NCBI GenBank assembly: GCA_019056785.1
Contig: DXJV01000033.1
Coordinates: forward strand, 1-42,579
Length of the DNA: 42,579 nucleotides
Direction of reading: 5' to 3'
Source: Candidatus Heimdallarchaeota archaeon
GTDB taxonomy: Archaea; Asgardarchaeota; Heimdallarchaeia; JABLTI01
In this document: positions 1-42,579 of the stretch, one piece after another
Numbering within the stretch: position 1 is the first letter of the stretch
Layout: every line of letters begins with the position of its first letter
Translations under genes and position numbers: made by a program
Notes under the pieces: model-generated
What the model saw: the letters and a program-made list of their open reading frames with translations, nothing else
What the model was told of the DNA's origin: nothing
The model's database searches: none

Positions 1-240
1 AATTTGCTTGTCTTGTTTTGGATCGAAAACTTTTTCTTTGAATTTTTTCTCGATAAAAGTCTCGAGTTGGATTAATACATTATCAGTATAGGGTTTAAAA
101 TTCAATTCACCATTTGGTAAAACTTCAATTTCTTCTACAATCTTGAAGAGTTTGTTAATTAAGGCTTCTTCTATTTCACGATGTATGCTTCTACGGGTCG
201 GAAGTCTTTCGCGTGGAAGTTCTTCCTGTTCATTAAACAT
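1..240 (-). CDS. Hypothetical protein, partial (runs off the window start)
   Basis: Manual translation from ATG at 240: MFNEQEELPRERLPTRRSIHREIEEALINKLFKIVEEIEV..., open to base 1. GAGGGAG SD-like motif upstream on the minus strand. Confidence 0.7.
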   Translation of the reverse strand, partial: MFNEQEELPRERLPTRRSIHREIEEALINKLFKIVEEIEVLPNGELNFKPYTDNVLIQLETFIEKKFKEKVFDPKQDKQI

Positions 241-385
241 TTAATGCTCCCTCAATAATATTATAGCTAAAGAACTATAAAAGGCTTCAGAGTGTTTTGC
301 TCACGGTAAAGGCAGAATTTTGCTTAAAAGAACTTACAGTAATAAAAAAGGAAAGTTAAATAGTAAAAAATGAATTATTTTTTGT

Positions 386-2017
386 GTGAACCCAATGAAA
401 TTCAGAACAATGCATGTCTCGTTTTTAATCATTTTTTTATTTCTTTTTAGCTCTCTATCAGTCTCAGAAGCGACGATTAGAGATTCTCAGTACCAACCTT
501 CTACCCTTTCAACTGTTCCAATTATTACCTTACAACCAACAAGTAATGCTTTAGAAAAGGCCCAACAGCCTGTTGTTCGAATTCTTGTACACCCAGATCT
601 TTGGCAAAACACTACTATACAAAATGCCGTTGTAGAATATCAGCAAGATTTGAATGATCAAGGATTTAATGCTCTACTCTATACCTCTGCTGTTGGAAGT
701 GCAGAAACATTACGTGCTTTGTTTCAAAGTTGGTATTCCTCAGAAAACCTCGAGGGAGTAGTGCTTATCGGGCAGTACCCACAAGCATATTTCCATCATG
801 ATGAGGTTCCAAATTATTATCCAGCAGAAACATTCATTTGCGACCTCTTTCTCACCGATTTAGATGGTGTCTGGGAAGACCTCGACCCTGTAGATGGTGT
901 TTATGATTCCCATACAGGAGAAATTCACCCTGAAATTTACTTAGGGCGAATTGATCCCTCATCCCGAACTTTTGGCTCCTTATCTGTCGAAGAAGAAATT
1001 TATCGTTATCTAAAGAAATGCCATGCTTATCGTCAGGGAGAACTTTCTCGCCCACATAAGGCTTTAACTTTTGTAGATGATGACTGGGAGGCTTGGGCAA
1101 ATGGCACCTATGACAATTGGCCGGGTTGGCTTTCCTCTACCTATCCCAAGCGAATGGATATCTTCAAACGAGCTGATACATATAAAGATGTCTGGTTAGA
1201 ATATGTGACGAAAAATTATGAATGGTTCCACCTCTGCGCCCACAGCAGCGCTACAACACACTATCTAAAAGTGGATGGAATGTGGCAAACAATAACAAAT
1301 GCAGAAATCAATAATTTGGCCCCCCCGTTTCTCTTTTACAATCTTTATTGTTGCCATGCTGCAGATTGGGATACAAATGATTCGTTGGCTGTTACTTATC
1401 TATACTCGAGTAGCTCTTCCTTAGCAGTTGTTGGTTCAACAAAGTCTGGAGGAATGCTAGGAGGAAATCATTTCTACTCACAATTGGCACAGAATAAAAC
1501 TATCGGTTTTGCATTGTATTCTTGGTTTCAGAATTTTGAATATTATACAACATATTATCTCGAGTTCTTTTATGGCATGTCAATTCTTGGGGACCCCTTT
1601 TTAACAAACGACATAGATTGCACCGTTCTAAAACCGCAATTGAGTTCTCCCACCCACCCCGACCCATCAAAGAAATACTTGAAAACAAAACCTGAATTTA
1701 CTTGGACGGAACCAACAGATGCGCACAGTATTGTTGGGTATTATTACCTTTTAGACCAAGATCCCACAACGAAAGTTACCAAGGACACAGGCATATTTGT
1801 GAATGATACCAGCTTGAAGATCACTCAACGATTGGAGAACGGCACTTGGTATTTCCATCTTGTGGCAGAAGATAGCCTTGGAAACATTGGGAAGAATACC
1901 GCCCATTTTAAAGTCAATGTTAATCAAGTTGCTTTACGAAAGATAATAATTTCAAGCTCCGTTGGTGGTGCAGTGGTTTTCATTGCTTTAGCCGTTGGAG
2001 GAAAAATGAAGAAATAG
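386..2017 (+). CDS. Secreted, membrane-anchored peptidase C25 (gingipain-like, clan CD) with C-terminal Ig/FN3-like domain
   Basis: N-terminal hydrophobic signal. LEGVVLIG, DLFLTDLDG, PEIYLGRI, putative catalytic His (HLCAHSS) and Cys (NLYCCHAA), LGDP motif, GTWYFHLVAED beta-sandwich, C-terminal TM plus lysines. Confidence 0.75.
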   Translation: MNPMKFRTMHVSFLIIFLFLFSSLSVSEATIRDSQYQPSTLSTVPIITLQPTSNALEKAQQPVVRILVHPDLWQNTTIQNAVVEYQQDLNDQGFNALLYTSAVGSAETLRALFQSWYSSENLEGVVLIGQYPQAYFHHDEVPNYYPAETFICDLFLTDLDGVWEDLDPVDGVYDSHTGEIHPEIYLGRIDPSSRTFGSLSVEEEIYRYLKKCHAYRQGELSRPHKALTFVDDDWEAWANGTYDNWPGWLSSTYPKRMDIFKRADTYKDVWLEYVTKNYEWFHLCAHSSATTHYLKVDGMWQTITNAEINNLAPPFLFYNLYCCHAADWDTNDSLAVTYLYSSSSSLAVVGSTKSGGMLGGNHFYSQLAQNKTIGFALYSWFQNFEYYTTYYLEFFYGMSILGDPFLTNDIDCTVLKPQLSSPTHPDPSKKYLKTKPEFTWTEPTDAHSIVGYYYLLDQDPTTKVTKDTGIFVNDTSLKITQRLENGTWYFHLVAEDSLGNIGKNTAHFKVNVNQVALRKIIISSSVGGAVVFIALAVGGKMKK

Positions 2018-2036
2018 TCCAAAATTTTCTTCGTTT

Positions 2037-2924
2037 TTATTTTTTCTCAAGCTCGCTTTCTAATTCTTCGATGACTGTTTTTGTTAAATCAACTAGCGGC
2101 ATGTCATGGGCTGCTTTATTTGTTCCAAGGTCGATATACCTGCTGTTTGGTAATGCTTCAGCCACTCGTTTTGTAAAATCGCTTTTATGAGTCTTATCAG
2201 TAGATGCCCCGATAACAACAACTTTTCCATGAATTTTTGGGAGTAAATGCCAACCATTGTACTTGTTCGCATTTTTTAAGATCCATCTCCGTAATTTCCG
2301 CATCTCAGCCTCGTTAACTGCACGGATGTATTGTTTTGCTTGTTCAGGCTCTTTCTTCGAGTCAACAGTAAATGTGCGAAGGTACCAACGAATGAACGGT
2401 TTGATCATTGTCATTACAAAAGGGGGAAGCACATGTAGTAAGGGACGGATCCATTTTGGAAAGGGGAACTCGACTCCCGGGCTAATGAGAATGTTGTCCA
2501 AGGGAGTTAATTCTCCGGTTGCGAGGTTTTCTAAAATCATTGCTCCGCCCATAGAACTCGAGATTGTTATGTAGCGTTTATTTTGGAGTCCCAGGTTTTT
2601 AATAGCAAACACTAAATCTTTTCGAATTTCTTCAAGCCGCATTGTCGCTCTTTTTGGTAGAATGCTGGAAAATTTCTCTCGGCTTTCAACATAGTGTACT
2701 ATATACCATTTGTTCAGTTCTTTTACCACTTTCTCCCACCGAGGGAAAATTGTTAGCAAGCCTGGAATGAAGAGGATTTCAATGGTTGCTGGAGGTTCTT
2801 TTGTCTTAGTAAAAGATAAAATGCGCAGTTTACTCCTATCGAAGGATTCGAAATATTGTTCCTGAGCACTCCGCTCAAAGTCTGATTTTAAAGCCTCGAG
2901 TTTCTTCCGTCGTTTGTCTTTCAT
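2037..2924 (-). CDS. Alpha/beta-fold hydrolase
   Basis: FIPGL oxyanion loop, SSSMGG nucleophile elbow, Asp (STDK) and C-terminal His (AAHD). Confidence 0.75.
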   Translation of the reverse strand: MKDKRRKKLEALKSDFERSAQEQYFESFDRSKLRILSFTKTKEPPATIEILFIPGLLTIFPRWEKVVKELNKWYIVHYVESREKFSSILPKRATMRLEEIRKDLVFAIKNLGLQNKRYITISSSMGGAMILENLATGELTPLDNILISPGVEFPFPKWIRPLLHVLPPFVMTMIKPFIRWYLRTFTVDSKKEPEQAKQYIRAVNEAEMRKLRRWILKNANKYNGWHLLPKIHGKVVVIGASTDKTHKSDFTKRVAEALPNSRYIDLGTNKAAHDMPLVDLTKTVIEELESELEKK

Positions 2925-2992
2925 CGCTCTTACCCAGTTAGTTTCCTCACTAATTAGCCAAAAAAGAACATAAAATTATTGTGATAGCTCGT

Positions 2993-3568
2993 TCAATCTT
3001 TTTCTAGCATTTTATGATGCTCCTCACATAAGGGGATAATTACAGTTAAATTGTCATCCAATTTCATTTCCATCCAAAATTTGGCTTCATTATCACAGAG
3101 ATAGCTCTCTTTATTACTCGAGATTTTAACGCTACAGGTTTGTTTGGTCTTAAAGACCTTTTTCTGTTCTGTTGCTTTGCTGCTCTCTTTTGGCTTTGTT
3201 TTTGGCGGTGTCTTTTTCAATATACCAGAGCGCTTTTTCGAGAATTTCTTAAGTGTTTCATCTTTTGTTAGCCCTTCTTTTCGTGCAATGGCTTCAATTG
3301 CCCACGAGATGGACTGTCGAACTTTCTCCTCGGTTTCGTTTGCAAGCGCAACCACTAACTCTGGAAGTACGGTTGGCTCGGCTATTGTTCCTAGGGCCTC
3401 GGCACAAAGTGATCGCACACTTGTATTTTCATCATTCATCATAACTTTCACAAGTGAGCTTAAAGCCTCAACTGCGAGGTTCTCCCCAAGGTCCATCGCT
3501 GCCTTTCCTCGCACTTCAGGATTTTGGTCATATAAGTTTCGCATCAAAACGCTAATACTTTTTGTCAT
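2993..3568 (-). CDS. HEAT (PBS lyase-like) repeat protein with C-terminal Cys/His Zn-binding motif
   Basis: Three repeats: DQNPEVRGKAAMDLG, DENTSVRSLCAEALG, ETEEKVRQSISWAI. Lys-rich linker, then C-x12-C...PLCEEHH. Confidence 0.8.
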   Translation of the reverse strand: MTKSISVLMRNLYDQNPEVRGKAAMDLGENLAVEALSSLVKVMMNDENTSVRSLCAEALGTIAEPTVLPELVVALANETEEKVRQSISWAIEAIARKEGLTKDETLKKFSKKRSGILKKTPPKTKPKESSKATEQKKVFKTKQTCSVKISSNKESYLCDNEAKFWMEMKLDDNLTVIIPLCEEHHKMLEKD

Positions 3569-3710
3569 GAGAAATATTTCCGTTTACTCTTTGTACAATA
3601 AATAGGCTTTCTAACAAAAAAGCCTTGCTCTTTTGTTTGTTGCGATAACATTTGTTTTAATCTAAGTATTTATTATAGACAATAGCCCAAAATCTATTAA
3701 AGATACTCGT

Positions 3711-5027
3711 GTGATAGCTATGTCCTCTAAATTAAAAGCAAAGAGCAAAGAACTTCTCAAACTAATTAAAAAAGAAACTAAATCCTCCCCGCTGTTTTAT
3801 ACTTTACTAGAGGATATTACTTTTGAATTGAAACCTTTAATACCTAAAGTTGCTCTCCCTTATACGAAGAAATTGGCACCCGCAATCCCGGTTATATTGG
3901 AGCTACTTGTGAAGGAACCAAATGAGAACTATCGCTTGTCACTCTTGGCATTCTTTCGGGCAATTCCTCTCGAGTATCTTGCTCCTGAACTGTTCACTAC
4001 TATTTTAAAAGCTATTATCGAAGCGCTTCATTGGGATGGAAATCAGGAAGTAAAAGAAGAGGCGTCAAAAATACTTTTCGACCATCTTGTTTTAACTCGA
4101 GAGGTACAAGAAAATCCTCAACGAGCAATAGTTTTCTATCAGTTACTCTTCGAAGAATTTAGTTCACTTGAAGAAATCTTACAAGAAGAAGTAAATGGTA
4201 GAATTAAAATACGCCTTACTGCCCTTTTTACTCTACTAGCCAGAAACTTGTTCTCCAGCTCCTTTCAGGAAATACCATTTAAAAGTCGTGTGGCAATTTT
4301 TCGTCGAATAAGTGTTCTAATTCCTGAAAGTTATCAATTACCCATACTTGATTATGCTCGCAAAATGATTATCAATAGTTTGCCGGCTATTTTCCAATCA
4401 TTACTCGAACTCATTCCTGAGGAGGAGTTACGTTTTGATTTAATTGATAGCTTTCTTTCGAGATTGCTAGATGCACACGATTCCCTGCCAATTATTTATC
4501 AAGAAATGCATTTGTCTGTATTATATAAAATTGCTAGTCTTCTGGGAGAACAATATGCATCGAAGGTGATTTTCAAATATTTACAATTATTAGAAACTTG
4601 TCAAAGGACTTCTCAAGTCAAGATTATAGAGAACTTTCTTGCAAAACTTGCTCGAGAATTCAATTATGGTTATCGCAATAAACTGATAGCTTATTATCAA
4701 CCGCTTTTGAAGAAGTATAAAGAGCAAAAAGAAGGAGCAGTACTTTCTTTCAAAAAAACCATCCCTCGAAATTGCTATTGGTGTGGAACGCCGGTAGAAA
4801 CTCAAGCAACTGTTTGTCCAAGTTGTGGAAAGGAGCTTTTACGTTGTGTTATTTGTAAATTACCAATCTCTTTTGAAGATGATGTTGGCGCTTGTAGCTT
4901 TTGTGAGGCTAAGGGGCATCTTACTCACTTCGAAGAGTGGGTAAAGTCGCAGGGAAAGTGCCCAAGTTGTCTTCGAGATCTGCCCCTCGAGGGGATCGTC
5001 CAAATATCCAAAAATTCTTCCAAATAG
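3711..5027 (+). CDS. Alpha-solenoid protein with C-terminal Zn ribbon and RING-type finger (putative E3 ligase/scaffold)
   Basis: About 340 aa Leu-rich helical region with HEAT-like DGNQEVKEEASKIL, then CYWC-x10-CPSC and CVIC-x12-CSFC-x3-GH-x2-H-x3-W-x6-CPSC. Confidence 0.75.
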   Translation: MIAMSSKLKAKSKELLKLIKKETKSSPLFYTLLEDITFELKPLIPKVALPYTKKLAPAIPVILELLVKEPNENYRLSLLAFFRAIPLEYLAPELFTTILKAIIEALHWDGNQEVKEEASKILFDHLVLTREVQENPQRAIVFYQLLFEEFSSLEEILQEEVNGRIKIRLTALFTLLARNLFSSSFQEIPFKSRVAIFRRISVLIPESYQLPILDYARKMIINSLPAIFQSLLELIPEEELRFDLIDSFLSRLLDAHDSLPIIYQEMHLSVLYKIASLLGEQYASKVIFKYLQLLETCQRTSQVKIIENFLAKLAREFNYGYRNKLIAYYQPLLKKYKEQKEGAVLSFKKTIPRNCYWCGTPVETQATVCPSCGKELLRCVICKLPISFEDDVGACSFCEAKGHLTHFEEWVKSQGKCPSCLRDLPLEGIVQISKNSSK

Positions 5028-5515
5028 CGAGAAATAAAAAAAAGTTGAGAAAAACGTTGTCGAAAGAAGAACAAAATCGTTTGATAACAAAAGCTCTGAA
5101 CGCCTTTTCTGAAGGAAAAGCAGCGGATGCAATTACTCTCCTTGAAGATCTTTTAAAAGAGCACCCTAAAAACATTAATGCCCTCTGTAATCTGGGAACA
5201 ATTCATTGTGAAAATGGCGCCCCGCAGAAAGCAATTATTCTTTATGAACAGGCCTTGACTTTTTCACCACAAAATGCCCTTCTCTGGTTTAATCTCTCTG
5301 TTGCCTATTGTGATAACAATGAATTTGCCAAAGCTCTCAAGGCAAGTGAAGAAGCGCTTATTCTAGATCCACATAATCAAAAGTTCTGGTTAAATCATGG
5401 CTATTTACTTAAACAAGCCGGTATTGAAATAACTCTCGAGATTTTTGACCTCCTTAAGGAGAAAATTGCCAACAAAAGACGAGAACTTGGTCTAAAAGCA
5501 GTCGAGATTTATTAA
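4937..5515 (+). CDS. Tetratricopeptide repeat protein (true start probably TTG near 5045)
   Basis: TPR consensus segments HPKNINALCNLG, SPQNALLWFNLS, DPHNQKFWLNHG. The longest start overlaps the upstream gene by 90 nt. Confidence 0.8.
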   Translation: MGKVAGKVPKLSSRSAPRGDRPNIQKFFQIARNKKKLRKTLSKEEQNRLITKALNAFSEGKAADAITLLEDLLKEHPKNINALCNLGTIHCENGAPQKAIILYEQALTFSPQNALLWFNLSVAYCDNNEFAKALKASEEALILDPHNQKFWLNHGYLLKQAGIEITLEIFDLLKEKIANKRRELGLKAVEIY

Positions 5516-5524
5516 AATATCTTG

Positions 5525-5728
5525 TTAATTGTTAGGCTTCATCCGCACTAGCCCGCATTCCGGGCATTTGAATTTTGTATGTTTATGGAATCCTCCTTTG
5601 CGTTTTACAATTTTCATATGGACTCTTTTTGAATGTAGTTTGCGACATCGAGGGCATTCCATCATTTGCCACCCTAATATAACCTGATTTGTACTTTTAT
5701 TTTTGTGATTATTTTTTATACTTTTCAA
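5525..5728 (-). CDS. Small basic Zn-ribbon protein
   Basis: CPRC...FKCPECG. Probable start at MMECPRC. Confidence 0.6.
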   Translation of the reverse strand: MKSIKNNHKNKSTNQVILGWQMMECPRCRKLHSKRVHMKIVKRKGGFHKHTKFKCPECGLVRMKPNN

Positions 5729-5909
5729 ATTCTATTATTTGTTAATACGAAGTCAATTAAAAAATACTCGTTTTATTCTTCACTTCAAATTTTCTTTTAA
5801 AATTAAAAAAATTGTGTGTCCTACCATGTCATTAGTAAAAATTAGGAAAATTATCGTAGGAAAAAAAGTTGAAAAAAATTGAAGACTTCTCCTAAAAGGA
5901 TGTTATAGG

Positions 5910-6302
5910 TTATTCACCTGCTTTTCCGTAGGAGAAATCTGGCGCACACCAACGATTCCGGTCAACTTTCAGGAGTGCATTCAGATTGTCTTTCTCATAA
6001 ACAACTTTACTATTGATGGTAAGTTTGACCTTTGCTAAAAGCCATTCGTCATCCCTTTGGAGGTCGCCTTTCTTCTTAAAACAGAGAAAGCGAAACCAAG
6101 AGCTATCCATCCCCTCTGGAACTGCTAATTCATAGCGATCTGTTTTTCCTCTTTCAAAGTCATCGTATTTTGGAAGGTCAAGTTCCCAAGAATGACCACC
6201 AATATCTAATATTACTGCATCATCCGTTGCATCCTTTCGTTTGCTTCCGGTAGTGATCTCTAAAATGATCTCTTGAATTGGTTCATATTTATTTGCCGTC
6301 AT
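5910..6302 (-). CDS. Stand-alone PLAT/LH2 domain protein
   Basis: ITTG-x4-ATDDAV, DDFERGKTDRY and DEWLLAKVKL match the PLAT consensus (TG...GTDa.V; dFErG..D.f; dW.l..V.v). Confidence 0.75.
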   Translation of the reverse strand: MTANKYEPIQEIILEITTGSKRKDATDDAVILDIGGHSWELDLPKYDDFERGKTDRYELAVPEGMDSSWFRFLCFKKKGDLQRDDEWLLAKVKLTINSKVVYEKDNLNALLKVDRNRWCAPDFSYGKAGE

Positions 6303-6510
6303 TTTTTACACTTCTTGTTTCTTTTGTGTTGTTAATAAATGCCTAATTTAACAACATTTCTTACTTTAAAAAGTCTTTACTAAGAGTTCTTTAACAAAGC
6401 TTTTTTCCTTTGCTCTTGTAAAAAAACCTTTCCCTTTATGAAAAGATTGTGGGAGTGATTCTTTCTCCCAAAGAAAAAAAGTTGGCGTCGAATGGCGCAT
6501 GAGCAGTTAT

Positions 6511-7389
6511 TTAGTGCTCTTTTTTCTGTCGCTTACGAAGACGTGTAAATATGCCAAAGGCTAAAAGTACTGGAATAGCAATTGTCCAGAAAAAACCAAT
6601 GGTGTCTGAAGGATCGAAGATGTTTTTCCCAAGGTTATAATTTTTCAATTCAATACGTTGCTGTATGTCAAAGACAGTGCCTTTGAGCCCGTATGTCCAG
6701 AATATGCCAACTTTAGTTTGAACCCATAAAGGATGCCGGTCCCTTGTTCATAAGCAATTTTCACACAATAACTTCCAGCAAAATATATGTTACAGCCAGT
6801 GTCATTATAAATTGCATTCATTACTCAGTCAAAGAAGGCGATTTTATGGGAATCGTCATAATAACCATCATTTTCTTGAGCCGTCCAGTAGGATGGTAGA
6901 ATGTAGACTGGCATCTCGCCCTGCTGGTCAAGAGTTGTAAAAAGTGCTCCAAAAGCCGTGGGTTTTAAAAAGAATAAATCCAGCATTAATGGGGGGCCCA
7001 TTTCTACTTCTTGCTGATCCCAACTCCTTATTCCCGTTGAAAGATCCCAGGGCATGTAGAGAAATTGTAACATCTTCGAAGTGTCGCTGGCATCATTTTG
7101 TATTTGTTGCAGTTTGTCCATAGACATCTATTTCCCAGGTCACACTTGTCGCTATTGTTCCGGTAACTTCTATTGTGGCTTCCGTACCAATAGCATATTG
7201 ATTGCCTCCAAAAGCGATCCCGTACCTGAATCGCTATTCGTGTTGTCAGTCAAGCTCCAATTTGAACTAACAACTTCATAAGTATTTATTTCTCCAACTT
7301 GAACGGAAAAATCTGCCGTAGCAAAAGTGCCACTTGCCATTAAATACTCGTAAAAAGAACAATTAACAATTGCACAAGTTTCTTTACAA
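6511..7389 (-). pseudogene. Multiply frameshifted surface-anchored protein (Heimdallarchaeal choice-of-anchor-S-like)
   Basis: GGAGGAG SD then TTG at 7389. Fragments lie in different frames: signal KKLVQLLIVLFTSI; ADFSVQVGEINTYEVVSSNW; KIAYEQGTGILYGFK; ELKNYNL...DTIGFFWTIAIPVLLAFGIFTRLRKRQKKEH* (GF-TM-basic sorting tail ending at 6511). Confidence 0.7.
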
Positions 7390-7520
7390 TTTAACTCCTC
7401 CAAAAAGGCTAACAATGCTCTGATTTATCAATCACTTTCTTCCTTCTTCAATCTTTCCTATTAATAATGGAACCTTAGTATGAGAAAAACAGTTGAAGGA
7501 CAGCTGATGTACAAGCAGTT

Positions 7521-8114
7521 TTAGTTACGTTTCCTTTTTAGCCACAGAGCGCCGACCCTTTTTCGATACTCGAGATAAGACTCACCAAATCGCTTGATCA
7601 AATCCTTCTCTTCGATGATTATCATTATTGGAGTATAAAGAAGAACATATGCAGTTAGAAGGAGAACCATGAACCAAGAATTAACAGCAAATCCTAGAGC
7701 AATAAATAACGACATTTCTCCAAGTGTTTGAGGATGGCGTATGTAATTGTAAATCCCGCCATACATTGGTGTCTCTTTTGAAGGGGCACTTGTTTCTTTT
7801 CCGGCGTGGAGCATACCAACAATCATGAACGCCGTTGATGGAATGGCAATAATTATTGAAATAATTATACCCACCCACCAATGTTGGTGAATCGGCCAAT
7901 CGATAGGAGGAAAAGGATAGCAGATCCAGAGAAAAATAAAAATTATTGCCGCAAATTCAAAGAGAATAGCAATAAAGCGATAAATTCCACATTCTTTCCA
8001 AGCTCGCTCGCCACGCCGTTCGCTCAACGTAACTGGTAGCGTACTTAAGCTATAAAAGAATGCAAACATGACAAGTGAGAAAAGTATTAATGCAAAATTT
8101 ATCCATTCAAACAT
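7521..8114 (-). CDS. Isoprenylcysteine carboxyl methyltransferase / PEMT family membrane protein
   Basis: Multiple TM helices, GIYNYIRHPQ, EEKDLIKRFGESYLEYRKRV. Confidence 0.85.
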   Translation of the reverse strand: MFEWINFALILFSLVMFAFFYSLSTLPVTLSERRGERAWKECGIYRFIAILFEFAAIIFIFLWICYPFPPIDWPIHQHWWVGIIISIIIAIPSTAFMIVGMLHAGKETSAPSKETPMYGGIYNYIRHPQTLGEMSLFIALGFAVNSWFMVLLLTAYVLLYTPIMIIIEEKDLIKRFGESYLEYRKRVGALWLKRKRN

Positions 8115-8302
8115 TTTTGCTTCATAATTACTTTTTTTTTTTTACTGATAAGTTTTTGCTTTTCAAATGATTTTTCATTTGATTTTGGGTTTGTTTCTCT
8201 CATATTCTTTCTTATTTATAGAGAAAAAAAAGAGGAGAGCAGGAACTGCTTATTTTACTTTTCTCCCAAAGCATTTGAAAGCATATCCCACCAATTTAGC
8301 TA

Positions 8303-9433
8303 CTACTTTTCACCATTTTTCTTGAGTTTTTCTAGTGGTTCTGTAATCATGTACTCCTTCGAAACTTTCCATTGCTTGAGAGTAAAGTCAAAGTTTTCAG
8401 GATAGAACCAATAAAGTTTAGATTTTTGTGTGTCTAAGTTAAAGATTTTACTCCTTGGAATTTTTTCCCACATCGAAAAAGCAAACTCTGATGCTTGGGC
8501 TGGGCTCATGTTTGCTGATAGGATTATGTGGCCCCCTTCTAAAATATTATATATTAGCTGAAAAGGTGGGGGGTTATTTTCCAATGTATGGTAGAGTTCT
8601 GCTTTAATCTTGTCGGGGACATTATAACCGATACCCAAATAGAATTCCGTCAAGTCAAAAATGCTTCGATCAAAGAGTAATCTTTTGGTTTCAATGTAAT
8701 GGTTTAAGACGTAATTGTAATCTCGGTGCGTTTGTGTTTTGCTCATTTTCAATTTATCTTTGAGTTCACTTTGCTTGATCGCTCCATCCATTGTTAGAAA
8801 TCGTAAAATCTGGAACTGCTTGGGATTAAAAGTCGAAAGGTCAATTTTTATTTCTGGAACTTCCGGCAGAGTTTTGCTTGCCCGCTCGGTTAGTTTGAAC
8901 CACTCTTTCCATGAAAAATGCCAGCGAGAAATTTCCATATTAAATCTCGTGAGGTCTGCGAAGCGATTTTTCCCGATTCCTATGCTGGTGAATATTTCAA
9001 AAGTGGAAACAATCTTACGTTTTTTTAATTGTTCAAAAAATCCTTGTAGAAGTTTCGTTGAGCCTTTTGGAATATCAAATTGCATAAATAAATGGAATGC
9101 CCCACCAAAAGCCCTTGCTCGATAATGGGTATAGGGATGTTCATCACAAGCTTGTTCCAGTTTTCCCAGATCAGTTATTGATTGTACTTGGGCCAAAACA
9201 TATGTCCGCTGTAAACCGAGTGTTAGGGGGTCATAGATAGCGATTATTTTTCGAATAATCCCTCTTTCAAACAGGTCATCAACTTTTCGTTTTGCTGTTA
9301 TCCTTGTTATCCCTAAAAGTTGAGCCAGCTCAGTCATTGGCATTGAAGGATTTGTTTCTAATGCTAAGAGAATAGCAAAGTCTTGATACGAAAGATTGTT
9401 GTTCACTAAAGTACCCTTCTCAATGGCATTCAT
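8303..9433 (-). CDS. Lrp/AsnC-type winged-helix transcription regulator, tandem double architecture
   Basis: N-terminal wHTH (PMTELAQLLGITRITAKRKVDDLFERGII), second HTH (KQSELKDKLKMSKTQTHR) and ferredoxin-like segments. Confidence 0.75.
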   Translation of the reverse strand: MNAIEKGTLVNNNLSYQDFAILLALETNPSMPMTELAQLLGITRITAKRKVDDLFERGIIRKIIAIYDPLTLGLQRTYVLAQVQSITDLGKLEQACDEHPYTHYRARAFGGAFHLFMQFDIPKGSTKLLQGFFEQLKKRKIVSTFEIFTSIGIGKNRFADLTRFNMEISRWHFSWKEWFKLTERASKTLPEVPEIKIDLSTFNPKQFQILRFLTMDGAIKQSELKDKLKMSKTQTHRDYNYVLNHYIETKRLLFDRSIFDLTEFYLGIGYNVPDKIKAELYHTLENNPPPFQLIYNILEGGHIILSANMSPAQASEFAFSMWEKIPRSKIFNLDTQKSKLYWFYPENFDFTLKQWKVSKEYMITEPLEKLKKNGEK

Positions 9434-9457
9434 AGCTTACTTTTCGTATGATCTATT

Positions 9458-9961
9458 TCATAGTTTAATTTCGCACTGCAAAGGCCCTCCGGCGCCTTCA
9501 TCACCACCTGGAGGGTCAAAGGCGAAACAATCACTTCCATATACGTAATAATTTGCGTAGTAAGGGAGATAGCAGGTCAATATAACTTGATACCACCCAG
9601 CTTCGCCAGCATGGTTATAGAAATAAATGGTTGGTGTTGCATATGTGTCTAAAACGCAAATGAATTGATAGAGATAATCATAGTAGTATCCTGAGGGGCA
9701 TTTCAAGGAGGCAAGGAAGTAAAAGTCTACAACTTTGTTCATACAGCAATACATGCCTTCATGTTCTACATTGAGTGTAAATTCGGCTGCAATATCATTC
9801 TCTATTCCATCAGCATCTGCTGCAAAATAATAAGCATTTGTAATTTCAATGGTAACTTGAAACACGCCATTAGAAACGACTGTACGTCCTTTTGCGAGGG
9901 AAAGCGGAGTAACCGCTAAAAAGGCTATGAAAGTCAAGAGAAGAATTTTTTTCATTCTCAT
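9458..9961 (-). CDS. Secreted beta-sandwich hypothetical protein
   Basis: Signal peptide MKKILLLTFIAFLAVTPLSLA, DADGIEND Ca-binding-like loop, Tyr/Cys-rich, FDPPGG near the C-terminus. Confidence 0.7.
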   Translation of the reverse strand: MRMKKILLLTFIAFLAVTPLSLAKGRTVVSNGVFQVTIEITNAYYFAADADGIENDIAAEFTLNVEHEGMYCCMNKVVDFYFLASLKCPSGYYYDYLYQFICVLDTYATPTIYFYNHAGEAGWYQVILTCYLPYYANYYVYGSDCFAFDPPGGDEGAGGPLQCEIKL

Positions 9962-10124
9962 TTTATTTCACTTGTTTCTTTTGGTATTTTGAAATTAAAA
10001 AGGTTTGGGCGACATGTAAATCTAAGCCCCGTCCTCTTTGACATCTGTTTCGAGGTAATATTATCCTCATATTGTCCTCATGAACTCAAAGCTTTTAATG
10101 GAAAAGTGGTAATCTATCCTCCGG

Positions 10125-10778
10125 TTGGAACATATCATGGACTCAGCATACGGCGATTCAATAGTTGAACCAATAGAACCTATTATCGACCTTTTTTTCC
10201 AATTAACAGAAGCTCAATTAAAAAAACAATACCCGCTTCCAGAAGCAGAACGTATAAACACTTCTTTCCAATTAGTTTTTCAGCGCTTATTGGCAAAATA
10301 TAGTGATAATTCTAACATCCTCAAAAACGATGCTATTAACCCTATCTTTCTTATTGCCTTGCATGAATCGCAACAACTTACCCATGATGAGTTAGTAGAA
10401 CAAATGCTGGCAATATATCGGGAGATGCTTACAGAGATACTTCTTTCGCAAGCAATTATGCTTTCCACAAGTGAGGACCCTTGGAGAACTTTTGTCGAGA
10501 CAACAAAAGCTACCAATAAAGAGCTTTACGAAAACGACTTTTTCCGTTGTAAAACAGTTATTGACCAGGAGCAAGAGTTTGGCTTTGACATTCACCGGTG
10601 TGTTTATTTTGAAGTGTTCAAAGAAGAAGGTTATCTTGAACTTGCCCCCCTTTTATGCCAATATGATTTTATTCTTGCTGAGAGTATTTCTGATTGGGTG
10701 GAATTCCAACGCGATGAGACTATTGCTGAAGGATTCAATCGCTGCACTTTTCGGTATTTCAAAAAGTCTTCGGGATGA
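10125..10778 (+). CDS. L-2-amino-thiazoline-4-carboxylic acid hydrolase family (V4R-like) protein
   Basis: FDIHRCVY...ELAPLLCQYD...FQRDETIAEGFNRCTFRY three-Cys signature. Confidence 0.8.
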   Translation: MEHIMDSAYGDSIVEPIEPIIDLFFQLTEAQLKKQYPLPEAERINTSFQLVFQRLLAKYSDNSNILKNDAINPIFLIALHESQQLTHDELVEQMLAIYREMLTEILLSQAIMLSTSEDPWRTFVETTKATNKELYENDFFRCKTVIDQEQEFGFDIHRCVYFEVFKEEGYLELAPLLCQYDFILAESISDWVEFQRDETIAEGFNRCTFRYFKKSSG

Positions 10779-10950
10779 TGCGTGAGTTTTTGGTTTTACA
10801 AGGGATTGTTCGACTCTCGCTTCCATCATAAATGCTCTTCCCAGTTCGTTTTAAGGAATAGCTATTTGTAATAAATAACAGTCTATTGCTCAAAACTATT
10901 CTTTTATATAATAAGTTGAGATTTACAACTAAGTAGAGGAGTTTTTCTCT

Positions 10951-12339
10951 TTGAAAAAGCACAAATTAGCTTCCTTTTCTATTCTGAGTATACTCATTCT
11001 TTTTCAAGTTCTTTTTTTTACCGGCAGTTTAAATGATTTTACAGATGTAGTCTCTTTAGAGATACAAAAAACTGCCCATGTTTTATGGGAGAAAAGTTAC
11101 CCCAGGGCCTATAAGGATGCCGCTTCATCGATTGTAAAGGATCCAAATGGGGGATATATTATCTCGGGTTTTACAAACTCGAGTGGGAAAGGAAATTATG
11201 ACATTCTCATCCTTAAAATTGCCGCTAATGGTAGTTATCTTTGGAACAAAACCTATGGGGCTGAAGAAGAAGATATCGGTTATGAAATCATCAATTGTCG
11301 ACTTGGAGGGTTTGCTCTTGCATCAACTTTTACTAATACCTCTGTTGCTGTAACTAATAGTGACTTTCTTATCACCAAACTATCCCCAACAGCACATGTT
11401 CTCTGGAACCATTCCTATAGCGGCCCGAATCAAGACGACATTTCTAGTTGGGTTGGTGATGAAGGTTTCTCAATTGCAGAATGTTCTAATGATGACTTGA
11501 TTGCTGCTGGTGTAACTCGTGGGCCGTTTAATGATAATGATATTTGGTTAATGCGTTTGTTGCCCACAGGGAGAAGGCTCTGGCAACAAACTTATCATAA
11601 AAAGGATATTGATCGTTGCTTTTCCCCCCATTCCGTTCTCCAATGCCAGGATGGTGGATTTGCTGTAGTAGGCTATACGTATAACATTACAGACTCTAAT
11701 CAAGTGTGGTTAATCAAAGTAGACTCAAATGGAAATGAACTCTGGAATAGGACCTTCGGTGATACAATAGGCTTTCAAAGACCAGCTGCGCTTGTGGAAT
11801 GTAATGACGGCGGTTTTGGAATCTTGGCGACCACGAAATCATTTGGTGCTGGCGATTCAGATATTTGGTTGATACGAACAAATGCTTTCGGCCAACAGCT
11901 CTGGAATAAAACTTTTGGTGGGCCTGAGTTTGATGGCGCTACTTATCTTCAAGAAATGTTAGATGGTGGTTTCGCAGTTTTAGGCTCCACACATAACTTT
12001 GGAGCAGAACAAGGTGATGCTTGGCTTTTACGAACAGATAGTAATGGGGACCTCTCATGGAATTTTACTTTTGGAGACATGTTTGGCAACAGTGGCGCAG
12101 CATTTATCTTTGAGGGTGATAATACTTTTACTATCGCTGGCAGTACAAATGCTGAAGGAGAGCCTTTTAGTGATATCTGGGCTCTCAAAGTAAGGATTAA
12201 TATTTCAACCATAACGACAACTCCTTCCTCTCCAACTGAAACAAGCTCGGCTTTTACAATTGTTTTTGTAGTCCCTTTCATTATTGTTATGGGAATGCTG
12301 CGTCGAACAAAGCTTTCTTCAAAAAAAGTTAGAAAGTAA
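10951..12339 (+). CDS. Secreted beta-propeller repeat protein with Thr/Ser linker and C-terminal TM anchor
   Basis: About 7 repeats of WnkTfG...DGGf...G.T...D.Wl.k.d.nG. Signal peptide, TTTPSSPTETSS linker, TM and basic tail. Confidence 0.8.
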   Translation: MKKHKLASFSILSILILFQVLFFTGSLNDFTDVVSLEIQKTAHVLWEKSYPRAYKDAASSIVKDPNGGYIISGFTNSSGKGNYDILILKIAANGSYLWNKTYGAEEEDIGYEIINCRLGGFALASTFTNTSVAVTNSDFLITKLSPTAHVLWNHSYSGPNQDDISSWVGDEGFSIAECSNDDLIAAGVTRGPFNDNDIWLMRLLPTGRRLWQQTYHKKDIDRCFSPHSVLQCQDGGFAVVGYTYNITDSNQVWLIKVDSNGNELWNRTFGDTIGFQRPAALVECNDGGFGILATTKSFGAGDSDIWLIRTNAFGQQLWNKTFGGPEFDGATYLQEMLDGGFAVLGSTHNFGAEQGDAWLLRTDSNGDLSWNFTFGDMFGNSGAAFIFEGDNTFTIAGSTNAEGEPFSDIWALKVRINISTITTTPSSPTETSSAFTIVFVVPFIIVMGMLRRTKLSSKKVRK

Positions 12340-12475
12340 GCCTTTTTTTGAAAAAAGTTTTTAAAAAAACAAGGTAGATGTTGTCATGAGTGAGAGTCAA
12401 TAGAGTGGATAGTATTACCAGTAAAAGAACTATTAGAAATAGAAGTGTCTCTTTTCCCTGAGAAAAGGCGGAAAA

Positions 12476-12505
12476 AAGACGGGGAACATTTTTTCACCCC
12501 GTCTT
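12476..12505. other. Intergenic 9-bp perfect hairpin (AAGACGGGG / CCCCGTCTT)
   Basis: GC-rich inverted repeat with a 12-nt loop in AT-rich intergenic DNA. Possible terminator or regulatory RNA. Confidence 0.4.
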
Positions 12506-12625
12506 CATTTTATAACGGTTATTTTTCTCAAATGTTCTTGATACAAGGCTAATTCTTTCGGTATTGGCATGTTTTTAAAGTGAGATTAAGATACTCTGTT
12601 GCTTCTTAAAGGTGCTTGAAAGTAA

Positions 12626-13051
12626 ATGGTGAACGAACTGAACTTGTTGCAAAAAAAATGCACTAAGCCGTCTAAAGTCGAAGAACTCTCAGCATTTGAA
12701 ATGAAATTTCTTCAAGGTTTTTATAGACTTTTAGAAGGAGATTGCACAGAAGCTGTGAGATTATTTAGCAAAGCTTTCAGCTATAAACCTCGAGAGAATA
12801 GCTTTTACAAAATTGCCGGGACAATTTACTCCCATCAAGGAAAACGGAAAGAAGCAGAAGAAAGTTTCCGAAAAGCAATATTGATACAGTCAAAAGGTGT
12901 TGTCTCAACTCAAAAGCATTCTGTTTCAGCAATTTCACCTGACTTGCCATCTCACACACGGACCTTGAAAAAAAGGAAGCCAGATCTTTTACAGGTGCTT
13001 TCAAGAACACCTTTAATTAAGCGGCAAAAAGATTCCTCTAAAGAGGTTTAA
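12626..13051 (+). CDS. Small TPR protein
   Basis: [18 protein letters not shown]...[22 protein letters not shown]. Confidence 0.7.
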
Positions 13052-13094
13052 GTAAAGTCCCTTTTAGAGCTGTATTTGGGAGAAGCCCTTCGCC

Positions 13095-14297
13095 TTACTT
13101 TTTAAGACGTTTAATGAGTGCGTCTCGAATTCTATTGAGCGCTTCTTTTAAAATTTCTCGTGGGCAAGCAATATTGATTCTTTGGAATCCTGCACCTGAC
13201 TCACCAAACATTGCCCCATCGTCAAGCCCTACTTTTGCTTCTTCTTTTATGATTCGGTCTAATTCTTTTGCTCCAATGCCTAAAGGCCGAAAGTCTACCC
13301 ATGGTAAGTATGTTCCCTCGAGGGGGAGAACATAACAATTTGGGAAGTTTATTGCAAAGAAATCCTTCAAAAAGCAATAATTGTCCCAAATATAAGCAAG
13401 CACTTCGTTTAGCCAATTTTCACAGCTGTTATAAGCGGTCTCTGTTGCAACCAAAGCAAAAATTGATGGTGAAGCGATTGAAATATTGGTAAGAGCCGTT
13501 GTGAAATCCTCTCGTAGAGTGGGATTTGGAATAATAACATTGCTCGACTTTAAGCCAGCAATATTAAATGTTTTTGTGGGAGCAACACATGTGAAACTTC
13601 TCTTAGCAAATTCCAGTGAAATTGAAGCAAAAGGAATGTGTTTATAATTGTTAAAAGTGATGTCACAGTGAATTTCATCTGAAATAACAAGTACGTTGTT
13701 TTCCATACAGATCTCTCCCAACTGTTTCAGTTCCTCTGTTTTCCAAACCCTGGCAACGGGATTGTGAGGAGAACAAAGAATAAGTAACTTTGTTCGTGGC
13801 ATAGCGCATTTCTCTTTGAGGTCTTTAAAGTCAATTTGATAGCTCCCCCCAGAAAAGAGCAACTCATTGTTTAAGACTTCTCTCCCATTATTTTTAATTG
13901 TTCTAGCAAATGGATAATAGACTGGTTCTTGTATAATAACCCCATCGCCGGGCTTGCTGAAAGTCTGTATAATCACATTAATGGCTGTGACCACACCCGG
14001 TGCAAATTGCAACCATTCTTTCTCAATCGACCAACCATGCCTTTGCTTAAACCAGTTAATGATGGCTTGATAATAAGATTCAGATGGAATAGTGTAGCCA
14101 AAAATACCATGCTCTACGCGTTTTTTAAGTGCCTGGAGAAGAACTTCAGGTGCTCGAAAGTCCATGTCTGCCACCCAGAGTGGAAGGAGGTCGCCAACAC
14201 CAAAGTATTCTTCCATGAACTTCGCATCCCATTTAATCGCATCTGTGCCTTCTCGCGTAATTAGTTCATCAAAATTATATCTGTTCTTTTTTGGCAT
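13095..14297 (-). CDS. patB: MalY/PatB family PLP-dependent cystathionine beta-lyase
   Basis: LPLWVADMDF, HGIFGY, LCSPHNP, ISDEIH, APTKTFN (PLP lysine), GFQRINIACP. ATG at 14297 preferred as start. Confidence 0.92.
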   Translation of the reverse strand: MPKKNRYNFDELITREGTDAIKWDAKFMEEYFGVGDLLPLWVADMDFRAPEVLLQALKKRVEHGIFGYTIPSESYYQAIINWFKQRHGWSIEKEWLQFAPGVVTAINVIIQTFSKPGDGVIIQEPVYYPFARTIKNNGREVLNNELLFSGGSYQIDFKDLKEKCAMPRTKLLILCSPHNPVARVWKTEELKQLGEICMENNVLVISDEIHCDITFNNYKHIPFASISLEFAKRSFTCVAPTKTFNIAGLKSSNVIIPNPTLREDFTTALTNISIASPSIFALVATETAYNSCENWLNEVLAYIWDNYCFLKDFFAINFPNCYVLPLEGTYLPWVDFRPLGIGAKELDRIIKEEAKVGLDDGAMFGESGAGFQRINIACPREILKEALNRIRDALIKRLKK

Positions 14298-14407
14298 GGT
14301 AAAAACCACATTTTTTAGTGTAATATCTTTAAACAAGGTAAATACAATTAAAAAGAATTATTCTCAAATATTTGTATCTAATGTTGTTTTTCTAAAAAAA
14401 GCAATCT

Positions 14408-15280
14408 GTGATTATAATGGAAGTATCAGTAATAAATCTCTATAATGATATAGCCCCACCTGGCAAAGGTTTTATAGCTGATCATGGGCAGTCTTTTTAC
14501 TTTGCCGCTGAGAGCTTCAAAGTGCTCTTTGATACGGGTACAAATGGGAAGACCCTCCTTCACAATATGGAGATTGCAGGTGTTGATCCAAACACAATTG
14601 AAACGGTAGTTCTTTCGCATGGGCATTATGATCATACGGGGGGTTTGCGTGAACTTCTAAAAAAACGCATAACCGAGCATCCATTAAAGATCATTGCCCA
14701 TCCAGATGTGTACTCAAAAAAAGTTAGAAGAAAGAAGAAATGGTTCCATGAAATGTTCCAAGATATTGGCTTTCCACCAATGCCCGAGGCATTGACCAGA
14801 AAAGTTTCCTTCACTTTTACTCGAGACTTTTATGCAATAAACAATGTTCTTTTTGTAACAGGCGAAATAACAGAACGACCATACAAAGCCGGAATCTCTG
14901 AATATCATTTTACTAAGCAAAGTGATAAATGGTTGCTAGATAAAATGAAGGATGATATGAGTTTAATTTTGAAAACAAAAGAAGGATTAGTGGTGTTTTG
15001 TGGGTGTTGCCATGCGGGCTTGTTGAATACTTTGGGCGCAATAAGGAAGCACTTCCCGGAAGAAAAGTTTCAAGCAATCGTTGGGGGAACACATATGTAC
15101 CAGTTCACAAGAGCAGAGGTTGCTCTTGTTGCTAAAAAGCTTGAGGAATCTTTTGACAAACCAAAATTATTTTTTAACCATTGCAGCGGGTTAAATACCA
15201 TTGAACTTCTCAAAGAACTCTATAGCGAAAAGCTGGTAAGTGATTGCCTTATTGGTTCAAAATTCGTTTATGACTGCTAG
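14408..15280 (+). CDS. MBL-fold metallo-hydrolase (MJ0301-like family)
   Basis: DHGQS, LFDTG, SHGHYDHTGG, GCCHAG, GGTH, NHCSG. Confidence 0.88.
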   Translation: MIIMEVSVINLYNDIAPPGKGFIADHGQSFYFAAESFKVLFDTGTNGKTLLHNMEIAGVDPNTIETVVLSHGHYDHTGGLRELLKKRITEHPLKIIAHPDVYSKKVRRKKKWFHEMFQDIGFPPMPEALTRKVSFTFTRDFYAINNVLFVTGEITERPYKAGISEYHFTKQSDKWLLDKMKDDMSLILKTKEGLVVFCGCCHAGLLNTLGAIRKHFPEEKFQAIVGGTHMYQFTRAEVALVAKKLEESFDKPKLFFNHCSGLNTIELLKELYSEKLVSDCLIGSKFVYDC

Positions 15281-15686
15281 AGGAATTTCTATTATTTTAA
15301 CTTTAAAAAAAAGAAATTTAATGGCAAGTGAGTATAGAAAAAACTACTGAGCTGAAGCCTCCAGGTTGTGCTAAAGAATTTAATAACAAGCTGCTTTTGT
15401 AAAATGCTGTTCGACAATACTAGAGATTCTTTTAATACCATTTACAAACTTAATTAATTTCTTAAACACTCGGTTGAGAATTAACCATTGCTTTATCCCT
15501 GCTATAATTGTGTAAAAAACTTAGTGTGTTGTTCAATAAGAGAAAGAGAAGAAAATTTCTCCGGCTTTTTTGGGCTTAAATTTCACATTCTTCTTTTTCA
15601 TTCCAGAACTATATGAACACCTTTCGTTGAAATTCCAAATGGAATAAATTATAAGGCAATTTGTTCCTAAATTATTTGTGAGTTAA

Positions 15687-17014
15687 TTGAAAGGGAAGCA
15701 GAAATTACTCCTCCTTATTCTCTTTACAAGCCTTATATTGACGGTATTAAATAGTCCATCTACTCCTCAAACACAGGCTTATCCGAGTTCTTATCCTTTT
15801 GGTATGCATTCTCGTCTAATTGTCCAATCAATTAATTGCCTTTATCTTGATAGTGAAAACGAGAGTGGCTATCTTTTTTAATGCTACTCTGAACTCCGCG
15901 ATTCGGAGCAGAATTATTTTGAAATGCTCAGTAGAGCCCAAGTCGCATATGACTTAAGTTTTCTCTTAAAGAAGGGCCACTATTGGGATCCAAATAGAAA
16001 GAGAGGCTATTTGGGTGATTTAGGTGCACCTTATCACGCACGTGAGCATTTTACTGCTGCAGTAAATTTCTATCTTGGGCTTGAGGGAGTAGTTCTTAAC
16101 AAATCGCATGCATACTATGAACTTGGTCATGTTATCCATCTCATTCAAGACCTGACTGTCCCCTTCCATGCTCATAATGATGCCTTCGAGCCACACACTA
16201 CGTATGAAGATTATTGTTATAGGCTCTTAAGTGATGACCAATTCATTTTAACGACCTCCGGGAATTATAGCGTGCAAAGAGATTAGCAAGGAAAGATAAA
16301 TGCTAGGGTTGGGTTCATCAAGCGGCATTGCTCGCCTATCCATATTATTGCCCTATCAAAAGCAATCAAACAGATGCTTGCTGGTATTCTATCGCTCAAA
16401 AGCTCATTAATACTGCTATTAGTCTTGTGGCTGGCATTCTCTTTTATTTTTGGCAATACGTACATGACATTGATTTTGATCAGGATGGATTAAATGCCAC
16501 TGCGGAGCAATATTACAATACTGATTATAGGTCAAATGACACAGATAGAGATCTGCTATTAGATTATGAGGAGACAGTTCCGGGGGCAGATGGTTTCATT
16601 ACTGACCCAACATCAAGTGATACTGATCAAGATGGTTATTCAGACTATGCAGAAATTTTCGACTATTTTACCAATCCAACAGATAAATTCGATAATCCTT
16701 ATTACTTGGTCCCCTTAAATTGTCGCAAGTTTGTTGGCTTAAGCAATAAACGAAACTCTGTCCATTTTTATTGGTTACAACCATTGAATTTTCTACCCGG
16801 TTGGTATTACAAAATTTTCCTCGTTCAAGAACAGCAAGCACCACTTCTTATTTATAATGGAACAAACCGGTATTTTACTTTTAATCCACCTAGCGAGGAT
16901 AGCTTTTATTCCTTCAGATTATATTGTTACAAAAATGAAGTTACTCACGGGATATATTTACAATGGTCAGGTGGCCTTACTAGTGTCCATCCACAAACAG
17001 ATGTTCATAGTTAA
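15687..17014 (+). pseudogene. Disrupted secreted Zn-dependent phospholipase C-family protein with DxDxDG Ca-binding repeats and FN3-like tail
   Basis: Signal peptide. In-frame TAA at 15879, LGHVIHLIQDLTVPFHA...HTTYEDY Zn-PLC motif, in-frame TAG at 16284, frameshift near 16305 into GWVHQAA, then DFDQDG/DTDRDL/DTDQDG repeats. Confidence 0.8.
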
Positions 17015-17940
17015 TGACTAGTTTGATAAGCAACCAAACAATTTCTGAGTTGTTTCTGTCTTTTTCTCCTTTCAAAAAGCTCTTAAGTGAGGAAAAGAAC
17101 TTCAACGATTACCAACAATTGAGGTTGAATGCATTGGATATTTCTAACTATCCTTCTGAGGAAAAGCAATATACTTTAGATAGTGATGTTGTTATTAGCT
17201 ATTTATTTTCCGAGGGTCCAAAAGATTTGACAGTTCTTTTTCTTCACGGTTTAGGCTCCTCAAAAAGTTGTTTTCTCGAGGCGTTTAATTTCGAAGAACT
17301 CAAGAGTTACAAGCTTTTATTACCTGATTTGATTGGGCATGGGCATTCCAGTACTCCTAAAGATTTCTCATATTCAATGCAAGAACAAGCTACCTGTCTG
17401 AAACAATTATTGGACAATTTGCCCCTTTCTGAAGACATTGTTATTGTCGCACATTCGATGGGAGGACCCATTGGGATCTATCTTGCTAAGCAATTAAAGA
17501 ATAGAGTTATTGGTTTAATTTTTGTGGAAGGAAATCTTGATGTTAGAGATTGTTTTTTCTCAAAGAAAATAATCAGTGAATATGGCCTCGAATTATGGGA
17601 AAAGAATGGTTTTCGAAAATTTTTATCGAAGATGGAAGAAGACCCTGCATTTGCAAATTATCTTCCTACTTTCAAACAAGCTGGTCCTTTGGTTATTTAC
17701 AAATCAGCAGAAGCGCTTGTGTGGTCTTCAAGTTATGACCAGCTGATCTACCAGCTTGTTGAATTATCGGTCCCAACTCTTGCTATTTTTGGCGAAAGAA
17801 ATAAGGGATTATTCTTTTCCGAGAAAAAATTGCTTGAGTATTTTCCGGTTGTTTATATTCCCGAAGCGAGTCATAATATGATGCATGAGAATTCAGCCAA
17901 ATTCTATGATGTCATTATTGACTTTCTCGCTCAATTTTAA
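17014..17940 (+). CDS. Alpha/beta-fold hydrolase
   Basis: FLHGLG, PDLIGHGHS, AHSMGG, ASHNMMHE. Confidence 0.88.
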   Translation: MTSLISNQTISELFLSFSPFKKLLSEEKNFNDYQQLRLNALDISNYPSEEKQYTLDSDVVISYLFSEGPKDLTVLFLHGLGSSKSCFLEAFNFEELKSYKLLLPDLIGHGHSSTPKDFSYSMQEQATCLKQLLDNLPLSEDIVIVAHSMGGPIGIYLAKQLKNRVIGLIFVEGNLDVRDCFFSKKIISEYGLELWEKNGFRKFLSKMEEDPAFANYLPTFKQAGPLVIYKSAEALVWSSSYDQLIYQLVELSVPTLAIFGERNKGLFFSEKKLLEYFPVVYIPEASHNMMHENSAKFYDVIIDFLAQF

Positions 17941-18001
17941 TTACTCATCTCAAAAAAGTCATTGTTATTTGTGAATCGCTAGTAGCTTTTTCTACTGTAG
18001 C

Positions 18002-18493
18002 CTATTTTCTGGCCTTTCGTTTCATTTCTTTGGCCCATTTTTTAGCATCACTTATAGCTTTTTCAGTGTCGTTTTTCAAAGGTTCAATAAATTCTCTTTT
18101 TCCTAAGATTTCATTTCCTTCTAAAATTTGCTCCAAGTCTTTTAATACTCCTTTGCCTGAGCTTGCACAGCAACAAAAGAGGCAGATTTTCTTGTTTTTT
18201 ATAGGGATAGTTTCAAGAAAAGACCTTACCACAGGATTGAGATTCCAGGCCCAGACAGGCGTACCAAGGAAAATCAAATCAAAATTATTAATATCAATTT
18301 TTGGTTCCTCAATTTCGATTTTTCGTTTTGTTATTGATTGAAAACCACCACGAAAATACAACAAAAATCCCGTTGATTTGATTTCCTTTTTTGGTTTTAT
18401 TGCTAAGAGCTCGCTTTTTGTTTCTTTTGCGATTGTTTCGGCAATAAGTTTTGTATTACCGGTTTTAGAGTAATAAATTGTTAGTGTGCGCAT
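18002..18493 (-). CDS. Flavodoxin family protein
   Basis: YYSKTGNTK FMN loop and LGTPVWA. ATG start at MRTLTIYYS. Confidence 0.88.
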   Translation of the reverse strand: MRTLTIYYSKTGNTKLIAETIAKETKSELLAIKPKKEIKSTGFLLYFRGGFQSITKRKIEIEEPKIDINNFDLIFLGTPVWAWNLNPVVRSFLETIPIKNKKICLFCCCASSGKGVLKDLEQILEGNEILGKREFIEPLKNDTEKAISDAKKWAKEMKRKARK

Positions 18494-18596
18494 ACCTTTA
18501 ATTTTACTATCGCCTTCATAAATCTTTTTTTTCAAAAACCTTTTTAGAATTTAAAAGGTTAAAAATAACAATTGCCTAACTAGGATTTTACATTCG

Positions 18597-19958
18597 ATGC
18601 ATGCTCTTTCAATTGCTTTTCTTATAGTGGCGCTTCTTTTAGCGATCGTTTTCGTTTTTATATCCCTTTCTTTTTTGGGTTTGTTTCTGTCAGAATTAGG
18701 TTTGTGGATTTTTTGGGTGCCACTTATTTTTATAATTATAAGCATTCCCTTTTTAATCAACTATGCTCTCTTGCATCCCCAAACGGATTTCTTTCTGCTT
18801 CTCACAAGCACAATCATTAATCTTTTTGTTTTTATGAAATTGCTCTCACCCTTTTTTAAAGTTGTTAGAACAAATAAACGAATCAAGAAGCAGTTTTGTA
18901 AGGTTTTAGGTGATGATTACTTGCTTTTTGTTGCTCCGGAGACAAGAACAAGTCTCTTGAAAAATATACGTTTTAAATTTTCTCTCTGTTTTTCCGGAAT
19001 TATGTTTAAACGATTTAACAAAGAAATAATTTCTTTGAATGATCTCCCCTATCGCACTATTGATAACCGAACTTTGAAAATGAATGTCCTCCACCCTAAA
19101 AAGAAGGGGCGCTACCCCATTTTGATTTACTTCCATGGTGGCGGGTGGATTCGTGGTTCAAAGGATCGCCATCTTGAAACGAGAATTTTAAAGCGTCTCG
19201 CGCTACGGGGATACACGATTTTCAATGTTGAGTATCGCCTGGCGCCGCAGCCCACCCTTTCAACATTAACTAAAATCCCGCATGATAAACCAACTATCAG
19301 ACAGATGGTTTCCGACATTCGAGCAGCAATCCTTTTTGTGAAACGGCACTCAGAGGAATATTTTGGCGACCGTGAGAACCTATTCCTCTTCGGCAGGTCA
19401 GCCGGTGCTCATTTGGCTCTTCTTACAACTTTTAGTTGTGAGGAAAAATTCTTTGCAATGGAGAATATTTACTGTAGCTTTGATGATGCTTCTGTTGCGG
19501 GTGTGATTGCTTTTTATCCAATCACCGATGTCACTGAACTCTACTCTTTCTATCAAAAGGAGGTCAACCCAATTTTAAAGCAAGCCATCTATCGTGGCAC
19601 AGCAGGGACGTTTGACGAAACAAAAAACCTCTTCAAAATCTTTTCACCGATAAGTTATCTCTCAACTGTTGCTGCTAACAACATCCCACCCATTTTCCTT
19701 GCTGCAGGGAAAAAGGATCGAATAGTTGATGCTTACCAATCTGAGGAACTTCACAAGGATTTACAAGAACGTGGCATTACAAGTATCTATATAGAATTAC
19801 CTTGGGCAAATCATGGATTTGATATTGTAATCAATGGTCCGGGCGGGCAGTTAGTTTTTCAGTACATGCATCAATTCTTACAATGGATCGTTAATACAAA
19901 ACGCTTTCAAGTATTACTGGGCAGGCTGAACAATCTGGCATTGAGTCGTTTTTGGTAG
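18597..19958 (+). CDS. Membrane-anchored HSL-family esterase/lipase, paralog 1 (C-terminal tail probably frameshifted)
   Basis: Three N-terminal TM helices, FHGGGW, EYRLAP, GRSAGAHLA, KDRIV, WANHGFD. Confidence 0.88.
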   Translation: MHALSIAFLIVALLLAIVFVFISLSFLGLFLSELGLWIFWVPLIFIIISIPFLINYALLHPQTDFFLLLTSTIINLFVFMKLLSPFFKVVRTNKRIKKQFCKVLGDDYLLFVAPETRTSLLKNIRFKFSLCFSGIMFKRFNKEIISLNDLPYRTIDNRTLKMNVLHPKKKGRYPILIYFHGGGWIRGSKDRHLETRILKRLALRGYTIFNVEYRLAPQPTLSTLTKIPHDKPTIRQMVSDIRAAILFVKRHSEEYFGDRENLFLFGRSAGAHLALLTTFSCEEKFFAMENIYCSFDDASVAGVIAFYPITDVTELYSFYQKEVNPILKQAIYRGTAGTFDETKNLFKIFSPISYLSTVAANNIPPIFLAAGKKDRIVDAYQSEELHKDLQERGITSIYIELPWANHGFDIVINGPGGQLVFQYMHQFLQWIVNTKRFQVLLGRLNNLALSRFW

Positions 19959-20110
19959 TTAAACACAAAAAACTTTTGCTACCGCGGCTTGTGAAAGGTG
20001 AAACAATTGAGTGGCTTCTTAATTTCTTGCAAAAAGAGTGTTTGCGAGAAAAAGGCAATATTAATGATTAAGCTTATAATCTTTTAATATTTAATTGTTA
20101 GAAGTAGAGC

Positions 20111-21610
20111 TTGCTCTCTGTGATTAAAATGCATGTTCTTGCCATTGTTTACCTGGTCTTTGCTTTGTTCCTTTTTCTTATCTTTGTTTTATTTGCAAAG
20201 ACATTCATGGGGCTTTGGTTAACAGAAGTTGGTTTATGGATTGTTTGGCTGCCCCTCAGTTTATTGGTTAGTGGAGTAATAGTGATCTTAAGGTTTGAAG
20301 TGCTTGCCTCTGACAAGTTGAATTTTGTGTTCATTTTAATTAGCATTCTTCTGAATTTGTATACCAGTATTCATGTGCTAGTTCCCTTCTTTGAAATTAA
20401 AAAAACAAACTTTTATTTAGAGCAAGCAATGAAATTTGGATTGGGAGACGACTATTTGGATTTTGTTGACCCCATGGTCAATGCGAAGTATTTCAAGACT
20501 GTGAAGTTTCGATTTCTCCATTATCTTATCGGAGCCCGCCCGCGGAAATTGCTCGAGAAAGTTGCCAGGGTGAAAGACATCACTTTTTTCAAGGACGAAA
20601 CTATTGATTTGAAATTGAATGTTTATTATCCAAAAAGAGATGGCGTTTTTCCAACTATTGTTTTTATTCATGGTGGGGCTTTTATTCTTGGCTCAAAGGA
20701 TAGGCCAAAGCATGAAAAGCTTTGTATGATGCTTGCAAATTATGGTTATACCGTTTTTAGTTTGGATTATCGTTTAACTCCTTTAGAATTTCTTTCAAAA
20801 AAGAAGTCGCTTAAAGATGAACTATTATTTGCGGCGATGCTTTCCGATGTTCATCATGGCGTTGTCTTTGCAAAAAAGCATGCCCATGAATACAAAGGCA
20901 ATGCTAATGAGTTGTTTTTGTTCGGCCGTTCCGCTGGTGGGCATCTTGCCTTATTAACAACTTTTAGTTGTATGGGAAAATTCTTCGAATTTAATGAGCA
21001 AATAGGAAAATTAGAGGAATACAAAATCTCTGGCGTAATTGCTTTCTATCCTCCTACCAATTTTTCAACTCTCTATAACTATTATGGTAAAAAAAATCTG
21101 ATGAAATTCTTGATGGAGCGAGGAATGGGCGGCTCACCAGATGAAGTACAATATCTCTATCGCTTCTTCTCTCCGGTAAATTATGTCACTTCAAAGAACA
21201 GTCAATTCATCCCACCGGTCTTTTTAGCTGTTGGAGCAAAAGATCGTTTGGTCGCTCCTGGGCAGTCTGAAGAATTGTATGCCCAACTTAGAAAGTTCAA
21301 CATTCCAAGTGTTTTATTAACACTTCCCTGGGCAAATCATGGCTTTGATGCGATACTTAACGGTCCTGGGGGGCAATTGGTAATCAAATATCTGACACAA
21401 TTTTTGGTGTGGGTTCTCACAAAAGAAAAATACCGGCGGCTTGATTCTCTTGCGCATAAGCATGGCCTTGATGACCTAACTCATCAAGAAAAGATTGATA
21501 TTCTTTGCAATTTAGATGCCCTTAAAGATAAAAGCAGTAATAAAGAAAAGTATAACCAGTTTCTTATTGATTGCTTCCGAGAGCGAATCAAAAAAGAACA
21601 ACAAGAGTAA
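20111..21610 (+). CDS. Membrane-anchored HSL-family esterase/lipase, paralog 2
   Basis: Three N-terminal TM helices, IHGGAF, DYRL, GRSAGGHLA, KDRLV, WANHGFD. Colinear with the upstream paralog. Confidence 0.88.
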   Translation: MLSVIKMHVLAIVYLVFALFLFLIFVLFAKTFMGLWLTEVGLWIVWLPLSLLVSGVIVILRFEVLASDKLNFVFILISILLNLYTSIHVLVPFFEIKKTNFYLEQAMKFGLGDDYLDFVDPMVNAKYFKTVKFRFLHYLIGARPRKLLEKVARVKDITFFKDETIDLKLNVYYPKRDGVFPTIVFIHGGAFILGSKDRPKHEKLCMMLANYGYTVFSLDYRLTPLEFLSKKKSLKDELLFAAMLSDVHHGVVFAKKHAHEYKGNANELFLFGRSAGGHLALLTTFSCMGKFFEFNEQIGKLEEYKISGVIAFYPPTNFSTLYNYYGKKNLMKFLMERGMGGSPDEVQYLYRFFSPVNYVTSKNSQFIPPVFLAVGAKDRLVAPGQSEELYAQLRKFNIPSVLLTLPWANHGFDAILNGPGGQLVIKYLTQFLVWVLTKEKYRRLDSLAHKHGLDDLTHQEKIDILCNLDALKDKSSNKEKYNQFLIDCFRERIKKEQQE

Positions 21611-21726
21611 TACCCTCTTTTTCCATTTCTAGATAGAAAAAAGCAAGCAAACTTTGCCTAAACAGGCCCCTAAATTTTAAAGTAAATTATAAAAAGCTTT
21701 CAATATACAGTTACAGTGATAGAAAT

Positions 21727-22608
21727 ATGCGCGACGTGGCTATTGTAACAGATGGAAGTTGCGACCTTCCTGAGGACATTCTTAAAAAATATCATATTTT
21801 TGTTGTTCCTTTTAATGTTATTCTTGGTTCCACCGTCTACAAAGCTTTTGGCAATTTTGGCACAATTTCAAAAGATGAATTTTACACTAAGATACTAACT
21901 GAGAAGATCATCCCCTCAACAAGCCTCCCCGCACCAAAAGCATTTATTGACACTTTCCAAGCCGCGTTAAAAGAAGCAAAAGAGGTTGTGGCCATTCTTC
22001 TTTCTAGCGAACTATCAGCAACCTATAATTCAGCCAAAATGGCTTTAAATTATTTTGAAAAAGACGAAATTCATTTGATAGATTCTCGAGTTGCGGCATC
22101 GACTTTAGGGTTGCTTGCTATGGAAGCAGCAAAATTAGCCTTAGCAAATGCTTCAGTTCCTGAAATTATTTCCCATGTCAATAGCTTAATTCCTCAAGCA
22201 CGGCTGATCAGCATCTTGGATAATGTTGAAGCAACATATCGCAGCGGTCGCATCTCTTGGGGCAGGAAATTTCTAACGCACGCTTTCAAACTTCACCCTA
22301 TCCTCAATTTTAAGGACGGTCGCCTTGTTTCCGCTGGAGTTATCCATGGGTCTCGTAAAAAGATCTTTAAAAAAATGCTCTCTATTGCTCCTCTTGTTTT
22401 GGAAAATGCAATAACTGACACAATCTTCATTTTACATGTTCACTCTCAAGAGAAAGCGTTAAAACTAAAAGAACAAATGGAAAAAACAAATACAAAAGGT
22501 AAAATCATCCATGTCCAAGAAGCCGGACCTGTTATCGGCGTACATGTCGGGTTATATGCTCTAGCCTATATGTATATAGGGAATTACAACTCAAAATGGC
22601 TTCTCTAA
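21727..22608 (+). CDS. degV: DegV family fatty-acid-binding protein
   Basis: IVTDGSCDLP, PSTSLP, LSSELSATYNSA, IDSR, GPVIGVHVG. Confidence 0.92.
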   Translation: MRDVAIVTDGSCDLPEDILKKYHIFVVPFNVILGSTVYKAFGNFGTISKDEFYTKILTEKIIPSTSLPAPKAFIDTFQAALKEAKEVVAILLSSELSATYNSAKMALNYFEKDEIHLIDSRVAASTLGLLAMEAAKLALANASVPEIISHVNSLIPQARLISILDNVEATYRSGRISWGRKFLTHAFKLHPILNFKDGRLVSAGVIHGSRKKIFKKMLSIAPLVLENAITDTIFILHVHSQEKALKLKEQMEKTNTKGKIIHVQEAGPVIGVHVGLYALAYMYIGNYNSKWLL

Positions 22609-22648
22609 GGAATTTACATTAAAATCCCTGCTTAGGTGTAAAAAAGCA

Positions 22649-23338
22649 ATGACTAATATAACACTCTTACATCTTTCAGATATTCACGCACAAAACAATT
22701 TGAATCTGGAACCAATTAGTGCTCTTATTGAACGTGAGAGCATAGAGCTTATCGTTATTTCTGGAGATATTACTCAATTTGGCACAAAAGATGACATACA
22801 AAGAATTCTTGCATTATTTAACCAACTCTCTGCGGTTGTTTTTTATGTCACTGGCAATCTTGACCCCCCAAATTCTTTCACGTTTACTTCCAAAAATGTA
22901 AAACCACTCGAGGGGCAGCTAAAGGAATTCAAAGGAGTTCAATTTGTTGGCTTAAGTGGTTCAAACAAAACGCCTTTTCGGACCCCTTATGAATTAACAG
23001 AAGAGGAAATACAAATGAAATTACAACATTTGAAAACATTACTTGATACTTCAAAACCTTTTATTCTTGTCTCTCATGTCCCTCCATTTAACTCAGGGGC
23101 CGATACCGTTCGTCTAGGAAAGCCAGTAGGAAGTTCTTCCGTACGTGATTTTGTTTTAAAAGAAGCACCGCTCGCTGTTTGCACAGGGCATATTCATGAA
23201 TCTAAAGTCATTACTACACTCGGGAAAAGTCTAGTAATAAATCCCGGCCCGGCTCGTCATCAACAAGCTGCTCTTCTTAAGATCCATGACTCAGCAACAA
23301 ATGATTTTTCTGTTAATGCAAAACTCCTCAAGTTTTAG
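22649..23338 (+). CDS. Calcineurin-like metallophosphoesterase
   Basis: SDIH, SGDIT, GNLD, SHVPP, GHIHE, NPG. Confidence 0.9.
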   Translation: MTNITLLHLSDIHAQNNLNLEPISALIERESIELIVISGDITQFGTKDDIQRILALFNQLSAVVFYVTGNLDPPNSFTFTSKNVKPLEGQLKEFKGVQFVGLSGSNKTPFRTPYELTEEEIQMKLQHLKTLLDTSKPFILVSHVPPFNSGADTVRLGKPVGSSSVRDFVLKEAPLAVCTGHIHESKVITTLGKSLVINPGPARHQQAALLKIHDSATNDFSVNAKLLKF

Positions 23339-23373
23339 AGGGAAAAAAAGAAAAAGAGGAAATACTGGTGAAT

Positions 23374-23958
23374 TCAGAAGGATAGTGGTGGTAAAGGATA
23401 ATAGTATTTTGCCAACGAGAGGAGCATGGCCATTGCAAATGTTAGTACGGCATTTACCAGAAGCCATCGTTCTGTGTGTTTTACATCCAATGTTTTTCTT
23501 TTCTTGCCCTTCCGATCCTCAAAGAGAAATGGCATATGCATAAGAAATGTGCCTTTCTTTTCTTTAATGCGTAGTTCTCCTTTGTATAAGTCTCGGGTAT
23601 CAATGTTTGGGAAATAGTCTAGGAAGAGGTGTGAGGCATATGCAATGAGAAATGGGATGAAAACAGTCACGAGAACATGATTGGTTGTCAGTCGAAACCA
23701 AATTCCTATCCCAAAAAATATTCCCGGGTAAAAGGCGGAATGGGTAATAATATCTCGATGCGACATAAAATTGTAGAGTTGGTCAAAATCCGGTCCTTCT
23801 GAGCCAAGAATGGTTAGCATTAATGCAAGGATCCAGAACGGCCAGGTATTTTTTAGATAGGGGAAATTGAGGTTGTTATTTATAACGATAATATCAATGG
23901 GGATGTAGATCATTCCTAAAATAAAGCCAAACGACACATGTGCTGTTCGATTCGCCAA
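23374..23958 (-). CDS. Membrane-bound metal-dependent hydrolase (YdjM-like)
   Basis: AGGTGA SD then TTG (M)ANRTAH, PDFD, HRDIITHS, SHLFLD, multiple TM segments. Confidence 0.8.
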   Translation of the reverse strand: MANRTAHVSFGFILGMIYIPIDIIVINNNLNFPYLKNTWPFWILALMLTILGSEGPDFDQLYNFMSHRDIITHSAFYPGIFFGIGIWFRLTTNHVLVTVFIPFLIAYASHLFLDYFPNIDTRDLYKGELRIKEKKGTFLMHMPFLFEDRKGKKRKTLDVKHTERWLLVNAVLTFAMAMLLSLAKYYYPLPPLSF

Positions 23959-24403
23959 TTTATCACCTGCTTGTAAATTTTTACGCGGAATGCTAAAAAG
24001 GCTAACCAATTTAGGATAAAAAATATTTCCTTTAGCAACGAAGGCTTTTTCATCCCCCTTTTTCTCTTTTGGCGGTTTTTTCTGTTTTTTTGCGGATTTT
24101 TTTGTTACACTTATTGACCTTTGCCCCTAGATATATTGCGTTGTTTTTCTAATACGCTTAAATAAGTTGCTACTCAAATAGTAACATAAGATGTAGGTTT
24201 GAGTTTGTTTAGTCATATATATCACCGTGGCATTATTCTGGTTCACAGAACAGCCAAAAACTTGTTTGAATTGTGAGAGGGGTTTTACCTCCGCTCCTCT
24301 CACTTCTTTTACCTTTTTTTGTGAGCACTCTTTTTCTTCACTAAACAGATTATTTAAAAAATCCTTCCAGAGTAATAAAGCATCTAGTTGCAACAAATTG
24401 AAG

Positions 24404-25381
24404 ATGGTCTCTTTGGAAGGACAAAATAACACGAATGGCTTTGAGCACATTAAGTTCAAATATGCTGGTAAAAAATGGGACGCCCATGTCCATCTTTATC
24501 GCCTTGAAGACACTGCGGAATTAATAAGTTATGCTGCAGAATACAAGGTTGAAAAATTTACAGCAATCGTTCGTGATGATTGGCATATATATGAGGAGGC
24601 TTTTCCAGGGCAATTTGTTTTTGCCCGTTTTATTATTAATCAAAATGTCTTTAACGGTCATCTTCAAAAAGTGCTTGATGACCTTCAAGCAATAGCTGAT
24701 GCAGGTTATCCCTTTGTAAAACTTTGGTACTCTCCCCGTTGGCGGCGTTTCGTAGAAGAGCACTTCCAAGCAAATGTTGAAGGCTTCCGGCTCGATGCTC
24801 CCGCTCTTGACCCTCTCTTCCAAAAGATCGAGGAGCTCAATCTGGGTTTACTTCTTCATATTGCTGACCCTGATCTTTTTTATAGGTTAAAGTACCAGCC
24901 TGAAAGTTATTATGGCAGTAAAACTCAACATCTCAAAGAGCTTGAAAATATTCTTAACAAGCACCCTGAAATGAAGATACAGGTTGCTCACATGGCAGGG
25001 CAACCAGAACATTTAGATCATTTGGCACAATGGCTGGACAAATATCCACAGCTCTATGTTGATACCTCTTCAGCAAAATGGATGGCCAGGGAGTTCTCAT
25101 ACAATCCTGAAGTTGCTCGGCAATTTTTCTTGGATTATCAGGATAGGATTCTTTTTGGAACTGACATCGTTACCGGGCGAACCGACAGGGAGCCCATTCC
25201 TGGTTATTACTACTTGCGCTATTTATCGCTCCAAGCTTTACTCGAGACTGATATTCAGGAATTCCCTCTCCCACTTGATGATCCGGAAAACAACAATGAA
25301 ACAATAATTAATGGGTTAGACTTGCCACTTAAAGTTTTGCGGAAAATCTATTGGGAGAATAGCAAACAATTCTATTCTTAA
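24404..25381 (+). CDS. Amidohydrolase family protein
   Basis: DAHVH, LHIADP, VAHMAG, YVDTS, RILFGTD. ATG at 24404 preferred over the longer start. Confidence 0.88.
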   Translation: MVSLEGQNNTNGFEHIKFKYAGKKWDAHVHLYRLEDTAELISYAAEYKVEKFTAIVRDDWHIYEEAFPGQFVFARFIINQNVFNGHLQKVLDDLQAIADAGYPFVKLWYSPRWRRFVEEHFQANVEGFRLDAPALDPLFQKIEELNLGLLLHIADPDLFYRLKYQPESYYGSKTQHLKELENILNKHPEMKIQVAHMAGQPEHLDHLAQWLDKYPQLYVDTSSAKWMAREFSYNPEVARQFFLDYQDRILFGTDIVTGRTDREPIPGYYYLRYLSLQALLETDIQEFPLPLDDPENNNETIINGLDLPLKVLRKIYWENSKQFYS

Positions 25382-25385
25382 ATTG

Positions 25386-26564
25386 CTATCGCTTCAACTT
25401 TCTTCTAAGTGCAATTATTTCTAATGCTATAACAAATAAACTTACTACTCCAATCCAGGTAAAGCCTACTTGATCATAGACTGTTGAAAAGTCGGGCGTC
25501 ACAGAAAAGGGAACAGAGTACCATGCTCGTAAAACGGCTTCAGCAGGCTTGAATTGGCAAGTGTACCCTTTATCCTTTAACCAATTGGTTGAATTGTAAG
25601 GTGTCCAATCCCACCAAAAAATGCCGTGCAACCAGTTTTCCCCCCATAACGACCGGAGGAGTGCTTCATAACACATTGCTTGCTCATCTAAATCTACTCG
25701 CGCGTCTCTTTGCCAATTCCATGGTTCTCTGTTGCAACCGTTAATGCTCCGATAACCCACTTCGGTGAAAATGATTGCCCGGTGTTGTGCGCTCGCATAT
25801 TCTTTTAATGTTTGTTTTATTGTTGACCACCTGGCAATTAAATCCTCGAGTAGTGGACTATTATCCTCTGTTAAAGAGAAATAAGCATCTATGCCTATAT
25901 AATCAACTGCATCCCACCAAGTTATTTTATCATAGGAATCATAATTGGCCGCATAGGTCAGGTTGCCAGTATATACTTCCCTTACATCATAAATAATCTC
26001 ACGCCATTTTGCATCAAAGCTTTCTGAGAGGGAAAATTCGCAGCCAATACACAATAATTCAATGTTGAATTTTTGCGCGAACTTTGCCCAGCTGACAATA
26101 AATCGGTCATAGGCATTGAACCATGCTTCCGATGGCTCTATATATGCTCGCCAATCACCGGTCACGGGGTCTATCATAGGTTTTAGCATCATTTTTAACC
26201 CGAGCTCTCGTGCTCGAGCAATTGCAAGGCGTAAGGTTTCATTCCTACAAGAATATTCATCGAAATCAGGGTGAATATTCGTCGCGGTCAGATTGTCCAC
26301 AAACCACCAAAAACAGAGGGCTACCCATTCACCACCATCGTCTTTGAATTGTTGTAATGATTGATTTGAAAAAGCGCTATGAAAGGCATATTCACTAAAG
26401 GCAGTAAAGGAGGTTCCACGTAAAAAGTCATCGCCGGTAGAATTACTGGCGCGTCTTGTGCTTCCTGTGAGCTGGAAAAAGCCTAGATTGGGAGTTGCAA
26501 TTAAAAAAACCGCTATCAACCAATAACCACAAAGCATCTTAGCTGGTAAATGAGCGCTTTTCAT
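25386..26564 (-). CDS. Secreted, anchored glycoside hydrolase family 113-like TIM barrel
   Basis: MLKPMID, IGCE (acid/base), YAANYD, GIDAYF, FTEVGY (nucleophile), signal peptide and C-terminal TM. Confidence 0.82.
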   Translation of the reverse strand: MKSAHLPAKMLCGYWLIAVFLIATPNLGFFQLTGSTRRASNSTGDDFLRGTSFTAFSEYAFHSAFSNQSLQQFKDDGGEWVALCFWWFVDNLTATNIHPDFDEYSCRNETLRLAIARARELGLKMMLKPMIDPVTGDWRAYIEPSEAWFNAYDRFIVSWAKFAQKFNIELLCIGCEFSLSESFDAKWREIIYDVREVYTGNLTYAANYDSYDKITWWDAVDYIGIDAYFSLTEDNSPLLEDLIARWSTIKQTLKEYASAQHRAIIFTEVGYRSINGCNREPWNWQRDARVDLDEQAMCYEALLRSLWGENWLHGIFWWDWTPYNSTNWLKDKGYTCQFKPAEAVLRAWYSVPFSVTPDFSTVYDQVGFTWIGVVSLFVIALEIIALRRKLKR

Positions 26565-26688
26565 TTTCTACACACATTATACTCGCTTTTTACCTTCATA
26601 AAATCTTCTTTTTACATACCTCTCCATAGGATTCATTTCATGATTTCTTAATTCTTTGAAAGGGCGTTATAAACAAGTAAAGTAAGAT

Positions 26689-27000
26689 CTATCTTCGAGG
26701 TTTAAAACGTAAAGAGTATTTTTCCCCATAACCTTTTCCTTCTCCCCGAGGTAATCTGACTGTCCCCGTCTTCAGAATGGGTTCACCACATTTCGTACAA
26801 GAATAAATATTCTGATAATGTTTGTGTTCTTGCAGTTTTAGTAAAACAAGCTGATTACAATTCGGGCAAAATCGTAAGGTCTTAATCTCCTTGCAAGCCT
26901 TTTTGCGCCAATCAATCATTTGATCCTTATTAAAAAACTCTTCTTTAAACATAGTCGGTCTCCAATTGTTGTGGTTTATTTGCTCATTGTTCTTGAACAC
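26689..27000 (-). CDS. Small Zn-ribbon protein
   Basis: FCPNC...SCTKCGEP. Start uncertain. Confidence 0.6.
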   Translation of the reverse strand: MFKNNEQINHNNWRPTMFKEEFFNKDQMIDWRKKACKEIKTLRFCPNCNQLVLLKLQEHKHYQNIYSCTKCGEPILKTGTVRLPRGEGKGYGEKYSLRFKPRR

Positions 27001-27172
27001 AATCTCACAACATAACTAGGCGGCTTCTTGTTTAAAGCAGTAAAAAGTGATATTTCTATACTGAAAAGTCTTTTTCAGATATGTTTTTCCTTAGAAATGC
27101 TTTTTCTTGTATGTCAACTCACAATTATTCAGCAGTTAGTAAAAGCGACAAAAAAGAAGAGGATGAAAAGTG

Positions 27173-27418
27173 CTACTTCTTACCTTCAATTCCATAGATG
27201 CAGAAATAGCCGCCTTGTAGATTGTCGCGTTTATAGATTGGACAGATAAAACAAGTACAACCTTTATCAACGATCTTTTCAGCAATGTCGGATTTGCCAC
27301 GAGCACAAAAGAGTGCATGTGGTAGCTGTTCTTTCAGTTTGTTTTACTTAAAGGTTGGGCATTGACCACAAAAATCTCTGCAGATCTTTAAATTTGCTTC
27401 GTTATTTTCGACTGGCAT
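27173..27418 (-). pseudogene. DUF2769-like Cys-rich protein with one in-frame TAA (missed by the ORF track)
   Basis: MPVENNEANLKICRDFCGQCPTFK*NKLKEQLPHALFCARGKSDIAEKIVDKGCTCFICPIYKRDNLQGGYFCIYGIEGKK*. Internal TAA at 27346-27344. Confidence 0.8.
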
Positions 27419-27579
27419 GAATTATTCCGCCTAATTAATAAGCTATTTGGTTCAATAAAACAATGCCCCTCTAACAAATAAAGCCGTTTCACTAAAAAAG
27501 ACGTAAAAAAGGCTTTTTACCTTTAGATACTAAAGTTTTGTAAAAAAAATAAGGGGAACGAATTCGGAAGTTACTTTCT

Positions 27580-28599
27580 TTATTTCTCCACAATCTTCAT
27601 TCCAATGGGGAAATGGTCACTGTAACCGTGGAAGTCAACAGAGGTGGTCGGCCGGCCAAATCGTCTTGGTACCCCATATTTTCCCACACGCATTTTTTCA
27701 AATCGAATGATTTCTATTGAATTAGGGACAGCTTCAAAAGCGCCATCCTCAACAAGAAATCCTTTTGAGATTAAGAATTGGTCAAGCATTGTTGGAAAAT
27801 TTTGATAATAATGTGTCCCAAGACCTTTACCCATTTCTTGCCACATGAGATTGAAAAAGCGAGGAGCTCGTTTCGTTGCGCTAATCACTTTATCTTTTGT
27901 TGAAGTACTTAAGGCGTAATCTGTTAATGACCGGTTGAATGGTTCGTCATTAAAATCGCCTAAAGCAATTATTGCGACCTGGTCACCCAATATCTGCTGG
28001 ATGCGATAATTCCAATAAGAAAGTGTTTCCCCGGCAACGATCCGATAAGGTTCTGATTCTAGAATCCCGCCACTTCTTGCTGGCCAATGGTTGCCAACAA
28101 GAATGAGGTCATTTCCCTCTTTTTTTGTTTTGAAATTGACTTGAAAGATATCCCGGGTGGCAACACGTTTCATAATGACATGCGAGAAGGTCAATCCTTT
28201 TTCAAGACGATTAGCATCGTAAATAAATGCAACATCGACGCCTCTGTTGTCTGAACAATCGTGATGGACAATTTGATAGTTTCGGTCTTTGATTTTTATC
28301 TTCTCGATCAGTTTCTGCAGTACATGGGCGTTCTCAACTTCACACACTCCAAGAATATCCGGTCCCCGTTTGTCATTCATTAATTCAATGATGTCTGCCA
28401 GCTGTCGTAATTTCTTATTCAGGACAATGTTGTTCCAACCTTTAATCTCATTCCCTATTGTTCGTTTTAACTTGTCAGAACGGTCGGGATAGTTTTCTGT
28501 ATCAAACAGATTCTCAACATTCCACCAGCTAATATAATAGCTGTTCTCGTTATCCTCTCCTTTTCGATGTCTTCTCTTTTTGGGTTTTTTATTTGGCAT
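27580..28599 (-). CDS. Endonuclease/exonuclease/phosphatase (EEP) family nuclease
   Basis: WNVENLFD, GVCEVEN, NHWPAR, GDFND, LDQF, SDHFP. ATG at 28599 avoids overlap with lat. Confidence 0.9.
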   Translation of the reverse strand: MPNKKPKKRRHRKGEDNENSYYISWWNVENLFDTENYPDRSDKLKRTIGNEIKGWNNIVLNKKLRQLADIIELMNDKRGPDILGVCEVENAHVLQKLIEKIKIKDRNYQIVHHDCSDNRGVDVAFIYDANRLEKGLTFSHVIMKRVATRDIFQVNFKTKKEGNDLILVGNHWPARSGGILESEPYRIVAGETLSYWNYRIQQILGDQVAIIALGDFNDEPFNRSLTDYALSTSTKDKVISATKRAPRFFNLMWQEMGKGLGTHYYQNFPTMLDQFLISKGFLVEDGAFEAVPNSIEIIRFEKMRVGKYGVPRRFGRPTTSVDFHGYSDHFPIGMKIVEK

Positions 28600-28652
28600 A
28601 AAAAAAGAATAACTCGACTGTACATTTAAACTTTGTGAAGGAAAAAAAGGGG

Positions 28653-29957
28653 TTAGGAGATCTCCCGACAACTCCTAACAAAAATTTCCATTGCTCGATC
28701 AACATGTTCCTTGTCAAGGCAAAGTGGCGGTCGAAAACGAATGGATTTTTCACCGGCAGGCAAAATTAGTAATTTATTTTTGTACAATTGCTTCCGGAGT
28801 TTATCACGATGTTCTGTTGTGGGGAGGTCGAAGGCGCACATTAGTCCCCGTCCCCGGGCGTTGGACATCATCCCTGTCTCTTCACAAGCATCTTTAAGGC
28901 TCGCCAGAAGATACTCTCCAATTTTTCTAGCATTTTCAACAAGCTTCTCTTTGTGGATGATTCTAAGATACCATTTTGAACGAACCATGTCGACTAAATT
29001 ACCACCCCAAGTGGAGTTGATGCGGCTTGATTCACGAAAGACATTGTTTTCAACTTCGTCAACACGTTCTGTCACCATTATTCCACAAACTTGGGTCTTT
29101 TTCCCAAAGGCAACAATGTCTGGCTTAACAAAGTGTTCATATGCCCACATCTTTCCTGTAAGACCAATGCCAGTTTGCACTTCGTCATATATCAGCATTA
29201 TCTCATTTCTATCGCAAAGTTTTCGGAGCGCTTTGAAAAACTCAGGGCGAAAATGATTGTCCCCACCTTCTCCTTGAATGGGCTCAAGGATGAGTGCCGC
29301 CATATCCTTTGGGTTTTTGGCAATAGCTTCTTCGATCTCTTCGATTGCTTGTTTCTCCAATGCTTCAACTTTCTCAACATTTTGCTCTAGGGGGAATGTG
29401 ATTATTGGGGGTGTGATTCTTGGCCAGTTAAATTTCGGAAAATAGGCAGTCTTTCGTGGGTCTGTGGTATTAGTCAATGAAAGTGTATATCCCGAACGAC
29501 CGTGAAAAGCTTTCTTAAAATGAATCACTTGACTTCCGAGAATAGCTGTCTCTCCTGCTTTGAAATTTTTCCTAACCTTCCAATCAAAAGCCGTTTTCAA
29601 AGCATTTTCTACTGCTAGGGACCCTCCAGAAATCAAGAACAAGTGTTGAAAATCCCCTTTCATGCAAAACCGACTAAAAGTTTCCACAAATTCTGCCATC
29701 TCATCAGTATAACTGTCAGAATTTGATGGTTTATTAACAGCTGCTGCAGTTAGTTCCTTCAGCACTTCGGGTGTCCGCATTTTCGGGTAATTATTACCAA
29801 GCGGCGCTGAAGCAAAATAACTGAACATGTCAAGAAACTTTTCTCCGGTTATCTTGTCATGGAGGTAGTTTGGGGTACTTTTTTCAAGATCCACCACCAT
29901 CTCTAATCCGTCTATTAGCATGTATTTTCGTAATATTTCGAGTGCTTTTGTGGCCAT
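28653..29957 (-). CDS. lat: L-lysine 6-transaminase (class III aminotransferase)
   Basis: NKPSNSD, AVENALKTAFDWK, AFHGRSGYTLSLTNT, EPIQGEGGD, DEVQTG, FGKKTQVCG, SRINSTWGGNLVDM. Confidence 0.93.
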   Translation of the reverse strand: MATKALEILRKYMLIDGLEMVVDLEKSTPNYLHDKITGEKFLDMFSYFASAPLGNNYPKMRTPEVLKELTAAAVNKPSNSDSYTDEMAEFVETFSRFCMKGDFQHLFLISGGSLAVENALKTAFDWKVRKNFKAGETAILGSQVIHFKKAFHGRSGYTLSLTNTTDPRKTAYFPKFNWPRITPPIITFPLEQNVEKVEALEKQAIEEIEEAIAKNPKDMAALILEPIQGEGGDNHFRPEFFKALRKLCDRNEIMLIYDEVQTGIGLTGKMWAYEHFVKPDIVAFGKKTQVCGIMVTERVDEVENNVFRESSRINSTWGGNLVDMVRSKWYLRIIHKEKLVENARKIGEYLLASLKDACEETGMMSNARGRGLMCAFDLPTTEHRDKLRKQLYKNKLLILPAGEKSIRFRPPLCLDKEHVDRAMEIFVRSCREIS

Positions 29958-29965
29958 GACTAATC

Positions 29966-30484
29966 GTGAATGAGCATTTTCACTTCTATATAATCTCTAC
30001 TATTACTTCTCAATCTGGCAAAATGTTAATGCGAGGAATCCCTTTGAATGTTCATCGATTATGCCTATTTTCAACGATGGTTTTAATAGACAAGGGAGAA
30101 TTGTATTTTGGTGGCAAAGAGTTGAAGCAATTGGAAAAAATACCTGAATTACGTAAAGAACTTTTTGAGAAGTGGGCAGAGCAAATAATTCAAAGCTACA
30201 AAATTAAAGATGATGAAACACTCGAGAATATTACTGAATCTGTGGCTGAATTTTTTGACTTACTCTTTAAATATTATACTATCAAATTTACAGATCTCCA
30301 TCCCAATGGCATTTTCCCCTTCGAAATAACCCCTGATAGCAAACCGAAATTTTATGCCGACGAGGATTATTTTAACGAGCTGTTCAAAGTTGAAAACCAT
30401 CTTCGTTGGACTTACACAATCCTTTTACAAAAGCTTTATCGGGAAAAAGAATGCCCTTTTGATACTGCAGAATGCCCATATTAA
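29966..30484 (+). CDS. Hypothetical protein (true start probably 30077, MVLIDKG)
   Basis: Long ORF with coding-like composition, C-terminal CPF-x4-CPY. Confidence 0.65.
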   Translation: MNEHFHFYIISTITSQSGKMLMRGIPLNVHRLCLFSTMVLIDKGELYFGGKELKQLEKIPELRKELFEKWAEQIIQSYKIKDDETLENITESVAEFFDLLFKYYTIKFTDLHPNGIFPFEITPDSKPKFYADEDYFNELFKVENHLRWTYTILLQKLYREKECPFDTAECPY

Positions 30485-30520
30485 AAAAAGAAAAAAATTA
30501 GTTGGGCTATTTGCCTAAAT

Positions 30521-30967
30521 CTAGGTGAACCAAAAGATAGATTTCCAGACTAAAAGGAACAATAGAACCCATATGGCAATTCCAACAAAGCCTAATATGA
30601 TTCCCCCAATTGCTAACCCACGACGTTTTTCTTTAAAAACGCCAATGAAGCCTATGATTATTGCAATGAGTGAGACAGGAATTCCTAACGGTCCGACCAT
30701 GAATTGCATGAAAAAAGAAATAACACCTGCTACAAATGAAATAATTGACATTATTCCTGGATCTGTTTTTGTTGTGGGGGTAACTTGGTATGTTGTTGTT
30801 GCAGTTGTTGAATATGGCGTTGCTATACTTGTGGGCTGTATTGTGGCAGCTGACGCTGCCTTTTCAATATCTAGTTCCAAACTTGCGCCACAATTTTGAC
30901 AAAATTGGTCATCACTTTTAACAACAGAACTACAATAAGAACAAAATTTTGCTTCTTTTGAAGCCAT
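30521..30967 (-). CDS. Zinc-ribbon + DUF4190-like membrane protein
   Basis: FCSYC-x9-FCQNCG, Thr/Ala linker, three TM helices with GLAIGGIILG. Confidence 0.8.
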   Translation of the reverse strand: MASKEAKFCSYCSSVVKSDDQFCQNCGASLELDIEKAASAATIQPTSIATPYSTTATTTYQVTPTTKTDPGIMSIISFVAGVISFFMQFMVGPLGIPVSLIAIIIGFIGVFKEKRRGLAIGGIILGFVGIAIWVLLFLLVWKSIFWFT

Positions 30968-31143
30968 CTTATTTCCCTTCTAGAATCATTATGTATAGAA
31001 TTGGTTAAGCCGTTTAATTAAACGTTTAGAAAAAAATCCTTATGAAAGATGCTCTCTTCCTAAAACTTATTAGTTTTAAAGTTTTTATTCTGATTGGAGT
31101 ATTATTTACCCTTAAGTAAAAACTCTAAGGTAGTGAAAACACA

Positions 31144-31395
31144 ATGCGACCACCGATTTGTGCGATTTGTGATAAGGATCTGGGTGAAGGTGAAGGGGGA
31201 TTAATTTACTTTAAACAACGCTTTTCTGATCGCGTCTGGGAGCGGAAAATGCAACGGATAAATGGTGTTGGCCATCCACCAAATGCCGAATGGTTCTGTG
31301 AAAAGCATTATCCTCGAGCAAAAGAACTTCAGGACCTAACAATCGATAAAGCAATTGCCATTATCCTCAAAGAAGAAGATTCAGAAAAAGGCTAA
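31144..31395 (+). CDS. Small conserved Zn-binding protein
   Basis: MRPPICAIC...GHPPNAEWFCEKH. Confidence 0.75.
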   Translation: MRPPICAICDKDLGEGEGGLIYFKQRFSDRVWERKMQRINGVGHPPNAEWFCEKHYPRAKELQDLTIDKAIAIILKEEDSEKG

Positions 31396-31408
31396 TTCTT
31401 CTCTCCTT

Positions 31409-33808
31409 TTACTTCTTTTTTCCTTGCCTTCTATTTTTCGGTGAAAGTCTAAGGACCAGGCAATCGTCCCTTTTAATTTTAAATGGAAGGCCTTTCTGTT
31501 CAAGTTGTTCCATTGTTATTATCTTTTGCTCCAATGCCGAGCCGAAATAGGAATAAAGCAATTCAATCTTTAGTGGTTGATTTTTGGGCAGGCCTGTTTT
31601 TGCCGGGATTAGGAATTTTATTGTCCCCTCTTTTTTCTTCCCACGATTCAGGAGAAATAAGAAAAGTGATTTCTTTTCTTTGTTGACTCGCCCAACTATT
31701 TCTAATTCCACACTTGTGTCAAAAGTTTTTTTCACGTTGTTCTTATGTAACAATTCCTCAAGAAATTCTCGATTTTGTTTCTTAATTTTCTTCGAGTCAT
31801 GGTAAAAAGCATCAATAACATATCTTGCTCCGAGGGGGGTTCCAATTATGGTGTTTGTTCCTTTTCCAAGTGTGTGTCGGTAGCCAATGGTTCTATTTCG
31901 AACCCTGAGAAATGTTTCAATTCCTTCTTTTTGCCAAATGAATTCTCGAACGAGATAGTCGACTCGAATCTTTCTCCCCTCTTTTGTTGTGGCGATGGTT
32001 CCTTTCGGGCGCCAAGAACGTAAAACATTCAGCCGTTCATTTCGTTCTAGATGGTAGTTGAGATTTCTATTATATCTTCTCAATTGCCGTCGTTTTAGGA
32101 GCAAATTGATTCGTGCGCTTAACAAACGGAATACGCTAGCACTTTTGCCAAAAATTCGTTCTTTGGTCACAACTGCTGGATAGAGTTTTTGAGTGTTGAG
32201 GGGGAAACCATATTCATTCATCACTGGAAAATTAGGCCCTGTGACGAGATGCCCACCTCCTTTTACATAATCTAAAAGTTTCGTATAATCTGCTTTGATA
32301 ATTGCCCCGCGATTGTGGAAGAATATGGTTTTTAGCCGTCTCATCTCTTTCAGCGAAACTTTTTCCAGAGCAATTGGTTTGGGGTTATAGCCATTTGCAA
32401 ACAGATAACCAAGAATGCCATATTCTGCTAACATAGTTAGCACCTTTATTGGTCGAATGTTTTGTCCGCTTTGATCAAAATCACCCGGGATGGTTCGGTG
32501 ATTCATTGCATAGGTGGCAAAAGCAATTTCATCATAAATTTCTTCTGACGCAAGAAGCTCATCATTTGTTTTTTCAATGAAGGAAAAAATTTCTTTAACA
32601 GCATCCAGTCGTTTTAATTTCTTTCCTTTGTGATTTATTAGCCCTTTATAGTAGTACTTATTTCCATCGAGATCCTCGCCATCTCGCGTCATATAGAGGT
32701 TGAGTCCTTTGGCGCCATGAGCAATTGACCCCATAATGGCTTGCACTGTGGCAATGAGTTTCACTTTTACTTTGGGGTCAAACCAACCACAGCCAAGTTC
32801 TGACGCAAATAAGGGCTGATATTCTTCTTGTAAATACCCTTTGAAAATTGAGGGTGTGATAGAATTACGAAACGGATTGTCATGAATTGCTTTTATCCGA
32901 GATGTTTTTGTGTTTACTGTATAGCCATAAATTTCTACAAGTGGGGCTTTTTTCACCGGGTTTGAGGGGTTCAATTGGTTACTTTGTTCATTTATTACAT
33001 AGACTAATGGGATGTCCAATTCAGAAGCAATATCAATTAACGTTTCGAGATATTTGATGATCCAATCTTCGAGAAATGACTGCCAAATCATTGTTTTTGC
33101 AACGTTTAAGCCATCTTTCGGTGGCAAAACTTCCTCGAAGGAGAGATAGCTTTCGACACAATAGACGCTCAAGGTCTGTGGGTCGCCAAACACTTCTTCG
33201 AGCCATTGTTGGAAATACTTGATCGTTGACTCATTAAAGTCCACACGCCCAACATTATAATTGTACATCAGCCCTGTTTCATTATCTAGTTGGAAGATGA
33301 TTATCGGATCTTCGAAGTAGTCTTGAAATTCTTCTTTTAGTTTAGCATACCATTTACTCACTAGTTCAATGTATTTTGGATGATTCAAGCTAACGTTAAA
33401 ATAATTCTCATATTTCTCGAGAGAACCATCAACCCGTTTCACAATTACTTCCGGATAAAGCTCACCTATCCAAAGGGGGATGCCAAAGCCAGGATATTCC
33501 GAATAAATGAATGGCCCAGGACGAAAAATCACAGGAAGGCCAACTTTTCGGCAGATGTCGAGGAATTTCCTAAGGTCTCTTCGAGGGTTCGTTTCGCCGG
33601 TAAAATCAAAGAAGTTTTCATAAATCTCATGAAAAATCCATGGGACATAAGTAGAAATTACATTTATTTTTCCTTCTTTCTTCAGCAGTTTTAGGTCTCC
33701 CTCCCATGATTCTGGATCCACCCGAAAATAATGGTACTCCCCTGAACGCAGGAATACTTCTTTCCCATTAAGCTGGAATCGCCCATTCATCGTTGTTAAT
33801 TGATACAC
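31409..33808 (-). CDS. GH35/GH42-type beta-galactosidase-like glycoside hydrolase
   Basis: SGEYHYFR, TYVPWIFHE, RPGPFIYSE, GIPLW, QLDNE, SELGCGW, trimerisation-like domain (YVKGGGHLV). Confidence 0.88.
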   Translation of the reverse strand: MYQLTTMNGRFQLNGKEVFLRSGEYHYFRVDPESWEGDLKLLKKEGKINVISTYVPWIFHEIYENFFDFTGETNPRRDLRKFLDICRKVGLPVIFRPGPFIYSEYPGFGIPLWIGELYPEVIVKRVDGSLEKYENYFNVSLNHPKYIELVSKWYAKLKEEFQDYFEDPIIIFQLDNETGLMYNYNVGRVDFNESTIKYFQQWLEEVFGDPQTLSVYCVESYLSFEEVLPPKDGLNVAKTMIWQSFLEDWIIKYLETLIDIASELDIPLVYVINEQSNQLNPSNPVKKAPLVEIYGYTVNTKTSRIKAIHDNPFRNSITPSIFKGYLQEEYQPLFASELGCGWFDPKVKVKLIATVQAIMGSIAHGAKGLNLYMTRDGEDLDGNKYYYKGLINHKGKKLKRLDAVKEIFSFIEKTNDELLASEEIYDEIAFATYAMNHRTIPGDFDQSGQNIRPIKVLTMLAEYGILGYLFANGYNPKPIALEKVSLKEMRRLKTIFFHNRGAIIKADYTKLLDYVKGGGHLVTGPNFPVMNEYGFPLNTQKLYPAVVTKERIFGKSASVFRLLSARINLLLKRRQLRRYNRNLNYHLERNERLNVLRSWRPKGTIATTKEGRKIRVDYLVREFIWQKEGIETFLRVRNRTIGYRHTLGKGTNTIIGTPLGARYVIDAFYHDSKKIKKQNREFLEELLHKNNVKKTFDTSVELEIVGRVNKEKKSLFLFLLNRGKKKEGTIKFLIPAKTGLPKNQPLKIELLYSYFGSALEQKIITMEQLEQKGLPFKIKRDDCLVLRLSPKNRRQGKKK

Positions 33809-34267
33809 TTTTGTCTTTGGACCCCCGAGGATGATTGTGAGTTTTAACCCTATTAATCCAAAATTATTTTCTTATTAAAAGTATTCGCATAAAAAAGTTT
33901 TAAATGACTGGTTGTTTTTCGAGAAAACTTCCTAAATTTCTTCTTTATGATAGCAAAAAATTTTGAGTTTTCAGAATGTGTAATTTAAAGTTTTTTGAAA
34001 ACAAGTGAAAAAAATGAAAAAGAGAGACATTAGTTAATGTCCTTATACCTATTTTGGCAAATAATCGGTTCATTTTTCACAAATATTATTGTTATTATAT
34101 TAATTTAAGCAAAAAAATTGAAAAACTTCAAAAGAAGAGTTGAGAAGCTTTCTTGGTTTCAATAAGAGGACCAACTTTTTCGATAACGCTTTGTGTCGGA
34201 TTTTTTTTCTGAAAAGACTTATATAGGAAAAAAAATAACAAAACAACAATCATTTGGAGAGTTGTTC

Positions 34268-35260
34268 GTGAAAGGAAAGAAAGAAAAAATAAATTCAATA
34301 TTATTATTTGTCATTATCGGCTCGTTTTTTGCGAATATCAATATTGTTTGTTCGAAATAGGAGCTTGATCTAATGGTTGAGAATAAAAAAATTGAAATAA
34401 AAACTATTGATGAATTAAAGAAACTGGGTATTGATAAGGAACAACTATTGACTAAGGAACAACATCACTCCATTCAAGAACAACTCTTAGCTAAGGAACG
34501 ATATGATTTCATTAATAACCTTTATTTACTCTCATTTAATATAGCATCACTGATTTCAATAACTATTGTGATAATAGGGCTGTTAATTAAAATCGAATTA
34601 AATTTTATACGTTATCCTTTAGTCTATATTTTACTAGCTCTGCCACAATTAATTTTTGGAATAAGCCTTTTAGTGCATCTCTTTCCTCTTATTCTTCCTT
34701 TATTCAAATTTAAGCCGTATAAGAATAGACTGTTCTACCATATAGATTACAGTAAAATAATCGCAGAGCAAAAAAAACCAACAACTGCCAGATATCGCGT
34801 TTGGAAAATAACTTTAATTATTCTTAGTACTTTAGGAGCTTTCATAACCCTGGGAAATATTATTCTATTTGTTGTAGAAATAGTGCTTTGAAAAAATCCA
34901 TTGGAACTATTGCCGAAGGCAGGAATGACTGATGAAGAGAACCGCACACTTCTCCTTGCCCGAGCAGCAAATATTACTGTCAACTGGCGTTCCTCAGGGC
35001 ATACCGCTGAATTGGTTCCACTCTTTTGCTTTGGGCAACCTTTAGAAAACTTGACAACTGGCTTCACAATTGATAACACGGAAATCTTCCAATTAATGCT
35101 GGCATTCTATAATCATGCTATTCTCTCTCTAAGTACTCTAAAGTTAGCATTTGCCCTTCCTGGATTAGTCGTGCTCTCTCTGTGGGTCTTTCTCTTGAGT
35201 CACTTACTTAAAAAGAAAAAAAGCCTTGTTCTTAAAGAAAAGAAAAAATACTTTCAATAG
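34268..35260 (+). pseudogene. Relic of a membrane-anchored alkaline phosphatase: signal peptide (34268-34360) and C-terminal fragment (34892-35260)
   Basis: GGAGAG SD, GTG, then MKGKKEKINSILLFVIIGSFFANINIVCSK*. The downstream fragment NWRSSGHTAELVPLFCFG...IDNTEIFQLM matches the AP C-terminal motif (W.s.gHT..dVP....G...dNT.I), followed by TM and a lysine tail. Confidence 0.7.
34373..34891 (+). CDS. AT-rich three-TM hypothetical membrane protein inside the phosphatase relic
   Basis: Own AGGAG SD, three hydrophobic segments, Ile/Leu-rich and visibly more AT-rich than flanking genes. Confidence 0.75.
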   Translation: MVENKKIEIKTIDELKKLGIDKEQLLTKEQHHSIQEQLLAKERYDFINNLYLLSFNIASLISITIVIIGLLIKIELNFIRYPLVYILLALPQLIFGISLLVHLFPLILPLFKFKPYKNRLFYHIDYSKIIAEQKKPTTARYRVWKITLIILSTLGAFITLGNIILFVVEIVL

Positions 35261-35266
35261 GTGGCG

Positions 35267-35599
35267 TTAATCATAATCATTTTGTTCGAAGGTTCGTTCT
35301 GCTGCCACGCCCCGATGGGTTTCTTTCAGCTGTTTTTGTAGCAGCTTGCCTGTAGGGCTAATAACAACATTGCCAACTAAAATATGTGTCCGGTCATTTT
35401 TCGCAAAACCATCTTCATTAAACATATATTCAAAAGAAACAGTGCAGGTGCCGTCGCGTTCTTCATTTAATTGTAGAATGGTTAATTCTTCAATCTCGTA
35501 ATGAGGATGTAATGGTTGCCCCCATCCGGTTTCTTCATGGATGTATGCAAGGATGATGGCTTTTACATCTTCAAATTTGATCGTTAATTCCTCCAACAT
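35267..35599 (-). CDS. Hypothetical protein
   Basis: 110-aa acidic ORF co-oriented with the sulfotransferase. Confidence 0.7.
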   Translation of the reverse strand: MLEELTIKFEDVKAIILAYIHEETGWGQPLHPHYEIEELTILQLNEERDGTCTVSFEYMFNEDGFAKNDRTHILVGNVVISPTGKLLQKQLKETHRGVAAERTFEQNDYD

Positions 35600-35645
35600 T
35601 TTACTCTTTGTCTTTTATCAAATATAATAGTATCTAATTTGATTT

Positions 35646-36830
35646 TTACTCCTCACAGGGCTCTTTTCGCCCTCGTAGATGTTTGCGAATATTCTTCCGC
35701 TCAATACGGTTATCAAGGCGTTTGAGTTTCTTATACCCCAAGCGTTCGAGTGTAAATTTCCACCGCGTGGCAATCTCCTGTTCCAATTCTTTGTCAAGTG
35801 TATGAACATTTCGTTGGTAATTCTTTTGAGCAGCAACGTAATGTTGGAAGTGATCTTTTACCTTCTCGAAGCCTTGAAGGTTAAGGCCCGAGTAAATTTG
35901 CTCTAACCCTTGGAGAGGGTTTTGAATAAAGGTTTCATATTTAATTTCGATCAAATTTCCTTTGGGAATTAATTGTTTCTCCATAAAAAATCGTTGAAAC
36001 ATCTCTTCATAGAGGTCAAAGATAATTTCCTTTCCTTCTTTCATACTAAACGGTTTTTGTAAGAAAAAATATGGGAACATTTTTTCATACATGCGAAGCG
36101 TTGATGGGAACACATCGAATGGGTTTCTATAAATATGAATGAATTTGGCTTCCGGAAACAGTTTTAAGAGCAACCCTATCCGATAGGTGTGCGCGGGATT
36201 CTTTAATATTAATTGCTTGCCACCAGCTTCATAAGTGACTTTCTTCAAGAAATTCAAGAATACTCGCGTCCATTTCTTCACGATTTTCCTTGGCAGGCCT
36301 TCCATTGAGCAATAGCGGGCATAAAACCGAATATTCTTCGGAAAAGCAATCCCGTGGTAGAGTGAATAGTTAGTAAGATTGGCAAGAGCATATTCATCTT
36401 CCTGAGGTTCATGTAAACCTAATCTGATGTTATCCATTCGTCGTTTAGCCGGAAGAAAGCGGCGAAGTAATCCTTGAAAGAGTTTTCCACTGCAAAGGAA
36501 GATGTTAGGCATAAAAGCATGTACATTAGTGACGTAGCCAAATTGCTTGTCTTGGATCATTAAGGAATGAAGAAAAGTCGTACCACTGCGCCAATGGCCA
36601 ACGATAAAGATCGGTTGTTGTTTGAAGACCGTCCGTCTGATGCGTTTGGCATAGCGTAGTTTTTCATAGAGCACAAAAGGACTGGTTAAAAGTGTGATAA
36701 CGCTAATAAATAGTGCCCTGGGAAAATAGCGCAAACTGATTTTGAACCGGTTTTCATAGAGTAATTTCAACCAATTAGTAAAGGTTGTGCCGGTAAGTGT
36801 CTGTTCTGTAATTTTATTATTCTCTAACAT
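35646..36830 (-). CDS. Sulfotransferase family protein (Stf3-like)
   Basis: FIVGHWRSGTT PAPS loop, EPQEDE, LKNPAHT, HIYRNP. Confidence 0.9.
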   Translation of the reverse strand: MLENNKITEQTLTGTTFTNWLKLLYENRFKISLRYFPRALFISVITLLTSPFVLYEKLRYAKRIRRTVFKQQPIFIVGHWRSGTTFLHSLMIQDKQFGYVTNVHAFMPNIFLCSGKLFQGLLRRFLPAKRRMDNIRLGLHEPQEDEYALANLTNYSLYHGIAFPKNIRFYARYCSMEGLPRKIVKKWTRVFLNFLKKVTYEAGGKQLILKNPAHTYRIGLLLKLFPEAKFIHIYRNPFDVFPSTLRMYEKMFPYFFLQKPFSMKEGKEIIFDLYEEMFQRFFMEKQLIPKGNLIEIKYETFIQNPLQGLEQIYSGLNLQGFEKVKDHFQHYVAAQKNYQRNVHTLDKELEQEIATRWKFTLERLGYKKLKRLDNRIERKNIRKHLRGRKEPCEE

Positions 36831-37012
36831 AGTGCTGATGAGCCCCTATCTTGTCTGCAAAGGACTAACTCTGGTTGCCAAACCAATTGAACTATAAATC
36901 CTCATCCTAAAAGTCTTTCTTTAGATAGCAATGAATAAATGCTCCATTAAGAGGAAAAGGGTTTGACAATGAATTTATAAGAGGAATTCATACTAGTTCT
37001 CTTGATGGTAAA

Positions 37013-37585
37013 ATGACTGGTCAAATACCCGATATCTTTCTCTATAATGAGAGTGAATATGATATCGTTGGCATAGAGGGAGGGGAACTTTTCAACCCTT
37101 CTGAGTATGGTTTTAACCCACGACCAAATTCTACTGCCTGTTGGCGTGGTTTTCAATTATTCTTTTCAATAGACGATAAGAAGCGCCTAATTCTTGATAA
37201 AATGTACATAAATCAAAAAGAGAGGAAGATTTTCCAAGGTAAAAAGCCAAAAAGAGTTCGAAAGCCAGAAGGAATCACTTTTCCTTATCATTATTTTAAT
37301 CTGCAGTTTCAACTAAACTTCTCTGATTCGATATTAATTGCTAAAGATTTTATTAACGAATATTACATTCATATGGGATTTCAATCCCCGCGAAGTTATA
37401 AAATTGTGTTTGAACTTACGTTTAAAGACGGTCTACTTATTTCTGAGAAAGATCTCTCAGAACAAATGGAAAAAGATCGTTCATCAGAACAAAACCTCCC
37501 GCAAAGGCCATCTGTCTCTGCAAGCGAAGAGGAAATCACTTCATGGATAAAGGAAACATTCGACCTTGATTATAAAAAAGAGTGA
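37013..37585 (+). CDS. Conserved hypothetical protein (STACWRG motif)
   Basis: MTGQIPD start, STACWRGF, YIHMGFQ, ELTFKDG. Confidence 0.75.
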   Translation: MTGQIPDIFLYNESEYDIVGIEGGELFNPSEYGFNPRPNSTACWRGFQLFFSIDDKKRLILDKMYINQKERKIFQGKKPKRVRKPEGITFPYHYFNLQFQLNFSDSILIAKDFINEYYIHMGFQSPRSYKIVFELTFKDGLLISEKDLSEQMEKDRSSEQNLPQRPSVSASEEEITSWIKETFDLDYKKE

Positions 37586-37615
37586 TCGAAAAAGGATAGA
37601 GAGTTGAAATAGAAA

Positions 37616-37903
37616 ATGGTCATAGATGGTTCTAATGATGACTCACAAATTGTTCCGGGAATTAATTATTTTATAGCTATTTCTAGTGGTGCTATATTCA
37701 TTCTTGGAGGCATTTTACAGCTTTTCTTCGGTGAGATTCAAGGGGGGAAATTTACAGGTGACCTCCTATTGGGTTTTTCCTTTCTCATTCCAGGTCTTTT
37801 TGCTGTTCTATTTGGTATAACGAATTTAACATTAATTGCGGTAAAAAACCGTCGAGAGAAGAAAAGAATACTCGAGGAAAAATTTAGCTATATAAAGAAC
37901 TGA
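37616..37903 (+). CDS. Small two-TM membrane protein
   Basis: Two hydrophobic segments and a basic tail. Confidence 0.6.
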   Translation: MVIDGSNDDSQIVPGINYFIAISSGAIFILGGILQLFFGEIQGGKFTGDLLLGFSFLIPGLFAVLFGITNLTLIAVKNRREKKRILEEKFSYIKN

Positions 37904-38083
37904 TAATGAGTTAACCAGGGGGCGATATGACTTGATTGTGGGTAAGAACGGGTTTGGAAATTAACATTCTGCTGTTAATTCTTGTTTAAACTATTGAGAA
38001 AAATTAACATCTCCAAGTTCGAAGAAACTATAAATACAAGGAAAAGTACTATTAATATCCGACTAATATTTTGTCTTCTCCAT

Positions 38084-38098
38084 AGGAAGCTTTATATT
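38084..38098 (+). promoter_or_regulatory. Putative BRE/TATA promoter of the 23S rRNA transcript
   Basis: AGGAAGC-TTTATATT about 380 nt upstream of the 23S. The sequence becomes structured and more GC-rich about 25 nt downstream. Confidence 0.5.
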
Positions 38099-38432
38099 AG
38101 TCAAGAGAAAGAACCAATCAGCTCGTTTGGTGGCAAAGACGCCACGAAAAAAACAGGCTATGAATAAAACTAATTCATAGTAATGTTTTTAAAAGAAAAA
38201 AAATGAGAAACAAAACCGCTGACGCCGGTTGGGTGAACAAAACGGGCGGAAGCGTAATGTTAAGATCAAAAAAACTATATTGATGCGCTTGGCGAGAATT
38301 GACGGCTCGCTGAGTAAGAGGTAAAGCGACGATGAAGCCTCGGCATTGGGTGTAGAACTGCCAAAAAGTGCACATGCTAGACCAAATGTCGAAGAGCTCA
38401 TTTTAGCATCGTCGGATTGTACCGTAGAAGGC

Positions 38433-38457
38433 CACACTTCTTCAAGTGAAATCTAGA
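38433..38457 (+). other. 5' arm of the pre-23S processing stem
   Basis: CACACTTCTTC (38433-43) pairs with GAAGAAGTGTG (42569-79) and TCTAGA (38452-57) with TCTAGA (42556-61), separated by A-rich bulges (BHB-like). Confidence 0.8.
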
Positions 38458-40507
38458 TCTCCAAAGTAGGTTCCGACACGCAAACGCCATCTGGGGGATG
38501 GATAGGCTTGAGCGCCGATGAAGGCCGTGGCTAGCTGCGATAAGCGCGGGGTAGTTGCAGGCAAACGTCGATCCCGCGATTGCCGAATAGGAATTCCATG
38601 TATGGACCAATAAGCCATACAACTCCGTAAGGAGGGGGAACGCACCGGACGGAAACATCCAAGTAGGTGCAGGAAAAGAAATCACCTGAGATGCCCTGAC
38701 TGTAACGGCGAGTGAAAGGGGCATAGACCAAACTGAATCCTGGCGGGCGACCGTTAGGAGATGTGGTGTTGTGGTCTGTCACTAAATTCTGCGTATGATA
38801 GTCGAATATCCTGGAAAGTTTAGCCTTAGAAGGTGATAGCCCTGTAGGCGAAATCATACCCAGAAGGAGACAGTAACCAGAATAACGGGGGTTGGAAATC
38901 TCTCGTGAACTGGGGCACAACGAGCTCCAAGTCTAAATACGTCTCAAGACCGATAGCGCAATAGTAACGTGAGTGAAAGCTGAAAAGTAACCCGGAAGGG
39001 TGGTGAAAAGTGCCTGAAACCAGATGGTTATAGACGTTTGTGGTCCGAAAGCGTAGAGTCTGGACGAAGAGAAGGCTGGTGACGGCTGGATCGAGTTCAG
39101 AGGAGCGGGATCACAAGATCCGTCTAGAAACACGGGCCAGGGAGTTTGCCCTCGTGGCGAGCTTAAGGGTTTCAAAGACCCGAAGGCGGAGCGAAAGCGA
39201 CAAGTCCGCAGCTTGCAAGGGACGCCGTCTGAAAGGGCGGGAAGTCACGGGGGTAAGACCCGAAACCGGACGATCTATCCGTGGACAGGCTGAAGCCCGG
39301 GGAAACTCGGGTGGAGGGCCGAACAAGTGTTGACGTGCAATTCACGTTTGTTGATCTGCGGATAGGGGCAAAAGACCAATCTAGTCCGGTGATAGCTGGT
39401 TCCCAACGAAGTGGACATAGGCCAGCCTGATTTGAGGTGGCGCATTCGGTAGAGCAAGGATTCGTGGTCATGGGGAGTAAAATCCTCACCCATGAGTCAA
39501 ACTACGAACGGATGCGTACCATAGACGATCAGAGTCGGGCGTGCGTGCGTAAGGCACGTGGCCGAAAGGGGAATAACCCAGACCATGGTTAAGGACCCCA
39601 AGTCTCGATTAAGTGTTAAAATCGGAAGGGCGTCCTTGGACTAAGACAGTTAGGCGGTAGGCTCAGAAACAGCCACCCGCTAAGCAACACGTAACAGTGG
39701 ACTAACCGAGTCCTTGGGCCCCGAGAATGGACGGGGCTAAATCGAGCTCCGAGACCATGGGGCACACTGCAAGGTGTGATCCGGTAGTTGGGCGATCGGG
39801 TTGGGCGGAAGTAGGGCAGTGATGTCCTGTGGACCGACCCGATTTGCAGATCCTGGCGATAGTAACAGCAAAGAGAGGTGAGAATCCTCTCCGCCGAAAG
39901 GGCTAGGGTTTCACGGCAACGTTCGTCAGCCGTGAGTTAGTCGATCCTAAGGCCAGTCTTACCTGAGCTGGTCGAAAGGGAAACAGGTTTAAATTCCTGT
40001 ACTGCGTGGATACGCCAGAAGCGGCAACGCAAAGCTCATCTTCTGACGCGACTGGATAGGCTCTGTTAAGCCATCGCTTAATTTAACTGTATAACCCTCC
40101 GAAGTACTGTGACAGTGAGAAGGAGGCGAAAGCAGGAATAGGCTGCCAATAGTGGCGGCTAGAGCTGCTTCCACTCGCCCATGAAAAGGAAGATGAGAAG
40201 GATTCCACGTAATCGTACCGAGAACTGACACAGGTGTCCCTAGGTGAGAAGCCTAAGGCGTGTTCGGTCAAAGATGGTGAGGGAAATCGGCAAATTCGCC
40301 CTGTAACTTTGGGATAAAGGGTGCCTGTGGGCTTGAAAGGGCTCGCAGGTCGCAGTGACAAGAGGGGGGCAACTGTTCAATTCAAACATAGCAAACTGCA
40401 AGAGCGAAAGCTTGTGAACAGTTTGTGAATCCTGCTCAATGCTGGTAAGTCAAAGCCGGTTACAACCGGTCTAAGCTCCAGTCAATAGCGGGAGTAACTA
40501 TGACTCT

Positions 40508-41387
40508 TAGCTAAGAAGAAATCCTATCGGGAGTCGTTAAATCTGGCTATATGCGGGAACATCGCTGAAGAGCACTCCTAAGTAAGGAACAATGTGCTGT
40601 TCCAAAGCGACAATCCGCAGGAAATCGAACAGTTCCTCTCAAAACTCATTTCGGAAGAATAGAGGCCGAAGAACCTCAAAAAAAAACAGAAAGCAAATAT
40701 AAACGAACCATTAAACAAAGAGATGAAAAGAGCAATGTTGCGAAAAGCAAGAAACCAAAGCACAAAAAACACTTATCTCTGTGGACTGGTGGACGGCGAA
40801 GGATCTTTTAGCATAAGCATAAAACCACACAATACAACAAAGTTTGGTTGGGTAATAGACCCAACGTTTAGCTTAACACTCGAGGAAACAGCAGAACATG
40901 TGCTAAGAGAATTGCAGCAAGCGCTACGATGCGGAAGAATAATCACAAAACCAGGACAACCAAACTGTAAACTTTTCATAGAAGAAAGCAGAAGAAATCT
41001 AAAGGAAAAAGTAATACCCTTTTTTGAACGATACCCACTCGAAGTGAAACGAAAAAGCTTCGAACATTTCAAAAAAGTAATTGAACGATTAGAACAAAAG
41101 GAACATAGCAAAGCAGAGAGTTTTCTAAGACTGGCGGTGTATGCCTTCAGCCTGAAGGAAAACAAAGGAACAAGAAAATACACAATAGAAGACATCTTAC
41201 AAACAATGAAACACAAACCAGAAAACGCAGAAGAAATAGTGAAAAATGAGCAAGAAAAACTGATGAAAAGAAATGAGTAATGGAGAAGAATGTCGAGATC
41301 CCCAGAGACTATACGCCAGACACCAAACAGAAAGTGAGAAACTTCTGTGCGGTGAAGATATAGTCCGGCGATAAGAAAATATCGTTG
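40508..41387 (+). mobile_element. Group I self-splicing intron at 23S position L1923 (E. coli numbering), 880 nt
   Basis: The 5' exon ends GACTCT and pairs with IGS GGAGTC (40530-35), giving a U-G splice pair. P3 TCTGGC (40542-47)/GCCAGA (41315-20); P4 TGCGGG/TCCGCA; P7 GACTA (41307-11)/TAGTC (41361-65); P8 CACC/GGTG; P9 hairpin; terminal G at 41387. Removal restores TAACTATGACTCT-CTTAAGGTAGC. Confidence 0.96.
40723..41280 (+). CDS. Single-motif LAGLIDADG homing endonuclease, I-CeuI-like, in the intron P6 region
   Basis: YLCGLVDGEGSF. SISIKPHNTTKFGWVIDPTF and GRI...RRNLKEKVIPFFERY resemble the I-CeuI segments as I recall them (ISTKKLATSKFGLVVDPEF; RQSLEEKVIPFYEQY). Strongly A-rich coding strand. 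Confidence 0.93.
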   Translation: MKRAMLRKARNQSTKNTYLCGLVDGEGSFSISIKPHNTTKFGWVIDPTFSLTLEETAEHVLRELQQALRCGRIITKPGQPNCKLFIEESRRNLKEKVIPFFERYPLEVKRKSFEHFKKVIERLEQKEHSKAESFLRLAVYAFSLKENKGTRKYTIEDILQTMKHKPENAEEIVKNEQEKLMKRNE

Positions 41388-41930
41388 CTTAAGGTAGCCA
41401 AATGCCTTGTCAGATAAGTACTGACGTGCATGAACGGATCAATGACCTCCCTACTGTCCCCACCATCTACCGAGTGAAATCACTATCCAGCGAACAGTCT
41501 GGAACCAACCAGCGGGAAGAGAAGACCCCGTGGAGTTTTACTGCAGCCTGTGCCTGTTGTACGGGTCGCAATACATAGAGTAGTCGGGAGCGTTGAACCA
41601 AGTTCTCCGGGACTTGGGAATGCGACAATGAAACACCGACTATTGTTGCTTGTACGACTAACTTTCTGCGGAAAGGACAAGTATTGGTGGGCAGTTTAGC
41701 TGGGGCGGCTGCGCTTGAAAAAGTATCGAGCGTGTCCAAAGGTCAGCTCAGGAGGGACAGAAATCCTCCGTAGAGCATAAGAGCAAAAGCTGGCTTGACA
41801 GGGTTCTTACCCATAGGGAACCCTGGAACGAAAGTTGGGTCTAGCGATCTGTCGAGACTTCTCGTTGAGGTCCGGCAGCGGCAGAAAAATTACCCCGGGG
41901 GTAACAGAGTCGTCGCAGGCGAGAGCTCAC

Positions 41931-41998
41931 CCACTCTCCAGTTCTTTGTTACCGCTGATAAGAAACGATCTAGGCTCACGGAACTGGAGGAGGAGTAA
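41931..41998 (+). other. 68-nt archaeal bulge-helix-bulge intron in 23S helix 89 (after position 2477 equivalent)
   Basis: Central helix GCTC (41925-28)/GAGT (41993-96), 3-nt bulges ACC and AAA, intron stem CTCCAGTTC/GAACTGGAG. Cutting after the second nt of each bulge restores GAGAGCTCAC-ATCGAC. Confidence 0.88.
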
Positions 41999-42086
41999 AT
42001 CGACCCTGCGGCTTGCTACCTCGATGTCGGCTCTTCCTCTCCTGGCGCCGCACAAGACGCCTAGGGTAGGGTTGTTCGCCCATTAA

Positions 42087-42129
<43 letters not shown>

Positions 42130-42207
42130 ATTCTTTCTACTGGTTGTGCTGCGAATCTGAGGGTAGGGCCGGGTCGGTACGAGAGGACCCCCCCGTCGGC
42201 GCCTCTA

Positions 42208-42243
<36 letters not shown>

Positions 42244-42309
42244 CACGCGCCAAGCGATAATAGCTGAAAGCATCTAAGCTAGAAACGCGTCCTGAAACGA
42301 GATTCGCAT

Positions 42310-42438
42310 TCTGGGGATTATTTGGAGTTTGAGACCTGCTGCTCTTTAGCTGTTGAGCAGCGCTTTTAGATGTCAAGTGTATGTCTTTTTTGGTCTCCTC
42401 CTGCACGGGGCTGGTGACAGCAACGTGTCTTCCTCAGA
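42310..42438 (+). other. Large multibranched expansion segment ES39 (helix 98 region)
   Basis: Closing helix TCTGGGGA/TCCTCAGA. Internal helices GAGACC/GGTCTC, GCTGCTC/GAGCAGC, GCACG/CGTGT and GCTG-GTGA-CAGC. Confidence 0.85.
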
Positions 42439-42555
42439 CGACGGTTCCGATACAAGATCGGTTTGAAAGGCCTGCGGTGTACGCGTCGAGTCTTCGGGCG
42501 AGATGTTCAGCCGGCAGGTACTTACCACCGAAGCGTGTCAATTCCGAAATGGACT

Positions 42556-42579
42556 TCTAGACCTTAAAGAAGAAGTGTG
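42556..42579 (+). other. 3' arm of the pre-23S processing stem (truncated by window end)
   Basis: Complementary to 38433-38457. Confidence 0.8.

What the first reader, a model, noticed from the sequence alone, without database searches (positions are those of the whole stretch)
40488..41407. I-CeuI-like homing endonuclease whose target reads like eukaryotic 28S rDNA
Seen: the intron-less allele is GCGGGAGTAACTATGACTCT^CTTAAGGTAGCCAAATGCCT. Established (recalled): this 40-mer is the conserved eukaryotic 28S sequence containing the I-PpoI site (CTCTCTTAAGGTAGC), the Tetrahymena/Physarum L1925 intron site and the R2 retrotransposon site. I-CeuI, from a plastid L1923 intron, recognises the bacterial-type TAACTATAACGGTCCTAAGGTAGCGA. 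Inference: an L1923 family enzyme that crossed domains and may have re-specified to a eukaryote-type site. It would be a candidate new meganuclease for rDNA targeting and a model for specificity evolution.
Basis: partly seen in the sequence, partly recalled or inferred. Interest (0 to 1): 0.82.

Follow-up and report, generated by a model that had tools for sequence, protein, structure and literature searches.

The report
Homing intron in Asgard 23S rRNA
This is a self-splicing (group I) mobile intron with its own DNA-cutting enzyme gene, sitting in the 23S rRNA gene of a Heimdall-type Asgard archaeon; its target looks eukaryotic only because archaea and eukaryotes share this stretch of rRNA, and both this kind of intron and an enzyme that cuts this same sequence are already published.

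Summary
An 880-nt insert (40508-41387) interrupts an rRNA gene exactly as described. The joined exons give the quoted 40-mer, which is letter-for-letter eukaryotic 28S.

The host gene, however, is an archaeal LSU rRNA (Rfam RF02540, 2474 bits) in a Heimdall-type Asgard genome. Three genomes of the same genus carry the uninterrupted site with the same sequence, so the eukaryote-like target is simply the host's own.

The insert is a group I intron at E. coli position 1923. P1, P3, P4, P5, P7, P8, P9 and the terminal G are supported by compensatory changes across nine homologous introns. A 185-aa single-motif LAGLIDADG_1 gene sits in the P6 loop. It is under purifying selection (dN/dS about 0.1) and models as a homodimer.

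The closest solved structures are I-Vdi141I (30% identity), an archaeal enzyme already shown to cut this same I-PpoI-type site, and then I-CeuI (28%).

Relatives at 35-45% identity occupy position 1923 in both archaeal and bacterial 23S genes. The family therefore does span two domains and two versions of the site.

Archaeal group I introns at LSU/1923 with LAGLIDADG genes were described by Nawrocki et al. (2018). This scan has also found the same kind on other DNA several times.

Verdict: a new member of a known kind, of modest interest.

The parts
38470..42544 (+). Host gene: archaeal large-subunit (23S) rRNA, the only LSU match in this 82.5%-complete genome
   Evidence: Rfam RF02540, 2474.5 bits, model positions 1-2987
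40488..40507 (+). 5' exon flank (end of helix 69, up to E. coli U1923); left part of the presumed homing site
   Evidence: Sequence; aligned to intron-less congeners
40508..41387 (+). Group I intron, 880 nt, inserted at L1923
   Evidence: Junctions; Rfam Intron_gpI partial hits on both sides of the ORF; helix covariation
40502..40535 (+). P1: exon GACUCU (40502-40507) pairs with the internal guide GGAGUC (40530-40535), with a U.G pair at the 5' splice site
   Evidence: 9/9 sequences paired at all 6 positions. The guide changes together with the exon in the bacterial homologue L012, and likewise in L146 and L147
40542..40547 (+). P3 5' strand (UCUGGC); pairs with 41315-41320 (GCCAGA)
   Evidence: 9/9 paired at all 6 positions; 4 positions show two pair types
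40552..40619 (+). P4 (40552-40557 with 40614-40619) enclosing P5/P5a/P5b
   Evidence: Rfam alignment; covariation counts
40620..40628 (+). P6 5' strand (GGAAAUCGA); pairs with 41293-41301 and encloses the endonuclease gene
   Evidence: By inspection of the sequences printed. Homologues keep the pairing with changed bases (L004, L009, L012). No formal count was made
40723..41280 (+). Homing endonuclease gene: 185 aa, single LAGLIDADG motif (LCGLVDGEGS, nt 40777-40806), catalytic Glu26
   Evidence: Pfam PF00961 4e-19; AF2 model pLDDT 92.9; Foldseek top hits I-Vdi141I and I-CeuI; D24/E26/G27 conserved in at least 90% of homologues; dN/dS 0.10-0.11
41293..41301 (+). P6 3' strand (UCGAGAUCC)
   Evidence: By inspection
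41307..41365 (+). P7 (41307-41313 with 41359-41365), P3 3' strand (41315-41320), P8 (41321-41324 with 41351-41354)
   Evidence: Rfam alignment; 9/9 paired, with compensatory U-A to C-G changes in P7 and several in P8
41367..41387 (+). P9 hairpin (41367-41373 with 41380-41386) and the terminal G (omega-G, 41387)
   Evidence: all nine homologous introns end in G
41388..41407 (+). 3' exon flank. It holds the TTAA centre of the pseudo-palindromic site; the top-strand cut is predicted after 41392 (CTTAA^GG) in the intron-less allele
   Evidence: Inferred from I-Vdi141I and I-PpoI, which cut this sequence with 4-nt 3' overhangs (PMC2602781)

Best explanation
A mobile group I intron, probably of the IB4 subtype that Nawrocki et al. 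describe at this site, sits after the position equivalent to E. coli U1923 in the single 23S rRNA gene of a Heimdall-type Asgard archaeon.

Splicing (inferred). The RNA folds into the group I core. P1 forms between the last six exon bases and an internal guide sequence, and the intron ends in omega-G. The intron presumably removes itself from the pre-rRNA by the usual two guanosine-initiated transesterifications.

The protein. The P6 loop carries a 185-aa single-motif LAGLIDADG_1 protein. Like I-CreI, I-CeuI and I-Vdi141I, it should work as a homodimer.

Homing (inferred). The enzyme should recognise the roughly 22-bp pseudo-palindrome around TTAA in intron-less 23S rDNA (ATGACTCTCTTAAGGTAGCCAA). 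It should cut with 4-nt 3' overhangs about 5 bp downstream of the insertion point. Repair copied from an intron-bearing allele would then spread the intron. Insertion between positions -4 and -3 of the site destroys it, which protects the carrier.

The target. The site equals eukaryotic 28S because this part of helix 69 and its 3' flank is the same in archaea and eukaryotes, not because of any contact with eukaryotes.

Shown here: host gene, junctions, ribozyme helices with covariation, protein family and fold, purifying selection, patchy distribution, and intron-less alleles in congeners. Inferred: self-splicing, the exact cleavage position, and activity.
For: - Host: archaeal LSU rRNA. The nearest named homologue comes from a 'Candidatus Heimdallarchaeota archaeon', and its intron is nearly identical to that of same-genus genome G005.
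- Junction: identical to uninterrupted genes of three same-genus genomes.
- Group I structure: Rfam Intron_gpI hits flank the ORF (22.9 and 21.6 bits, E 0.002 and 0.005 on 941 nt). In nine homologous introns every position of P1, P3, P4, P7 and P8 pairs in 9/9, with many compensatory changes. The internal guide co-varies with the exon in bacterial hosts, which have no BHB splicing enzyme.
- No BHB: no bulge-helix-bulge forms at the junctions in a co-fold, whereas the H89 mini-insert in the same gene does give one.
- Protein: PF00961 at 69.8 bits. AF2 model pLDDT 92.9. Foldseek ranks I-Vdi141I first (30% identity, TM 0.86 by target), then I-CeuI and I-TnaI.
- Homodimer model: ipSAE 0.67 against a best control of 0.01. 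That mark was reached by 20 of 30 proteins solved as pairs of one chain and by 1 of 23 solved as single chains. The runs agree in at least 85% of contacts and the partner's pLDDT is at least 86. The interface lies on the LAGLIDADG helix, residues 17-26. Solved homodimers of this family exist, so the pass may reflect likeness to them.
- Selection: dN/dS 0.10-0.11 against same-genus copies. Two differences in an independent vent metagenome contig are both synonymous.
- Distribution: homologues in 9 of 251 genomes and 7 of 63 genera sampled from the phylum. Identity does not track host kinship (78% in a genome outside the host's class, 81% in the same genus). One copy has an internal stop.
- Target: it matches the I-Vdi141I crystallised site at 21 of 22 positions.
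Against: - Neither splicing nor cleavage was observed. The RNA libraries I laid held no contig across the junction, so there is no expression evidence either way.
- Each Rfam group I hit is below the family's gathering score of 50 bits, which is expected when a gene splits the ribozyme.
- The IB4 subtype was not tested with subtype models.
- The exact cleavage position is extrapolated from enzymes that are only 28-30% identical.
- Purifying selection would also fit a maturase role.
Confidence: 0.88

Rival explanations
1. One reading: an I-CeuI-lineage enzyme that crossed domains and re-specified from the bacterial-type site to a eukaryote-type site, making it a new meganuclease for eukaryotic rDNA.
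For: - The insertion point and intron type are the same as for I-CeuI.
- Family members at 35-45% identity sit at L1923 in bacterial 23S genes with the I-CeuI-type site (L012, L147, L148) and in archaeal 23S genes with this site (L009, L011, L146).
- In the tree the two target types interleave.
- The two site versions differ at 5 of the central 22 positions.
- The 40-mer is exact in 28S.
Against: - The site is the host's own archaeal sequence, so no eukaryotic link is needed.
- I-CeuI is not the closest relative: 61 bits against 71 for I-Vdi141I, and 28% against 30% identity. The bacterial member P0026 is equally far from both.
- The direction of transfer is unresolved: the branch separating the target types has only 68/91 support.
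- I-Vdi141I and I-PpoI already cut this site (PMC2602781).
Confidence: 0.3
2. The protein is kept mainly as a maturase that helps the ribozyme fold, or is an inactive relic, and no longer drives homing.
For: - LAGLIDADG proteins in group I introns can double as maturases (established for I-AniI).
- Purifying selection does not tell the two roles apart.
- One homologue in the phylum has an internal stop (G124), as expected late in the homing cycle.
Against: - The catalytic Glu26 and the motif are intact and conserved in at least 90% of homologues.
- The intron is present in some congeners and absent from others, and near-identical introns occur in distant hosts. This points to recent mobility.
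Confidence: 0.12
3. The insert is a classical archaeal bulge-helix-bulge intron cut out by the EndA splicing endonuclease, like the I-Vdi141I intron at L1927.
For: - Archaeal rRNA introns are classically of this type.
- The same gene has a probable BHB mini-intron in helix 89.
- The closest solved enzyme comes from a BHB intron.
Against: - No BHB geometry forms at the junctions in a co-fold.
- A full group I core with covariation, a U.G pair at the 5' splice site and omega-G are present.
- Homologous introns occur in bacteria, which lack EndA.
Confidence: 0.02

Closest known systems
Archaeal IB4 group I introns at LSU/1923 (Nawrocki, Jones and Eddy 2018, NAR 46:7970, PMC6125680; e.g. IB4.9, IB4.11, IB4.13, IB4.18, IB4.20, IB4.28)
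   Same: Same host gene, same insertion position and same intron class. About 700-1100 nt where they carry a gene, which is a LAGLIDADG gene splitting the ribozyme. They also co-occur with BHB introns in one rRNA gene.
   Different: The nine LSU/1923 introns in that table are assigned to Aig-, Thaum-, Micr-, Pace- and Aenigmarchaeota or left unassigned; none is assigned to Asgard. I did not compare sequences with those records, and I did not run subtype models.
I-Vdi141I (Vulcanisaeta distributa, PDB 3E54; Nomura et al. 2008, PMC2602781)
   Same: Archaeal single-motif LAGLIDADG homodimer encoded in a 23S rRNA intron. It is the best structural match (30% identity) and the best single-domain sequence match among solved structures (71 bits). 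Its experimentally defined site CTGACTCTCTTAAGGTAGCCAA equals the site here at 21 of 22 positions and equals the I-PpoI site.
   Different: Its intron is 586 bp at L1927, at the centre of the site, and is not a group I intron. The host is a hyperthermophile assayed at 90 C. Only 30% identity, so the contacts need not be the same.
I-CeuI (Chlamydomonas chloroplast, PDB 2EX5)
   Same: Group I intron at L1923, single-motif homodimer, second-best structural match (28% identity). Its cut centre (CTAA) is homologous to the TTAA centre here.
   Different: It recognises the bacterial/plastid version TAACTATAACGGTCCTAAGGTAGCGA, which differs at 5 of the central 22 positions. It has a longer N-terminal extension (207 aa in the crystal). 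It is no closer in sequence than I-Vdi141I.
I-PpoI (Physarum nuclear 28S, His-Cys box)
   Same: Same DNA sequence as its target (CTCTCTTAAGGTAGC).
   Different: Unrelated fold. Its group I intron is at L1925 in a eukaryotic nucleus.

Membership tests
Group I intron | P1 helix between the 5' exon end and an internal guide sequence, with a U.G pair at the splice site | tested here: met
   GACUCU/GGAGUC, 9/9 paired at 6 positions. The guide co-varies with the exon in bacterial and variant archaeal hosts.
Group I intron | Conserved core P3-P9, including the P3/P7 arrangement, supported by covariation | tested here: met
   P3, P4, P7 and P8 all pair in 9/9 with 2-3 pair types at many positions. P5, P5a and P9 are mostly paired.
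Group I intron | Terminal guanosine (omega-G) at the 3' splice site | tested here: met
   G41387. All homologous introns end in G.
Group I intron | Rfam RF00028 score at or above the gathering threshold (50 bits) | tested here: not met
   Two partial hits of 22.9 and 21.6 bits, separated by the ORF. The model cannot bridge a 560-nt insert. Nawrocki et al. also got no hits in archaea with RF00028 and needed subtype models.
Group I intron | GTP-dependent self-splicing | not testable with these tools
   Needs in vitro transcription and a splicing assay.
IB4 subtype | Best match to the GISSD IB4 covariance model | not tested
   Subtype models are not on hand. The assignment rests on the same site and layout as the published archaeal IB4 introns.
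LAGLIDADG_1 homing endonuclease (PF00961) | Pfam score above the curated cut-off | tested here: met
   69.8 bits against 23.1, profile positions 1-101 of 102.
LAGLIDADG_1 homing endonuclease (PF00961) | LAGLIDADG helix ending in a catalytic acidic residue | tested here: met
   LCGLVDGEGS. D24, E26 and G27 are conserved in at least 90% of 29 homologues.
LAGLIDADG_1 homing endonuclease (PF00961) | Alpha-beta-beta-alpha-beta-beta-alpha fold | tested here: met
   AF2 model pLDDT 92.9 with helix 12-26, strands 27-35, 43-54, 72-75 and 82-87. Over 100 PDB LAGLIDADG matches.
LAGLIDADG_1 homing endonuclease (PF00961) | Homodimer through the LAGLIDADG helices (single-motif enzymes) | tested here: met
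   Model only. ipSAE 0.67 against a best control of 0.01. The mark was reached by 20 of 30 proteins solved as pairs of one chain and 1 of 23 solved as single chains. Runs agree in at least 85% of contacts; partner pLDDT at least 86. Contacts at residues 17-26. The pass may come from likeness to solved homodimers.
LAGLIDADG_1 homing endonuclease (PF00961) | Site-specific double-strand cleavage | not testable with these tools
   Needs purified protein and a substrate.
I-CeuI isoschizomer / orthologue | Same recognition sequence | tested here: not met
   The host site differs from the I-CeuI site at 5 of the central 22 positions.
I-CeuI isoschizomer / orthologue | Closest relationship to I-CeuI among characterised enzymes | tested here: not met
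   I-Vdi141I scores higher by phmmer (71.1 against 61 bits) and by Foldseek.
I-Vdi141I / I-PpoI isoschizomer | Same recognition sequence at the natural homing site | tested here: met
   21 of 22 positions of the crystallised site. The differences are only at -11/-12, where the window carries the bases of the eukaryotic 28S oligonucleotide. That the enzyme actually cuts there is untested.
Archaeal BHB intron | Two 3-nt bulges holding the splice sites, separated by a 4-bp helix | tested here: not met
   The co-fold of the two junctions gives no such motif. The H89 insert in the same gene does.

The most novel reading that the evidence does not exclude
The Heimdall enzyme and its relatives may be the missing link showing that I-CeuI and I-Vdi141I belong to one endonuclease lineage. 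I-CeuI is encoded in a group I intron at L1923 and cuts the bacterial/plastid site. I-Vdi141I is encoded in a BHB intron at L1927 and cuts the archaeal site. On this reading one lineage has tracked the same helix-69 cut site across bacteria, plastids and archaea, changing both its site version and its intron vehicle from ribozyme to BHB. That would be concrete support for the idea that archaeal BHB rRNA introns descend from group I introns. A by-product: the enzyme would probably cut eukaryotic 28S rDNA at moderate temperature.
Probability: 0.35. Interest if true: 0.5.

Novelty: new member of a known kind. Interest (0 to 1): 0.3.

Why it matters
This adds an Asgard (Heimdall-type) host to the published list of archaea with group I introns at LSU/1923. 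It also gives a natural series of related single-motif enzymes that sit at the same rRNA position but face two versions of the site, bacterial and archaeal/eukaryotic, differing at 5 of 22 positions. Such a series is a usable model for how homodimeric meganucleases shift specificity.

The enzyme would probably cut eukaryotic 28S rDNA. I-PpoI and I-Vdi141I already do that, so the practical gain is small. None of this changes how such elements are understood to work.

Tried and rejected
- Splicing evidence from RNA. I laid three metatranscriptome runs (X12-X14) on 40100-41800 at 97% likeness. Only short, universally conserved rRNA pieces from other organisms matched, and no contig reached either junction. 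This says nothing about splicing or expression.
- How many archaea hold the exact 40-mer. All five loci I classified match the eukaryotic LSU model, and four are full eukaryotic rDNA contaminant units. The scan confirmed the eukaryotic identity but gave no archaeal count.
- One Rfam call on seven loci failed internally and was repeated with fewer loci.
It was replaced by separate searches for the spliced site and for the protein.
- P0031, a 35%-identical homologue, turned out to lie among tRNA genes, not in rRNA. It was left out of the target-type comparison.
- I could not obtain the I-CeuI or I-Vdi141I sequences as objects for a joint tree or for a comparison of DNA-contact residues. Only scores and identities from PDB searches were available.
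- BHB reading: considered and rejected.
- Literature: no paper in the held library describes group I introns in Asgard 23S genes. Wu et al. 2022 (PMC8813620) mention only a homing-endonuclease-like gene in a mobile element next to the 16S gene. This is not proof that none exists.
Full report
**What is there.** Rfam places an archaeal large-subunit rRNA gene at 38470-42544 on the + strand (RF02540, 2474.5 bits, full model). It is the only LSU match in this 2.87-Mb, 82.5%-complete genome. The gene is about 1.1 kb longer than the model. Most of the excess is an 880-nt insert at 40508-41387, between ...GTAACTATGACTCT and CTTAAGGTAGCCAAATGCC....

**The intron-less allele is real.** A search of 40 relatives for the joined site found it with no mismatch in three genomes of the same genus (G008, G009, G010). 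Six hundred bases of the window's joined exons align to those genes without a gap at the junction, at 88-92% identity. Another same-genus genome (G005) and one from another family (G036) carry the insert with the endonuclease gene. The element is thus present in some close relatives and absent from others.

**The host.** The nearest named homologue of the encoded protein (81% identity) is annotated in a 'Candidatus Heimdallarchaeota archaeon' assembly. Its intron is almost identical to that of same-genus genome G005. Other notes on this window point to Asgard features such as a very large ES39. I take the host to be a Heimdall-type Asgard archaeon from marine sediment or a hydrothermal vent.

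**Why the target reads as eukaryotic.**
The 40-mer occurs exactly in a published 28S oligonucleotide used as an R2 target (PMC13000458).
- An exact-match scan of the prokaryote genome collection returned at least 120 contigs. All five that I classified match the eukaryotic LSU model, and four of them are full eukaryotic rDNA units, that is, contaminants.
- The same sequence is nevertheless the native archaeal one. It is in the intron-less congeners.
- With one or two changes it is in other archaeal LSU genes that carry the homologous intron (L009, L011, L013, L146).
- Vulcanisaeta distributa has CTGACTCTCTTAAGGTAGCCAA (PMC2602781).
- Nomura et al. state that the archaeal and Physarum sites are identical apart from positions -12 and -11. 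At those two positions the window carries the bases of the eukaryotic 28S oligonucleotide.
- Nothing beyond shared ancestry of the rRNA is therefore needed to explain the likeness.

**The insert is a group I intron.** Rfam's Intron_gpI model matches on both sides of the ORF: 40552-40680 (P4-P6, 21.6 bits) and 41236-41385 (P7-P9, 22.9 bits). Each is below the 50-bit gathering score because the gene splits the ribozyme. I collected homologous introns from eight other loci through the protein's relatives and counted pairs on an alignment of the ribozyme parts.
- P1 (exon GACUCU with the guide GGAGUC, U.G at the splice site), P3, P4, P7 and P8 pair in 9 of 9 sequences at every position.
- Compensatory changes are seen in all of these helices.
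- P5, P5a and P9 are mostly paired.
- All nine introns end in G.

The most telling case is P1. In the bacterial homologue L012 the exon is AACGGU and the guide is GCCGUU. In L146 the exon is GACCCU and the guide GGGGUC. In L147 the exon is GACGGU and the guide GCCGUC.

Homologous introns sit in bacterial 23S genes (L012, L147, L148), where no BHB splicing enzyme exists. A co-fold of the two junctions shows no bulge-helix-bulge, while the 68-nt insert in helix 89 of the same gene does fold that way. The gene lies in the loop of P6 (40620-40628 with 41293-41301); I read this pairing by eye from the sequences.

By E. coli numbering the insertion follows U1923. The bacterial homologue is split as TAACTATAACGGT|CCTAAGGTAGCGA, which is the I-CeuI recognition sequence used in cloning primers.

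**The protein.** The ORF 40723-41280 encodes 185 aa with one LAGLIDADG motif (LCGLVDGEGS) and matches PF00961 at 69.8 bits.
- Sequence matches among solved structures: the highest totals belong to two-domain I-OnuI-type enzymes, because both of their halves match. The best single stretch is I-Vdi141I (71.1 bits over residues 12-161), ahead of I-CeuI (61 bits).
- Fold: an AlphaFold2 model built on 29 homologues has pLDDT 92.9 and the expected fold. Foldseek ranks I-Vdi141I first (30% identity, TM 0.86 by target), I-CeuI second (28%) and I-TnaI third.
- Dimer: a two-copy model passes the tool's mark (ipSAE 0.67, best control 0.01). That mark was reached by 20 of 30 proteins solved as pairs of one chain and 1 of 23 solved as single chains. 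The runs agree in at least 85% of contacts and the partner's pLDDT is at least 86. The interface is on the LAGLIDADG helix. Because homodimers of this family are solved, the pass shows likeness and not proof.
- Catalytic residue: the acidic residue Glu26 is conserved in at least 90% of homologues.
- Selection: dN/dS against the same-genus copies is 0.10-0.11, and 0.05-0.13 among other pairs.
- Independent sample: a hydrothermal-vent metagenome contig holds the whole stretch with two differences, both third-position and synonymous (read).

**Distribution and relatives.** In 251 genomes sampled across the phylum, 9 (7 of 63 genera) hold a homologue at E no greater than 1e-10. Identity does not follow host kinship: 78% in a genome outside the host's class against 81% in the same genus. 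One copy has an internal stop. This is the pattern expected of a homing element that invades, decays and is lost.

Every homologue whose context I could read down to 35% identity lies at L1923 of an LSU gene, apart from P0031, which lies among tRNA genes:
- archaeal for P0003, P0006, P0014, P0015, P0017, P0021 and P0023;
- bacterial for P0018, P0024 and P0026.

In a maximum-likelihood tree the window's clade (12 rows, support 100/99) is archaeal wherever the context is known. Bacterial-target and archaeal-target groups meet at a poorly resolved base. The family has thus crossed between bacteria and archaea at least once. It faces two site versions that differ at positions -9, -6, -5, -2 and +9 of the central 22. 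The direction of transfer is unknown.

**Comparison with what is known.**
- Nawrocki, Jones and Eddy (2018) reported 39 archaeal group I introns. Nine are IB4 introns at LSU/1923, several of them 700-1100 nt long. Twenty-one of the 39 carry LAGLIDADG genes, and some share the host gene with BHB introns (PMC6125680). None of the nine was assigned to Asgard.
- Nomura et al. (2008) showed by cleavage profiling and crystallography that the archaeal LAGLIDADG enzyme I-Vdi141I recognises the same site as I-PpoI (PMC2602781).
- The window's element is therefore a further member of a described class. The idea of a LAGLIDADG enzyme for the I-PpoI/28S site is not new.
- This scan has met the same kind on other DNA several times, with the same conclusion.

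**What remains of interest.** The two best structural matches, I-Vdi141I and I-CeuI, both cut at the homologous four bases (1925-1928). One rides in a BHB intron at L1927 with the archaeal site. The other rides in a group I intron at L1923 with the bacterial site. The present enzyme combines the I-CeuI vehicle and position with the I-Vdi141I site. It may therefore link the two into one lineage. I could not test this, because I could not bring the two reference sequences into a tree.

**Verdict.** Observation confirmed; interpretation partly supported; a new member of a known kind; interest 0.3.

Noticed in passing
window 41929-41997 (approx.): A ~69-nt insert at the tip of helix 89 (about E. 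coli 2477). It is shared by the same-genus locus L001 and replaced by a ~230-nt insert at the same place in L017 (another family). It is absent from the other archaeal and bacterial LSU genes I aligned. Co-folding the flanks gives a GCUC/GAGU helix with 3-nt bulges, like a BHB mini-intron.
   Followed up: partly
window 42310-42438: A large extra segment near the 3' end of the LSU gene (ES39/H98 region). It is much longer than in L004, L007, L009 and L011 and is shared in variable form by L001.
   Followed up: no
L001, downstream of its L1923 intron (alignment): The same-genus Heimdall LSU gene has two further inserts that the window lacks. One is ~200 nt after GGGGU (about L2449, in the peptidyl-transferase ring). 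The other is 62 nt inside the sarcin-ricin loop (GGUAC|GAGAGGA, about L2658). Intron content of this gene differs between congeners.
   Followed up: no
L013:478-782 and ORF 700-1452: In this archaeal LSU fragment a second group I intron (Rfam Intron_gpI, 117 bits) overlaps a 250-aa gene with a weak LAGLIDADG_3 Pfam hit, about 800 nt upstream of the L1923 intron.
   Followed up: no
L026, L030, L041, L063 and over 100 other contigs of the prokaryote genome collection: The exact 40-mer pulled out at least 120 contigs, and those listed are all from records titled as bacteria. All five I classified match the eukaryotic LSU rRNA model. Four are full eukaryotic rDNA units (18S/5.8S/28S or 5.8S/28S), that is, eukaryotic contamination in bacterial assemblies; the fifth (L027) holds only short fragments.
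   Followed up: partly
G124:C60:603-1079: A 50%-identical homologue of the endonuclease gene in another Asgard family has an internal TAA stop. It is probably a decaying copy.
   Followed up: no
L149:834-1367: A 35%-identical single-motif LAGLIDADG gene lies among tRNA genes, not in rRNA. Its called 3' end runs into a tRNA gene, so the annotated C-terminus is probably spurious.
   Followed up: no
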